DNA of 61,933 nt, the filler included. It is 3 parts of 3 records of this genome, joined end to end, with 100 filler letters (N's around TTAATTAATTAA, not from the genome) between each part and the next. Parts side by side here need not be neighbours in the genome. Positions count along the whole stretch, not along the records: positions 33,327 to 61,933 come from SRR20825010_1568; 2 more parts are not named here. One strand, 5' to 3'. How positions within the stretch are numbered: position 1 is the first letter of the stretch; every line of letters starts with the position of its first letter. Made by a program: the position numbers and the translations under genes. Under the pieces are notes generated by a model, which did no database searches, was not told the DNA's origin, and saw nothing but the letters and a program-made list of their open reading frames with translations. Of this stretch, positions 1 to 61,933 are shown in pieces.

Positions 1-621
1 TACAATTTCAATATCGTGGGTTTTGTAACGATCTACTTTCATTCCCTTTACAATATCCCGCACTTCACCATCAACACGAACTTTTAGAAAACCTTGTTTG
101 GCAATTTGCTCAAAAAGCTCACGATAATGACCTTTTCGGGAACGAACTACAGGAGCGAGAATGCTAACTTTTTTGTCGGTAAAGTCTTCAAGAATAAGTT
201 TTTTAATCTGCTCATCACTATAACTAACCATTTTTTCGCCAGTATTATAGCTATATGCATCACTTGCACGGGCATAAAAAAGACGAAGAAAATCATAAAT
301 TTCAGTAATTGTACCAACGGTAGAACGTGGGCTTTTACTGGTAGTTTTTTGTTCAATTGCAATTACTGGAGAAAGTCCTTCAATTTTATCAACATCTGGA
401 CGCTCCAAACTTCCTAAAAACTGACGGGCATAGGCTGAAAAAGTTTCAATATAACGGCGTTGTCCTTCGGCATAAATAGTATCGAACGCCAAAGAAGATT
501 TTCCGCTACCTGAAAGTCCTGTAATTACTACTAACTTCTCTCTTGGAATACGAACGTCAATGTTCTTTAAATTATGGACGCGCGCGCCCAAAACTTCAAT
601 AAAATCCTCATTTTTTGACAT
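1..621 (-). CDS. uvrA: Excinuclease ABC subunit A, 5' part (runs off window start)
   Basis: Not in ORF track; manual translation from ATG at 621: [57 protein letters not shown], the UvrA N-terminus with Walker A. Confidence 0.97.
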
Positions 622-627
622 AGCTTG

Positions 628-635
628 CAAAGGTA
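628..635 (-). promoter_or_regulatory. Bacteroidetes housekeeping promoter -7 element (TAnnTTTG) for uvrA
   Basis: Minus strand reads TACCTTTG, ending 6 nt upstream of the uvrA ATG. Confidence 0.5.
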
Positions 636-760
636 CTCAATAGATTGTAAAATAAAGAATGCATGCCATTTGTAAGCTGTTAATTTTGATGAAAAATTTC
701 AACAAGTTTTATTTTTTTGTAAATGAAATAACTAATTACAAAATAGATAAATTCCTATAT

Positions 761-2473
761 TTAATAGCCAATAGCAGTATCATCCCCGCGTGGATCGGCA
801 CCGCCTTCCAATTTGCCGTTTGGAGAAATCATTATAGCATCCACACTGCCAATTTTTGGAAGTAATTTAGTGTTAGTTGTATATCCTTTGGCTTCAAGTA
901 AATTCAAAATTTCTTGTGGAAATCCTTCTTCTTCCATCATAATCATATCTGGCAACCATTGGTGGTGGAAGCGTGGCGCACTCACCGCTTCTTGCATATT
1001 CATGTTAAATTCACTTACATTTAGAAAAGTTTGCAATACCGAAGTGATAATTGTGGAACCTCCTGGAGTGCCTATAACGAGTACTAGTTTTCCGTCTTTT
1101 TCAACAATAGTAGGCGTCATTGAGCTTAACATTCTTTTTTGTGGTGCAATCGCGTTTGCTTCGCCACCAATTAAGCCAAACATATTTGGTATTCCAGGTT
1201 TGGCACTAAAATCGTCCATTTCATTGTTTAGAAAAAATCCTAATTCCGAAATATATAGTTTCGAGCCATAGGAAGCATTTAAAGTGGTGGTAACAGAAAC
1301 AGCGTTCCCAAATTTATCTACAATAGAATAATGGGTTGTTTCTAAGCTTTCATAACTACTTATTTCTCCAGGTTTTATAGCTTCCGAAGGGGTTGCTTTT
1401 TCAAATGAAAAGTCTTTCATTCGCTGTGAAAGATAGCTTTCAGAAAGTAAGGAGTCTGTGGGGATAGCCACAAAATCTGGGTCTCCAAGATATTCGCTTC
1501 TATCTGCATACGCGCGTTTTTCTGCTTCAACTAAAACTTGTATGTATTTTTCTGAATTATGTTCGTATTCAGAAAGAGGAAATGATTCCAACATTTTTAA
1601 AATTTGTGCAAGACAAATACCACCGCTAGAAGGTGGCGCCATTGAAATTAAATTATAATTTTTATATTTAAAAACCATTGGTTCACGCCAAATGGCTTCA
1701 TACGCATCTAGATCTTTTTGGGTGATGATTCCACCTTTCTTCTGAATGAAATCGACCATTTTTTTTCCAGTTTCCCCTGAATAAAACTCGGCTCTCCCAT
1801 TTTTTGCAATTTTGGTAAGCGTAGTTGCAAGTGCCGTATTTTTTAGTGTATCACCTTCATTATAAACTTTAGTAAAAAGAGAAGATTCACCGTTTATTTT
1901 TTCAAATTGTTCTTTAAACTCATCAAAGCGAAGTTTTTGTTTTGAAGTGACTAAAAAACCTTTATTGGCGAGTTCTATAACTGGTTTAAAAAGAATTTCA
2001 ATAGGAAGTGTTCCAAACTTTTCATGTACTGCAAAAATTCCGGCAATAGTTCCAGGAACACCAACGGCAAGACCGCCTTCAGTGCTTTTTTCTGGCATAA
2101 AATTCCCTGTTTTATCCAAATACATATCACGTGTAGCTGCTAAAGGAGCTTTTTCACGAAAATCTAACGAGCCAATTTCACCATATTGAGTTCTATACAC
2201 CATAAATCCACCGCCGCCAATATTTCCAGCATTTGGGTGTGTTAAAGCCAAAGCCATTTGTGTAGCTATCATTGCATCAAAAGCAGTGCCTCCTTTTTTT
2301 AATATTTCAGCACCAATTTGTGATGCTTCCTTCCTTGCTGAAACCACCATAGCACTATCGGCAACAACACTTTTTATTTCTATTTTGGGCTTTTCAACTG
2401 TAATTTGAGCTTCTGGTTTTTCTTTACATGAAAACAATAGGAGTACTATAAAGAAATAGAATGGAAACTTCAT
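761..2473 (-). CDS. ggt: Gamma-glutamyltransferase (lipoprotein)
   Basis: Lipobox LLFSC; GNIGGGGF, DFREKAP, catalytic ETTHYS, LSSMTP, GTPGGS motifs. Confidence 0.95.
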   Translation of the reverse strand: MKFPFYFFIVLLLFSCKEKPEAQITVEKPKIEIKSVVADSAMVVSARKEASQIGAEILKKGGTAFDAMIATQMALALTHPNAGNIGGGGFMVYRTQYGEIGSLDFREKAPLAATRDMYLDKTGNFMPEKSTEGGLAVGVPGTIAGIFAVHEKFGTLPIEILFKPVIELANKGFLVTSKQKLRFDEFKEQFEKINGESSLFTKVYNEGDTLKNTALATTLTKIAKNGRAEFYSGETGKKMVDFIQKKGGIITQKDLDAYEAIWREPMVFKYKNYNLISMAPPSSGGICLAQILKMLESFPLSEYEHNSEKYIQVLVEAEKRAYADRSEYLGDPDFVAIPTDSLLSESYLSQRMKDFSFEKATPSEAIKPGEISSYESLETTHYSIVDKFGNAVSVTTTLNASYGSKLYISELGFFLNNEMDDFSAKPGIPNMFGLIGGEANAIAPQKRMLSSMTPTIVEKDGKLVLVIGTPGGSTIITSVLQTFLNVSEFNMNMQEAVSAPRFHHQWLPDMIMMEEEGFPQEILNLLEAKGYTTNTKLLPKIGSVDAIMISPNGKLEGGADPRGDDTAIGY

Positions 2474-3054
2474 AATTCAAGTAGTTTTTGTTGTGAGTGT
2501 TGTATTAATTCTTCAAAAAAAGAAGTGAATTCGGCTTCAAACTCATCGTAATATGCTTCAAGTTCAGCAACGGCTAGATTCATTTTTGAAACTCCTTTTG
2601 TGCGAATATTCATTTGAGCCAATATGGTTCCTATTCCTGCTACACTTGCATAGCTTAATAGCCAATTATCGGCAATCATATGCGGCATCATTTTTTGAAT
2701 TCTTGTAGGAAGAATGGTGAAATTATCTTTTAATAAATCATAAAAATCTTCAATGTATTCATCCAAAGGTTGATCTGAATATTTATGCCAGTTTTTAGCA
2801 AGAAAATGATCGTATAAAATATCTACGATTACTCCGCTATAATGACTGTAATTTTTATGAAGCCGCGCAGTGCTTTGATGTACAATGGGATGCGAGTCTG
2901 TGTAACTGTCAATGGCACGGTGTAACAAAATACCTTTTGCAATTTTTGGAGGGTATTTTAGATAGTTTTTTCCTTTAATGCCGTCGGCTATAAAGTTACC
3001 AATTGTAATGCTTTCGTCCTCGCCAGAAAGGTAAATGTGTGCTAAAAAATTCAT
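2470..3054 (-). CDS. Acyl carrier protein phosphodiesterase (AcpH-like)
   Basis: MNFLAHIYLS, GNFIAD, LHRAIDSYTDSH, DILYDHFLA family motifs; 4-bp overlap with ggt. Confidence 0.9.
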   Translation of the reverse strand: MNFLAHIYLSGEDESITIGNFIADGIKGKNYLKYPPKIAKGILLHRAIDSYTDSHPIVHQSTARLHKNYSHYSGVIVDILYDHFLAKNWHKYSDQPLDEYIEDFYDLLKDNFTILPTRIQKMMPHMIADNWLLSYASVAGIGTILAQMNIRTKGVSKMNLAVAELEAYYDEFEAEFTSFFEELIQHSQQKLLEL

Positions 3055-3210
3055 TCAATAAATATATGTATTTTTGTTTTGTAAATTGGATGAAATCCAA
3101 AACCTTAATGCAGTTTTAACCTTAATTATAATATACCTGCTTATCTTCGCAGCTATGCTTTAATATCTATAGATTATTAGAGCTATATTTTTTAAATATA
3201 AATTCAAAGA

Positions 3211-4599
3211 ATGACATTAATTAAATCTATTTCAGGCATCCGCGGTACTATTGGTGGAGCTCAAGGCGATAATTTAACCCCAATTGATGCGGTAAAATAT
3301 GCTGCAGCTTATGGAAGCTGGGTAAAACAACAGCGCAACAAAGAAAACTATAAAGTTGTTGTAGGGCGTGATGCTAGAATTTCAGGCGAAATGATCCAAC
3401 AATTAGTAATGAACACGCTTGTAGGAATGGGGATTACGGTTATAGACCTTAATCTTTCAACCACACCTACAGTAGAAATGGCGGTTGCTATGGAGCATGC
3501 CGATGGAGGAATAATCCTTACCGCTAGCCATAACCCAAAACAATGGAATGCGTTGAAATTACTTGATAATAAAGGAGAATTTTTAAACGCTGAAGCGGGG
3601 CAACAAATTCTTGATATAGCTGAAAACGGGACGATCGCGTTTGCTGAAGTTGATGATTTAGGCGAAATTCATAAAAACGATGCTTATATCGATCTTCATA
3701 TAGATGAAATTTTAAACCTTCCATTAGTAAATGCAGCAGCTATAGAAAAATGTAAATTCAAAGTTGTTGTAGATGCGGTTAATTCAACCGGAGGGATTGC
3801 TGTACCGTTGCTTTTAGAGGCTTTAGGTGTTGAAACTGTAAAACTACACTGTACGCCAAATGGTCAATTTCCTCACAATCCTGAACCTTTAAAAGAGCAT
3901 TTGGGCGATTTGATGGAGAAAGTAGTTGCGGAAGGAGCAAATTTTGGAATTGTTGTAGATCCAGATGTTGACAGACTTGCTTTTGTTGATGAAAATGGAG
4001 AAATGTTTGGGGAAGAATATACCTTGGTGGCGGTTGCGGATTATGTTTTGCAAAACAATCCTGGAAATACAGTTAGCAATATGTCTTCTTCACGCGCTTT
4101 GCGAGATGTTACGGAAAAGCACGGCGGAACCTACACTGCCAGCGCAGTTGGTGAAGTTAATGTCGTTGAAAAAATGAAGGAAACAAACGCTGTAATTGGT
4201 GGTGAAGGAAACGGTGGAATTATCTATCCAGAGCTTCATTACGGTCGTGATAGCCTAGTAGGGGTTGCTTTATTTTTAAGCTTTCTAGCAGAAGAAAAAA
4301 TTGCCGTTAGTGAACTTCGAAAAAAGTATACTGCTTACTTTATGAGCAAAAAGAAGATTGAATTAACGCCGCAATTGGATGTGGATGCTATTTTGAAGGC
4401 GATGGAAGCAAAATATGCTTCTGAAGAAATAAATACGGTGGATGGCGTAAAAATAGATTTCGCAGAAAATTGGGTGCATCTTCGTAAATCAAATACAGAA
4501 CCCATTATAAGAATTTATACTGAAGCAAAAAGTCAAGAAGAAGCAGATGCTTTGGCGGATAGTGTGATTGCGGAAATTAAAGCAGTTGCAGGATTATAA
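3211..4599 (+). CDS. glmM: Phosphoglucosamine mutase / phosphohexomutase
   Basis: TASHNP phosphoserine loop, DPDVDR metal loop, GEGNGG, RKSNTEP. Confidence 0.85.
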   Translation: MTLIKSISGIRGTIGGAQGDNLTPIDAVKYAAAYGSWVKQQRNKENYKVVVGRDARISGEMIQQLVMNTLVGMGITVIDLNLSTTPTVEMAVAMEHADGGIILTASHNPKQWNALKLLDNKGEFLNAEAGQQILDIAENGTIAFAEVDDLGEIHKNDAYIDLHIDEILNLPLVNAAAIEKCKFKVVVDAVNSTGGIAVPLLLEALGVETVKLHCTPNGQFPHNPEPLKEHLGDLMEKVVAEGANFGIVVDPDVDRLAFVDENGEMFGEEYTLVAVADYVLQNNPGNTVSNMSSSRALRDVTEKHGGTYTASAVGEVNVVEKMKETNAVIGGEGNGGIIYPELHYGRDSLVGVALFLSFLAEEKIAVSELRKKYTAYFMSKKKIELTPQLDVDAILKAMEAKYASEEINTVDGVKIDFAENWVHLRKSNTEPIIRIYTEAKSQEEADALADSVIAEIKAVAGL

Positions 4600-5475
4600 T
4601 TAATCCATATTACGAAGCTTCCAGCGTTTATGTGACCATAAATAATACTCAGGTTTTTCTTTGATTTGTTCTTCTAACGAATCAAAAAACATTCGTGTAA
4701 TCTGAAAATCTGAGTATTCTTTGGGGTTATCAACCAAAGGAACAAAAGTAGCTGTGTAATACCCACGTTTTACTTTTTCAACCTTTAAATAAAGCACTGA
4801 AAAGTCTAGTTTTTTTGCAAGTTCTTCCGTTCCTGTAAACATGGGTACGTCTATGCCTAAAAAAGTATCACGATGCTTAAACCCACCAAGTTTTGGAGTT
4901 TGGTCTGAAAGAATATAGGTTAAGGTTTTTATTCCTTTTTTCCATTTTCTAAAAAGTACGCCTACAATTTTTTTGTTGCTTACTATAATGCCTCCAAAAT
5001 GTTCCCGAGTTTTTTTTACCAAGGCATCAAACTGTTTGCTGTCTAGTGGTTTATATACCGCATGTGCTTGGTGCTGCATCAATTTATTTAAGATTCCGCT
5101 CCATTCCCAATTGCCATAATGACCAGCCATGAGCAGGATGCTTCGATCGTTTTGATAATAACTATCTAATATTTCAGCATTTGTAACTACAAAACGTTTA
5201 CGGATTTCCTTTTCAGAAATAGTAAGTGCTTTTATGGTTTCAACAATAATATCACAAAGGTGTTTAAAGAAATTTTGTGCAATTCTGTTTCGTTCTTCCT
5301 GTGTTTTTTCAGGAAATACCAAAGCAAGATTATCTTTCACCACTTTTTTTCGATAGCCAACAACATAATACACCAAAAAATACAAGGCTGTAGATTTGAT
5401 GTACAAAATGCGCATTGGCAAGATGGAATGCATCCAAAGAATTGGATATACCAGTATATAAAGCAATCTTTGCAT
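4600..5475 (-). CDS. Lipid A biosynthesis acyltransferase (LpxL/HtrB family)
   Basis: HYGNWE motif, LSDQ, C-terminal PEYYLWSHKRWK. Confidence 0.9.
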   Translation of the reverse strand: MQRLLYILVYPILWMHSILPMRILYIKSTALYFLVYYVVGYRKKVVKDNLALVFPEKTQEERNRIAQNFFKHLCDIIVETIKALTISEKEIRKRFVVTNAEILDSYYQNDRSILLMAGHYGNWEWSGILNKLMQHQAHAVYKPLDSKQFDALVKKTREHFGGIIVSNKKIVGVLFRKWKKGIKTLTYILSDQTPKLGGFKHRDTFLGIDVPMFTGTEELAKKLDFSVLYLKVEKVKRGYYTATFVPLVDNPKEYSDFQITRMFFDSLEEQIKEKPEYYLWSHKRWKLRNMD

Positions 5476-5489
5476 AGGAATTTATACCG

Positions 5490-5497
5490 CAAAACTA
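5490..5497 (-). promoter_or_regulatory. Bacteroidetes -7 promoter element
   Basis: Minus strand TAGTTTTG matches TAnnTTTG just upstream of the acyltransferase ATG. Confidence 0.45.
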
Positions 5498-5596
5498 ACT
5501 AATTTTATCGCAAGAATTAGAATTGTAGGTTCAAGATTCAATGATTCAATGCAATATTTTTTATTAACGTATTAATAATTAAATTTTTACAACATA

Positions 5597-6247
5597 ATGC
5601 AAAATTTACATATCGTTACAATTATTATCATCGCAGCCAATGTTATTATCTCATTAAAAGGCTTCAACGATTTTTCTTTTTTTGAAAAATATAAATTCAA
5701 CATCGCTGGAATCCGTCGTGGTGAGCAAATTAGAATGTTTACTTCGGCTTTTCTTCATGCAGATTTTTCACATTTATTGTTCAATATGCTTACGCTCTAT
5801 TTCTTCGCTAATGTAGTAATAGGAAGTGTTGGCGTCACTTATTTTGTTGTAATCTATGTGGTTAGCCTCCTTATGGGAAATCTGTTATCTTTTTATTTTC
5901 ATAAAGACGAATATCATTATAGCGCTATTGGTGCCAGTGGTGCCGTAATGGGGGTTTTGTATTCTGCGATACTTTTTTTTCCAAATATGGGGCTCTATCT
6001 TTTCTTTATTCCTATAGCAATTCCAGCTTGGTTATTTGGCTTGGCATATTTGTTGTATTCTATCTACGGAATGAAAAAAAGAATGGGAAATATAGGTCAT
6101 GACGCACACATTGGTGGGGCAGTTGGAGGTTATGTTTTAACGCTTTTATTTGCACCGTATTTGTTTCAAACAAGTTTGTGGATTGTTGTGCTACTTGCCA
6201 TTCCATTAATTATTTTATTCATAATGCATAAACTAGGAAAAATTTAA
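5597..6247 (+). CDS. Rhomboid family intramembrane serine protease
   Basis: FLHADFSHLLFNM, catalytic GASG, AHIGG; multiple TM helices. Confidence 0.93.
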   Translation: MQNLHIVTIIIIAANVIISLKGFNDFSFFEKYKFNIAGIRRGEQIRMFTSAFLHADFSHLLFNMLTLYFFANVVIGSVGVTYFVVIYVVSLLMGNLLSFYFHKDEYHYSAIGASGAVMGVLYSAILFFPNMGLYLFFIPIAIPAWLFGLAYLLYSIYGMKKRMGNIGHDAHIGGAVGGYVLTLLFAPYLFQTSLWIVVLLAIPLIILFIMHKLGKI

Positions 6248-6266
6248 AAAATTTAAAAAATTGACT

Positions 6267-6953
6267 ATGAAAACTTTAAAAACCGTATTAATTTTAGTAC
6301 TAACTACTACTACAATGATGGCACAAAACATGACACCACAACCAACGATAGATGTTAAAGGAGAAGGCATTGTTAAGGTAGTTCCAGATGAAGTTACCAT
6401 TAATATTCGCGTTGAAAACACGGGTGAAAATACTAAGAAATTAAAAGAACTAAATGACGAAACAATTAGTGAAGTTCTGAAATTTCTTAAAAAAATGAAT
6501 ATTGACGATAAAGATGTGAAAACTGAATATATGAACCTCAATAAGAATTATGATTACAACACTAAAACATACACTTTTGCTGCAAATCAATCACTTTCTA
6601 TAAAATTACGTGATCTTAATAAATATGAAGCTGTAATGAAGGGGCTTATTGATACAGGAATTAACCGAATTGATGGTGTTGCATTTTCTACTTCAAAAAG
6701 TGAAGCCTTAGAAAGCCAAGCTCGAAAAAAAGCTGTTGAAAATGCCCAAATGAAGGCAAAGGAATATACTTCAGTTTTAAACCAAACTATTGGAAAAGCA
6801 GTTTCAATTAGTGAGTTTTCTAGTTCTGCTGGACCACAACCAATGTATAAAATGGCAATGATGGATTCTTCATCGGGAGGAGGAGAACAAACAATAGCTT
6901 TGGGAGAGATTGAGATTAAAACTACTGTAAATGTTAGTTTTCTTTTAAACTAA
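6267..6953 (+). CDS. SIMPL domain (DUF541) exported protein
   Basis: Signal peptide; IDVKGEGIVKVVPD, ARKKAVENAQMKA and terminal VNVSF are typical of SIMPL; ATG 6267 preferred to TTG 6261. Confidence 0.88.
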   Translation: MKTLKTVLILVLTTTTMMAQNMTPQPTIDVKGEGIVKVVPDEVTINIRVENTGENTKKLKELNDETISEVLKFLKKMNIDDKDVKTEYMNLNKNYDYNTKTYTFAANQSLSIKLRDLNKYEAVMKGLIDTGINRIDGVAFSTSKSEALESQARKKAVENAQMKAKEYTSVLNQTIGKAVSISEFSSSAGPQPMYKMAMMDSSSGGGEQTIALGEIEIKTTVNVSFLLN

Positions 6954-6972
6954 CTTTTAAATAATTAAACTA

Positions 6973-7009
6973 AAAACCCCTCGATCTAAATTAAAGATCG
7001 AGGGGTTTT
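6973..7009. terminator. Bidirectional intrinsic terminator
   Basis: Perfect 15-bp stem AAAACCCCTCGATCT / AGATCGAGGGGTTTT, 7-nt loop, between convergent genes. Confidence 0.9.
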
Positions 7010-7030
7010 ATTTTGCCTATAGCTTAAAGC

Positions 7031-8146
7031 TTATTTATCACCTAAAAGCGTTTCTAATTTTGCTCCTAAAGCCGCTCCACGAAGGTTTTTGTCAATAATA
7101 ATTCCATTCTCATCCAATAAAAAGGTAGCAGGAATAGAACGTACGCTATATTGTTTAGCAATTGGATCTTGCCAAAATTGAAGGTTAGATACGTGATACC
7201 AATCCATTTTATCATCCTCAATTGCTTGTACCCATTTATCTTTTTGTGTTGCTTTATCTAGAGAAACGCTAATAATATTCAAACCTTTATCATGATATTT
7301 ATTATAAACACTCACCACATTTGGGTTTTCCATTCTACATGGCTTGCACCAAGATGCCCAAAAATCAATGATAGTGTATTTACCCATAGCATCTTTTAAA
7401 GACAATGTTTCACCAGTAGGAGTAGGAGCACTAAAATTTGGTGCAGGACTACCTACATCTGCTTTCTTTAATGCTTCAAGGTTTGTTTTTAAATCCTTTG
7501 CTAAATCTGATGCTGCAACTTTTGGATTTAAACCTTCAATAAACGCTGATGCTTCAGCTGGTGTTATTTCTTTTCTACTAGTCATTTCAGAAATAAGCAT
7601 TACTGCAAAAAGTGAATTGGTATTTTCTTTTAAAAATTCCTTTTTATAAGCAGTTTCTTTTGCCACCATATTTAGGTTCTCACTCTGTATTTGTGCAATA
7701 GTACCCGAATCGTTTTGTTGTCTAGCTTCACGAAAACGATCCATATTGGCTTGTTTTTGTTTATTAAAAACAACCATCTTGTCTATAAAACTACTGTAAG
7801 CATCATTTTGTTTTCCACCAGAAATACGTGAAGATTGAATACTATCTTTATAAATAGTTGCTTTCATATCTGTATTTTCAGGAAAAAACAAAACGGAACC
7901 ATTTACATCTGCAATACGTAAGAAATTTAAGTTCACAGCATCACTTTTAGGAAACGTTGCAGAAAACGCACCTGCTGTAACTGTCAATGTGTCAATTGCT
8001 TTAGGTTGTTTATTTTCAAGTGTATAAACGTATATTTCTGTTCCATCTGCAAAACCTACTGCATCACCGTCCAGTTTATAGCTATTGGTATCTTTATTGC
8101 AAGATATTAATGAAAGTGTAAGGATTGAAGCTAAAAAGAGTCTCAT
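7031..8146 (-). CDS. TlpA-like thiol-disulfide oxidoreductase lipoprotein (DUF4369-type N-terminus)
   Basis: Lipobox LISC; IIDFWASWCKPCR (CxxC); SIPATFLLD cis-Pro loop. Confidence 0.9.
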   Translation of the reverse strand: MRLFLASILTLSLISCNKDTNSYKLDGDAVGFADGTEIYVYTLENKQPKAIDTLTVTAGAFSATFPKSDAVNLNFLRIADVNGSVLFFPENTDMKATIYKDSIQSSRISGGKQNDAYSSFIDKMVVFNKQKQANMDRFREARQQNDSGTIAQIQSENLNMVAKETAYKKEFLKENTNSLFAVMLISEMTSRKEITPAEASAFIEGLNPKVAASDLAKDLKTNLEALKKADVGSPAPNFSAPTPTGETLSLKDAMGKYTIIDFWASWCKPCRMENPNVVSVYNKYHDKGLNIISVSLDKATQKDKWVQAIEDDKMDWYHVSNLQFWQDPIAKQYSVRSIPATFLLDENGIIIDKNLRGAALGAKLETLLGDK

Positions 8147-8167
8147 AAATTATATTTTAAATTTTCG

Positions 8168-8175
8168 CAAAAATA
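8168..8175 (-). promoter_or_regulatory. Bacteroidetes -7 promoter element
   Basis: Minus strand TATTTTTG upstream of the TlpA ATG at 8146. Confidence 0.4.
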
Positions 8176-8279
8176 GTAGTTTATTATCGCATTGCGAGAT
8201 ATGTGTACTTTTTTTATTTTATATTAACATAATACGGCTTTTTTAAGTATTATTTTTACAACTATCTAGTTAACGTAGC

Positions 8280-10646
8280 ATGAATACAGAGAAAAGAGAT
8301 TTCCCATTAGAAATAAAAATAGGTTTCAAAAAAGTTTTTGATGCCTATAGAGAAAAGGCGGGTAAAAGTGAAGGAGATAAGAAACAAGTTTCTGAAATTC
8401 TTGCTTTAGAAGAAAAATATCCAATCCTAACCACAGGAATAAGCGATTATACAAAGCTGAACGAATACCAATCGCAAATAGACACGATATTAGATCCAAT
8501 TTTTCCAGCAATTTTGGAAAACAATGAAATTAAATTTGCAACCATCCCATTTCAAGAACTTGCTTTTAAATGTTCTACACGTTATAAAAATATAATGAAG
8601 TCTGTAGGGCCAGATTTCTCATTAGATATTATAAATTTTAATGCAGATCAATTCTACATCATGGGTTGCAGCATAATACTATCTCAGTATTATGGTAAAA
8701 AAGTTGATTTCCGCCGTTCTTTCTATTATAATATTCCAGACGCTGATGGTTTGGTTAGAAATTATAGATTGCTTTATAATGCAGATTTTGTGGATATTCA
8801 GAAAACCTCAAAAGCGAAAGATATTACTGCTGAAGATGTAAATGAACTATTAGAAAGTTTTGAAGATGTTTCAGTCTGGAAAGAAAAATTTCCACTTGAA
8901 AGCTGGATTTTTAATGGGTTTGTCCTTGCCACACTTTCTGATGCCACGATGGATGTGTCTATATCTGAGTTTAAATCCAACTTACTAAAGCTTGAAAATA
9001 ACGGAGGATTATACAATAATGAAATAAATAATACATTCCGTTCCATTTTTGGCCTAAAAGATTTACAGATAGGTTATACAGATTATAATGAAGAATCTGA
9101 TCTCTTTGAAAGAATACTATATAAAGAAGTGTCAAGTTTTATTCTTCATGGCGAGAAATCACAGCTTAGTAAAAACGCCCTTTGTGACGCCTCCTATTAT
9201 ACACTCTTTAAGAAAAATGAATTTTATTGTGTAACCGATGCTTCGCGTTACCATAAATTGTATCCAGACAATTTACTCTATAAAAAAATGTTGGATCAAG
9301 GTATAAAGAGTGCCATTTTTGCAGCTATAGTTCATGATGATAAAGTTTTAGGGGTTTTAGAACTTGTTTCCCCAAACGCAAACGATTTAAACACCATAAA
9401 CGCCAATAAGCTTCGCGATATAATGCCATTTTTGATAGATTCGGTTGTGCGAGCAAAAGAGAATCTAGAAAATGAATTGGAACTTATAATCCAAGATGAA
9501 TGTACTTCAATACATAGTAGTGTTCACTGGAAATTTAGAAGAGAAGCTAAACGCTATTTAAAGTCAATAACAGATGGAAATCCTACGGTTTTTCGTGAAA
9601 TCGTTTTTGAAGATGTGCACCCACTTTATGGACAAACAGATATTAAAGGTTCTTCGGAAACTAGAAATGAAGCCACTAAAAAAGACCTAATTATTCAATT
9701 AGAATATGTAGAAAACATGCTTAAAAAACTGAACAACCATAGCCCGTTGCCAGTTTTTGAACAAATGAATTTTACAATATCTGGCTTTTTAAACGAAATT
9801 AAAGAAAACCTACAAGTAGATACCGAACGAAAGATTATGAACTTTCTTTTATCGGAAATTATCCCTTTTTTCAAGTATATAAGAGATAAAAATAAACTCT
9901 ATAAGGGTATGGTAGATGAATACTATGAGCTTATAGATATAAACACAGGTTTTGTATATCAGCACAGAAAAGATTACGATGAGTCTGTAATGCTAATAAA
10001 TAAAAGGCTTGCGTCTGTTTTAGATAAAAAGCAACAAGATGCGCAATTAATGTATCCACATTATTTTGAACGTTTTAAAAGCGATGGGGTAGAACACAAT
10101 CTATATATTGGGGAATCTATTACCAAAGAAATTTCTTTCAATGAAATTTTTCTTAAAAATTTAAAACTTTGGCAACTTCAAGTAGTTTGTGAGATGGAAA
10201 ATAGTTACTACCGCCTTAAAGAAAAACTACCTGTAGCTTTAGATGTAGCCTCAATGATTTTGGCTTTCAATGGTTCTCTTTCATTACGTTTTAGAATGGA
10301 TGAAAAACGATTTGATGTTGATGGAACCTATAATGCGCGTTATGAAGTTGTAAAAAAACGTGTTGATAAAGCACATATAAAAGGTACCGAAGAACGTATT
10401 ACCCAGCCTGGAAAAATTTCAATAATCTACTCGCAAAAAGAAGACGAGGAGGAATATATCAAATACATCCAATTTTTACAGTTTAAAAAACTCCTTGGAG
10501 ATGATATTGAAGTACATGAATTAGAGGACCTTCAGGGTGTTACGGGTTTAAAAGCTCTGCGTGTTAATGTTCTTTATTCAAAGAATAGTGATAATGATAA
10601 AGAATATTATACGTACGAAGACTTAATTTCTCAAATTCAGGATTAA
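8280..10646 (+). CDS. GAF domain-containing protein with possible divergent class III nucleotidyl cyclase C-terminus
   Basis: 788-aa ORF; GAF-type segment GIKSAIFAAIVHDDKVLGVLELVS; C-terminal motifs TDIKGSS, FKSDG, FDVDGTYN, QPGKISI (cyclase reading is inference). Confidence 0.7.
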   Translation: MNTEKRDFPLEIKIGFKKVFDAYREKAGKSEGDKKQVSEILALEEKYPILTTGISDYTKLNEYQSQIDTILDPIFPAILENNEIKFATIPFQELAFKCSTRYKNIMKSVGPDFSLDIINFNADQFYIMGCSIILSQYYGKKVDFRRSFYYNIPDADGLVRNYRLLYNADFVDIQKTSKAKDITAEDVNELLESFEDVSVWKEKFPLESWIFNGFVLATLSDATMDVSISEFKSNLLKLENNGGLYNNEINNTFRSIFGLKDLQIGYTDYNEESDLFERILYKEVSSFILHGEKSQLSKNALCDASYYTLFKKNEFYCVTDASRYHKLYPDNLLYKKMLDQGIKSAIFAAIVHDDKVLGVLELVSPNANDLNTINANKLRDIMPFLIDSVVRAKENLENELELIIQDECTSIHSSVHWKFRREAKRYLKSITDGNPTVFREIVFEDVHPLYGQTDIKGSSETRNEATKKDLIIQLEYVENMLKKLNNHSPLPVFEQMNFTISGFLNEIKENLQVDTERKIMNFLLSEIIPFFKYIRDKNKLYKGMVDEYYELIDINTGFVYQHRKDYDESVMLINKRLASVLDKKQQDAQLMYPHYFERFKSDGVEHNLYIGESITKEISFNEIFLKNLKLWQLQVVCEMENSYYRLKEKLPVALDVASMILAFNGSLSLRFRMDEKRFDVDGTYNARYEVVKKRVDKAHIKGTEERITQPGKISIIYSQKEDEEEYIKYIQFLQFKKLLGDDIEVHELEDLQGVTGLKALRVNVLYSKNSDNDKEYYTYEDLISQIQD

Positions 10647-10648
10647 AA

Positions 10649-11833
10649 CTACACGCCAAAGTAAAAGAAAACCGCAAACGAGATTAATGAAATTATGGTT
10701 CCTGCCACAAAAATGGTGTATGTAAGCCTTAAAATTCTATATTTTCGGTCTAATACTTTTCCAAGAAAATATAAATCCTTTGTAAGCGATTTATACACAT
10801 AGTTTCTGTCTTTTAACAACTCTTCGATAGCCCATTCGTATTGTTCTAATTCCATTTTATGGAAATTTCCGAAGAAGGTTAAATTCACACTTTTATTTGC
10901 TACATCTTCTTTGGTAAATTCACCTCTGGTTACATTTGGGCGCGTTGCAATTACTGCTAGAATCATCGTAATTGCGCTAAAAAGTATAAATATAGCAGTA
11001 GGAATAATTAAATAATTATTGTTGTCTAACTTCGATATTAAATTTGAAAGCACTAACGAAATAATAATTGCATTTACCGAAAGCATAATATTTGCTTTTG
11101 TATCTGCAATATCACTCAACTTCATGTGGTTACGAAGTGCCGTACGGTAAAAAGTTTGAATTCCTCGTTCTGGGCTATCATTTTTATACTGGGCTTTTAG
11201 CTTCGCTTTTACTTTTTCTTTCTGTAATTTGGCTTTGTCTTTTTTACGTTTACTTAATAAGTTAGAAAGATTTTCTTCCTTAACAGGTTGCCAATTTTTT
11301 AGCGCATAATCAGTATAAAATTGATGGTTTTCAACTAAAAACCTTATGTTTTCATCTAGCCATTCTTTCGCAGTGTAATTATGTACATTTTGAAATAAAA
11401 ATTCCTGTCTTAAAAACTCGCTTGCTTCCTCAAAATAGTCCTTTCCGAAGTGTGACGAATCAGCATCACGAATTATTTTTTCTAGTTCAGAACTTGGAGT
11501 CGTATTTTTGAATTTTGTTGCAAGTATGCATTTTTCTACGCCCTCAATAATAGCGTTTTCTACATCTTGTTTTTTTAAGAAATCGACCGCTATTTTTACA
11601 CTTTCTTCCTCATGGTTTTCACGCGAAACGGTGTAACCAGTATCATGCAGTAATGCCGACAAACGTAGTATTGTGGCATCTTTAACATCAATTTGTGAGT
11701 TTTCAATGATTTCGTTTATACTTTTATAAACACGTTTTGAATGCGTGTAATTATGATAAACAAACGTACTTGGAAGCTTGTCTTTAAATAACTGAAAGAT
11801 AAAATTATCAGCAGTTTGAACTATATTGCTCAT
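10649..11833 (-). CDS. HD-domain phosphohydrolase fused to Pycsar-effector-like (DUF5706) transmembrane domain
   Basis: YHNYTH, LLHDTG, HEEES, IIRDADSSH; C-terminal ADTKANIML, FFGNF, LGKVLDRKY with three hydrophobic helices. Confidence 0.8.
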   Translation of the reverse strand: MSNIVQTADNFIFQLFKDKLPSTFVYHNYTHSKRVYKSINEIIENSQIDVKDATILRLSALLHDTGYTVSRENHEEESVKIAVDFLKKQDVENAIIEGVEKCILATKFKNTTPSSELEKIIRDADSSHFGKDYFEEASEFLRQEFLFQNVHNYTAKEWLDENIRFLVENHQFYTDYALKNWQPVKEENLSNLLSKRKKDKAKLQKEKVKAKLKAQYKNDSPERGIQTFYRTALRNHMKLSDIADTKANIMLSVNAIIISLVLSNLISKLDNNNYLIIPTAIFILFSAITMILAVIATRPNVTRGEFTKEDVANKSVNLTFFGNFHKMELEQYEWAIEELLKDRNYVYKSLTKDLYFLGKVLDRKYRILRLTYTIFVAGTIISLISFAVFFYFGV

Positions 11834-11885
11834 AGAAAATATTTAAGTATCCAAAGTACTAAAAAATCAATGTACAGCTATATTT

Positions 11886-13134
11886 ATGAATAAAATTAAC
11901 ATCTTTATAACTTTTGTAACGACCTTCTTTCTTGCTTCATGTGCTACGTACCAGCCTCAGTATACTACAATAAATAAAACTACAACTAATGAAGAAATAG
12001 AAAAGAGCTCTATTAATAAAACATTCTACTTAATAGGAAATGCAGGAAACGATGAAGCAACTGCTTCAAAATCTGTTCAATCCCTAAAAAACTATATTGC
12101 TAAACACAATTCTAAAGATAGTTATGTTTTATTTTTAGGAAACAGTTTTTACCCTCAAGGTATGCAACCAAAAAATGAGGAAGCTAAGAAAAAAGCTACA
12201 ACCGCTATGCAATTGCAAATTGATGCTTTAGCAAACTTTAAAGGAAAAGTTATTGTGCTTCCCGGAAATCGCGATTGGAGAAGTGGGGTTGATGGCCTTG
12301 AATTGGAAGAAGATTTTTTAAAAGCACAGTTTAATGACGCCGATGTGTTGCAGCCCAATAATGGATGCCCTTTAGAGAGTATAGACATTAATGATGAGCT
12401 TCATTTAATGGTTTTAGATACGCAGTGGTTTCTAGAAAATTGGGACAACTACCCAAAAATGAATGATAAATGCGATATAAAAACCCGTGAAAAACTCTTT
12501 GAAGAAATAGAAGGCGAATTAAAGAAAAACGCTACTAAAACGATAGTTTTTGCAATGTATCACCCCTTAATCTCAAATGGGGAACACGGAGGTAAATATC
12601 CATTAATTCATAAAGATTTTTTTAGCACACTTATCAAACCAATCAAAATTCAAGGCGCTATCTCTAAACAAGACCGTTATAATGAGCGCTATAATGAATT
12701 AATGAGCCGTATGAAGGTGCTAACAAAAGATTTAAAACGTCTTGTTTTTGTATCTGGACAAGACAAATCCTTACAGTACAGCGAAAACGGGCAGACAAAA
12801 CAGATAGTGTCTGGTTCTGGTTCTGGTGCTACAGCTGCAGCACTTGGACAATTCGGACAGTTTGCAGCAGGACAAGAAGGTTTTGTACGTTTGGATGTAA
12901 CAAAAGATGGCGCTTCTGAAATACGAGCATTTAAAGCAAATGAAGACGGTTCGGTATCACAAATATTTCAAAAAGAAATATTTCCTGCCGAAAAACAATT
13001 TGATGATTCTCACCTAAATGATTCGTTTCCAAAGACTATAAAAGCAAAGATTTATAGCGATGAAATGGTTGAAAAAACGGGTTTCTATAAAACTGTATGG
13101 GGCGAGCATTACCGAAAAGTATATGGCACCGATG
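11886..13134 (+). CDS. Calcineurin-like metallophosphoesterase-fold lipoprotein with degenerate active site, 3' truncated by contig end
   Basis: Lipobox FLASC; motif scaffold GNAG / LGNSFYP / PGNRDW / LDTQW / MYHP / SGQDK / QIVSGSG. Confidence 0.75.
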
Positions 13135-13234
13135 NNNNNNNNNNNNNNNNNNNNNNNNNNNNNNNNNNNNNNNNNNNNTTAATTAATTAANNNNNNNNNN
13201 NNNNNNNNNNNNNNNNNNNNNNNNNNNNNNNNNN
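13135..13234. other. Artificial contig-joining linker
   Basis: N44 + TTAATTAATTAA (stops in all six frames) + N44; unrelated genes cut mid-ORF on both sides. Confidence 0.98.
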
Positions 13235-14516
13235 ATCCATTATCTCGGTTATGGACAAATACGTTCTTACCGCAACTTTACGAAGAGATGGATCAACTAA
13301 ATTTGGTGGGAAAAACCAATGGGGTGTTTTTCCATCCTTGGCGGTAGGTTGGAGAATTTCCAATGAGGCCTTCATGGATCCCCTAAAAGGGGTATTATCC
13401 TATGCTAAAATCAGGGCGAGTTATGGGGTTACTGGCTTTCAGGAACTGGACGACTATACCTATATCGCCGCATATCGATACTCAGGCCCTCAGGCGTTAT
13501 ATCAATTCGGGAATCAGTTTTACCCAACCCTCCGACCGGAAGCACAGGATCCGAATATCCAATGGGAGCAGACAGCCTCATTCAATTTGGGCTTAGACTA
13601 TGAGTTGTTTGATGGGAAGATCGTAGGTGCGATTGATGTTTATCAAAAGAACACAACCAAACTAATAAATTCAGTGCCACCGCCGGTAGGCACCTACACC
13701 AAAGACCGTATTCTTACCAATATAGGTGAAACACGAAATCGTGGAATCGAAATTGAAATAAACAGCCCGATTGTGAAAACAACTGATTTCAGAGTAAATG
13801 TTGGTTTCAACGCGGCATACAATGTAAATGAAATTGTTTCTCTAGACTTCTCTGGTTCAAAAGATTCGCAGCAGGAGAATACCAAAAGTAACATTGCCGG
13901 TGATGTAGGCCAGACCATCAAAACATGGAAAGTGGGTGAGCCTGTGAATTCATTCAATGTTTACCAGCAGATTTATTCGGAAGGTAGGCCGGTTTATGAC
14001 ATTATCAAACGATCCAACATGTATGTGGATCAGAATGAAGACGGACTTATCAATGAGAAAGATTTGGTAGCAGGTAAAAGCTCTGATCCAAAATACATCC
14101 TGGGTCTTACAACCAATGTTGGATATAAGGCATTTGACCTTGCTTTTACCCTCCGTAGCAACATCGGTCACTATGTATACAACAACGTGGCTTCAAACTA
14201 CGGTCACTTCCAACGAATCAACGGAGATCTTCCTTACAACATGCACACTTCCGTTTTGGAAACGCGTTTTGGAGCAGCTCAGCTAAAATCTGACTACTAT
14301 GTGGAGAAGGCTTCCTTTTTGAAGCTGGATAACATCACTCTGGGCTACAGTGTGAACCAGGTGAGTTGGATGAAAGCGAGAGTCTATGTAACCGGACAAA
14401 ACCTCTTAACGCTTAGCGGATATTCCGGCTTAAATCCAGAAGTCGACAATGGAATCGACAATAATCTGTACCCACGGTCAGTCACCATTATTGGTGGTAT
14501 TAACCTCACTTTTTAA
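13235..14516 (+). CDS. susC: SusC-like TonB-dependent transporter, 3' part (5' truncated)
   Basis: LRRDGSTKFG, FPSLAVGW, IQWEQT, SFLKLDNITLGY, YPRS and C-terminal Phe (INLTF). Confidence 0.93.
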
Positions 14517-14526
14517 TTCAAATAAA

Positions 14527-16143
14527 ATGAAGAAATATATTGTATCATTCCTTGTGATCCTGATAGGAACAGTTTCTTGTACGGATCTTGATGTGACACC
14601 AAAAGATGGTAGAGCAATTGAGTCTATCGTATTTGCCCAGGAGGAGGCCTACATCTCCTACCTGGCCAAAGTGTATGGAAGCTTGACATTGACCGGTCAG
14701 GAAGGTCCTGCCGGTTCTGCTGACCTCACAATCATAGCCGATGAAGGTTTTAGTAGTTATATCCGGGTCTATTGGAAGGCCCAGGAGCTTACCACAGACG
14801 AGGCAGTAATCCGCTGGACGGATGCCGGAATTCAGGATTTGAACACGAATACTTGGTCATCGGATAATCAGTTTGTTCGGGTATTGTATTACCGAATTTA
14901 TTTCACTATTGCCTTGGCCAATGATTTTTTGAGGGTTGCTGACACCTATGCCGGTGATTTTGATCAAAGTTTTTTAAATGAATTGGAAACCTATAAAGCT
15001 GAAGCGCGATTCATACGTGCGATGGCCTACTGGCATGCACTGGATTTGTTTCGAAATGTTACGTTGATAACAAAAGTAGGTTCAGCATTGCCATCGCAGG
15101 TTCCTCCTACTGAGCTCTACAATTTTATTTTGAGTGAATTGGATGAGATTGAACCAATGATGACTGATGCTGGTCAGGGTGCTTATGGACGTGCGGACAA
15201 AGCTGCGCTTTGGATGCTTCGGGCGAAGTTGAAGCTCAACGCACCGGTTTATCTTCCAACCGGGTCGGCGCAGCTCGACGGAATTTACGACGATGTGGTT
15301 TCGGATTTGGAATCGGTTATTGGGGCTGGCTACAGCCTAAATCCAAATTATTTGTACAATTTCAATGCGGACAATCACACCTCCTCGGAAATGATATTTC
15401 CGCTCACGATCGATGGAACGAGCAGTCAGTCATGGGGGTCGACCACTTTCCTTATCAGTGGAATGATTTTCTCTAAGGAAGACACCCTGGATGCTGGTCA
15501 CATGCGACCGATGGACTGGGGAATGGCCGGTGGTTGGCTCGGGATACGATGTACTAAAAACTTTGTGTCCTTGTTCGAAACATCACCGGATGTGTTCACC
15601 GCAGACGGTCGGCAGCAATTTTTTACAGCTTCCCGCACGAGGGATATCCCAGATATTTTGGGACAGGACAATGGATATCCATCACCAAAATATAGCAACA
15701 TAACGTCTGGTGGTTCTAATGGAAGCAACAACACCTATTCTGATGTGGATTATCCGTTGTTCCGATTGGCGGATGCCTATTTGATGTATGCAGAGGCAGT
15801 TTTGCGAGGTGGAAATGGAAACAGGGGAACGGCCCTGGGTTATGTAAATCAATTACGCGAACGCGCCTATGGAGATCTTTCCGGTAACATTACGGATGCC
15901 AATCTTACCTTAGATTTCCTTTTAGCTGAGCGCGGCAGAGAATTGTATTTTGAAGGGGTGAGAAGACAAGATATGATCCGATTCAATAAGTTTTCTGAAA
16001 GAGCAGGAGGCGAAGAGCAGATGTGGGAATGGAAAGGTGGTGATGTGAACGGAGTGAGTATTTCGGATCATCTGGAAATATTCCCAATTCCGGCTACTGA
16101 CCTTAGTGCCAACCCGAATCTATTTCAAAACGACGGTTACTAA
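14527..16143 (+). CDS. susD: SusD/RagB family glycan-binding lipoprotein
   Basis: Start MKKYIVSFLVILIGTVSC (lipobox); EARFIRA, RLADAYLMYAEA, ERGRELYFEGVRRQDMIRF, NPNLFQNDGY. Confidence 0.93.
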   Translation: MKKYIVSFLVILIGTVSCTDLDVTPKDGRAIESIVFAQEEAYISYLAKVYGSLTLTGQEGPAGSADLTIIADEGFSSYIRVYWKAQELTTDEAVIRWTDAGIQDLNTNTWSSDNQFVRVLYYRIYFTIALANDFLRVADTYAGDFDQSFLNELETYKAEARFIRAMAYWHALDLFRNVTLITKVGSALPSQVPPTELYNFILSELDEIEPMMTDAGQGAYGRADKAALWMLRAKLKLNAPVYLPTGSAQLDGIYDDVVSDLESVIGAGYSLNPNYLYNFNADNHTSSEMIFPLTIDGTSSQSWGSTTFLISGMIFSKEDTLDAGHMRPMDWGMAGGWLGIRCTKNFVSLFETSPDVFTADGRQQFFTASRTRDIPDILGQDNGYPSPKYSNITSGGSNGSNNTYSDVDYPLFRLADAYLMYAEAVLRGGNGNRGTALGYVNQLRERAYGDLSGNITDANLTLDFLLAERGRELYFEGVRRQDMIRFNKFSERAGGEEQMWEWKGGDVNGVSISDHLEIFPIPATDLSANPNLFQNDGY

Positions 16144-16153
16144 TCCCTAAACC

Positions 16154-16177
16154 AGCAGGTGCTCGAAGGCACCTGCT
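16154..16177 (+). other. Intergenic stem-loop after susD
   Basis: AGCAGGTGC / GCACCTGCT 9-bp stem, 6-nt loop, no U-tract. Confidence 0.6.
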
Positions 16178-16191
16178 TAAATCTTAAAATC

Positions 16192-18042
16192 ATGTTTAAA
16201 GGTGGTTCCAAATGGCTGCTAGTGGCTATTCTTTTGCTCATATTTTCCTCATTTCAGTCTAAAAGTCAAGAGATTGATCGTGTTGAGCCTCCAAATTGGT
16301 GGGTAGGTATGGCCAGTCAGGATTTGCAATTGCTAGTTCATGGGGTTAATGTTTGCAGCTCGAAAGTAAGGCTGCTCAAGAACAAAAATGTGGAACTCTT
16401 GACGGTTACACCAGCAGAGAACCCGAATTACCTGTTTCTCGACTTGCAAATTGATTCAAAAGCTGTTCCCCATACTTTCGAAATTGAGTTCAAGCCACAA
16501 AACGGCAAGGCCACTACCATTTCTTACGCGTTACAGGCACGAAATCCTCAGAACATTGTTTCTGTCGATCAAAGTGACGTCATCTATCTGATTACACCTG
16601 ATCGATTTGTGAATGGCAATCCGGGAAATGATACGGTTGAGGGCATGAAAGAGAAGGCTAACCGCGACTTCCACGGAGGTAGGCACGGAGGGGATTTAGA
16701 GGGCGTAATATCAAAACTCGATTATTTGGAAAATTTAGGTGTGACGACACTTTGGCTCAATCCTGTAGTGGAAAATGACATGCCGGAATATTCTTATCAT
16801 GGCTATGCGATCACAGATTTTTACAAAGTAGACCCGCGCTATGGCTCTAATGAACTGTATAAAAATCTTTCCGATCAACTTCAGGAGCGAAAAATGAAAC
16901 TGGTGATGGATATGGTATTCAACCACTGTGGACTGGAGCATTGGTGGATGAAAGATTCGCCTTTTTCCGATTGGGTACACGATGCGGAGAATTATCAAAT
17001 AACCAATCACACCATTCCTTCCTACTCAGATCCTTATGCCTCTTCAGGGGATTTGTCCAGAATGGAGCGGGGCTGGTTCGTGCCATCCATGCCGGATTTG
17101 AATCATGGCAACCGATTCATGGCCAATTACCTTATTCAAAATAGCATTTGGTGGGTGGAATATGCCGGATTGGACGGAATTCGTATGGATACCTATCCTT
17201 ACAACGACAAAGCCACCATGCAAGAATGGACGAAACGTGTGCTGGCCGAATATCCAGGACTTTTTCTTCTTGGTGAAACATGGGTGGCGGATGAAGCCAT
17301 TGAATCTTACTGGGCTCCTAAGAGTGCTGGGTCGGATGAATTTTCTAGTGGCCTGACCAGCACTACTGATTTTCCCCTGTGTTATGCCATGCACAACGCA
17401 TTTAAGAAGGAAGGCGATGTGAAAAAATTGTTTGAAACTTTGAGCAAGGATTTTCTCTATGACATGCCGTTCGCGAATACGACGTTCGTGGATAATCATG
17501 ACATGGATCGTTTTTATTATACCATCGGTGAGGATGTAAACCGCTTCAATTTGGCGATGACATTTTTGATGACCACAAGGGGTATCCCTCAGCTTTATTA
17601 TGGCTCGGAGATCCTCTTGAAAAAGAACAATCAGCATGGGGACATTCGTGAGGATTTCCCTGGAGGATGGTCGTCTGATACCAAAAACGCTTTTGACTAT
17701 GATCATTTGAATGCAGATCAAAAAATGGCCTTTGACCATCTTCAGAAGTTACTTCAGCTTCGTAAAATGAATGGTGTGATTCAAACCGGAGAGCTCAGAC
17801 ACTTTGTGCCCGAAAATAATGTGTATGTCTATAGCAGAGAATTAGAGGGCGAAAAATTACTATTTGTCCTTAACAACAATGATTCTGAAACCACGCTCGA
17901 TCTAGGCCGATTTAAAGAAGTTTTGAATGGATTTACACGTGGCGAAAACAAGCTCAACGGGGCACGGATAGATCTGAAAAGTGAGTTGATTTTGAAACCC
18001 ACTGAAAGCCTGATATTAGAACTGTCTGAAGTGAATAATTAA
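16192..18042 (+). CDS. GH13 neopullulanase/cyclomaltodextrinase (SusA-like)
   Basis: RVEPPNWW N-domain, YHGYAITD, DMVFNH, GIRMDT, LGETW, NHDMDR; signal peptide; ATG 16192 preferred. Confidence 0.92.
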   Translation: MFKGGSKWLLVAILLLIFSSFQSKSQEIDRVEPPNWWVGMASQDLQLLVHGVNVCSSKVRLLKNKNVELLTVTPAENPNYLFLDLQIDSKAVPHTFEIEFKPQNGKATTISYALQARNPQNIVSVDQSDVIYLITPDRFVNGNPGNDTVEGMKEKANRDFHGGRHGGDLEGVISKLDYLENLGVTTLWLNPVVENDMPEYSYHGYAITDFYKVDPRYGSNELYKNLSDQLQERKMKLVMDMVFNHCGLEHWWMKDSPFSDWVHDAENYQITNHTIPSYSDPYASSGDLSRMERGWFVPSMPDLNHGNRFMANYLIQNSIWWVEYAGLDGIRMDTYPYNDKATMQEWTKRVLAEYPGLFLLGETWVADEAIESYWAPKSAGSDEFSSGLTSTTDFPLCYAMHNAFKKEGDVKKLFETLSKDFLYDMPFANTTFVDNHDMDRFYYTIGEDVNRFNLAMTFLMTTRGIPQLYYGSEILLKKNNQHGDIREDFPGGWSSDTKNAFDYDHLNADQKMAFDHLQKLLQLRKMNGVIQTGELRHFVPENNVYVYSRELEGEKLLFVLNNNDSETTLDLGRFKEVLNGFTRGENKLNGARIDLKSELILKPTESLILELSEVNN

Positions 18043-18060
18043 ACGCATTAATCGAACCAA

Positions 18061-20076
18061 ATGAAAAATCTCCTTATACTTTTAACCCTGTTTTTTCTCT
18101 TTTTCTCTTGCGCCGACAAAGCCGAGTTGCTTGAAGCCAACTCTCCAAATGCGGACGTTAACGTGCAGTTTTCATTAGATGAAGTGGGGAGACCCTACTA
18201 TGCTGTTTTCTATCAAGGCGTATCAGTTATTGATACCTCCTATCTCGGTTTTGAACTTAGTGATTCCATAAACCTGGATAAAGGGTTTAATGTGGTTTCT
18301 TCTTCCCGATCGAGCTTCGATGAAACCTGGGAGCAACCATGGGGCGAGGAGCAGTTTATTAGAAATAATTACAACGAATTAAAGATTTCCCTTCAGGAGT
18401 CTGTTGGTTTGAAAAGGAAAATGGATATCGTATTCCGCATCTACGATTATGGTCTTGGCTTCCGATATGAATTTCCACAACAGGAAAATTTAATAGACTT
18501 TGAAATCACCGACGAGCTTACCGAGTTCAACATGACAGCTGACCATAAAGCCTGGTGGATCCCCGCTTATGGTGGCAACCGATACGAATATCTCTATAAT
18601 GAAACGCCCCTTTCCGAAATGGGCAAAGTGCACACACCTGTCACTTTCAAAACACAGGAAGATACCTATATCAGTATCCACGAGGCTGCTTTGAAAAACT
18701 ATTCAAGCATGGTTATCGATGGGGCCGGCTCCAACCGTTTGAAATGTGCGCTTGTTCCGGATTCTAAGGAAAGCGATGTAAAATCCTTTGTGAGCGCTCC
18801 TTCTAATACCCCATGGAGAACGATTCAGCTTGCAAAAAAACCAGGAGATTTGATCACTTCATATCTCATTTTGAACCTAAACGAACCCAATATATTGGGC
18901 GATGTTTCCTGGTTTAAGCCGGGTAGATATGTTGGTATCTGGTGGGAAATGCACATCAATACGGGGACCTGGTACTCTGGAGATCGCCATTCGGCGACCA
19001 CCAAAAACACAAAACGATACATTGATTTTGCTGCGAAACACGGTTTTGACGGTGTACTTGTAGAAGGCTGGAATGAAAGCTGGGATGGAAATTGGATGGC
19101 AAATGGGGAGATTTTCAGTTTCACAAAGCCATATCCAGATTACGACATTGAGGAATTGAGCCGCTATGCAAAAGAGAAAGGTGTTTACATCGTTGGTCAC
19201 CATGAAACGGCAGCCAATATTGAAAACTACGAGAAACAACTAGAGGATGCCTATCAATTTCTGGAAGATTACGGAATGAAGGCGGTGAAGACCGGCTATG
19301 TGGAAAATGGCGATTTACTATCCAATGGAAAATACCATCACGGACAGTTTTACGTGGAGCATTTCCGTCGGGTGATCGAAACTGCCGCTAGACACAAGGT
19401 GGCTGTGGTCGCTCATGAGCCTATCAAAGACACAGGTGAGCGAAGAACTTTTCCTAACATGATTTCGCGAGAGGGTGCTCGTGGACAGGAGTACAACGCA
19501 TGGGGTGGAGAGGGAGGAAACCCGCCAAGTCACACAACAATTATCCCTTTTACCCGACTGCTTTCAGGGCCAATGGATTTTACACCAGGGGTGTTCGATA
19601 TCAAAATCCCCACTCAGCCTAACAATCAGGTGAATACCACCCTGGCAAAGCAATTAGCACTTTATGTGATTATTTATTCACCCATGCAAATGGCCTGCGA
19701 TCTTCCTGAGCATTACGAAAAATACCCGGATGCACTGCAGTTTATAAAGGAAGTGGGTGTGGATTGGGAAACCACCAAAGTTTTGGATGCAGCTATTGGT
19801 GAGCACATCACCATAGCCCGTAAGGAAAGAGGAACGGGCAGCTGGTTCGTTGGCTCTATCACTAATGAAAACCCAAAAGAGGTGTCCATATCCCTTGACT
19901 TTCTTGATCCCGGAGCTACCTATACAGCTAAGATTTATAAAGACGGCCCTTCGGCGCATTACATAGACAACCCAGAGGATTATGTAATAGAAGAGAAGCA
20001 AGTGAAGGTCGGCGATAAAATTGATACGAAACTTGGTTCTAGTGGCGGAATCGCCATTTCATTGATCCTCAATTAG
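18061..20076 (+). CDS. GH97 alpha-glucosidase (SusB-like)
   Basis: GIWWEMH, YIDFAA, LVEGWN, HHET, REGARGQE, GPMDFTPG. Confidence 0.93.
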   Translation: MKNLLILLTLFFLFFSCADKAELLEANSPNADVNVQFSLDEVGRPYYAVFYQGVSVIDTSYLGFELSDSINLDKGFNVVSSSRSSFDETWEQPWGEEQFIRNNYNELKISLQESVGLKRKMDIVFRIYDYGLGFRYEFPQQENLIDFEITDELTEFNMTADHKAWWIPAYGGNRYEYLYNETPLSEMGKVHTPVTFKTQEDTYISIHEAALKNYSSMVIDGAGSNRLKCALVPDSKESDVKSFVSAPSNTPWRTIQLAKKPGDLITSYLILNLNEPNILGDVSWFKPGRYVGIWWEMHINTGTWYSGDRHSATTKNTKRYIDFAAKHGFDGVLVEGWNESWDGNWMANGEIFSFTKPYPDYDIEELSRYAKEKGVYIVGHHETAANIENYEKQLEDAYQFLEDYGMKAVKTGYVENGDLLSNGKYHHGQFYVEHFRRVIETAARHKVAVVAHEPIKDTGERRTFPNMISREGARGQEYNAWGGEGGNPPSHTTIIPFTRLLSGPMDFTPGVFDIKIPTQPNNQVNTTLAKQLALYVIIYSPMQMACDLPEHYEKYPDALQFIKEVGVDWETTKVLDAAIGEHITIARKERGTGSWFVGSITNENPKEVSISLDFLDPGATYTAKIYKDGPSAHYIDNPEDYVIEEKQVKVGDKIDTKLGSSGGIAISLILN

Positions 20077-20127
20077 CCCGCGTTTGGATGAAATAAGTAG
20101 TTGGTTTTTAGTTTTCATAGTAGTTGG

Positions 20128-20155
20128 GGACGGTTCTTAGGGACCGTCCTTTTTT
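20128..20155 (+). terminator. Intrinsic terminator ending the PUL
   Basis: GGACGGTTC-TTAG-GGACCGTCC stem (one G-U) followed by T6. Confidence 0.85.
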
Positions 20156-20266
20156 CATTTGACCAAAATCAGTGTTAGTCCTGACCGTACTGATTATCTT
20201 TTGACCTATTTTCACAGAAATTGTTACCTTAATAAGATTTTCCAAGTAAACTATTAACCTAAATCA

Positions 20267-20515
20267 ATGGAATCAACCTTTTCTTCTGCGCTTTCACTTC
20301 TAGCTGTTGGTATGATCACCGTGTTTGTTGTGTTGGCATTGGTTGTCATTGCAGGAAATGTCATGATCCGTGTGGTTAACGCAATGTCTCCTGATGAGCC
20401 CATTGCGACGAACAAACCACAAATTGATGGAAATCAACTGGCTGCAATTACTGCAGCTGTAGACCTTGTTACGGGTGGGAAAGGAAAAATCACAAAAGTT
20501 GAAAAAGTAAAATAA
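20267..20515 (+). CDS. oadG: Na+-transporting decarboxylase gamma subunit (OadG family)
   Basis: 82 aa; GMITVFVVLALV TM helix, AAITAAV motif; directly upstream of alpha and beta subunits. Confidence 0.8.
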   Translation: MESTFSSALSLLAVGMITVFVVLALVVIAGNVMIRVVNAMSPDEPIATNKPQIDGNQLAAITAAVDLVTGGKGKITKVEKVK

Positions 20516-20521
20516 TACGTC

Positions 20522-22369
20522 ATGTCAAGAGAAATCGGCTTGTGCCTGGTTTATAGAGATATGTGGCAATCGTCTGGAAAGTACATGCCACGTGTAGATC
20601 AGTTGGTGAGGGTGGCCCAGCCCATAATCGATATCGGATGTTTTTCGAGAGTTGAAACAAATGGAGGAGGTTTTGAGCAAATCAATTTGCTCTATGGGGA
20701 AAACCCGAATAAGTCAGTCAGAGATTGGACGCAACCTTTTAACGACGCAGGTATCCAAACGCAAATGCTGGAGCGTGGGTTGAATGGATTAAGAATGTAT
20801 CCCGTGCCTAAGGATTTACGGAAACTTATGTTTCGTTTGAAAAAAATTCAGGGAACCGATATTTCCAGATCCTTTGATGGACTAAATGATATCAATAATC
20901 TGCGGCTGTCGATCGAATATGCAAAAGCGGGAGGAATGATTTCACAGACTTGTCTGTGCATTACCCATTCGAAACTACATACCGTAGACTATTATGTGGA
21001 AATGGCCGGCAATCTTATCGATATGGGGGCGCAGGAAATTGCCATCAAAGACATGGCCGGTATCGGGCGACCCGTGTCTATTGGTAAAATAGTAGCCGGT
21101 ATTAAGGCAATCAAAAAAGACATTGTTATTCAATACCATGGCCACTCAGGACCAGGATTTTCGGCGGTTTCATCGCTCGAAGCAGCTAGGGCAGGAGCCG
21201 ATTATATCGATGTGGGAATGGAGCCACTTTCATGGGGAACAGGTCATGCTGATTTGCTCACCATTCATGCGATGTTGAAGGATGCCGGTTTCAAAGTGCC
21301 CGATATCAACATGAAGGCTTACATGCAGACCCGATCACTCACGCAGGAGTTTATTGATGACTTCTTGGGCTATTACATCAATCCGAAAAACAGGTTGATG
21401 AATTCCCTCCTTATTGGCCCTGGTCTGCCGGGAGGAATGATGGGGAGTCTCATGTCGGATCTGGAGAACAACCTGAAAGGACTGAACAAGTGGAAAGAAA
21501 AAAATGGACAACCTGAAATTACTCAGGACGAGCTTCTCATCAAACTTTTTGATGAAGTAGAAACCATCTGGCCGATGATGGGTTATCCGCCTTTGGTTAC
21601 GCCGTTTAGCCAATATGTGAAAAATGCTGCATTGGTCAATGTGATGCAGATGGAAAAAGGCAAGGAACGCTGGTCACTTCTTGATGACAATACCTGGGAC
21701 ATGTTGCTTGGCAAATCCGGCAAAGTTCCAGGCAAACTCTCACCGGAGTTGACAGCTCTTGCGGCAGAACAAAACCGTGAATTTTTTGAAGGTGATCCTC
21801 AGGAGCTATATGAAGACTGTCTTGTGGAGAAGCGAAAGGAAATGCAGGAAAAAGGTTGGGATACCGGCACAGACGATGAAGAGTTGTTCGAATATGCGAT
21901 GCACCCCAAGCAATATGAAGCTTTTATGTCAGGCAAGGCAAAAGCTGATTTTGAAGCCGACTTAAATGCCAGAAAATTTCCACCAGAAGAAAGTGGAACG
22001 ATCGCTAGAGGCACGCAGCAACTGAATATTGATGTGAATGGGGAGAAATATAAAGTCACCGTTTCTTATGGAGAACCGAATACGGAAAGTGAAGATAAGA
22101 AAGTAGAATCTGCGAAAACTTCATTTAATGGTGCAACCAATGACGTGATCGCCCCGCTAGAAGGAAAAGTATTCTTCACAAAAAATGTAGGTGAAAAACC
22201 GTTTAAAGTCGGTGATAAAGTGAGCAAAGGAGACATTGTTTGCTACATCGAGGCAATGAAAGTTTCCAATGCGATCAAGTCAGAATTCGATGGATCCATT
22301 GTTGAGATTTTGGTCAAAGAGGGCGAAGAAGTGTATGATGATGATGTGTTATTTAAGCTGGGTAACTAA
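20522..22369 (+). CDS. oadA: Oxaloacetate decarboxylase alpha subunit (carboxyltransferase + biotin carrier)
   Basis: YRDMWQS, IKDMAG, HGH, PGGM, PPLVTPFSQ; C-terminal biotinyl domain EAMK. Confidence 0.85.
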   Translation: MSREIGLCLVYRDMWQSSGKYMPRVDQLVRVAQPIIDIGCFSRVETNGGGFEQINLLYGENPNKSVRDWTQPFNDAGIQTQMLERGLNGLRMYPVPKDLRKLMFRLKKIQGTDISRSFDGLNDINNLRLSIEYAKAGGMISQTCLCITHSKLHTVDYYVEMAGNLIDMGAQEIAIKDMAGIGRPVSIGKIVAGIKAIKKDIVIQYHGHSGPGFSAVSSLEAARAGADYIDVGMEPLSWGTGHADLLTIHAMLKDAGFKVPDINMKAYMQTRSLTQEFIDDFLGYYINPKNRLMNSLLIGPGLPGGMMGSLMSDLENNLKGLNKWKEKNGQPEITQDELLIKLFDEVETIWPMMGYPPLVTPFSQYVKNAALVNVMQMEKGKERWSLLDDNTWDMLLGKSGKVPGKLSPELTALAAEQNREFFEGDPQELYEDCLVEKRKEMQEKGWDTGTDDEELFEYAMHPKQYEAFMSGKAKADFEADLNARKFPPEESGTIARGTQQLNIDVNGEKYKVTVSYGEPNTESEDKKVESAKTSFNGATNDVIAPLEGKVFFTKNVGEKPFKVGDKVSKGDIVCYIEAMKVSNAIKSEFDGSIVEILVKEGEEVYDDDVLFKLGN

Positions 22370-23560
22370 GTGGAGCTGATAGATAAACTTTACCGGATGA
22401 CGGCCATTCAAAACATGGTGGATGAGCCTCAAATTTTGCTGATGTTGTTGATTGCTTTTTTTCTCCTGTATCTGGGGATAAAAAAGAATTATGAGCCCTT
22501 GCTTCTTGTTCCCATTGCGTTTGGGATGCTCATTGCAAACTTCCCTGGAGGCCAGATGGGTGTCGTGAAATTAGACGAAAACATGACGCTCTACCAAATG
22601 GCCAAAGAGCATGGTATTATGAATTTCGTTTATTATTCCTTAATCAAAACCGGTTTTCTTCCCCCCATCATTTTTATGGGAGTTGGTGCACTGACGGACT
22701 TTGGGCCGATGCTCCGAAACTTAAGACTTGCTTTCTTCGGGGCGGCTGCTCAGATCGGAATTTTTACCGTTCTCATTTCTGCCGTGCTTATTGGTTTTGA
22801 TTTGAAGGAAGCAGCTGCACTGGGCATCATTGGAGGAGCAGATGGTCCTACAGCAATATATACAACCATCAAGTTGGCCCCACATTTACTGGGGCCAATC
22901 GCGATAGCAGCCTATTCATACATGGCTTTGGTTCCTGTAATTATTCCTCTCGTTGTTCGTTTAACCACTAATAAAAAGGAGCTTTTGATCAATATGAAGC
23001 AGCAGGATAAGTTGTATCCATCCAAAGTCCCAATTAAAAATCTTCAGACACTTAAAATTATTTTTCCAATAGTTGTTGGCTCGCTCGTGGCTTTGTTAGT
23101 GCCATCGTCTGTGCCGCTTATTGGGTTGTTGATGTTTGGTAATTTGGTGAAAGAAATTGGTGCTGCTACAGGTCGCCTACACAAAGCAGCGTCTGACAGC
23201 ATCCTTAACATAGCTACAATCTTTCTTGGCCTAGCTGTTGGGGCGACTATGACCGCTTATGCCTTTTTAAACTTTCAAACCATCATGATTATCGTTGGAG
23301 GGTTCATTGCCTTCGCCATCTCAATAGCTGGAGGAATCTATGCGGTGAAGATTTACAATCTTTTCGCGAAAAAGAAAATTAATCCGTTAATAGGAGCAAC
23401 TGGTCTCAGTGCCGTACCAATGGCATCAAGGGTGGCCAATGAAATTGCGCTGAAGCATGACCCTAGCAACCACCTACTTCAGTACGCCATGGCTAGCAAT
23501 ATTTCTGGTGTAATTGGATCAGCAGTGGCGGCAGGCGTGCTGATCTCTTTCTTGGGTTGA
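22370..23560 (+). CDS. oadB: Na+-translocating decarboxylase beta subunit
   Basis: YEPLLLVPIAFG, GALTDFGP, IIGGADGPTAI, AYSYMALVP, SAVPMASRV. Confidence 0.93.
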   Translation: MELIDKLYRMTAIQNMVDEPQILLMLLIAFFLLYLGIKKNYEPLLLVPIAFGMLIANFPGGQMGVVKLDENMTLYQMAKEHGIMNFVYYSLIKTGFLPPIIFMGVGALTDFGPMLRNLRLAFFGAAAQIGIFTVLISAVLIGFDLKEAAALGIIGGADGPTAIYTTIKLAPHLLGPIAIAAYSYMALVPVIIPLVVRLTTNKKELLINMKQQDKLYPSKVPIKNLQTLKIIFPIVVGSLVALLVPSSVPLIGLLMFGNLVKEIGAATGRLHKAASDSILNIATIFLGLAVGATMTAYAFLNFQTIMIIVGGFIAFAISIAGGIYAVKIYNLFAKKKINPLIGATGLSAVPMASRVANEIALKHDPSNHLLQYAMASNISGVIGSAVAAGVLISFLG

Positions 23561-23597
23561 TCTCTTTTTTTAGTTTAGAATAAATTACAATTACAAA

Positions 23598-24053
23598 ATG
23601 AAAATAATAAAATACACCATCATAGCACTTTTTGGTATTCTGCTAATCATTCAACTTTTCCCTGGGGAGAAGCCCGAAGTGAAAATGAATAATCCAAATG
23701 ACATCCATAAAGAGGTATTGATCGATCCGGACGTTAGTTTGATCCTTCGGAATGCTTGTTACGATTGCCATTCCAATGAAACGGTGTACCCTTGGTACGC
23801 CAGTGTTGCACCTATTTCATGGTTGGTGATCCACGACATAGAGGAAGGTCGAGACGAATTGAATTTTTCAGAATGGATTCCTTATTCATTGAAGAAGAAA
23901 AACCACAAATTGGAAGAAGTGATAGAAATGGTGGAAGAAGGTGAGATGCCAATGGAGATATATACCTGGACGCACGCCGAATCGCGATTGACTGAAGATC
24001 AAAAAGAGGAGTTAATCTCATGGGCTCAAAACCTTAAGGGATCGGCGGAATGA
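23598..24053 (+). CDS. Haem-binding domain protein (c-type CxxCH)
   Basis: ACYDCHSN, YPWY, LNFSEW, GEMP; N-terminal TM/signal. Confidence 0.85.
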   Translation: MKIIKYTIIALFGILLIIQLFPGEKPEVKMNNPNDIHKEVLIDPDVSLILRNACYDCHSNETVYPWYASVAPISWLVIHDIEEGRDELNFSEWIPYSLKKKNHKLEEVIEMVEEGEMPMEIYTWTHAESRLTEDQKEELISWAQNLKGSAE

Positions 24054-25309
24054 CGTTTAAAAACCGCAAGGCCTTATGGGCTTGTCTTTTCTTAATATTC
24101 GTTTTGGTTCAAGAAGGGTATACTCAATCGAATTATTTGTTGGGCAAAATCACCTTGGTGAATGGAGAAACTATAGAAGGTTGGATTGATAAGCAGAAAT
24201 GGTCAACCACACCTGATACTATAGCATGGAAGGATTTTGAGAGTCAAAAGGCAACCTTTGGAGCGGATGATTTGGCGGGGTTTGAGGTAGAAGGGATAAG
24301 GTTTGAACGAATAAATATCAATCAAGTAAAACTCTATTCACATGAAGGAGTAAATGACAAAAATCAACCATATTATGTGTTTGTACAGGTTATGGTTGAT
24401 GGAGGCTTGCGTTTACTCTTTCGCAATGGTTCTCTATACGAAAAGAAATATTTCATTCAAAATGATAGCATCACTATTAATTTGGCTGATTACGAAAAGT
24501 CATTTTCTTATAAAACCCATTCTTTCACTCCGAGAGAGCACACTCCAAAAACAGGACGCTACCGATATATCTTGAAGGAATTAATGCCTGGTTGTGATCG
24601 GGTGGAAGATCAAATTGAAAATCTGGATGGGGGCGAGTCCGAATTGAAGAAACTCGTTGTTGAGTACAACGAGTGTATGCAATTTGATTTGGATTATGTT
24701 CAGCAAAAGGTGGATGACTATAAAGACTTTGGATTGGTTTTGGCTCGAACGAAGACAACATTTGAAATTTACAATCCCGTGGGATATGTTTTCTTGGATG
24801 GCATGAATTTTTCTAATTCTACAAATTATTCCTTTGGTTTTTTTCTTAATGTCCAAACGAAAAAAAATGTGACTTGGGTTAACGAGTTTTCTTGGATGAA
24901 CTTTAAAGTGGAAGCAGAGAAATACGAAGGAGAAAACTTGCTCTTAACTCAGGTATCGGTTTCTAGTTTAGGAATCCAGTCAGGGGTTAGGGTTTTTTTG
25001 CCTGTTGAAGGAGCCTTTAAAGTGTACTTCCAGGCGAGCCCAACAGTTAACATTTTTCGAGTGAACACTCTTTATGGGACATTCAGCTTTAACACCGGAT
25101 CAGGAACTACTTCTACAGGAAGGTCTTTAGGTGGCGAAGCGGATTCATTTAAAACCGTAGCTTTGGGTGTCTTGGCAAGGGTGGGTATACAGTATTCGCG
25201 TTTCGGATTATTTGCCGGTATCGAAAAGAGGCAGGGAATTACTAAAAAAGCAAACACCTCTCAGGAGCAACTGTTATCGCTGGGATTATCAGCGACACTT
25301 AGGAAGTAA
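24050..25309 (+). CDS. Exported hypothetical protein, probable outer-membrane beta-barrel C-terminus
   Basis: Signal peptide; alternating aromatic/Gly beta-strand pattern in the C-terminal half; 4-bp overlap with upstream gene. Confidence 0.55.
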   Translation: MTFKNRKALWACLFLIFVLVQEGYTQSNYLLGKITLVNGETIEGWIDKQKWSTTPDTIAWKDFESQKATFGADDLAGFEVEGIRFERININQVKLYSHEGVNDKNQPYYVFVQVMVDGGLRLLFRNGSLYEKKYFIQNDSITINLADYEKSFSYKTHSFTPREHTPKTGRYRYILKELMPGCDRVEDQIENLDGGESELKKLVVEYNECMQFDLDYVQQKVDDYKDFGLVLARTKTTFEIYNPVGYVFLDGMNFSNSTNYSFGFFLNVQTKKNVTWVNEFSWMNFKVEAEKYEGENLLLTQVSVSSLGIQSGVRVFLPVEGAFKVYFQASPTVNIFRVNTLYGTFSFNTGSGTTSTGRSLGGEADSFKTVALGVLARVGIQYSRFGLFAGIEKRQGITKKANTSQEQLLSLGLSATLRK

Positions 25310-25322
25310 TAGGGAATTTAAG

Positions 25323-25363
25323 CAGTCATGTAAATCCACCAATCAGTGGGGTTTACATGACTG
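25323..25363. terminator. Long hairpin between convergent genes (possible terminator)
   Basis: CAGTCATGTAAA / TTTACATGACTG 12-bp perfect outer stem plus imperfect inner stem; no clear U-tract. Confidence 0.55.
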
Positions 25364-25387
25364 AAAATAATAAAAACCGTGTGTTTT

Positions 25388-26641
25388 TTACAGGTCGAAC
25401 GCTGATTTCACCTGATCAACAAAATCTAATTTCTCCCAGGTAAATGTCTCTATTTCAATGGTTTTTGACTCGCCTGATCCGTCTTTGAAAGTTACGGTTT
25501 TGATTTCGGGAGTTCTACCCATATGACCATATGCAGCGGCATCCTGATACATCGGTGTACGCAGTTTCAATCTTGTTTCTATACCGTAAGGAGTCATGTC
25601 GAAAATGGCCAATACTTTTTTGGCGATCTCTCCATCCGTAAGGCTCACTTTGGATGTACCATAGGTGTTGATATAAAGTCCCATAGGTTCCACTACACCA
25701 ATGGCATAAGAAACTTGAACGAGAACTTCCGTACACAACCCAGCAGCCACAAGATTTTTAGCGATATGACGTGTTGCGTATGCAGCCGATCGATCTACTT
25801 TAGAAGGATCCTTTCCAGAAAAAGCCCCACCACCGTGCGCACCTTTTCCTCCATAGGTATCAACAATAATTTTTCTTCCGGTCAAACCTGCATCTCCGTG
25901 AGGGCCACCAATTACAAATTTTCCTGTTGGGTTGATGTGGTATTTGATGTCTGAATTGAACAGCTTTTGAAGCTCTGGCTTCAGCTGAGATTTAACCCTT
26001 GGGACAAGGATATTGATAATGTCAGACTTAATCTTCGCAAGCATTTTCGACTCTTCGTCAAAATCATCATGTTGTGTAGAAACAACGATGCTATCAATTC
26101 GTATCGGCTGATTGTCATCCGAATATTCGATAGTCACCTGAGATTTTGCATCAGGCCGCAGGTAAGGGATTTCTTTCATCTCTCTACGCAGTGCAGCCAG
26201 TTCGATTAATATTTTATGAGAGAGGTCTAGTGCCAAAGGCATGAAATTCTCCGTTTCGGCAGTTGCATACCCAAACATCATTCCCTGATCTCCAGCACCT
26301 TGCAGTTTTGGGTCAACTTTGTCCACACCCTGATTGATATCCGGAGATTGCTCATGAATCGCAGACAAAATACCACAAGAGTTGGCCTCAAACATATACT
26401 CCGATTTGTTGTATCCAATTTTACGGATCACATCACGAGTGATTTGTTGCACATCCAAATAGGTTTTAGACTTCACCTCACCGGCTAAAACAACTTGACC
26501 TGTGGTTACCAAGGTTTCACATGCCACTTTTGATTGTGGATCAAAAGCAAGAAAGTGATCTACTAAAGCATCCGATATTTGATCCGATATTTTATCTGGG
26601 TGGCCTTCAGATACAGATTCTGAGGTGAATAAGTATGACAT
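25388..26641 (-). CDS. metK: S-adenosylmethionine synthetase
   Basis: [35 protein letters not shown]. Confidence 0.98.
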
Positions 26642-26664
26642 AATGCTGTGTTAAATTAAGCTTG

Positions 26665-26672
26665 CAAATTTA
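26665..26672 (-). promoter_or_regulatory. Bacteroidetes -7 promoter element for metK
   Basis: Minus strand TAAATTTG upstream of the metK ATG. Confidence 0.45.
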
Positions 26673-26700
26673 GAAGTTTCAGGCAATTGAGAATAGCTTT

Positions 26701-27417
26701 TTACGAATTCCGACCCAAACAATATATGGTTGGTATTTTGTGAAGGTTGATTTGTTGCTTTTTCCACTCAGAAATTGGTCGTGTCTTTATTAATTCCTTA
26801 GCTCCAAAAATATCTGAAGCGATATGTAAATGTGTATTTGAGTTCAGGTTTTGAAATAAATCTTCACAAAGGCTACCGTTTCTAAAGGGTGTTTCCATGA
26901 ATACTTGAGTGTATCCTGTTTTATTCACTGTTTCCTCTAGCGATTTAATTGTTTTGATCCTATCGATCTTATTTATCGGCAAATACCCATGAAAGGTGAA
27001 TTGCTGCCCATTGAACCCGGAGGAAATCAAGGCAGTTTGAATGGAGGATGCTCCAGGGAGTGGGATCACCTGAATATTGTTTTTGTGGGCGTAACTCACC
27101 GCCAGGTGACCGGGATCGGCTAGTCCGGGCAGACCAGCTTCTGATATTACGCCAATATTTTCCTCTCTATCGAAGGGTTCACAAAGCTTTGAAATCTGTT
27201 CGTAGCTGGTTTTTTTATCCAAGATATCGAATTGGAGTTGAGAAATATCCAGACCTAAATTCAAACTGCTGATAAACCTGCGGGCTGTTCGGACATTTTC
27301 AACCAGATAGACCGAGGTGTTTTTTATTACATCCAGCACCATGGGGGCCAAAAAGGACGCATCATTTTTCTCGGACAAATAACTTGGGATCAAAAACAAA
27401 GCGCCTTTTTGAGACAT
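26701..27417 (-). CDS. SAM-dependent methyltransferase, tetrapyrrole methylase/RsmI-like family
   Basis: SEAGLPGLADPG, PLPGASS, FHGYLP, FMETPFRN. Confidence 0.85.
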   Translation of the reverse strand: MSQKGALFLIPSYLSEKNDASFLAPMVLDVIKNTSVYLVENVRTARRFISSLNLGLDISQLQFDILDKKTSYEQISKLCEPFDREENIGVISEAGLPGLADPGHLAVSYAHKNNIQVIPLPGASSIQTALISSGFNGQQFTFHGYLPINKIDRIKTIKSLEETVNKTGYTQVFMETPFRNGSLCEDLFQNLNSNTHLHIASDIFGAKELIKTRPISEWKKQQINLHKIPTIYCLGRNS

Positions 27418-27449
27418 GAGTGATTATTTTGTTTTAATAGTTGATAGCA

Positions 27450-28214
27450 TTAGCGTGCAAGGAAATCTGACACCAGATTGTAGAGCTCTTTTGGTTTTTC
27501 TGCATGGATCCAGTGGCCCGCTCCAGCGATCATTTCTATTTCGGCAGACGGAAAATGTTGACGAATTTCTTCGTGATCTTCAACCTGTATATACTTCGAC
27601 TTTTCTCCGCCAATGAATAAGGTTGGTCCTTCAAAGCGATCGGAATCATCTAAGGCCCTCCCCACTTCATGAGCATTTTTTTCCAATGAATCTAAATTCA
27701 CCCGCCATTCAAAGGCCCCTTCCTCGTTTCGAGTCAGGTTTTTAAGTATAAACTGCCTAACTCCGAAATCAGGAATGCCAGAGGCCAATTGTTGATCGGC
27801 ATCTTTTCTGGTTTCTATTGTTTCAAGGTTTACCGAACGGAAACCATTAAATATATTTTCATGGTGTGGAGGATACTGTCTCGGGCCAATGTCCACTACA
27901 ACCAATTTTTCAATCATTTCATGGAATCGTGCGGCAAAGGTCATGGCCGCTTTCCCGCCCATTGAATGGCCTAGGACATAAGCTCTTTTAATTCCATTGT
28001 CGTCAAAAAGTTCTTTCAAATCTTCTGCCATAACATCGTAATCAAACAATCCGCTGTGAGGCGACAGTCCATGATTTCGCTGATCGACCAGATAGACTTT
28101 ATATCTTTCAGCAAAATCTTTTGCGAGTGTTTGCCAATTGTCCGAGGAACCAAATAAACCGTGTAGGATTACAAGCGGTTCACCTTCCCCTATTGTTCTA
28201 AAATAAAGCTTCAT
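27450..28214 (-). CDS. Alpha/beta hydrolase (YbfF-like esterase)
   Basis: LHGLFGS, DQRNHG, GHSMGG nucleophile elbow, AGHWIHAE. Confidence 0.9.
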
Positions 28215-28924
28215 TGCAATTTTCTTAAGTACATCTGAATCGTATTTTCCAATCCATAATAAAGCGCGTCACAGATTAAGGCATGGCCAATGGATACCTC
28301 ATCGAGATTTGGAATACAATTTTTTAAATAGCTGAGATTGTCTAAATCCAGATCGTGTCCTGCGTTTAGCCCAAGACCGAGTTCCTTAGCCAAAATGGCA
28401 GATTTCACGTAGTTGGCAATCGCCTTTTCTTTGTTTTTGTGAAAGTCGGTTGCATAAGGTTCTGTATATAATTCAATACGATCTGCACCAACCGCTTTTG
28501 CTCCTTCTACCATTTTCAAATCAGGATCCACAAAAATGGAAACGCGTGCTCCACTTGATTTTAGTTGAGCCACCAGATCGATCAATAAGTCTTTGTTTTT
28601 GAGGGTATCCCAACCCGCGCATGACGTCAAAACATCCGGTCCATCGGGAACCAAAGTAGCCTGATCGGGTTTTGCATTACTAACAATGTCCATATATCTG
28701 GAATCAGGATAGCCTTCTATGTTAAACTCTGTTGTGACGATTTCTTTCAGGTCAAAGACATCCTGAAAAGTGATGTGTCGCTCATCAGGGCGCGGGTGTA
28801 CCGTGATCCCTTGAGCTCCAAATCGTTCACAATCCTTCGCCACTTGAACTACGTTTGGATTATTACCCCCTCTGGCGTTGCGCAGAGTTGCAATTTTGTT
28901 AATGTTTACGCTAAGTTTGGCCAT
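28211..28924 (-). CDS. pdxJ: Pyridoxine 5'-phosphate synthase
   Basis: [42 protein letters not shown]. Confidence 0.97.
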
Positions 28925-28971
28925 TCAAATAACACAATTTCAAAGGCAAATTTGTTCATAAAAAATAGATT

Positions 28972-29421
28972 ATGAGTTTAAAAACAAAAATTGAAGGTGA
29001 AATCAAGCAGGCGATGCTAGCCAAGAATAAGACAAGACTAACTGCATTGCGATCAATAAAAGCGCTGATATTGCTCGGTGAGACTGAAAAAGGTGTGAGC
29101 GAAGCGTTGACTGAAGATGCGGAAATGAAACTTTTGATTAAAGCAGCGAAGCAAAGAAAGGATTCCTACGACATCTATGTAGAGCAAAAAAGAGATGATC
29201 TGGCGTCTGTAGAAAAAGCGGAGTTGGAGGTAATAGAAGAATTTTTGCCAAAACAGTTAACTGAAGCGGAAGTAGCTGCTGAAGTAAAGGCGATAATCGC
29301 AGCAGTTGGGGCATCTGGGCCGCAGGACATTGGAAAAGTAATGGGTGCAGCCACCAAAAAATTGGCTGGAAAAGCGGATGGAAAATTGATCTCAACTTTG
29401 GCCAAACAGCTATTGTCTTAA
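28972..29421 (+). CDS. GatB/YqeY domain protein
   Basis: KQRKDS, EFLPKQL, DIGKVMG, GKADGK. Confidence 0.92.
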   Translation: MSLKTKIEGEIKQAMLAKNKTRLTALRSIKALILLGETEKGVSEALTEDAEMKLLIKAAKQRKDSYDIYVEQKRDDLASVEKAELEVIEEFLPKQLTEAEVAAEVKAIIAAVGASGPQDIGKVMGAATKKLAGKADGKLISTLAKQLLS

Positions 29422-29425
29422 CATA

Positions 29426-29971
29426 GTGAGTTACTTAGATATTTTTTTTATTGTACTGTTCCTTATCGGAATGATCAAAGGCTATATGAAAGGCCTTGTT
29501 GTGGAAGTGTTTTCCTTTCTTGGATTCTTCGCAGGGCTTTTTGCTGCGATAGAATTAACCATCCCGATTTCCAACAGTTTCTTTCAGAATACAGAATATT
29601 TTCAACTCCTCACTATTGGCGTTTTTATCATACTTTTTATAGTTGTACTTCTCATAATGAACCTTTTGGCTAAAATCTTGAAAAAGGCTATAGACATCAC
29701 TTTTTTAGGGTTCTTCGACAATGTACTGGGAGCGGTAGCCTCCGTGTTTAAGTGGGCGTTTATATTGAGTGTGGTTATCTGGGTGTTTGATTCTATCGGC
29801 ATGAACCTTTCACCGGATCTGAGAGAAGGGTCTGTTATTTACCCGATTGTTGAAATAATTGGGCCAAAAGTGTTTGAGTGGGTTTCGTACGCCTTGCCGT
29901 TCATCAAGGATATGATTGATTCACTCGAAAATATTGGTAGTAAATCCAAATCACTATATACCTTTTTGTAG
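29426..29971 (+). CDS. CvpA family membrane protein
   Basis: LDIFF..GYMKGLVVE N-terminus, DNVLGAV, four TM helices; GTG start. Confidence 0.85.
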   Translation: MSYLDIFFIVLFLIGMIKGYMKGLVVEVFSFLGFFAGLFAAIELTIPISNSFFQNTEYFQLLTIGVFIILFIVVLLIMNLLAKILKKAIDITFLGFFDNVLGAVASVFKWAFILSVVIWVFDSIGMNLSPDLREGSVIYPIVEIIGPKVFEWVSYALPFIKDMIDSLENIGSKSKSLYTFL

Positions 29972-29980
29972 ATTTAAGTA

Positions 29981-30733
29981 ATGGAGATTAAAGAAAAAAG
30001 CAGTTTTAGATATATTGATGAAGGCACAGGCGAAACCCTTTTGTTATTACATGGGCTTTTTGGAGCATTGAGTAATTGGGATAGCGTCGTTAATCAGTTT
30101 TCAAAAAACTATCGGGTCATCATACCCCTCCTTCCCATTTACACCATGCCGATTAAAGAGGCAGGTTTGGATGCCCTGAATAAATTTGTTGAAGAGTTTG
30201 TGGAGAAAATGCAACTTTCATCATTGAATTTGATAGGAAATTCACTTGGTGGTCATGTTGGTTTGATTTTCACCCTAAAGAATCCGGACAAAGTAAAAAG
30301 CCTCATTCTGACAGGTAGTTCAGGCCTTTTCGAAAACTCTATGGGCGGATCATTCCCTCGAAGGGGAAGCTATGAATACGTGCAGGAACGGGTTGCATAT
30401 ACTTTTTACGACCCAAAAACTGCGACCAAAGAGTTAGTTGATGAGGTTTTCGAAACAACCAAAAGTATCCCAAAAGCACTACGAATAGTGGCTATAGCAA
30501 AATCAGCACAGCGTCACAATATGGCAGATGTAATACCAGCGATCAAAGTCCCTACTTTATTGGTTTGGGGATTAAATGATACCATTACACCTCCATATGT
30601 TGCGCATGAGTTTGATAGGCTTATTCCAAACACGACATTGCGATTTGTAGATAAATGCTGTCATGCTCCTATGATGGAGAGGCCGGCTGAGTTTAATGCA
30701 TATGTGGAAACCTTTTTAAAAGAAGTTGCATGA
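29981..30733 (+). CDS. Alpha/beta hydrolase
   Basis: LHGLFG, GNSLGG, WGLNDTITP, HAPMME. Confidence 0.9.
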   Translation: MEIKEKSSFRYIDEGTGETLLLLHGLFGALSNWDSVVNQFSKNYRVIIPLLPIYTMPIKEAGLDALNKFVEEFVEKMQLSSLNLIGNSLGGHVGLIFTLKNPDKVKSLILTGSSGLFENSMGGSFPRRGSYEYVQERVAYTFYDPKTATKELVDEVFETTKSIPKALRIVAIAKSAQRHNMADVIPAIKVPTLLVWGLNDTITPPYVAHEFDRLIPNTTLRFVDKCCHAPMMERPAEFNAYVETFLKEVA

Positions 30734-31395
30734 TAGCCAAAGAGCTAATAAACTATATGATTCCTCCACTGAAGCCCGAAGATGATATAGGCAAGGCCAA
30801 ACTATGGATGGATGAATTGCGTTTGTCTCAGCTCCCTGTTTCAGAACACAATAAATTTATCGGGATTATAACCGAGGAAATGCTGTTCGACGATAATCTT
30901 CACTTCGCAAGAGTTGGTGAATACCCGCTTTTAGGAGAGAACAGTACAATTAATGCATTTAGCCATTATTACGATGTTCTTAAAACATCCACGCGTGAAG
31001 GTTTGCGGTTGGTTGCGGTTTTGGATGATTTGAACAGCTACATGGGTGTTATTGCCACCGGCGATGTTGTGGAGGCATTCGCCAAATCATCATCTGTCGT
31101 AACTCCAGGTGCTATTCTAACGCTCAAACTCAATACAATTGACTATTCCTTATCAGAAATTAGCCGGGTAGTCGAATCCAATCAAGCCAAAATTCTCACC
31201 TCTTATATAAGTGACTTTCCCAACGAGCCATTGAAACTGTTGCTTACCTTAAAATTAAATGTCGAAGAAGTCAGTCATATAGTGGCATCTTTAGGAAATC
31301 AAGGGTTTTATGTAGAATCCTCCTACAACTCCGCAGAATCAAGTTTTGACGAAAAAGAGCGACTTGATATTTTCATGAAATTTTTGAAAATCTAA
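30730..31395 (+). CDS. CBS domain-containing protein
   Basis: CBS-like LPV..FIGII and LVAVLD..YMGVI repeats; DYSLSEISRVVESN; upstream of NAD kinase. Confidence 0.8.
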   Translation: MIAKELINYMIPPLKPEDDIGKAKLWMDELRLSQLPVSEHNKFIGIITEEMLFDDNLHFARVGEYPLLGENSTINAFSHYYDVLKTSTREGLRLVAVLDDLNSYMGVIATGDVVEAFAKSSSVVTPGAILTLKLNTIDYSLSEISRVVESNQAKILTSYISDFPNEPLKLLLTLKLNVEEVSHIVASLGNQGFYVESSYNSAESSFDEKERLDIFMKFLKI

Positions 31396-31399
31396 ACCA

Positions 31400-32269
31400 A
31401 TGGGTAAAATCGCTTTGCATGGCATTGCTATACAGGAAGATTCTCTGGTATTGATTGAACGCATGTTGCGGCAGCTTGTAACTGGAAAGAGGGAAATTCA
31501 TATTTCGGATCGGCTGGACGCTCTTAAACTAAAAATTTTCGAAGGGCTCCCAGTGTTCGACAAGTCGCAGGATCTTCATGGTTTTGAAGCGATATTTAGT
31601 CTGGGTGGAGATGGCACCTTGCTCAACACCCTCACCTATGTGAAAGATTCTGAGTTACCTATCATGGGTATCAATCTGGGAAGGCTTGGTTTTTTGGCTA
31701 ACATTTCCAAGGAGAATATCGAATCTGCCATCGAATCCTATTTCATCGGGGATTTTGAGTTTGACAACAGAACGCTTTTAAATTTAGTCTCAGATATTGA
31801 GGCATTTAAGGGAAATAATTATGCGCTCAACGAATTTGCCATTCTCAGGAAGGATAGTTCCTCTATGATTGTGGTGAATTGCTATCTAAATGGTGAATTT
31901 TTGAATACATATTGGGCGGATGGACTGATGGTTTCTACACCAACAGGGTCTACAGGATACTCATTGAGTTGTGGTGGGCCGGTGATAATGCCTCATACCA
32001 AAAATTTCATCATTACTCCGGTGAGTCCACATAATTTGAATGTGAGGCCACTGATAGTTTCAGAGGATAGTGAGTTGAAATTCACTATTGAATCCAGGAA
32101 TCAATCGTTTTTGGTTTCATTGGATTCAAGATCTGAGGCATTGGATAGCAAGGTGGAACTGATAGTAAAAAAAGCCGATTTTTCGGCGAAACTTATAAAA
32201 GTGAAGGGCAGTTCCTTTCTGGATACTCTCAGAAACAAGTTGACTTGGGGTCTGGACAGGAGAAATTGA
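31400..32269 (+). CDS. nadK: NAD kinase
   Basis: LGGDGT, GRLGFL, ALNE, DGLMVSTPTGSTGYSLSCGGP. Confidence 0.95.
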   Translation: MGKIALHGIAIQEDSLVLIERMLRQLVTGKREIHISDRLDALKLKIFEGLPVFDKSQDLHGFEAIFSLGGDGTLLNTLTYVKDSELPIMGINLGRLGFLANISKENIESAIESYFIGDFEFDNRTLLNLVSDIEAFKGNNYALNEFAILRKDSSSMIVVNCYLNGEFLNTYWADGLMVSTPTGSTGYSLSCGGPVIMPHTKNFIITPVSPHNLNVRPLIVSEDSELKFTIESRNQSFLVSLDSRSEALDSKVELIVKKADFSAKLIKVKGSSFLDTLRNKLTWGLDRRN

Positions 32270-32327
32270 GCCCTTTTGGTAGCAAAATGAGAGTATTTAC
32301 CTATTTTTGGTGTAATTGGTCGAAAAA

Positions 32328-33226
32328 ATGAAGCTCAGAAATATCATCATGTTTTCTTTATTGGGTCTGTTCTTGTTCTCTGGACTGAGCGCAGATGCCC
32401 AAAGAAGGACGAAGTACGGAAAGCGAAAAGGTAAGAATAAGCAAATATCCAAATACCACGGAGGAAATGTGGGTGGGAGATTTCGCCCGTATCAATACGC
32501 AGGCTTCAATGTCAATGCTTTGAATTATTTCGGCGATCTGGCACCATTGAGTAAGACGGCCAGTACGGACGTGAGTTTTACCCGGCCTGGTTTTGGTTTT
32601 AATATGGGGTATAAGTTTAATTCCCGTATGGCAATGCGTGGAGGACTAAACTGGGGGCGATTACAAGCGTCAGATTTTTCAGCCGATCCGGCACTTGATC
32701 AAAGTAGTGGCAATGGTAGGTATCAAAGAAATTTGAGTTTCCGTAACGATATCTACGAGCTTCAACTGGGTGTGGAACTTTACATCTTGCCTAATTACGG
32801 AGGTCCAAATGTTAGATTACCATTTAATGCCTATGTATTTGGTGGAGCTGCTTTATTTTACCATTCTCCAAAAGGACAGGTTCCAAAAGCAGATTACCAA
32901 ACGGCCATTGATGGTTCTGTAGCTGCCCCAAAAGGTGGAGATTGGGTAAGCCTCAGACCATTGGGAACAGAAGGTCAAAATTTATCAAGTGTTAAGGTAA
33001 AACCTTACAGTCCGATACAAGCATCTATTCCTATTGGCATAGGAGCTAGAATGAGACTTCCAGGTACGCCTTTTGATGTGGGTATGGAAGTGGGGTATCG
33101 AATCTTATTCACAGACTACATTGATGACGTAAGTGGAGAGTATGTGGCTCTTGATCAATTCAATGATCCCTTGGCCAGAATCATGTCCGATAGAAGCGCC
33201 GAGGTTGTGAACGTGGCTGACAATAC
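32328..33226 (+). CDS. DUF6089-like outer-membrane beta-barrel protein, 3' truncated
   Basis: Signal peptide; NYFGDL, RNLSFRN, LRPLGTEGQ, FTDYIDDVS motifs; TATTTTTG -7 element at 32302-32309. Confidence 0.65.
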
Positions 33227-33326
33227 NNNNNNNNNNNNNNNNNNNNNNNNNNNNNNNNNNNNNNNNNNNNTTAATTAATTAANNNNNNNNNNNNNNNNNN
33301 NNNNNNNNNNNNNNNNNNNNNNNNNN
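33227..33326. other. Artificial contig-joining linker
   Basis: N44 + TTAATTAATTAA + N44; sharp GC shift. Confidence 0.98.
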
Positions 33327-34857
33327 CAGGCTCGACCGGGATGACGATATGATCATGACCGGCAAGCGGCATGATTTCCGCTATGATTATGACGTGGGTT
33401 TCGATGGTGAGGGCCGCATCACAGGCATGGCGATTGAAATGGCGTCGCGTTGCGGGCGTTCAACTGATCTGTCCCCCGCGATCAATGACCGTGCCATGTT
33501 CCATGCTGACAATTGTTATTATCTGAGCGATGTGGAGGTTAAATCTCACCGCTTGAAAACCCACACGGTATCAAACACCGCCTTCCGTGGTTTTGGCGGG
33601 CCGCAAGGCATGTTGGGTATTGAATGTGTGATGGACGAGATCGCGCACAATCTCGGGAAGGACCCCTTGGATGTGCGGCGAGCGAACCTCTATGGCGGTG
33701 AAAACCGCAATGTCACACCGTTTGGCATGACTGTTGAGGATAATATTGCGCCTGCACTACTTGATGCGCTGGCTGATAGCACAGATTATACCCGGCGGCG
33801 GGCTGAGATGCGTGCCTTCAACGCCAATAGCCCTTATCTTAAAAAAGGCATCGCGCTGACCCCGGTGAAATTTGGCATCAGTTTTACCACCACGCACCTC
33901 AATCAGGCAGGCGCCCTCGTGCATGTATATGCAGACGGCAGCGTGCACCTGAACCACGGCGGCACCGAGATGGGGCAGGGCCTTTTTGTCAAGGTCGCGC
34001 AGGTGGTGGCGGAAGAGTTCCAGATTGACGTGGACCATATCAAGATCACCGCAACCACCACGGCCAAAGTGCCCAACACGTCGGCGACGGCGGCATCCTC
34101 CGGCTCAGACCTGAACGGCATGGCGGCGCTGGACGCTGCCCGCAAGATCAAGGCCCGGCTAACTGATTTTGCGGCCGAAAAATACGATTGCCCAAAAGAC
34201 AGGGTCACGTTCCGCAACAATAATGTCTATGTCGAGAACAAGGAAATACCCTTCGCAGATCTGGTGCGGGAGGCTTACCTCGGGCGGGTCTCACTGTCTG
34301 CCACAGGTTTTTATAAAACCCCCAAAATCCACTATGATCGCAGCAAACATAAAGGCCGCCCGTTCCTGTATTTCTGTTACGGCGCTGCGGTTTCCGAGGT
34401 GCTGATCGATACCTTGACCGGTGAATATAAGGTCGAGCGGGTGGACATCCTGCATGACACCGGCCGCTCACTAAACCCGGCGATCGACAAGGGGCAGATT
34501 GAAGGCGGCTTCATCCAGGGCATGGGTTGGCTCACCACCGAAGAGCTGGTGTTTGATAAGGACGGCCGGCTGCGCACACACGCGCCGTCCACCTATAAAA
34601 TTCCTGCCTGCAGCGACAGGCCGGAGCATTTGAATATTGAGCTATATAAAAAAGGCCGCAATGTTGAGGCCACGATCCACCGATCAAAGGCAGTGGGCGA
34701 GCCGCCCTTCATGCTGGCGAATTCTGTGTTCCTTGCGATCGCAGACGCTGTGTCCGCGGCGTCGGATTATAAAGTGCGGGCATGCCTGAACGCACCTGCA
34801 ACGCCGGAAGAAGTGCTTAAAGCAGTTGTGGCGGTGCAAAAGCAGGCACAAAGCTGA
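33327..34857 (+). CDS. xdhB: Xanthine dehydrogenase molybdopterin-binding subunit, 5' truncated
   Basis: RLDRDDDMIMTGKRH, AFRGFGGPQG, GGTEMGQGL, GQIEGGFIQGMG, SKAVGEPP. Confidence 0.96.
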
Positions 34858-35636
34858 TGACAGCCGGGCCCCAAGGCATAATGGGAATTCTGGTCACAAT
34901 CAAAGAGACCAAAGGCTCCGTTCCACGTGAAGCGGGCACCACCATGTGGATTGAAGCCGCACGCACCGAGGGCACTATTGGCGGCGGTAATCTGGAATTT
35001 CAGGCGATTGAGCAGGCCCGCAAGCTTCTGGCGATGCCGGACAAGAGCGAAGCGACGCAGAAATATGCGCTGGGCCCGCTGTTGGAGCAATGCTGTGGGG
35101 GCTCAGTTGTGCTGTCGCTTGAAAAAATGAGTCGGGGAAACGGGGTGGCTGCGCGCAAGAAAGCGATGGCGGCTGAAACGCGGTATCCGCTGTATATGTT
35201 TGGTGCCGGGCATGTGGGTAAGGCGGTCGTAAACGCTGTTTCCCCATTGCCGTTCAAGGTGGCTTGGGTGGACCAGCGGGCGCATGAATTTCCCACAGAC
35301 GTGAGAGATATCGTGGCGCAAGATCACACCTCAAACCCGGTTGATGTGGTCGAGGCGGCGGAAAGTGGGGCACTGTTTCTCATTTTCACCCACAGCCACC
35401 AGCTGGACTATGAGATAGCGGCGGCGGCGCTGAAGCGGGGCGATGCACGCTATGTCGGGCTTATCGGTTCCGAGACAAAACGCGCGCGCTTTGAAAGCCA
35501 TGTGAGGAAAGATGGGGTTCTGAACGATGAAGAGCTTAAAGGGCTCACATGCCCCATTGGTGTTTCGGGCATTGAGGGCAAGGAACCAGAGGTGATCGCG
35601 GCCGCAGTTGCCGCGCAGCTGTTGCAGCACCTTTGA
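34857..35636 (+). CDS. xdhC: Xanthine dehydrogenase accessory protein
   Basis: GSVPREAG, GTIGGGNLE, QCCGG, FGAGHVG, THSHQLD, GLIGSETK. Confidence 0.93.
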   Translation: MTAGPQGIMGILVTIKETKGSVPREAGTTMWIEAARTEGTIGGGNLEFQAIEQARKLLAMPDKSEATQKYALGPLLEQCCGGSVVLSLEKMSRGNGVAARKKAMAAETRYPLYMFGAGHVGKAVVNAVSPLPFKVAWVDQRAHEFPTDVRDIVAQDHTSNPVDVVEAAESGALFLIFTHSHQLDYEIAAAALKRGDARYVGLIGSETKRARFESHVRKDGVLNDEELKGLTCPIGVSGIEGKEPEVIAAAVAAQLLQHL

Positions 35637-35656
35637 AGGTACGAGAGGCTAGGGAA

Positions 35657-37252
35657 GTGAGTAGTGATAATCTGAAAATTACGGGCCCCAAAGTGGCGGG
35701 TGCCAATGAGATTTTGACCGAAGGCGCGTTGAAGTTTGTCGCTGAGATAGAAGCGCGTTTTGGGGTGCGGCGGCGGGAGTTGATGGCAGCACGCGCGGAA
35801 GTTCAGCGCGGCTTCGACAAGGGCTTGTTGCCAGATTTCCTGCCTGAAACTGCGGAGGTGCGTGCAAGAGAATGGCATGTGCGCCCGGCCCCGGAGGCAC
35901 TGCTTGATCGGCGGATTGAGATCACCGGGCCAGTGGACCGGAAGATGGTGATCAACGCGCTCAACTCGGGCGCAAACTGTTTCATGGCCGACTTTGAGGA
36001 CAGCTCGACCCCCACATGGGAAAATATGATCAGGGGGCAGATCAACCTGCGGGACGCTGCCCACGGTACTATCAGTTTCACCAACCCCGATACTGGGAAG
36101 CAATATGCGCTGTCGGATGAGACAGCTGCCCTTCTCGTGCGGCCGCGCGGCCTGCATATGCTTGAGCAACATGTGCGGCTTGATGGCAAGCCTGTTTCAG
36201 CCGGGTTCTTCGATTTCGCCTTATTCCTGTTTCACAGCGCTGAAAAGCAGGTAAAGCGGGGCGTTGGCCCATATTTTTACCTGCCGAAAATGGAACATCA
36301 CCTTGAAGCCCGCCTTTGGGAGGATGTGATTGCTTTTGCGGAAGATCATCTATCGCTTGCGCGTGGTACGGTGCGGGTGACAGTGCTCATAGAGACGATA
36401 ACGGCTGCGTTCCAGATGGATGAGATTCTCTATGAACTCAGGGATCATATTGTTGGCCTGAACTGTGGACGCTGGGATTATATCTTCAACTTCATCAAGC
36501 GTTTTGCCTGTCGCCGTGACTTTGTGTTGCCTGACCGCGCAGGCGTGGGCATGGACCAGCACTTCCTTAAAAGCTATAGCCAGCTTCTGATCAAAACCTG
36601 TCACCGGCGCGGCGCCCATGCGATGGGCGGTATGGCAGCGCAGATACCCATCAAAGGGGATGCAGCCGCCAATGCAGCCGCCATCGCCAAGGTGAAAGCA
36701 GACAAGGAGCGTGAAGCGCGAAATGGGCACGATGGCACCTGGGTTGCGCATCCGGGCCTTATCCCGACAGTGCGCGAGGTGTTTGACCGGGTAATGCCAG
36801 GGCCTAACCAGCTTTTTAATGCGCGCGCGGACGTGGACGTGACGCCGCGCGACCTTCTTGATGTGCCCGAAGGGGTCATTACCGAGGCTGGTGTGCGCAG
36901 CAATATCAGCGTGGGGTTGATGTATGTTTCGACCTGGCTTTCGGGCATGGGCTGTGTGCCTATTCACCACCTGATGGAAGATGCAGCGACGGCGGAAATT
37001 TCCCGCACTCAGCTGTGGCAGTGGCGTACCCATGGCGCCAAGCTGGATGATGATCGCTTGATCGACGCCGCGCTGCTTGAGGCCTTGATTGGTGAAGAAG
37101 TTGCTGCCCTGCAGGCGCAGGAGTTCACGGGGCGCGAGCGGCTTGATGATGCGGTTTGCCTTTTCACCAAATTGGTGATGGATGAAAGCCTGGAAGAATT
37201 TTTAACCACACCAGCGTATGACTTGGTGTTGTCGTATGAAGGTGCGGCCTGA
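35657..37252 (+). CDS. aceB: Malate synthase A
   Basis: DRRIEITGP, ADFEDS, VRPRG, LNCGRWDYIF, GHDGTWVAHP, LMEDAATAEISR; GTG 35657 with purine-rich RBS preferred. Confidence 0.95.
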   Translation: MSSDNLKITGPKVAGANEILTEGALKFVAEIEARFGVRRRELMAARAEVQRGFDKGLLPDFLPETAEVRAREWHVRPAPEALLDRRIEITGPVDRKMVINALNSGANCFMADFEDSSTPTWENMIRGQINLRDAAHGTISFTNPDTGKQYALSDETAALLVRPRGLHMLEQHVRLDGKPVSAGFFDFALFLFHSAEKQVKRGVGPYFYLPKMEHHLEARLWEDVIAFAEDHLSLARGTVRVTVLIETITAAFQMDEILYELRDHIVGLNCGRWDYIFNFIKRFACRRDFVLPDRAGVGMDQHFLKSYSQLLIKTCHRRGAHAMGGMAAQIPIKGDAAANAAAIAKVKADKEREARNGHDGTWVAHPGLIPTVREVFDRVMPGPNQLFNARADVDVTPRDLLDVPEGVITEAGVRSNISVGLMYVSTWLSGMGCVPIHHLMEDAATAEISRTQLWQWRTHGAKLDDDRLIDAALLEALIGEEVAALQAQEFTGRERLDDAVCLFTKLVMDESLEEFLTTPAYDLVLSYEGAA

Positions 37253-37270
37253 CGGCCCCAGGAGTTTTAA

Positions 37271-38461
37271 ATGGACATTGATATTACCGCATGGCTGAGC
37301 CTTGCCATCCGTTGGCTGCATTTCATCACCGGTATCGCATGGATCGGCTCAAGCTTCTATTTCGTTTGGCTCGACAACCATCTTGAGGAGCCAAAGGAAA
37401 AGAAGAAGGGCATGTCAGGTGAGTTGTGGTCTGTGCATGGTGGTGGTTTTTACCACAAGCAGAAATATGCCGTTGCGCCTGAGCAGATGCCCGAAAAGCT
37501 TCACTGGTTCAAATGGGAAGCCTATTTCACCTGGATGAGCGGTTTTGCGCTATTGGCTGTGATCTATTATCTCGGGGCGGAGTTGTTTCTGATCGATAAA
37601 TCCAAGATGGATCTCACGCAATTTGAGGCCATTGGTATCAGCCTCGCGTTCCTCGTTGGTGGCTGGGTGTTTTATGACGGGCTTTGTCGTTCCCCCATCG
37701 GGCAAAACAATAAACTCACGGGTATCATCTGGTTCTTCTCCCTCGTCGCGGCGGCTTATGCGCTCACGAATATTTTCTCTGACCGCGCTGCGTTCATTCA
37801 TGTTGGTGCGATTGTCGGCACAGCGATGGCCGCCAACGTATTTATGGTGATTATCCCGAACCAGAAAAAGGTTGTGGCGGCGCTCACCGCTGGTGAAGCC
37901 CCTGACCCACGCCTTGGCCAGATCGGCAAACAGCGCAGTTTGCATAATAATTACATGACCCTGCCGGTGCTGTTTTTGATGATCTCCAACCACTATCCGA
38001 TGACATTTTCCAACCCCTATAACTGGGTTATCGTGGCGGGCATTGGCCTTGTGGGTGTGATGGTGCGGCATTTCTTCAACCTGCGCCACAAGGGACAATC
38101 AAGCCCCGGGCTTGTCGCAGCGGCGGCCCTTCTCTTCATATTGATCGCCATGTTTGCCGCTGACGTGGAGAAACGTGACCGTCCCGATGTGGCGGCGGGT
38201 GATGCATCTTTCAAACGCGTACAGGCTATTGTTGGTAAACATTGCACCAACTGTCATGCGGCAGCACCAACTCATGAAAGCTTCGAGGAAGCCCCCGGTG
38301 GTGTCATGCTCGACCGGCCAGAGTTGATTGAGCTTTATGCACCGCGGATCATGGAGCAAACGGTGAAGGCCGATATCATGCCGCTTGGTAATGAGACTGG
38401 CATGACCGATGAAGAACGCGCGCTGATCGGTAAATGGATTGAAGAGGGTGCGAAGCGCTAA
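37271..38461 (+). CDS. puuD: Membrane urate hydroxylase with C-terminal cytochrome c
   Basis: RWLHFITGIAWIGSSFYF, VHGGGFY, LHWFKWEAY, RSLHNNY; CTNCH haem motif; purine operon context. Confidence 0.88.
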   Translation: MDIDITAWLSLAIRWLHFITGIAWIGSSFYFVWLDNHLEEPKEKKKGMSGELWSVHGGGFYHKQKYAVAPEQMPEKLHWFKWEAYFTWMSGFALLAVIYYLGAELFLIDKSKMDLTQFEAIGISLAFLVGGWVFYDGLCRSPIGQNNKLTGIIWFFSLVAAAYALTNIFSDRAAFIHVGAIVGTAMAANVFMVIIPNQKKVVAALTAGEAPDPRLGQIGKQRSLHNNYMTLPVLFLMISNHYPMTFSNPYNWVIVAGIGLVGVMVRHFFNLRHKGQSSPGLVAAAALLFILIAMFAADVEKRDRPDVAAGDASFKRVQAIVGKHCTNCHAAAPTHESFEEAPGGVMLDRPELIELYAPRIMEQTVKADIMPLGNETGMTDEERALIGKWIEEGAKR

Positions 38462-38470
38462 GGAGTCACC

Positions 38471-38968
38471 ATGCGAGTATTGACCGCAGAACCGTTGACA
38501 GCTGACGTTTTCAAACCTTTCGGGGATGTGATTGAAGCGACAGATCGAGTGCGCCAGTTTGGTATCAATTACGGGAATACGGTTAGGTTTCATGATCTCG
38601 CGCATGTTGACGTAGATGCAAACCGTGGTCGCGCAGGCATGAGCATCTTTCGCTCAACCCCGCTGCCGCTACCGGTGTTGATTGAGCTGATGGAATATCA
38701 TCCACTTTCAAGTCAGGCGTTTATGCCGCTTGGCCCCAAGCCCTATCTGGTGGTGGTTGCTCCAAAAGGCGATTTTGATGCCGCGCAAATACGCGCTTTC
38801 AAGGCAGAGCCGGGGCAGGGCGTGAACTATCATGCGGGTACATGGCATCACTTCTGTCTCGCTCTTGAGGGAGTCAGTGATTTTCTAGTCGTGGACCGTA
38901 TTGGCGACGGCGATAACTGCGTCGAGCATCATCTGGATGAGGCCGAAAAACTCTCGGTGTCTATATAG
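38471..38968 (+). CDS. allA: Ureidoglycolate lyase
   Basis: FKPFGDVI, MEYHPLSSQAF, GVNYHAGTWHH, FLVVDR. Confidence 0.92.
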   Translation: MRVLTAEPLTADVFKPFGDVIEATDRVRQFGINYGNTVRFHDLAHVDVDANRGRAGMSIFRSTPLPLPVLIELMEYHPLSSQAFMPLGPKPYLVVVAPKGDFDAAQIRAFKAEPGQGVNYHAGTWHHFCLALEGVSDFLVVDRIGDGDNCVEHHLDEAEKLSVSI

Positions 38969-38970
38969 GC

Positions 38971-39564
38971 TTAGTTAGCTTTGCGCCACATAAGCCACAT
39001 GGGTGGGCATCCGTTGGCGGGCACTGCTTCTTCCAGTATCTCAAAACCATGGTTCTGGTAGAACGAAATATTCTGCTCTTTCGAGTTCTCGAGATACGCC
39101 GGCATGCCAGCAGCGTCTACACGTGTGAGGGCCTCGCGCATCAGGGCGCCACCTATGCCCTTGCCTTGCAGGCTTGGGTCAACGGCGATGGCGAACAGAT
39201 AGAAATGCGGCGGGTGCAGCTTGCGTTTCTTCGCCATGAAGGCGTCGATCATGAGCGAATTTTTAAGAGCCTGCAGGCCGCCGTGACGAATGATGCTTGC
39301 GCCGAGGCTGAGGTTCCCAAGGCCGTATCCCTTTTTTGCGCCAGGCGGTAACCACAGGGTTCCTGCCAAACCGTCTGCTGTGACATGGCCAAAACCACGG
39401 GTCAGGTAAAGGTATTCTGCCATGGTGGTGAACGTGGGTTTCATGGCACCTTCGCCAGCGAAAACCCACAGGTTGACCGTATCGTCTGCAAAACCTGTGG
39501 CGATTATCCGCCCGATTAGATCGTGCTCACCCCGTTCAAGCTGCCTGATGGACGGCGCCGCCAT
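38971..39564 (-). CDS. GNAT family N-acetyltransferase
   Basis: IAVDPSLQGKGIG acetyl-CoA motif, AYLE, NISFYQNHGF. Confidence 0.9.
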   Translation of the reverse strand: MAAPSIRQLERGEHDLIGRIIATGFADDTVNLWVFAGEGAMKPTFTTMAEYLYLTRGFGHVTADGLAGTLWLPPGAKKGYGLGNLSLGASIIRHGGLQALKNSLMIDAFMAKKRKLHPPHFYLFAIAVDPSLQGKGIGGALMREALTRVDAAGMPAYLENSKEQNISFYQNHGFEILEEAVPANGCPPMWLMWRKAN

Positions 39565-39690
39565 GTTGCCATTCCTTTAAAATGAAAATGTTTCATTTAT
39601 GGAATGTGACACGGCGCACAGAGATGTGCAAGCTGCTCAGGTCGGCAGCTTGTCATATACAAGTAGGAGGTGGAGATATGCGCAGGCGGC

Positions 39691-39912
39691 TTATCGCCCG
39701 CGCGTTTCTTCAAACATTTTGCGTGTATTGCGGTCACGGACCACCATGATCGACCAGACAGCAAGTATCACCCAAACGATGAAACCAGCGCCTGCAAGGA
39801 TGGTCAGGAACCACGCAATGACCCAGATCACCGCAGCGAAGATCGCCTGAAATGGTTTCCCGCACAGAAGCAGCGCAAGCGGCGGAATAAGTAGAGCAAG
39901 AAGATAGAGCAT
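39691..39912 (-). CDS. Small membrane protein (YqaE/Pmp3-like)
   Basis: 73 aa hydrophobic; YLLALLIPPLALL N-terminus; GGAG RBS. Confidence 0.7.
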   Translation of the reverse strand: MLYLLALLIPPLALLLCGKPFQAIFAAVIWVIAWFLTILAGAGFIVWVILAVWSIMVVRDRNTRKMFEETRGR

Positions 39913-39938
39913 GAATGTCTCCAGCCGCAGGCAGCCCC

Positions 39939-39976
39939 CCAGGGCAGTCTCGTTAAACCAGGGCAGTCTCGTTAAA
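39939..39976. repeat. 19-bp perfect tandem duplication
   Basis: CCAGGGCAGTCTCGTTAAA at 39939-39957 and 39958-39976. Confidence 0.95.
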
Positions 39977-40253
39977 TTTGAGGCAGATCTTCCTCGAGCA
40001 CACAGATAGACATGGCGTATGAAATTTCGCCTTCGTCATCATCGCGGTACACGACACCCAGAAATTCTTCGCCCAAAACAACCTCGACCGAGTCTTTCGC
40101 TTTAGGGCGACGGACCAGTTTGATCATGTTGTTATTAAATTTAGCCTGCAGGTATGCCTGCAAGCGCGCGATTTCATTTGGGCTCACTGTATGCTCCTTG
40201 TTCCGCATTGGTTTGCCTTGGTTTATCGAAGGCAGGCCGGGTATTGCAAGCAA
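39972..40253 (-). CDS. DUF3126 family protein (true start probably downstream of 40253)
   Basis: EIARLQAYL, DSVEV..GEEFLGVVYRDDDEGEISY, LEEDL match this small alphaproteobacterial family. Confidence 0.8.
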   Translation of the reverse strand: MLAIPGLPSINQGKPMRNKEHTVSPNEIARLQAYLQAKFNNNMIKLVRRPKAKDSVEVVLGEEFLGVVYRDDDEGEISYAMSICVLEEDLPQI

Positions 40254-40302
40254 AACCGGCCCAAAACTTCAGGTCAATATAATCCTAGTTGCATTTTTGC
40301 CC

Positions 40303-40317
40303 TTAAAGTCTTGTTAA
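40303..40317. promoter_or_regulatory. Putative CtrA-binding site
   Basis: TTAA-AGTCTTG-TTAA (TTAA-N7-TTAA) in an AT-rich divergent promoter, 51 bp upstream of the Hpt gene. Confidence 0.55.
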
Positions 40318-40368
40318 TCTGATATATTTATTAACAGTGTTTCCTGCAACGGTAACAGAAGAAGATTT

Positions 40369-40764
40369 ATGGCTGGCGAACAAGGTGACTATTCATACGC
40401 GGACGATCAGGAACTGGTCGATCAATTCATGACATGGACAATCGATGCCGTGAAAGAACTGCGTGAGATTACCACCGAGATGGAAGCGTCAGGCACGGAC
40501 CAGGGCAAAGCTGACCGTGTTTATGACATCAGCCATAATATCAAAGGCATGGGCTCGAGCTTCAATTTTGGGCTGATGACCACCGTGGGTACGTCCTTGT
40601 GCCGCTATATCAAAACCGCAGGTGAGAATGCCAGCGCGCGCGGCGTGGGTGCTCATGTCCGCATTTTCGAGGTGGTACTTGAGAACAAGATTACCGGCGA
40701 TGGCGGTGAAAAAGGCCAAGCACTCGTGAACCGGCTCGCCGAGATCGTTGCGGAAGAAAGTTAA
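40369..40764 (+). CDS. Stand-alone Hpt (histidine phosphotransfer) protein
   Basis: ISHNIKGMGSSFNF fits the H-x-x-K-G Hpt signature; all-helical 131 aa. Confidence 0.8.
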   Translation: MAGEQGDYSYADDQELVDQFMTWTIDAVKELREITTEMEASGTDQGKADRVYDISHNIKGMGSSFNFGLMTTVGTSLCRYIKTAGENASARGVGAHVRIFEVVLENKITGDGGEKGQALVNRLAEIVAEES

Positions 40765-40867
40765 GCTTTCCATTTGTTCCCTTTATGTTCTTTTTTCTTG
40801 CGCCCAAACTGAAGCTTTGAGATGCTTTCCTGTGATTCGCAAAGACGCCGATTGCAGGAGAAACCTC

Positions 40868-41365
40868 ATGACCAGCACAGAAGTTGTTACCCGCGGGGCG
40901 ACACGCCTGCTTCTGGAGCTTGGCTATGCTCCCATCACTGAAGTGCCGCTTACTAATGGGCGCCGGGCTGATATTGTATCGCTGGACCCAAAAGGGCACT
41001 GCATGATTGTGGAGGTGAAGTCGGGCCTTGCTGATTTCCGTAGTGACCACAAATGGCAGGAATATCTCGACTACGGCGAAGAGTTTTATTTCGCGGTTGA
41101 TCAGGACTTCCCGCTTGAGGTTCTGAATGAAGAGACAAGCCTGCCGGACATTACCGGTATTATGATAGCGGATGCTTATGGTGCAGAAATTCTTCGCCCC
41201 GCTGCCAACCGGCGCGTGAACGCGGCACGCAAAAAAACACTAACCCTCAAGATGGCACGGCTTGGCGGTATGCGCCTTGCGGAACAGGTGACGGGCGCAC
41301 CGGGTTTGACGCGCCCAGGTTCACCAGCCCCGAGTTCAACACCCCTGATCAGGGGCCTTCTTTAA
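40868..41365 (+). CDS. mmcB: MmcB family DNA repair protein (PD-(D/E)xK)
   Basis: EVPLTNGRRAD, IVEVKS, DFRSDHKW..Y, ADAYGAEILR; ATG 40868 preferred. Confidence 0.85.
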   Translation: MTSTEVVTRGATRLLLELGYAPITEVPLTNGRRADIVSLDPKGHCMIVEVKSGLADFRSDHKWQEYLDYGEEFYFAVDQDFPLEVLNEETSLPDITGIMIADAYGAEILRPAANRRVNAARKKTLTLKMARLGGMRLAEQVTGAPGLTRPGSPAPSSTPLIRGLL

Positions 41366-43403
41366 CGACCTGCGTATAACTCTGCCAACGGCTGCGGCCG
41401 TCCTTGTTTTCCAGGATATTCTGCAACGCGGCTACCGTGCGGCGCTCATAGCGCTTGCCTGCGTCTCCGTTCAGGATATCAAGCGCCTTGTCAAAGCCGA
41501 GCCCTTCACGGTGCGCGCGTGCGGACACCATGCCAACAAAAGCGTTGGCAACGCTAAGCACTCGGGCGCCGGGCTCGATAGCTTCGCCTTTTTTGCCGTC
41601 GGGTTCGCCTGAGCCGTCCCAGTTTTCGCGCATTTCACCAAGGATGGCCGCCACCGGCCCTTTGAAGTCGAGCCCCGCCACAAGGGTTGAGCCCTTTTGC
41701 ATGCTTTCACGCACAAGGGCGATCTCCTCATCCGTCAGCCCGCTCTGTTTGGTCAAAATCTCGGTTGGCACAAAAATCTTGCCAAGGTTCACCAGCTGGC
41801 CCGCGATACGCACGCTTTCACATGTGTCTGCGTCCCAGCCCATTTCTGCGGCGATGGCAGAGGCAACGTCCGCCACACGAACAGAGTGGTGTTTGCTCCA
41901 GGGGTCGCGCGCATCAATGATCTGGGTGAGGGTGCTGACAAGCTGTTTGAAAAGCGTTTCAGACTGTTCCTTCGCGCGCACCAGAGACGAGATATCCTGC
42001 ATCACCAGAAGGGCATTCGCCTTGTCCTGGCCAGCGCCTTCAAGCGGCAACAGCTGGGTTTGGAAAATGCGTTCAGCGTCGCCCACCGGCAAGGTGAGCT
42101 GCATCTCGGAGCTTTGGCCTTTGCTGACCGACTTAAGGCCGCTGCGAAGCTTGTCCGCCGTGTCGCTCTTGAAAGCAGTATCCAGCCGGCGATTGGTGAG
42201 GTCTGAAACGGATATATCCGTCACCTCGCCCAGCTTCTTGTTGGCAAAGCGCACGGTCAGGTCACTATCAAGCGCGGCGATTGCCGTAGGCTGGCTGTCG
42301 CTTACAGATTGAAGGAACCGGCTCAGGGCCTCATTCTGTTTGGAAAGCGCCGCTTGTTCCCGGTAGCTGGCCTGAAGGCGGATGGAAACACCGTGGCGCC
42401 ACACAAGGACAAGACCGGCGAGCACAAAAAGCGCCGCCAGCGACAGCGTGATAATCAGGCCGTTGCGCCGTTCGTTAATCTCGGACAATGCCTCCTGTGC
42501 GCTGATCGTGCGTACCAGAACCCAAGGCACCGGGGCCGAAAGCTCCCGACCTGTTACCAAAACTTTCGTCCCTGCATAATTGGGGCGCATACCAAAAGCA
42601 CCCGGCGCGGTGGCGGCAAATGCGGCCGCTGCATCCCGCCGGGCTTCGCCAACACGGCCACCTTCTGCAAGCGGCGTCAGGGGAGTTACAAGGTCATCCT
42701 GCCCGCGAACCACAACATAGGTTTCGCCTGTCTTGCTGGCGGCACCGGGTTGTTTGAGTGTGTTCAGGAAATCACTGTCCAAAGGTCGGGCGCCAATCAC
42801 CCAATTGATGGCCGCAGGGTCGCCCGCCATGCCTTCGGATGCCACAACAGGCGCACCAAAAATCACCAGTGGTGTTTTATCTTCAAGTTGTGGCCCAACG
42901 GCGATGAAAGATCCGCGCGCATCAGACGGCCATTCGCCGGGGCGCAGGATTGGCATGCCGCTGGTGGTCACCATGGCGCTGCCGTCACCGCGAAGGATGG
43001 CAAGGCCTGCGCGTTGTGGGCGTTTGATGTTGGCGGCCAACTGGTCAATGGCGGTTTTCTCTTGGAAACCTTCCCGTTCGGCTGCAGCGGAGAGAAGCGC
43101 GAACACATATCCGCGTTGGCCTTCGGCCGCTTCGGGCATGTCATCCATCCCGCCCGCGTAAAGCTGGATCGTGGCGTCGCTCGCCAACGCTTCCACGCTT
43201 GCGAGGTAGCGGTTCAACCAGGCAGAAACCTCGGTGGCGCGGCTGTCAGCGATAAGGTTGATCCTGTCCTGCCAGCGCATCATATCCTGTTCAGCTTCTG
43301 ATTCGGCGAATTTGAGAATCGCGAAAAAACCGAGTGCGGCGACAGCTAAAATGCCTGCCCCCGCTATCAGAATGGATTTGCTGCCGTTTTTTTTGCCTGC
43401 CAT
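41349..43403 (-). CDS. Membrane protein: TM-periplasmic (Cache-like)-TM-PAS-degenerate HD-GYP
   Basis: Two TM helices around a large periplasmic domain; PAS start QPTAIAALD..VRFAN; HD-GYP scaffold ARDPW..HSVRV, VNLGKI, ENWDGSGEP, ARVLSVANAF. Confidence 0.85.
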   Translation of the reverse strand: MAGKKNGSKSILIAGAGILAVAALGFFAILKFAESEAEQDMMRWQDRINLIADSRATEVSAWLNRYLASVEALASDATIQLYAGGMDDMPEAAEGQRGYVFALLSAAAEREGFQEKTAIDQLAANIKRPQRAGLAILRGDGSAMVTTSGMPILRPGEWPSDARGSFIAVGPQLEDKTPLVIFGAPVVASEGMAGDPAAINWVIGARPLDSDFLNTLKQPGAASKTGETYVVVRGQDDLVTPLTPLAEGGRVGEARRDAAAAFAATAPGAFGMRPNYAGTKVLVTGRELSAPVPWVLVRTISAQEALSEINERRNGLIITLSLAALFVLAGLVLVWRHGVSIRLQASYREQAALSKQNEALSRFLQSVSDSQPTAIAALDSDLTVRFANKKLGEVTDISVSDLTNRRLDTAFKSDTADKLRSGLKSVSKGQSSEMQLTLPVGDAERIFQTQLLPLEGAGQDKANALLVMQDISSLVRAKEQSETLFKQLVSTLTQIIDARDPWSKHHSVRVADVASAIAAEMGWDADTCESVRIAGQLVNLGKIFVPTEILTKQSGLTDEEIALVRESMQKGSTLVAGLDFKGPVAAILGEMRENWDGSGEPDGKKGEAIEPGARVLSVANAFVGMVSARAHREGLGFDKALDILNGDAGKRYERRTVAALQNILENKDGRSRWQSYTQVVKEGP

Positions 43404-43558
43404 AAGTTGCCCCCTGTGGCCGGAAGACCCGGTCCTTTTCCCTGCATCACCTCGGACAATAGTCTAGCCCGGTAAGGAAGTGACTTGGAACATCAAAATC
43501 ATCACACTATGTTTAAACGCTCTGCCTTCGGGCACAAACAATTTTGGTACGGGATTAT

Positions 43559-44242
43559 ATGTCAGGCTTGCTGCGCTCGCTTACAATCTGTGTAGTTTTG
43601 CTGCTTTTTGTCGCTGAGCCACAGGCGTGGGCGCAGGTCCGCATGGGAGGCTTGTTTGGCAGCATGGAACTGCGGTCCACCAATATGACCAAGTTTGCCA
43701 AATGGACCGAGATGTGGCAGCGCCACAACAAACCAAAAACATTGCCTGAAGCGCCCACAGGAAGCGCCGCAGAACGTTGCAGAGGGGCGGGGCGTGTGGT
43801 TTGCAGTCGCGAAGCGTGGGATGTTTTTGTTGGCGAACAGCAGGAAACGCCGGCCCGTGAACAGTTGGATGCTGTGAATGCCTATATGAACCGGGCGGCC
43901 TATATCGTTGACCCGGTGAACTGGGGCATTCCGGACTATTGGGCAACGCCCGACGAGTTCTTCCTTAAGGACGGAGACTGTGAAGATTACGCCATCAGCA
44001 AATATATCACCCTTAAGCGTCTGGGCGTCGATCCGGAAAGCATGCGCCTTGTTATCCTGCAGGATGAAAACCTGCATGTAGCGCACGCGGTACTTGCGGT
44101 CGAACTGGAGGATGTAACCTATATCCTTGATAACCAGATCGATAGCGTCTTGCCCGACACCCAGATTTTGCATTACAGACCAGTTTATTCGATCAATGAA
44201 AGCGCGTGGTGGTTGCATCGGGTTAAGAAGTTTTCAGGGTAA
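43559..44242 (+). CDS. Transglutaminase-like cysteine protease (BTLCP, LapG-like)
   Basis: Signal peptide ending AWA; DYWATPDEF, GDCEDYAISKY, HAVLAV, YILDN give the Cys-His-Asp triad; PVYSINE. Confidence 0.92.
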   Translation: MSGLLRSLTICVVLLLFVAEPQAWAQVRMGGLFGSMELRSTNMTKFAKWTEMWQRHNKPKTLPEAPTGSAAERCRGAGRVVCSREAWDVFVGEQQETPAREQLDAVNAYMNRAAYIVDPVNWGIPDYWATPDEFFLKDGDCEDYAISKYITLKRLGVDPESMRLVILQDENLHVAHAVLAVELEDVTYILDNQIDSVLPDTQILHYRPVYSINESAWWLHRVKKFSG

Positions 44243-44309
44243 ATTAACTTAATTTATCTTATCATCCGCGACAGCAGACACCGTAGGGCAAGGCTGGATT
44301 AATATCTAC

Positions 44310-45641
44310 GTGAGCAAAGACCTGACATCGCTCGACCGCATGGTTGACTATGTAAAGCAGTTGCGGCGCCACGCCGAAGGGCGACGCGCGGTTCATATTC
44401 GCCTGTCTGCGCTTGAACGCTATTTCCGTGAGGAACATTACCGCTTGTTTGCAGCCGCCGCCCTCAGGGGGGTGATCACGCGTTTTGGGGCAACCATGTT
44501 TGCACTTCCCAACGCCGATCTGGTGCTGATCACAAAAGACGCGAGCGTGCATGACATTGACCCCTCTCTGAACGCCATTCGTCGCAAGTTGAAAGATTCC
44601 TCGCTTATCGCATCCCTCGACCCGGTTCAGGGGGTGAGCGACGAGTTTGTCGTCTGGTTTGACCTTGAAGCTGACTATGAAGAGTTCAAGAATTACGCCG
44701 AGCAATTGAGCGATTTGTTGCGGCTTGGCGAAACGGCACCTGAGCAGATGGGCGAAAACAGTGAGCTGACGCTCAAGAAAGTTGGTAGCAAAAAGGGCCC
44801 GAAAGGCTTGATCAAGCCGCCGGAAGATGACAGCCCGCCTATGGCGTATCAGCCCAGCCATGTGCGCATGATGCCGGTGATACCGCCTGCGAAGGAAGAA
44901 GTTACCGATCGAGACCTGGATCCGGAACTTTTGCTGACCCTGACAAAAGCGCTGCAGGGCGCGGATGTTGCGGGTCTGCTGCGCAAACAGTTCGTGAAGG
45001 CCATTTTGGGCAGCTCACCACCAATGCCTGTGCTGGAACACAAGTTTGTGCCGCGTAAGCTTGTCTATGAAACCTTGCTTGAGGGCCGAGTGCTGGCGGA
45101 AAACCGCTGGCTGTCCGGCTATATGGATGATCTTGTTGCGCGGCAGGTTCTGGCGTCCACACCCGGTATGACCAATGAAGCCTCGCTCGCATCCAGCATC
45201 AAGGTTACCAGCGCCGCGGTATTGTCTCCAGCTTTTGAGATATTCGAGAAGTCACTCGGCACACAGCGGCGTTCCAAAGTGGTGATCGAGTTTAGCGCGG
45301 TTGATGTCATTGCAAACCCTGTGGCCTACCAAGCGGCCATCGCCATGTTGCTTGGGGCCGGGTATCGGCTCTCAATAGGGGATTTGCACCCGCTTGCGTT
45401 TCTTGCCATTGATATCGAGCCCATGCAGGCCGCTTTTGTGAAAATCGCGCTGCCGCCCGGTAACAAGGTTGATTGGCTGAATAATAAAACCGAGACAGCA
45501 ATTCAGAACAAAATCGACCGCGTCGGCAAGGCGCGGGTGATTCTTGATGGATGTGCGGAGCCGACGGATATCGACCTTGGCCATCTTTTGGGGATCACGC
45601 TGTTCCAGGGGCAGGCCGTAGACCCGATGATCTCCGCCTAA
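44310..45641 (+). CDS. Cytoplasmic protein with degenerate EAL-like C-terminal domain
   Basis: VVIEFS, GYRLSIGDL, FVKI, VILDGC, LGITLFQG follow EAL motif order but lack EAL, DDFG and EGVE. Confidence 0.65.
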   Translation: MSKDLTSLDRMVDYVKQLRRHAEGRRAVHIRLSALERYFREEHYRLFAAAALRGVITRFGATMFALPNADLVLITKDASVHDIDPSLNAIRRKLKDSSLIASLDPVQGVSDEFVVWFDLEADYEEFKNYAEQLSDLLRLGETAPEQMGENSELTLKKVGSKKGPKGLIKPPEDDSPPMAYQPSHVRMMPVIPPAKEEVTDRDLDPELLLTLTKALQGADVAGLLRKQFVKAILGSSPPMPVLEHKFVPRKLVYETLLEGRVLAENRWLSGYMDDLVARQVLASTPGMTNEASLASSIKVTSAAVLSPAFEIFEKSLGTQRRSKVVIEFSAVDVIANPVAYQAAIAMLLGAGYRLSIGDLHPLAFLAIDIEPMQAAFVKIALPPGNKVDWLNNKTETAIQNKIDRVGKARVILDGCAEPTDIDLGHLLGITLFQGQAVDPMISA

Positions 45642-45645
45642 CCGC

Positions 45646-46194
45646 TTACTGGGGGGACCGTTTTGCCAAGATGCGCTGCAACGTGCGCCGGTGCATGTTG
45701 AGCCGCCGCGCGGTCTCAGACACGTTCCTGTCGCACATCTCATACACACGCTGAATATGCTCCCATTTCACCCGATCTGCCGACATGGGGTTTTCTGGCA
45801 CTGGTGGTGTTTGACCTTCTGGCGTCAGGAGTGCAGCGGCAATCTGGTCAGGGTCCGCCGGTTTGGCGAGGAAGTCCACTGCACCAGCCTTTACCGCCGC
45901 GACAGCGCTCGCGAGATTGCCGTATCCGGTGAGGATAATGACCCGCATATCAGGGCGAATTTGGCGAAGCGACGGTACAAGGTCGAGGCCGTTGCCGTCC
46001 TCAAGTTTCATATCCACCACGGCATACCGTGGCCGGTGTTGAGACGCGAGGATAGCACCTTCCTCAATGCCTTCTGCGGCATAAACCTTAAAGCCTCGAC
46101 GCTCCATCGAGACAGTAAGCCGTGTGCGGAACGCTTTGTCATCCTCAACAATCAGCAGGCTTTTTTCGGTATGATCGGTGTGTGTATCGTTCAT
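45646..46194 (-). CDS. regA: RegA/PrrA/ActR response regulator
   Basis: LLIVEDD, VVDMKL, LTGYGN, PMSADRVKWEHIQRVYEMCDRNVSETARRLNMHRRTLQRIL. Confidence 0.96.
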   Translation of the reverse strand: MNDTHTDHTEKSLLIVEDDKAFRTRLTVSMERRGFKVYAAEGIEEGAILASQHRPRYAVVDMKLEDGNGLDLVPSLRQIRPDMRVIILTGYGNLASAVAAVKAGAVDFLAKPADPDQIAAALLTPEGQTPPVPENPMSADRVKWEHIQRVYEMCDRNVSETARRLNMHRRTLQRILAKRSPQ

Positions 46195-47528
46195 GCTTTT
46201 TTATCCTGTCGTGGTTCTTGCGGTGCAAACTCTAGCCGTCGCCTGGGCCATTCTATCAGAATTTCTGCACCGCCGGCGCTACCCATGCCAAATTCTACTG
46301 TGGCGCCTGTGCGTTCAAGCAGTGTTTTGGCAATGAAAAGCCCAAGGCCCAGCCCGCCGTCCCGTCCCGGTGTGGGGTGGCGCGTGGTGACATAGGGCTC
46401 ACCAAGGCGGCGAATGATCTGCGGGTCGAAGCCGGGCCCATCATCGACGATGGTGATGGAAACTGTATCCTCATCCCATCCTGCGCTGACCTGAACGAGG
46501 GACGTTGCGTAGCCGACTGCATTTTCAACGATATTGCGTATGGCATGAATAAACTCAGGCGAACGTCCCACTCTCAGCGCACCAATGCCGTCAGCTACAA
46601 ATTTGATTTTGATGCCGCGTTCTTCGTGCGGTGCGGCTGCTTCTCGCAAAAGGGCTTCAAGCTCGATATGGGTGAAATGCTCAGCGGAGCCTGCCTGCCG
46701 GTGCTCACGCAATTGCGAGAGGATATCGCGGCAACGACTGGTTTCCTGTACGATCAGCTCGAGGTCAGCTTTGGTATCACCATCGCCTTCCCATGTTTCC
46801 AACAATTCCTTGGAGGCGAGCAGGATGGTGCCAAGCGGGGTGCCAAGTTCGTGCGCGGCAGCGGCCGCCAATGTGCCAAGCGCCGCAAGCCGCTGTTCGT
46901 GCTCAAGCGCTGCCTGTGTGGCCGCCAGCGCCCGCGCCCGGTGGCGCCCTTCGCGCCCGACCCGCGCCATATAAAGCGCGAGGAACACAAGCGTAAAACA
47001 CAGCGCGATCCAAAGCCCTGCGAGTAGAAGCGGGTCAATGCGCGGCGGGGTGCCGTCCCACGGTAGCGGGAAGGGCGTGAACGCCAGCGCGGTTACCAGT
47101 AGGAGCGAAAGCATGATCAGATATTTGGTGCTGCGCCGCCCGAGAATGGACGCCGACACGCTGGTGGGAGATATCATCAGCAGCGCAAAAGGGTTTGCGA
47201 GCCCACCGGTCACAAATAGAAGCGCCGCGAGGTGGACGAGGTCAAATGCCAAATGGGCGGCAGATTGCCGGTCATTCAGCCGGGTGTTTTTGTCCGCCCG
47301 GAAGGAAAACCACATGTTGATCAGCGCAGACACAAGCACAATAGGCAACGTGAAGTGCAGGAGCAGGTCAAACCGCAGCACACCGCCAACCACGATCAGC
47401 GCGAGAAGTTGGCCCGCGATACCCATCCAGCGAATCATCACAAGCGTGCCAAGCCGCACGCCGCCGCCATGGGGCATATCGAGATCAAACAGGATCAGGT
47501 CTTCATTGTCTTTTTTGTTTTGTGGCAC
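46191..47528 (-). CDS. regB: RegB/PrrB/ActS redox sensor kinase
   Basis: GGLANPF quinone-site motif, AAAAHELGTPL H-box, RCRDIL Cys, DDGPGF, GLGLGLFI. Confidence 0.95.
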   Translation of the reverse strand: MPQNKKDNEDLILFDLDMPHGGGVRLGTLVMIRWMGIAGQLLALIVVGGVLRFDLLLHFTLPIVLVSALINMWFSFRADKNTRLNDRQSAAHLAFDLVHLAALLFVTGGLANPFALLMISPTSVSASILGRRSTKYLIMLSLLLVTALAFTPFPLPWDGTPPRIDPLLLAGLWIALCFTLVFLALYMARVGREGRHRARALAATQAALEHEQRLAALGTLAAAAAHELGTPLGTILLASKELLETWEGDGDTKADLELIVQETSRCRDILSQLREHRQAGSAEHFTHIELEALLREAAAPHEERGIKIKFVADGIGALRVGRSPEFIHAIRNIVENAVGYATSLVQVSAGWDEDTVSITIVDDGPGFDPQIIRRLGEPYVTTRHPTPGRDGGLGLGLFIAKTLLERTGATVEFGMGSAGGAEILIEWPRRRLEFAPQEPRQDKKA

Positions 47529-47537
47529 CCGAATGTC

Positions 47538-48512
47538 CTAGTTTTTGGCCAGAAGAATCAACATCGCCATCATAATCATAACAAGCGCCATCCACGCGCC
47601 AGACGCTAAAAGAAACATGGCGGTCTGGCGGGTGTCGCTGCTTTCAAGCCGGGCGCGTCCATCCTTGGGGCCGAGCCAGCGTTTGGCTTTCCCCGACCCG
47701 CTTCCATCAAAACGAAAAGCGTAGCCAAGGCCATATGCCACAATTGAAAGCGGAATTATCCGCGACAAAATGCCACGAAGTCCGCCATGCCTAGTGCTTT
47801 CAGCAATGGGGCCGCGCGCTGCCCCCAATTTTGTGCCGGGCACCAGTATGGGTGCGAGTGAAAAACAAAGGCTCATTAAAAGCGCGCCGGGCAGGGCCAT
47901 CAGGTCATAGAGCAGGATAAAAGGACGAGTGAAAGGTGCCTTGGGCCAGGCGGCGCTGGTGGGGTTAATACCGTCAAGGGCTACGCAGCACAGACGAAAC
48001 GGTAGCATCAGTGCAAAACCACCGAGTGTGAACAACACCATGTTCGCGCCCCAGTCGCGCGTGATATTGAGCACCAGCTGCGCATTTCCTGTACGAAGGG
48101 CCGCATGCATACCTGCATTTTGTTTTTGAGCGGTGGCAACCGTTTCTTCCCACATGCCGCGCAGGTTGATGGACCGCGCGATGAAGAGGGCGGCAACGGG
48201 TGGGCCAAAAGGTTCCATCACCATGAAGGTGTTGAGAAGAGCGCCCGCGTATACAGCGATGGGAAACAGCACGACAAGGGTCAGTAAACCACGCAACTTC
48301 AAGGCACCCGGGCTTCGGTTTGCCCGGTCGAGCCGTTTTTTGAAGAAAGAAAAGGGCAGGTTAATCAGGGTGTCGGTGCTGGGCAGGCGGCCAAGAATTT
48401 TCTTGCCACCCAGCACCAGTTCAACGAGAAGGCCGAGGCTGAATAATAACAGCCAATCGGCATCAGCAGTTAAGAATGTGCCAACCAGCTCGTTAATAGG
48501 TCGCCCCCGCAT
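47538..48512 (-). CDS. Membrane protein, distantly CobD/CbiB-like
   Basis: Multi-TM 324 aa; RLDRANRS..LKLRG segment and layout reminiscent of CobD/CbiB; co-oriented with regBA. Confidence 0.45.
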   Translation of the reverse strand: MRGRPINELVGTFLTADADWLLLFSLGLLVELVLGGKKILGRLPSTDTLINLPFSFFKKRLDRANRSPGALKLRGLLTLVVLFPIAVYAGALLNTFMVMEPFGPPVAALFIARSINLRGMWEETVATAQKQNAGMHAALRTGNAQLVLNITRDWGANMVLFTLGGFALMLPFRLCCVALDGINPTSAAWPKAPFTRPFILLYDLMALPGALLMSLCFSLAPILVPGTKLGAARGPIAESTRHGGLRGILSRIIPLSIVAYGLGYAFRFDGSGSGKAKRWLGPKDGRARLESSDTRQTAMFLLASGAWMALVMIMMAMLILLAKN

Positions 48513-49080
48513 CCTCTAGCGCCCGCACCATGCGGCGGTTCCGGTTCAACTTAGCATACTCGAGCGCGGTTTTGCCGGTAAGGTCCTGCACGTTGGGGTC
48601 GGCACCTGCATCCAGCAGTACTTCAACAGCCTTAAATTTGCGGCTGCGCACTGCCTTAATAAGCGGCGTTTCCTGCGCAATATCAGCCCGGTTCGGGTCG
48701 GCCTTGTAGCTCAAAAGCAACTGGATCATGGCGGTGTCACCGGCCACGGCGCGTTTCATCAGGGCTGTTTCACCGCGGTTGCGGTCCGCGAGGTCAGGAT
48801 TGGCGCGATAATCAAGTAACAGCTTCATCATCGCCATATTGCCCTTCTCGGCGGCGATCAGAATCGCGGGAATACTGTCGCTGCGGCGGCGGGTGTCAGG
48901 GGAGGTTCCTTTTGAAAGCAGATCAGTCGCTTTATTGATGTCGTCCTCCTCAACCGCTTTAAGCAGGTCATACTGCGGGTTGATTGCCATCGACGGTGCG
49001 GTCACAGCGGTGACCCCCATAAGAAGGCAGACAAGCATCAGGGCGCGTTTGATCGCAAACATTAAGAACTCCATTTTCAA
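48493..49080 (-). CDS. Exported ankyrin repeat protein
   Basis: Signal peptide; repeats GETALMKRA, QETPLIKAV, GKTALEYA with LL..ADPN linkers. Confidence 0.9.
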   Translation of the reverse strand: MKMEFLMFAIKRALMLVCLLMGVTAVTAPSMAINPQYDLLKAVEEDDINKATDLLSKGTSPDTRRRSDSIPAILIAAEKGNMAMMKLLLDYRANPDLADRNRGETALMKRAVAGDTAMIQLLLSYKADPNRADIAQETPLIKAVRSRKFKAVEVLLDAGADPNVQDLTGKTALEYAKLNRNRRMVRALEDAGATY

Positions 49081-49215
49081 TTATTTGTCATCACGTTGGG
49101 CGATATGCCGCATGTAAGGTGACATCTGGCCTTCATATTTCTATAACAACTCCACGATCACAAGGGTAAAGGGAGAAGTTTCTCCCCAACAGCGATCAAT
49201 TTATGGAGATGTGGC

Positions 49216-49800
49216 ATGAAAGTGATACGTATAGTGGCCTGGGCTGCCGTCGCAGCGGTTGCGATTTTTATGCTCGCGCAGAAATTTACCAGTAGCAAAG
49301 ATGTTGGCGCAGCGCTTGGCGGCGATTTCACGCTGACGGCCCACACGGGCGAACGCATGAGCAACGAGGATTTTCGCGGCAAATATATGCTCATCTATTT
49401 TGGTTACAGCTTTTGCCCGGATGTATGCCCGCTTGAGCTTGCGAAGATGACTCGTGCGCTGCAGCTACTTGAAGACGAAGGTTTTGATACCTCACCCTTG
49501 CAGCCGCTTTTCATTACTGTTGACCCGGAACGGGATACCGTTGAAGCGCTGGACGACTATGTTACGGACTTCCATCCGCGCCTGATTGCACTCACGGGCA
49601 CCATGGAAGAAATTCAAGACGTTGCGCAAAAATACCGTGTATATTTCAAGAAGCGGGTGCAAGAAGGCGTTGACGGGTATCTGATGGACCACCAGTCCTT
49701 TATTCTTGTGATGGACCCGAAGGGCGAATACCAGAGCCTGTTCTCTGCGCGTGATAACCCGGAAGACATGGCAAATGCATTGAAGCCGGTGTTGAAGTGA
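49216..49800 (+). CDS. senC: SCO1/SenC family copper chaperone
   Basis: FGYSFCPDVCP (CxxxC), ITVDPERD, MDH. Confidence 0.92.
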   Translation: MKVIRIVAWAAVAAVAIFMLAQKFTSSKDVGAALGGDFTLTAHTGERMSNEDFRGKYMLIYFGYSFCPDVCPLELAKMTRALQLLEDEGFDTSPLQPLFITVDPERDTVEALDDYVTDFHPRLIALTGTMEEIQDVAQKYRVYFKKRVQEGVDGYLMDHQSFILVMDPKGEYQSLFSARDNPEDMANALKPVLK

Positions 49801-50237
49801 GCGAATTAATGCCTTTCTGGAAAGAAAAAAAGCTGCATGAGATGACCCGCGAAGAGTGGGAAAGCCTGTGTGATGGGTGTGGTAAATGCTGCCTTCACAA
49901 GCTTGAAGACGAAGACACGGGCGAAATTCACTATACCGATATCGCTTGCCGCTTTCTGGATGCGGAAACCACAGCCTGCAGCAAATATATGGTGCGTCAA
50001 CGCTATGTGGGGAACTGTGTGGTGATGAGCCCGGACCTGCTTGATAAATTGCCGTGGATGCCTTCAACCTGCGCTTACCGTCTCTTATATGAGGGGAAGG
50101 ATCTTTTTGACTGGCACCCGCTTGTCTCTGGCTCAAGGGACAGCGTGCATAAAGCGGGGCAGTCGGTTAGGGGCCGCGCTGTTGATGAGCGTGTTGCCGG
50201 CGATTATGAAGATCATCTGGTGGACTGGCCTGCCTGA
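49797..50237 (+). CDS. YcgN family cysteine cluster protein
   Basis: EWESLCDGCGKCCLHK, WMPSTCAYR, WHPLVSG. Confidence 0.9.
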   Translation: MSELMPFWKEKKLHEMTREEWESLCDGCGKCCLHKLEDEDTGEIHYTDIACRFLDAETTACSKYMVRQRYVGNCVVMSPDLLDKLPWMPSTCAYRLLYEGKDLFDWHPLVSGSRDSVHKAGQSVRGRAVDERVAGDYEDHLVDWPA

Positions 50238-50276
50238 GCACGCGGGCCATGCAGGTGGTGACATGGGGGAATAGTC

Positions 50277-50900
50277 TTGTTTTCTGCGATATTTATATCT
50301 GTATTCAAGGTGATGATACCGGTCGGTATCACCGCGTATTTCCTTATTGGCTGGATGCTGCACAGCGGCAAGATCGAACCTTTTGGTAACAAAAAAGAGC
50401 TGGAAGAAAAGCTCAAGGCGCTGAAGAAGGGCCGAAAGGAGCGCAAGGAAAAAGAAACCAACTTTGCGCTCAAAAAATGGATGACATTTGGCGGTGGCTT
50501 TTACGGCACCGCAGCTTTCTACACCTATTTTGTGATTGAGCTTCTGGAGATTATCAGTTTCCTTGGCAAGATGCTGAACCCGGCAAACTGGACGATCAAT
50601 ATCGGTATCGACCTCATCGTCAATTTCATAATCAACAGCATCATGAACTTCGTGTCCGCGATTCTCTGGTTCCAATATTGGGAGATTGGCGGCAATTCCT
50701 ACATCTGGATCAACTTCCTCGCGGCTTATGCGGGCTATTTCCTTGGCAGCAAGATGGCAAACATTCATCTGGCCAAGGATGTGGGCCACCCGCAGCTCTG
50801 GCGCTGGTGGGGTGAGCAGAAAACCAATCATGCACAATCGAAAGCCAAAGCACAGGCAGACGCCAAAACACAGGCAGAGACCGGCGGCCGCGAAGGGTGA
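50277..50900 (+). CDS. Hypothetical membrane protein
   Basis: 207-aa ORF with several hydrophobic helices, co-oriented, 4-bp overlap with next gene; TTG start. Confidence 0.7.
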   Translation: MFSAIFISVFKVMIPVGITAYFLIGWMLHSGKIEPFGNKKELEEKLKALKKGRKERKEKETNFALKKWMTFGGGFYGTAAFYTYFVIELLEIISFLGKMLNPANWTINIGIDLIVNFIINSIMNFVSAILWFQYWEIGGNSYIWINFLAAYAGYFLGSKMANIHLAKDVGHPQLWRWWGEQKTNHAQSKAKAQADAKTQAETGGREG

Positions 50901-51601
50901 ACGAGCCGCTTCATATCACGCTTTCAGGCGAGGAGGTGCCGGTTCGCGTGCGTCGAAGCGGGCGAGCAAAGCGCATGATCCTGCGCATTTGCGATATTTC
51001 AAAAGAAGTGAAATTAACGCTGCCGAAGCGTGCCAGCCTGCGTGCAGCACGCAAGTTTATGGAAAAACACACCTCATGGCTTGAGGACGCCCGGGCAGCA
51101 CTGCCCACGGCACCTCTTGTGATGGACGGCACATTTTTCAGCTTTCGCGGGGTGCCGCACAGGCTTGAGTTCACCGATATGAGCCCGCGTAAGGTTACGC
51201 AGGGCGACGGTGTTATCACGGTTGGCGGCCCACGGGATATGGCGCCCAAGCGCTTGATGTCATGGCTGAAATCGGAAGCCAGAGCGCAGCTAAGGCGCTG
51301 TGCGGATCATCACGCCGAAGCGCTTGGCATAACGTTTGATCGTCTGGCGATTGGGGATATGCGGAGCCGGTGGGGCAGTTGCTCGAGCGCACGCACGCTG
51401 AAATTCAACTGGCGGCTGATCATGGCGGCGGACGAAGTGCTGGATTATGTTGTCGCGCACGAGGTTGCGCACCTTCTTGAGATGAACCACAGCCCCCGTT
51501 TCTGGGCCCATGTTGGCCAGCTCCGGCCCGATTATAAGATCCAGCGCAAGCGGCTTAAGGGCGCGGAAGGCCAAGCGCTTATGGCCGTGCGGTTTGAATG
51601 A
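50897..51601 (+). CDS. YgjP-like (DUF45) zinc metallo-hydrolase
   Basis: RWGSCS, FNWRL, DYVVAHEVAHL (HExxH), NHSPRFW. Confidence 0.9.
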   Translation: MNEPLHITLSGEEVPVRVRRSGRAKRMILRICDISKEVKLTLPKRASLRAARKFMEKHTSWLEDARAALPTAPLVMDGTFFSFRGVPHRLEFTDMSPRKVTQGDGVITVGGPRDMAPKRLMSWLKSEARAQLRRCADHHAEALGITFDRLAIGDMRSRWGSCSSARTLKFNWRLIMAADEVLDYVVAHEVAHLLEMNHSPRFWAHVGQLRPDYKIQRKRLKGAEGQALMAVRFE

Positions 51602-51603
51602 TT

Positions 51604-52008
51604 TCAGGACGCGCCTGCGGGCCTAAGTGCAAACTCTGGCCGGAAGAAAAGCCCCTGTTTCAGGCTGTCCGCAATCCGGTGCGCTTTCTCGGTAGCATAG
51701 GCGGCCAGCTCGGGTGACAACTCCCGCGTCGCGGTCTCGTCAAAAACCTCAAGCCAGAGCGGAAAGTGGCTCGCCTCAAGGCCTTCAAGGCGTTTGTGAA
51801 CCGCAAACGGGTTGCCCTTATAGGCTCGCTCACCCGCCAAAACCGTCATCCAGAAATCGGTCAGGGTTTCGATATGCGCGTCCCAGTGATCCGCCAGTTT
51901 GTCTTCAAAAATCGGGCCCAGAACAGCGTGCGCGCGGATGCCCTGATAAAAGGCCTCCACGAAGGATTTGATCAGGCTGCGGTCCAGGTTTCCACTAATA
52001 GCGGTCAT
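51604..52008 (-). CDS. Group III truncated haemoglobin
   Basis: VEAFYQGIR, LGPIF, WDAHI..LTDFW, GNPFAVH, HFPLWL. Confidence 0.9.
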   Translation of the reverse strand: MTAISGNLDRSLIKSFVEAFYQGIRAHAVLGPIFEDKLADHWDAHIETLTDFWMTVLAGERAYKGNPFAVHKRLEGLEASHFPLWLEVFDETATRELSPELAAYATEKAHRIADSLKQGLFFRPEFALRPAGAS

Positions 52009-52015
52009 GGCTTTT

Positions 52016-52049
52016 CCTATTATCTAAAAGCAAGTCTATAGATAATAGG
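52016..52049. promoter_or_regulatory. 11-bp perfect inverted repeat overlapping the truncated haemoglobin RBS
   Basis: CCTATTATCTA (52016-52026) / TAGATAATAGG (52039-52049), 12-nt spacer, 7 nt from the ATG. Confidence 0.6.
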
Positions 52050-52212
52050 TGGCGCAAAATACACAAGGCTTGTGTGTCGATGAGGACGATATGCCGCATC
52101 TGACGAGCCGTGCAGGCCCCCAAATTACGCCACAGATGTGTGGCATAACCCCGTTTTTTGGGTGAAAGTGTGACGGTTTTTGTGGCGTAGGTGTGGCGTA
52201 AAGTGTGGTGCG

Positions 52213-52608
52213 TTAACGCGCAGCGAAAATCCAGCTGCCAAACAGGTTTTTGAGCCCATCCGCTTCCGCCAGAATATCGTCTTTTGTGTCGATGCTGAGC
52301 ACACCACGGTTGGCGGCAGGCCATGTCATCCGGCCGGTGGTGTCTTTAAAATCGACAACCTTGTCGGCTGCGCCCTTCGCGCCGCAATGGAAGATCATCT
52401 GCAGCCCACCCTTGGGGGCCAGTCGCATGGTCAGCCGGTCGTCACCATCAATGCAAAAGCTCGGGCCATTCCATTTGATCTGCTCAGAAATTTCATCGCT
52501 AATGCCCAGCACCATATCGCGCAACAGATCAATCGTGTCACGCTCAGCGTGAGCCAGCCCGTCAAGGAATGCATCAACCTTGGGGTTGCGGGTTTTTGCT
52601 CTCTGCAT
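52213..52608 (-). CDS. DUF1801 (YdhG-like) protein
   Basis: VDAFL, LRDMVL, EQIKWNGPSF, IFHCGAK; ATG 52608 preceded by GAGG. Confidence 0.82.
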   Translation of the reverse strand: MQRAKTRNPKVDAFLDGLAHAERDTIDLLRDMVLGISDEISEQIKWNGPSFCIDGDDRLTMRLAPKGGLQMIFHCGAKGAADKVVDFKDTTGRMTWPAANRGVLSIDTKDDILAEADGLKNLFGSWIFAAR

Positions 52609-52618
52609 CAGCTTATCC

Positions 52619-54628
52619 TCAGTTGCCAAACAAACGGCGAAAGAACCCCTTCTTTTTATCGCCGTCTTCATCTTCACGTTCTTCCTCGTAATCTTTTGCA
52701 GCTTTGATGAAAAGCGCAGAATCGGCAAGGAGCGGCCTCACGGGTTCTCCTGCGTGGGCTTCCAGCATGAAATCACCCCAGATGCGGGCAGGCAAGCCGC
52801 CACCGGTGACACCTTTCATGGGCGTGCCGTCATCATTACCAACCCACACCGCTGCCGTCATATCGCTGGTGAAACCGGCAAACACCGCATCGCGGCTGTC
52901 TTGCGAGGTGCCGGATTTGCCCGCGGCTGGCCGGTCGATTTGTGCGTTTTTGCCTGAACCCCATTCAACAACGGAGGTCAGCATGCTCGCCATATCTTCC
53001 ACCACAGGGTAAGTGAGCACCGCGCGCGGGCTTAAGGGGTTGCGCCGGTATATCACTTGCCCCTCAAGCGTGGTGATCTCGACAATGCCGTAAGGCTCTG
53101 CTTCAAAGCCGCCGTTGGCGATCGCAGCATAGGCGCCGGTCAGGTCCACAAGTTTCACTTCTTCGGTGCCGAGCGGCAGGCTCGCGAGTGGGGATACATG
53201 GGTTGTGATGCCAAGGCGTTTTGCCATCAGGGCCACCCTGTCACGGCCCACTTCTTCCGCCACCTGAACCGCGACGGTGTTGATGGAACGGGCAAAGGCT
53301 TCGCGCACATCCATGTCGCCTGAAAACACGCCGGTGTAGTTTTTGGGTGACCAGCCATCAATATTGATCATCTGGTCGCGGTAGCGGTCGTTTGGGTCAA
53401 TACCTGCTTCAAGGGCAGCGAGATATGAGAACAGCTTAAAGGCGGAGCCCGGTTGCCTGAGCGCCTGCACCGCGCGGTTATATTGGCTTTTGCCGTAATC
53501 TGCACCGCCTACCATGCCGCGCACGGCCCCGTCGTGGTCCATGGCTACAATGGCACCCTGGCTTGCGCCGCGCCGCGCGCCTTCTTCCCCAAGGCCACGG
53601 TCCAGCGCCATGGCTGCCGCGCGCTGCACGCCGGGGTCAAGCGTTGTGTATATGACTAGCGATTTGCCGCGCGACATGGGCGCAACCTTGTCCGTTTCAC
53701 TCAACACCCAGTCGGTGAAATAGCGCACATCACGGCCCGAGGCAGAGCCGCGGATGGTGGGTGGTTGGGTTTTGATCTTCTCCGCTGCCGCGCGCGTCAG
53801 CGCGCCAGCGTCCACCATGGTGTTGAGCACAACCCGCGCCCTGTCCCATGCCCCTTCGGGGTTGATGTGCGGTGCGAGGCTTGAGGGTGCTTTCACAAGG
53901 CCCGCCAGCATGGCACTTTCCGCTACCGAAAGCGTGGTGGCGCTATGGCCGAAAAACTTGCGGGACGCCGCGTCGATACCGTAGGCCCCACCGCCAAAAT
54001 ACACCCGGTTAAGGTACAGCGTCATGATCTGGTTTTTGGTGAACTTCTGCTCAAGCCAGAAGGCGAGCAAAAGCTCCTGCGCTTTCCGCTTCATGGTGCG
54101 TTCGTTTGAAAGGAACAGGTTTTTAGCCAGTTGCTGGGTGATGGTGCTGCCGCCCGCGCGCACCCGGCCTGCGGCCAAATTCGAGACCACAGCGCGTCCA
54201 AGCCCACGTATATCGATGCCGGAGTGGTTGAAAAAATGCCTGTCCTCCACAGCCATAAAGGCCCGCACAAGGACTTCCGGTGCCTCGGAATATTGCACCC
54301 AGTCGCCATAAATGGGCCCTTGGGTCACAAGGGTTGCACCGTTCGCGGCCTTGATCACAACGGCCTGGTCACCAGCACCGGGCGCAGGTGGGTTATCAAG
54401 GTTGGGCAGGTCAAGCGCCAGATAGGCGAGGGTGATAAGCCCAATGATAAAACCCCACACGCCCACAACAGCACCAGCATAAAGGATGCGGCGCAGGCGG
54501 GATTTCCCCTTTGGCGGGGTTTGGCTCTCAACCCTCATTTTGGCATTGGCGCGGCCCGAGGTCTTTTTCGCAGGCTGGGCGTTCTTGCCTTGCTTGGGGC
54601 TCGCCTTTTTGGTGGGCTTTTTACTCAA
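52619..54628 (-). CDS. Penicillin-binding protein 1A family (transglycosylase/transpeptidase)
   Basis: EDRHF, GGSTITQQLAKN, RKAQE, YLNRVYFG; SAFK (SxxK), SIN, KSG; TTG 54628 with AAGGA RBS preferred to 54874. Confidence 0.93.
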   Translation of the reverse strand: MSKKPTKKASPKQGKNAQPAKKTSGRANAKMRVESQTPPKGKSRLRRILYAGAVVGVWGFIIGLITLAYLALDLPNLDNPPAPGAGDQAVVIKAANGATLVTQGPIYGDWVQYSEAPEVLVRAFMAVEDRHFFNHSGIDIRGLGRAVVSNLAAGRVRAGGSTITQQLAKNLFLSNERTMKRKAQELLLAFWLEQKFTKNQIMTLYLNRVYFGGGAYGIDAASRKFFGHSATTLSVAESAMLAGLVKAPSSLAPHINPEGAWDRARVVLNTMVDAGALTRAAAEKIKTQPPTIRGSASGRDVRYFTDWVLSETDKVAPMSRGKSLVIYTTLDPGVQRAAAMALDRGLGEEGARRGASQGAIVAMDHDGAVRGMVGGADYGKSQYNRAVQALRQPGSAFKLFSYLAALEAGIDPNDRYRDQMINIDGWSPKNYTGVFSGDMDVREAFARSINTVAVQVAEEVGRDRVALMAKRLGITTHVSPLASLPLGTEEVKLVDLTGAYAAIANGGFEAEPYGIVEITTLEGQVIYRRNPLSPRAVLTYPVVEDMASMLTSVVEWGSGKNAQIDRPAAGKSGTSQDSRDAVFAGFTSDMTAAVWVGNDDGTPMKGVTGGGLPARIWGDFMLEAHAGEPVRPLLADSALFIKAAKDYEEEREDEDGDKKKGFFRRLFGN

Positions 54629-54733
54629 GTGTTTGTTGTCCTTTTCCTCACTGCAGCCTCTTTTAGCATGGGCATCAATTGGGGCAAAGTTGCGAAAACA
54701 AGAATTTGCGCGCATCCACAAACAAATCTTTAA

Positions 54734-54755
54734 ACTAACCGAACGATTGGTTAGT
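54734..54755. promoter_or_regulatory. Putative TetR operator
   Basis: ACTAACC-N8-GGTTAGT inverted repeat 24 bp upstream of the TetR ATG. Confidence 0.6.
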
Positions 54756-54779
54756 ATGACCGTATGTTGGGAGAACACC

Positions 54780-55337
54780 ATGCCGCGCATTGCTAAATTC
54801 ACCCGGCCTGTGATGGCCGACAAGTTGACTGAGGTTTTCAAAGGCTTTGGGTATGAGGGCGCGAGCCTCTCCATGCTGGCGGAGGCGGTGGAGTTGTCAA
54901 AAGCAAGCCTTTATCACCACTTCCCCGGTGGCAAGGCGGATATTGCAGCGCATGTGCTGGCGCATTCGGGCGCGAAGCTGCAGCGGCTCGTGCTTTCGCC
55001 GCTCACAGGCAAGGGTGCTGGCGCTGAGCGTGCTCATGCGTCCCTTAAAGGGGCAGCTTTATATTATAGCGGCGACGTACCCATTTGCCTGATGAACAGC
55101 CTGTTGCTTGGCGAAGGGCGCAGCCTTTTTGGCGCGCAGATCAAAGGGGCGGTGGATGCCTGGGCAAAGGGGCTTGCCGCTGCAGCCACTGACAGTGGCT
55201 TCTCAAGGCGCGACGGTGAACGCTGGGCCACCGAGGCGATTGAGCGCATACAAGGTGGTCTTATCCTCTGCCGCGTGCAGGGCAGCCGAAAACCCCTTGA
55301 AGCCTGTCTTGAACGGTTGGAGACGGAGCTTTCTTGA
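54780..55337 (+). CDS. TetR/AcrR family transcriptional regulator
   Basis: GYEGASLSMLAEAVELSKASLYHHFPGGK HTH; ATG 54780 with GGAG RBS. Confidence 0.92.
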   Translation: MPRIAKFTRPVMADKLTEVFKGFGYEGASLSMLAEAVELSKASLYHHFPGGKADIAAHVLAHSGAKLQRLVLSPLTGKGAGAERAHASLKGAALYYSGDVPICLMNSLLLGEGRSLFGAQIKGAVDAWAKGLAAAATDSGFSRRDGERWATEAIERIQGGLILCRVQGSRKPLEACLERLETELS

Positions 55338-55394
55338 ACCCACCCCGCTGTGTTCCTAAATATATTTTAGAGCGGAAAAACAAGGGCGGACTTC

Positions 55395-55742
55395 ATGATC
55401 GAGCTTGAGCATACTGCGAGCGATGAGCGCTGCAATTTCCTTCTGCACCGAATGGTGCACACCGGTGCTGCCATACATTTTCCCGACCGGTCATCTGCTG
55501 CGGGGTCACCGCTTGCTGAGAAATTGTTCGAAATTGTTGGCGTGGCGTCGGTTGCTGTCGGGCAGGACTATGTGTCTGTTTATAAAGATAAAGACCATAG
55601 CTGGGACACGGTGGTCCCTGAGATCACGGCTTTCCTTGAAGGTGTTTTCCCGCCCGACCTGAGTGAAAACGATGAAGAGTTCTGGCGCGGCTGGATCGCA
55701 GCGGAACTGCTTGTTGGTGCCGGATTGTTTCTGGGGCTGTAG
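55395..55742 (+). CDS. Stand-alone NifU/Nfu N-terminal domain protein
   Basis: Aligns by eye with the N-domain of the next gene (SPLAE, GVA.V..G.D, W..V.P); no CxxC domain. Confidence 0.72.
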   Translation: MIELEHTASDERCNFLLHRMVHTGAAIHFPDRSSAAGSPLAEKLFEIVGVASVAVGQDYVSVYKDKDHSWDTVVPEITAFLEGVFPPDLSENDEEFWRGWIAAELLVGAGLFLGL

Positions 55743-55818
55743 GGCCTTAGACCTATATTTTAAGCCTGATTTCAGGGCTTTCTTTTGGGTGGTGCGCCAG
55801 CATGTCGCTATCTTGTGA

Positions 55819-55847
55819 CTTGACGGGTGAGCAAAAAAACACCACAT
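55819..55847 (+). promoter_or_regulatory. Possible RpoH-type promoter for nfuA
   Basis: CTTGAC-N17-CCACAT upstream of ATG 55875. Confidence 0.35.
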
Positions 55848-55874
55848 GGAGGCTAAATCAAGAAGGATTTAGTC

Positions 55875-56438
55875 ATGTTTATCGAAACCGAAGCCACACC
55901 GAACCCCGATACGCTGAAATTCCTGCCGGGCCGCGCTGTTCTGGAGACAGGCACAGCCAACTTCGCAAGCCCCGAGGGTGCGGATGCCTCTCCGCTTGCG
56001 GAAGCCATGTTCCGGCTCGACGGTGTTGCCGGTGTGTTCCTTGGCTATGACTTCATCACCATCACCAAAGCCACCGAGACCGAGTGGGAAGACGTGAAGC
56101 CAAATGTGCTTGCGGGCCTGATGCAGTTTTTCTCGTCTGGCGCGCCAGTGCTCACGCATCCAAGCTCAAACGGTGAAGACCTCGCGGTGGATGAAGACGA
56201 AGCCGATGCTGATATCACCAGCCAGATCAAAACGCTGCTGGATGAAAAAATCCGCCCGGCGGTCGCGGGTGATGGTGGCGATATTATCTATCGTGGTTTC
56301 AAGGAAGGTGTTGTTTACCTTCAACTGCAGGGCGCGTGTTCAGGCTGCCCAAGCAGCACAATCACGCTCAAGCACGGTATTGAGAACCTTCTCAAATATT
56401 ATGTGCCGGAAGTTGTGGATGTGCGCGCGATCGACTAG
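55875..56438 (+). CDS. nfuA: NifU/NfuA family Fe-S cluster carrier
   Basis: MFIETEATPNP, IRPAVAGDGGDI, GACSGCPSS (CxxC). Confidence 0.92.
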   Translation: MFIETEATPNPDTLKFLPGRAVLETGTANFASPEGADASPLAEAMFRLDGVAGVFLGYDFITITKATETEWEDVKPNVLAGLMQFFSSGAPVLTHPSSNGEDLAVDEDEADADITSQIKTLLDEKIRPAVAGDGGDIIYRGFKEGVVYLQLQGACSGCPSSTITLKHGIENLLKYYVPEVVDVRAID

Positions 56439-56473
56439 GCCCTTGAACTTAGGCCCTGGGCACGACCGCTACC

Positions 56474-57541
56474 CTAGTCCAGCACCCCGCCGGGCACATA
56501 GAAAAACTGACCAAGCCAATACCAGCGGCCTTGACCAGCCGGGAGCGTGCAATTGATACGGTTGCGCCCTTTGGGGAAGGGTTCCTTGAACCGTACTTCT
56601 ATACGGTTGCCCTCAAGCGTTAAAAGTTCCGCCGGTTTGCCCAGATGGCTTGGGTAACAGGCAAGGGCTGACAGCCCGCGCACGCTATCATCAACGGTGA
56701 AACCAAAAAGCGGCGGGTTGCGATCCTCCGTGAGAAGCGGTTCAAGCGGCACCACATCGCTGACCGGCAAGGCCATGGTGCCCGCGATCAGCCTGAAGCG
56801 GTCCATCTCGCCGTACCGCTCATTCACCGGGAAGCGCGGCAGGCTGTAGGCGTCGCTCCACGCTGCAGCTGCACCTGAAACCTGCGCGAAAGCGGCAGTG
56901 AAACCTTCCTTCTCAATCGCGGTTTTGATCTCGGTATTATATTCGCCGTAAGGGTAGGCAAACAGCTTGGGTACAAAACCAAGCTCGGCTTCAAAGCGCG
57001 CGCTGGCGGTACGCACATCGGCCATGGCGGCTTCAAGCCCGGCGTCAATCATATGGAGGTGGGTGGCTGTGTGATGCGCGATCTCGACGCCGTCACTGTG
57101 AAGTGCGCGCACGTCATCCCAATCCATATAGTTGCTGCTGGGGCTATCCACCGGCTCGGTGGAGACAAAAAGCGTCATGGGAATACCGGCCCGCTTGAGC
57201 CGGGGCCATGCATGATCAGCTACAGATTTATAGGCGTCATCCACCGTAATGGCGACGGTGCGCTCAGGCAGCGCTTCGTTGGCCTTGAGGCGGCGGACAA
57301 TCTCACCAAGGGGCAGGAAATTAGAACCGTTTTCTTTCAGTTCTTTGATCTGGGCGTCTAGCTGTTCCAGCCGCACGTTGGTGCTGGGGTAATCATCTTC
57401 CCCGAAGCGGTGGTACAGGAGTATGGCGGCGGATTGGTCCGCGAAGGCTGCGCTGCTGCCGAGAAGCGCGACCGCCAGCAAGGAGGCCAGAAGTTTGTGC
57501 CAAATCTCATTATGCCGTTTCAGGGTCGCGCTATTTTTCAT
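56474..57541 (-). CDS. Exported polysaccharide deacetylase (CE4/NodB family)
   Basis: Signal peptide; LLYHRF, ITVDDAY, HTATH, FAYPYGE, LPRF. Confidence 0.9.
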   Translation of the reverse strand: MKNSATLKRHNEIWHKLLASLLAVALLGSSAAFADQSAAILLYHRFGEDDYPSTNVRLEQLDAQIKELKENGSNFLPLGEIVRRLKANEALPERTVAITVDDAYKSVADHAWPRLKRAGIPMTLFVSTEPVDSPSSNYMDWDDVRALHSDGVEIAHHTATHLHMIDAGLEAAMADVRTASARFEAELGFVPKLFAYPYGEYNTEIKTAIEKEGFTAAFAQVSGAAAAWSDAYSLPRFPVNERYGEMDRFRLIAGTMALPVSDVVPLEPLLTEDRNPPLFGFTVDDSVRGLSALACYPSHLGKPAELLTLEGNRIEVRFKEPFPKGRNRINCTLPAGQGRWYWLGQFFYVPGGVLD

Positions 57542-57659
57542 CTGAGGTCCCTCATTTGATGCCTAGTCTTGCCTTGTTTGGCGCAAACTGGCAAGACGGG
57601 GCGCGAAGAAGGTGCTTCTTTAATATTGCACCGCGCATCTTGCGAACGGACCTATAAGC

Positions 57660-58325
57660 ATGGCAACCCCCGGCATTATTTTGGCAATTGATACCTGCGA
57701 AGGCAGTTGCTCCGCCGCCCTGGTGGCGGGTGATGCGGTGTTGGCTGCACGGTCTGAGGCCATTGGCCGCGGGCACGCCGAGCGGCTTTTGCCGATGATA
57801 GACGAAATGCTCCATGAAGCTAGCTGTACCTATGATGGCGTTGAGCGCATCGCAGTAACGGTTGGCCCCGGCACTTTTACCGGCTTACGCATTGGGCTTT
57901 CAGTGGCGCGGGGGCTTGGCCTTGCACTCAACAAACCCGTGATCGGGCTGACCAGCCTTCAAGTGCTGGCTGCGCAGGCTGGCGCGGGAGAGGGTGAGCG
58001 GGTGCACGCGGTACTTATGGGCCGGGGCGGGCAGGCATTTTACCAGGCCTTTAGCGCACGGCCGGGCGAATTGCCTGAAAGCCTTGGTGAGCCAGGCGGC
58101 CTTGACGGCGCAGATATCGCGGCGCTGGTGGCAGCGGCCCCCGGTGTGGTGATTGGCAGTGGCGCAGTGCTTCTGGACGATGACGCGCAGGGCGCGGTGG
58201 TGGACCCGGTGATGCTTGCGCGGCTCGCATCAAACCTCGACCCAAAAGATTATCTGCCAGAGCCTGCCTATTTCCGCGCGGCTGATGCGGTGAAAGCCAA
58301 GGCGCTTTTACCCATTCAGCAATGA
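57660..58325 (+). CDS. tsaB: tRNA threonylcarbamoyladenosine biosynthesis protein
   Basis: ILAIDT, GHAERL, VTVGPGTFTGLRIG. Confidence 0.93.
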   Translation: MATPGIILAIDTCEGSCSAALVAGDAVLAARSEAIGRGHAERLLPMIDEMLHEASCTYDGVERIAVTVGPGTFTGLRIGLSVARGLGLALNKPVIGLTSLQVLAAQAGAGEGERVHAVLMGRGGQAFYQAFSARPGELPESLGEPGGLDGADIAALVAAAPGVVIGSGAVLLDDDAQGAVVDPVMLARLASNLDPKDYLPEPAYFRAADAVKAKALLPIQQ

Positions 58326-58867
58326 CGGGTGATGGCATGAGCCGAACCTCGCCTTCAAATATTATCGTCAAAAACATTGATCTGTCTGGCGCGGAGGGCG
58401 CAGCGCTTTGTGCCACCATCCACAAAGAGGCTTTCAGCCCGCTGGATGAAGAAGGCTGGAGTGCGCAGGCGATTGAAGACCTGATGGCTTCATCCGGGGT
58501 TCATCTTCTGTTGGCACATATAGAAGGTGACAACACAGAGGATGCGCCTGCGGGTTTTGCGCTTTATCGCATGGTCGCCGGAGAAGCCGAGCTGATTACA
58601 CTGGCGACGCTGCCTGCATTTCAGGGGCAGGGCGTGGCCCGCGCGCTTATGCTGAAAATGCGACTTTGCCTTGAGGACGAGCGCGTAGAAAAACTGTTTC
58701 TGGAGGTAAGGGCTGATAATCTTCGTGCAGTTAAACTGTATTCAGACCTGGGTTTTGAAAAAATTGGCAAAAGATCAAACTACTACAAGACACGAAGTGG
58801 TAATCATGTTGATGCTCTATGTTTGGCTTTGTTTTTGAAAACAGCATGTGATCACAAAGAAATTTAA
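58322..58867 (+). CDS. rimI: RimI-like N-acetyltransferase
   Basis: EAELITLA, QGQGVA, FLEVRADN, LY..LGF..IGKRSNYY; follows tsaB. Confidence 0.85.
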   Translation: MTGDGMSRTSPSNIIVKNIDLSGAEGAALCATIHKEAFSPLDEEGWSAQAIEDLMASSGVHLLLAHIEGDNTEDAPAGFALYRMVAGEAELITLATLPAFQGQGVARALMLKMRLCLEDERVEKLFLEVRADNLRAVKLYSDLGFEKIGKRSNYYKTRSGNHVDALCLALFLKTACDHKEI

Positions 58868-58880
58868 ATAAAAAGCCGGT

Positions 58881-59201
58881 TTAACTATTTACTTCAATTT
58901 TAAGTAGGGTTAACTGTGAAGAACCGTTCGTGGGGGAAGCTTTTGAATGTCCGGCTTTGGGGGGCTCCAATTCTGCTTCAACCGGTGTTACCTCCAAAAC
59001 CTTGTGACCAAGGGATTGGATGGACCGAACAAGGGGTTCGTTTGGTGGTGTATCCTCAAAAAGGATGGTTGTCACATCGCCGGGCAAAAGCTTGTCCAGA
59101 TGGACTTTGGTTTTGACAAAGGCCATGGGGCAAAAGGCGCCGCGCAAGTCCAGGGGTTGTGAGAGATCCGACTTGAGCATGCCGTGGGTTCCTGAGTGCA
59201 A
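58881..59201 (-). CDS. TusA family sulfurtransferase-like protein (start uncertain)
   Basis: LDLRGAFCPMAFVKTK TusA motif. Confidence 0.8.
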   Translation of the reverse strand: MHSGTHGMLKSDLSQPLDLRGAFCPMAFVKTKVHLDKLLPGDVTTILFEDTPPNEPLVRSIQSLGHKVLEVTPVEAELEPPKAGHSKASPTNGSSQLTLLKIEVNS

Positions 59202-59292
59202 ATATTTGTAGAGTATATTTCAGGTTTTCCTTAAAGGGAAAACGTAACAAAAGACAAGTTCCAGTTCAAACCTGGTAGCCGGACTGAGGGAT

Positions 59293-59703
59293 ATGGAGCA
59301 AGACAAACTCGTAAATGAAGAACTGCTGGCGCTGACCGTAGAGATTGTCGCGTCGCATGTATCAAATAATTCTGTTGCCGTAGATGAGTTGCCAAATCTG
59401 ATTCAACAAATATTCGGTACGCTCAAAGGGCTGGGTAGCGATGGGCTAGCCACAGAACAACTTCCTGATCCGGCTGTGCCGATCAAAAAGTCGATTACAC
59501 CTGATTTCCTGATTTGCCTTGAGGATGGCAAGAAGCTGAAAATGCTGAAGCGTCACCTCAAGACCCGTTACGACATGACCCCGGATGATTATCGGGAGCG
59601 CTGGAGTTTGCCGGCTGACTATCCGATGGTGGCGCCAAATTACGCCAAACAGCGTCGGGATCTGGCAAAAAAAATCGGGCTTGGTCGCGGCAAGAAACGC
59701 TGA
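59293..59703 (+). CDS. mucR: MucR/Ros family regulator
   Basis: IVASHVSNN, PAVPIKKS, CLEDGKKLKMLKRHL, YPMVAPNYA. Confidence 0.95.
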   Translation: MEQDKLVNEELLALTVEIVASHVSNNSVAVDELPNLIQQIFGTLKGLGSDGLATEQLPDPAVPIKKSITPDFLICLEDGKKLKMLKRHLKTRYDMTPDDYRERWSLPADYPMVAPNYAKQRRDLAKKIGLGRGKKR

Positions 59704-59838
59704 TTTTTCCCGCCTCTTAAAGATTGCGTCAGGTGCAGAGCCAGAATAAGGCCTACTGCGCCTTGCGCTTGGCTTTTTGCTGTGCCATCTTCCGGACATA
59801 TTCCCGAATTAGTGAGACTTAAGGAGCGCCTAAAGGTC

Positions 59839-60264
59839 ATGAATATGGATCATCCGAATATTGAAGACCTGTGCTTGGAAAAAGGCATGCGGATGACAGA
59901 CCAGCGGCGGGTTATCGCCAAGGTTTTGTCTGAGGCGGACGACCACCCTGATGTGGAAGAGGTTTATCGCCGCTCAACGGCAATCGATTCCGGCATCAGT
60001 ATCGCAACCGTTTATCGCACCGTTCGCCTTTTTGAAGAAGCGGGCATTCTGGAGCGGCATGATTTTCGGGACGGACGCTCACGCTACGAGCCGGTGTCTG
60101 ACGAGCATCATGACCATCTCATCAATGTGGAAACAGGCGAAGTGCTCGAGTTTCACAATGATGAAATAGAAAAGCTGCAAGAAGAGATTGCACGCAAGCT
60201 TGGCTACAAACTGGTGGACCACCGGATGGAGCTATATGGCGTGCCGATAAAAGAAGCGAAATAA
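59839..60264 (+). CDS. fur: Fur family transcriptional regulator
   Basis: MRMTDQRRVI, HPDVEE, SIATVYRT, HHDHLI, HRMELYG; ATG 59839 or 59845. Confidence 0.93.
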   Translation: MNMDHPNIEDLCLEKGMRMTDQRRVIAKVLSEADDHPDVEEVYRRSTAIDSGISIATVYRTVRLFEEAGILERHDFRDGRSRYEPVSDEHHDHLINVETGEVLEFHNDEIEKLQEEIARKLGYKLVDHRMELYGVPIKEAK

Positions 60265-60310
60265 CTGACGCACCGCAGCCTTGGCGGTTGCGGGTTTGCG
60301 GAGCGAAGAC

Positions 60311-61255
60311 ATGGCGGAGGAATACGGCGGGCTTAGATCCAACCTTGGTGGCGACGGCTGGACCATTTTAGGGATAGCACGCATCAGCCTTGTTGTTGCC
60401 ACGTCCATCTTCATTCTGCCCATCCAATTTTTTCTGGTTCGGTTTGCCCGCAAGGCCTGGTGGCCCATGGCGGGCTTCTGGCACCGTACCATGTGCCGTA
60501 TCCTTGGCATTCGTGTGACCATCAGTGGGGCGGAGCTTGGGCATAAAGGCCCGGTTCTTTACGCCTGCAACCATATTTCCTGGCTCGATATCATCGTGCT
60601 TGGCGGGCACCTTGAGAACGCAAGCTTCATTGCAAAATCTGAAGTGGCGGGCTGGGGTTTCATCGGCACGCTCTGTAAGCTGCATAAAACCATATTTGTA
60701 AACCGGGAACGCCGGTCTGAGAGCGCGCGCCAGCGTGATGCCCTGACCGAACGCGTGCAGGAAGGCCATAGCCTCATCCTGTTCCCGGAAGGCACATCAA
60801 CGGACGGCATGCGGGTGGCGCAGTTTAAGTCAGCGCTGTTTTCTGTGGCGGAACGCGCGGACGAAGCCAGCGATCATAATCTGGTGATCCAGCCTGTCAC
60901 ACTTGCCTATACTGAGCTGAACGGCATCCCGCTCGTGCGGTCTCAGAAACCATGGGTGGCTTGGCTTGGCGATGTGGAACTGTTTGGTCATTTGCGCCAG
61001 CTGATGGGCCGCGCCCGTGTTGAGGCCGTGATAGAGTTTCATGCGCCGGTAACGCTGGCGGAAGCCGGGTCTCGCAAGGCGCTGGCGGCTTATTGTGAGG
61101 CGGAAGTGCGGCGCGGGCTTGAACGCGCGCACCGGGCTGAGCTGAAAATGGGCCCGCAACATGCGGCATTGCCTGCACTGGGGCCTGCACTGGGGCCTGC
61201 ACTGGGCAAGGAAGTGATCGAGGCACCGGCCGATCTCACCATCGGCACGGCGTAG
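60311..61255 (+). CDS. Lysophospholipid acyltransferase (PlsC/OlsA-like)
   Basis: NHISWLD (HxxxxD), FIAKSE, FVNR, LFPEGT; fur-acyltransferase-miaB order. Confidence 0.88.
   Translation: MAEEYGGLRSNLGGDGWTILGIARISLVVATSIFILPIQFFLVRFARKAWWPMAGFWHRTMCRILGIRVTISGAELGHKGPVLYACNHISWLDIIVLGGHLENASFIAKSEVAGWGFIGTLCKLHKTIFVNRERRSESARQRDALTERVQEGHSLILFPEGTSTDGMRVAQFKSALFSVAERADEASDHNLVIQPVTLAYTELNGIPLVRSQKPWVAWLGDVELFGHLRQLMGRARVEAVIEFHAPVTLAEAGSRKALAAYCEAEVRRGLERAHRAELKMGPQHAALPALGPALGPALGKEVIEAPADLTIGTA
61171..61206 (+). repeat. 12-bp tandem repeat x3 in acyltransferase tail
   Basis: GCCTGCACTGGG three perfect copies encoding PALG-PALG-PALG. Confidence 0.95.
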
Positions 61256-61426
61256 TCAAGCACCGCCGCGCTGAAAGCTTTGCCACACTGCCCTCTTTGA
61301 CCTCGATTTCTTGACCGGATTGTTGACTCTGGGGGCTTTAATGCTAGTCTCCGGCACCTTTTTCAGAGAATAGCCCCTTTGGGGCCAGTGTGTGAGCCCG
61401 ACGTTACCGAGGCAGGAGCAGGTCGC

Positions 61427-61933
61427 TTGAGTAAAAAAGTCTTCATCAAAACATACGGCTGCCAGATGAATGTCTATGACAGCAAGCGTATGGCCGATGT
61501 TCTCAAACCCCATGGTTATGAGCAGTCAGAGAGCGCGGATGACGCTGATCTCGTGATTCTCAACACCTGCCATATTCGTGAAAAAGCCGCTGAGAAGGTC
61601 TATTCTGAAATTGGACGCCTGAAAGCGCAAAAGGAAGTGCAGGCTCAGGGCGGTAAAAATATGTATATCGCGGTAGCTGGTTGTGTGGCGCAGGCTGAAG
61701 GGCCTGAAATGATGAAGCGCGCGCCCGCGATCGATATGGTGCTGGGCCCGCAAACCTACCACCGACTGCCGGACATGCTGAAATCAGCTGAAGAACAACG
61801 CTCTGGCGGTCGCCGCTCAGCCCGCGTTCTGGATACAGACTTCCCGGTTGACAGCAAATTTGACCACCTGCCGGACGACAGCGACTTTGACGGCCCGGCC
61901 GCATTCCTCACCATTCAGGAAGGCTGTGACAAG
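61427..61933 (+). CDS. miaB: tRNA-2-methylthio-N6-dimethylallyladenosine synthase, 5' part
   Basis: Not in ORF track; from TTG 61427: [38 protein letters not shown], ending [11 protein letters not shown] at the radical SAM motif; AGGAG RBS. Confidence 0.96.

Follow-up and report, generated by a model that had tools for sequence, protein, structure and literature searches.

Gene content of the locus

The window, as we call the whole stretch of DNA analysed (61,933 nucleotides), contains a membrane receptor gene and a periplasmic protease gene that diverge from a short spacer. The pair adds another example of a biofilm switch that was published recently, in which a c-di-GMP membrane sensor works with a periplasmic protease. 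The three genes and the 155-bp divergent spacing read earlier from the letters were confirmed as ORFs and by measurement, respectively. The locus has the following features (evidence in parentheses):

41349..43403, minus strand: DvhD-like inner-membrane receptor of 684 amino acids, arranged as TM, dCache, TM, PAS, stalk and degenerate HD-GYP (Pfam, PDB sequence matches, AF2, Foldseek, VIA-align)
42468..43310, minus strand: periplasmic dCache domain, approximately residues 32-312 of the receptor (fold match to DvhD 9rc2)
41982..42317, minus strand: PAS domain, receptor residues 363-474 (PAS_4, E 1.6e-9; aligns with the PAS domain of DvhD 9rc0)
41406..41951, minus strand: catalytically dead HD-GYP domain, probable c-di-GMP receptor (alignment to DvhD using the residue numbers of PMC13090378; conservation counts)
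43404..43558, no strand: divergent promoter spacer, 155 bp from ATG to ATG (sequence; motif scans)
43559..44242, plus strand: LapG/DvhG-type BTLCP cysteine protease of 227 amino acids with a probable signal peptide (Peptidase_C93; LapG structures; invariant columns)
44310..45641, plus strand: cytoplasmic degenerate GGDEF-like and EAL protein of 443 amino acids, an apparently optional neighbour (AF2, Foldseek, alignment, distribution)
45646..47528, minus strand: two-component pair, not part of the switch (Pfam)

We take the two-component pair to be RegA/RegB-like. An alternative TTG start at 43544 would lengthen the protease to 232 amino acids. The longest ORF of the whole window encodes only 788 amino acids and thus the window holds no giant adhesin, as the earlier note had said of the contig. 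Furthermore, no T1SS or RTX gene was found within 10 kb on either side of receptor locus L001.

A degenerate HD-GYP receptor of the DvhD type

One hydrophobic helix of the receptor begins near residues 7-17 and another near residues 313-323; in addition to PAS_4, the protein matches HD_5 (E 5.5e-38). None of the motifs of active HD-GYP phosphodiesterases (HD, HH and GYP) is intact: they read VN (538-539), MR (591-592) and GEP, and N620 aligns with the site of an Asp in active enzymes. Judged from these substitutions, the HD-GYP domain is catalytically dead, consistent with the membrane pseudo-enzyme recognised earlier. The best PDB sequence matches are the DvhD entries 9rc0 and 9rbz (E 8.5e-37 and 1.6e-30; next family, 1.5e-19), and a profile search also placed DvhD on top (7.7e-67 versus 2.3e-40 for the next family). 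DvhD is the best PDB match by fold as well (Foldseek and VIA-align; AF2 model pLDDT 85). DvhD and its protease DvhG are DVU1020 and DVU1019 of Desulfovibrio vulgaris Hildenborough, with structures 9RC0, 9RBZ and 9RC2 (PMC10990149, PMC13090378). Matches to the receptor in a plasmid collection were confined to the HD-GYP domain, none covering over 80% of the query.

Of the 12 c-di-GMP contacts named for the canonical and bridging sites of DvhD (PMC13090378), the receptor has 5 unchanged, 4 replaced conservatively and 3 lost. The retained residues include R629-x-x-R632, P546, L556 and M625. Mutating the two RxxR arginines of DvhD impairs its stabilisation by c-di-GMP (PMC13090378). The lost contacts (K582, Y621 and R569 of DvhD; I561, E600 and E548 here) are variable across the family, and two of them, K582 and Y621, hold the same phosphodiester of the ligand in DvhD (PMC13090378). 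Furthermore, DvhD itself also binds 3'3'-cGAMP (PMC13090378), and the receptor's dCache domain has many residues that are invariant among homologues. These observations would fit an HD-GYP domain that is unresponsive to c-di-GMP or prefers another nucleotide (3'3'-cGAMP, pGpG), in a receptor whose main role is to sense a dCache ligand or to serve as a constitutive protease scaffold. However, R629 is retained in 194 and R632 in 195 of 197 homologues, and the bridging Pro and the Leu/Met clamp are largely conserved, which makes this alternative unlikely and argues for a DvhD-type c-di-GMP receptor.

The periplasmic half of that DvhD-type receptor is more divergent. Its dCache domain matches the periplasmic domain of DvhD (9rc2) in Foldseek (E 9.6e-6, TM 0.71 by target) and VIA (Z 17.2, rmsd 3.5 Å over 235 residues, 12% identity), but the dCache of the generic chemoreceptor PctA scores level with it (VIA Z 17.6). 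Sequence and profile searches gave no sequence-level match of the dCache domain to 9rc2. The comparison with DvhD is one of sequence for the cytoplasmic half and of fold only for the dCache domain; the homologue rule of the DvhD paper is a BLAST match with 85% cover and E 1e-50 (PMC13090378).

A LapG-family protease

The divergent gene codes for a protein with a Peptidase_C93 domain (E 5.9e-17) that also matches two LapG structures, 4fgo (E 5e-21) and 4u65 (E 6e-20). All 75 aligned homologues share the residues of the catalytic triad (C141, codon 43979-43981; H176; D191) and of the calcium site (D140/E142), as expected of the BTLCP protease with an intact C-H-D triad described earlier. A signal peptide is probable, from hydropathy only. 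The protein falls far under the LapG equivalog cut-off (99 versus 320 bits), and a second BTLCP in the genome that we examined for substrates (G001) belongs to a different, lipoprotein-like subfamily (12 versus 379 bits).

Complex prediction for the dCache domain and the protease scored 0.34, compared with 0.01 for the best of three controls, with runs agreeing in at least 0% of contacts and a partner pLDDT of at least 68. Of 78 solved pairs, 51 reached this mark, as did 2 of 108 mismatched ones; at scores of 0.60 or less lay only 5 of the 78 solved complexes and all 4 mismatches that passed. The model weakly suggests a dCache-protease contact. Even for DvhD, the physical contact of the two is only a model.

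The third gene

The gene 67 bp behind the protease, on the same strand, codes for a member of a wider family of degenerate GGDEF-like/EAL proteins. Active EAL phosphodiesterases carry an ExLxR motif, a metal-binding Asn and DDFGTG. In the alignment, the EAL motif reads HKF (HKFVP at ExLxR, without the c-di-GMP-binding Arg), K298 occupies the Asn position and DDFGTG reads DLHPLA. The EAL match is under the Pfam cut-off (22 versus 31.3 bits), and the AF2 model (pLDDT 88) has GGDEF-EAL tandems as top Foldseek matches, among them the LapD cytoplasmic module (6pwk, rank 7; 3pjw, rank 10). This supports the earlier reading of a degenerate EAL protein.

The earlier note also raised the possibility of a third cytoplasmic partner, and a three-component system, with this protein as a working part of the switch that binds either the PAS/HD-GYP module of the receptor or c-di-GMP, has some points in its favour. 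Besides its position and its LapD-like fold, the gene is present in the retrieved stretch at 17 of 20 Kordiimonadaceae loci, and in the class sample it immediately follows the protease at 9 of 60 loci, in several families (one more lies approximately 1 kb and one approximately 10 kb away). It is also commoner in genomes with the receptor (40/70) than in sampled genomes without it (106/331). However, those 106 genomes, together with the 30 of 70 receptor genomes in which it was not found, rule it out as an obligatory partner. In the Kordiimonadaceae, searches failed to find the gene in four receptor-bearing genomes, three of which are 100% complete. Three genomes have it truncated to approximately 142 amino acids and two with an internal stop, and the two receptor-less genomes both retain it. 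Mostly unlinked across the class, and without the Arg of ExLxR, the protein is improbable as a working component. The third gene looks like an optional neighbour of the receptor/protease pair, not a core part of the switch.

Conservation of the receptor/protease pair

A synteny survey of Alphaproteobacteria, suggested by the earlier note, showed that the pair co-occurs: of 60 class-sample loci, 53 have a BTLCP gene next to the receptor gene (48 of these scored as divergent), as do all 20 Kordiimonadaceae loci. That the two genes merely share a divergent promoter without functional link, as the 7 class loci with no nearby BTLCP might be read, is highly improbable given that the pairing persists in many families and different gene contexts and that the Desulfovibrio DvhD/DvhG pair is linked experimentally (PMC10990149). 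Of 401 sampled alphaproteobacterial genomes, 72 contain the receptor's periplasmic domain; among the Kordiimonadaceae, the receptor is carried by 43 of 45 genomes. With genes usually divergent and away from T1SS genes, the pair is therefore a widespread alphaproteobacterial module.

Of 62 receptor loci, 11 include a T1SS membrane-fusion gene, 16 have a response regulator next to the receptor and 15 a kinase; a RegA/RegB-like two-component pair is a frequent neighbour. Sugar transferase (15/62) and Wzc (12/62) genes also lie nearby. A perfect CtrA box is present in 14 of 44 receptor-locus spacers but in 2 of 48 other divergent spacers. Unlike many related loci, the spacer described here has no CtrA box, only a CtrA-like site with two mismatches. 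A scan for sigma-70 promoters was at chance level.

Proposed mechanism and substrate

Homology, fold, a degenerate active site, conserved divergent pairing and the failure to find a LapD domain lead us to assign the pair to the DvhD/DvhG type, in agreement with the inside-out system proposed earlier. We consider it likely that the pair is an alphaproteobacterial DvhD/DvhG inside-out switch, with the third gene optional and, in Kordiimonadaceae, an unrecognised substrate. By analogy with DvhD, the dead HD-GYP domain would bind c-di-GMP via R629-x-x-R632; binding would splay the stalk helices, as the DvhD structures suggest, and the signal would pass through the PAS domain and the membrane helices into the periplasm, where it would reach the dCache domain. 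With c-di-GMP abundant, this domain would restrain the calcium-dependent protease. At low c-di-GMP, the freed protease would cut a periplasmic anchor and release a surface structure.

The pair described here and DvhD/DvhG both have a dCache-TM-PAS-dead HD-GYP receptor beside a BTLCP with a C-H-D triad and calcium site; both have lost the metal ligands and kept the RxxR site and bridging Pro, with no LapD found. The search for a separate LapD in G001 was empty, but so were its controls. In contrast to DvhD/DvhG, where T1SS genes and the adhesin share the operon, the genes described here are divergent and away from such genes, which are missing from most alphaproteobacterial loci too. The protease of this locus is short, with its probable signal peptide, whereas D. 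vulgaris DvhG is membrane-anchored, although most DvhG orthologues have signal peptides. Besides the three lost contacts, the dCache domain is only 12-14% identical to that of DvhD. The LapD/LapG system of Pseudomonas fluorescens shares the LapG-family protease and, presumably, the regulatory logic, but the receptor is unrelated to LapD, with dCache-PAS-HD-GYP instead of LapD_MoxY_N, HAMP and GGDEF-EAL.

Substrates were sought in genomes other than the window's own assembly, namely in G001 and in Kordiimonadaceae genomes. G001 has 15 GGDEF matches; it gave no match to the retention_LapA profile and no LssB/LapB ATPase over the cut-off, and no [TAP]AAG occurs in the first 600 residues of any of its three large RTX proteins. 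Its six FecR matches all fall in frames of 343-380 amino acids and were rejected, none being a giant protein. Nor did the 45 Kordiimonadaceae genomes yield a LapB-type exporter over the cut-off or a DvhA/LapA-type, retention-module adhesin, although the profiles may miss a divergent module. The RTX adhesin with retention module and cleavage site that the earlier note suggested looking for was thus found in neither set, and its description of the substrate as unknown stands. Custom module A4 gave no match in any of the 45 genomes (its positive control matched in 2 of 4 other receptor genomes). Module A5 gave 13 weak matches (E 0.009-0.04); the one inspected is an aminopeptidase N, and the others are probably the same, judging by ORF length and position. 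BapA_N matched one of the 45, below the cut-off and in a receptor-less genome, with silent controls; the TPS profile matched 0 of 5 genomes, uninformative as its controls were also silent.

Across the class, a retention-like module is present in 31 of 70 receptor genomes (26/65 without the seed genomes) and 26 of 331 others, related genomes not being independent. For those relatives that have a LapB-type exporter, a giant RTX adhesin is the probable substrate; its N-terminus bears a small beta domain and a helix together with an xAQ[A/S/T]G site. As an upper bound, 27 of the 70 receptor genomes had neither a LapB-type ATPase nor a retention-like module. Since no giant RTX adhesin of that kind was found in Kordiimonadaceae, their substrate may be new. 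More tentatively, in Kordiimonadaceae and up to 27 of the 70 receptor genomes, the pair could be a core locus uncoupled from LapA-type adhesins that gates the cutting of periplasmic substrates belonging to an unrecognised class (e.g., the anchor of a machine for polysaccharide export, or else S-layer or DUF4347-type RTX proteins), wired in many lineages to the cell-cycle regulator CtrA.

Relation to published systems

As a system, the DvhD/DvhG switch is already published. Kiloniella and Sneathiella are confirmed Alphaproteobacteria, and we take Pelagibius, Denitrobaculum, Fodinicurvata and Oceanibacterium to be so too. Full-length DvhD homologues in DvhDG neighbourhoods from all six genera are in Supplementary Dataset 1 of PMC13090378, which rules out a first alphaproteobacterial DvhDG and the novelty that the earlier note saw in the host. 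The PAS domain is not new either, because DvhD itself has one (PMC13090378, Introduction). Kordiimonas was not found in Supplementary Dataset 1, and the word Alphaproteobacteria is absent from the main text of that paper (PMC13090378). In the DvhDG papers, the system is presented as belonging to sulfate reducers and as having possibly arisen by replacement of LapD after transfer (PMC10990149, PMC13090378). Our literature search found no experiment on any alphaproteobacterial DvhD/DvhG member.

The Kordiimonadaceae are a marine family. Kordiimonas is aerobic and culturable, a host in which the unproven dCache-protease contact could be examined. If the family truly lacks retention-module adhesins, it would lead directly to the first substrate of the switch that is not of the LapA type.

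Receptor and protease at the window locus

The earlier note had described three adjacent open reading frames at this locus, and all three are present:

41349-43403, minus strand: receptor, 684 aa
43559-44242, plus strand: protease, 227 aa, starting 155 bp from the receptor
44310-45641, plus strand: third gene, 443 aa, 67 bp beyond the protease

A locus from a Kordiimonas sp. MAG (L001) shares 99.75% identity with the window across 20,077 bases, and the named homologues come from Kordiimonas, Pseudokordiimonas, Temperatibacter, and Yunchengibacter. A taxonomy check places Kordiimonas among the alphaproteobacteria. Genome-wide questions were answered in the nearest genome (G001; one contig, 100% complete), a proxy rather than the source, which has 42% of sampled 31-mers in common with the window and an identical (100%) receptor periplasmic domain.

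The receptor carries the PAS_4 and HD_5 domains (Pfam), and hydropathy places two membrane helices either side of ~280 periplasmic residues. Its top PDB sequence matches, 9rc0 (E 8.5e-37) and 9rbz (E 1.6e-30), are both DvhD, the c-di-GMP receptor of Desulfovibrio vulgaris, according to Foldseek. The AlphaFold2 model (56 sequences, pLDDT 85, pTM 0.51) aligned with the HD-GYP (Z 26.8) and PAS/HD-GYP (Z 25.6) structures of DvhD. The periplasmic model resembles dCache domains, with a tie between PctA (Z 17.6) and DvhD (9rc2; Z 17.2, rmsd 3.5 Å, 235 aligned residues, 12% identity); sequence searches gave no match between this domain and 9rc2.

The HD-GYP domain of the receptor has no metal ligands (HD replaced by VN, HH by MR, and GYP by GEP). 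We transferred to it the 12 c-di-GMP contacts named for DvhD (PMC13090378) with an offset of 21, which the structural alignment bore out. Five contacts are identical (P546, L556, M625, R629, and R632), four are conservative (R499, W502, H631, and D647), and three are lost (E548, I561, and E600). In an alignment of 197 homologues (61 loci, and 136 representatives between 600 and 800 aa long), 194 retain R629, 195 retain R632, and 191 retain N539, whereas the positions of DvhD K582 and Y621 are variable. Because the metal ligands are gone and R629, R632, and N539 are nearly always kept, this is a family of conserved pseudo-enzymes that probably still serve as nucleotide receptors.

The protease has the Peptidase_C93 domain (Pfam) and is related to the LapG structures 4fgo and 4u65; its score falls far under the LapG equivalog cut-off. 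Residues C141, H176, D191, D140, and E142 are invariant in all 75 aligned sequences, and a signal peptide is predicted solely from hydropathy. G001 also encodes a second, unrelated BTLCP. A search of G001 for LapD_MoxY_N returned no match, with the controls likewise silent. Two BTLCP genes lie close to a single receptor at L055, L058, L062, L093, and L095; at the first three of these loci, the second BTLCP is downstream of T1SS genes.

Architecture, active-site decay, and pairing place the window pair within the DvhD/DvhG group. The pair would follow a working logic like that of the LapD/LapG switch of Pseudomonas, but does not belong to it. The T1SS and adhesin that are operon-linked to DvhD/DvhG are missing at the window locus. 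The earlier interpretation is partly supported: the DvhD/DvhG-type reading stands on architecture, active-site decay, and pairing, but not as a first in the alphaproteobacteria, whose homologues are already listed in PMC13090378. Supplementary Dataset 1 of that study includes Pelagibius, Denitrobaculum, Kiloniella, Fodinicurvata, Oceanibacterium, and Sneathiella (class checked for two of the six), and 'Kordi' has 0 matches in the accessible dataset. The word Alphaproteobacteria is absent from its main text; Fig. 9b, on class-level distribution, and further supplements may well show the alphaproteobacterial range. Within literature coverage that excludes most subscription journals, we found no study of the receptor/protease pair or the third gene in any alphaproteobacterium.

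Conservation of the pair and its neighbourhood

Searched on its own, the receptor periplasmic domain had matches in 72 of the 401 genomes sampled across the class, two of them marginal; the overlap counts rest on the remaining 70. We fetched 60 class loci from 59 receptor genomes, leaving out 12 further receptor genomes. A BTLCP gene lies near the receptor in 53 of the 60, with 48 scored as divergent. In the Kordiimonas family, the receptor is present in 43/45 genomes and the protease in all 20 fetched loci. Adding L001 and L002 to the class loci gave 62 loci for neighbour counts: metallophosphoesterase (28), RegA-like regulator (16), sugar transferase (15), Wzc (12), T1SS membrane-fusion gene (11), and RTX ORF (3). 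About a quarter of loci hold the pair within a Wzy/Wzc-type polysaccharide cluster (L047, L052, L063, L065, L085, L087, L088, and L093-L095).

Complex prediction for receptor and protease scored 0.34 versus 0.01 for the best control (run agreement in ≥0% of contacts; partner pLDDT ≥68). Of the solved pairs, 51/78 came up to the mark, as did 2/108 mismatched pairs, and passes scoring ≤0.60 comprised only 5 of the 78 solved complexes but all 4 passing mismatches. The prediction gives weak support and shifts the odds of receptor-protease contact little.

The third gene

In the third-gene model (pLDDT 88), a small alpha/beta domain at the N-terminus is followed by a disordered linker and an EAL barrel. 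GGDEF-EAL tandems, including that of LapD, head its fold matches, and in the ESM Atlas it falls within EAL-like and hypothetical clusters, one of them 13% GGDEF. Its catalytic motifs are degenerate. The family occurs in 146/401 class genomes, of which 40 carry the receptor and 106 lack it; in 30 of the 70 receptor genomes it was not found. This distribution weakens the case for the possible third cytoplasmic partner of the earlier note. It immediately follows the protease in 9/60 class loci and lies inside the fetched stretch in 17/20 family loci. Within the Kordiimonas family it was found in 41/45 genomes, including both without the receptor, and was not found in four that carry it; it is shortened to ~142 aa in three genomes and has an internal stop in two. 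The third gene is a recurrent yet dispensable neighbour of the pair, and might modulate the switch. Its family frequently occurs as multiple copies and in small genomes, has no NCBIfam name, and appears to be a distinct, uncharacterised one.

Candidate substrates

The remaining value of the locus lies in its missing substrate, given that the family carries the pair almost universally. Across the 45 family genomes, neither LssB (six sub-threshold matches) nor BapA_N scored over cut-off, and the N-terminal module described below had no credible match. In G001, a single T1SS membrane-fusion gene scored over cut-off, accompanied by a PrtD-type ATPase. The genome also encodes three large RTX proteins, one of 1,155 aa and two DUF4347-cadherin/VCBS-RTX proteins (2,724 and 2,220 aa):

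L007:7277-15451, minus strand: DUF4347-cadherin/VCBS-RTX protein
L008:8602-15264, plus strand: DUF4347-cadherin/VCBS-RTX protein

None of the three contains [TAP]AAG within its first 600 residues, and DUF4347 occurs in fewer family genomes (25/45) than the receptor. The HG and ACS motifs of the DUF4347 domain resemble a caspase-like His/Cys dyad, and because of this likeness the two proteins may be self-processing. Two near-identical RTX proteins of ~750 aa, possibly S-layer proteins (L010:2534-4798 and L011:13872-16070), flank the single PrtD-type T1SS of G001 and glycosylation genes.

Other alphaproteobacteria have ORFs of very large size, reaching 6,679 aa, with RTX repeats confirmed in one. 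At their start stand a short beta domain, a helix, and xAQ[A/S/T]G, and a FecR-like domain comes next. We aligned this N-terminal module from L106, L107, L109, and L113-L116 (alignment A5); six of the seven members weakly match BapA_N (Pfam). The arrangement parallels the layout given for DvhA in PMC13090378, and the module is a candidate for retention and DvhG-type cleavage. It heads very large proteins in 57/401 alphaproteobacterial genomes (a sample that includes the unpublished G042): 31/70 with the receptor (26/65 without the five seed genomes) versus 26/331 others, kin not being independent. Only two LssB/LapB candidates were scored per genome; therefore, the counts over cut-off for this ATPase, at least 29/70 receptor genomes versus at least 55/331 others (including the unpublished G242), are lower bounds, again among kin that are not independent.

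CtrA-type boxes

A perfect TTAA-N7-TTAA, the CtrA consensus (PMC7200025), lies close to the receptor start in 17/62 loci. In size-matched comparisons, it occurred in 14/44 receptor-protease spacers versus 2/48 other divergent spacers, 6/171 tandem spacers, and 24/8,800 shuffles. The enrichment is seen in spacers of L046-L105 (e.g., L046, L067, and L068). The window spacer has just one two-mismatch site and a perfect box is missing from all 20 family spacers; therefore, the finding concerns relatives rather than the window locus. Elsewhere in the window, a perfect box at 40303-40317 sits between a DUF3126 gene and an Hpt-domain gene. Most one-mismatch matches fall within ~1-33000, where few ORFs lie on the opposite strand, which suggests an AT-rich segment unlike the remainder of the window.
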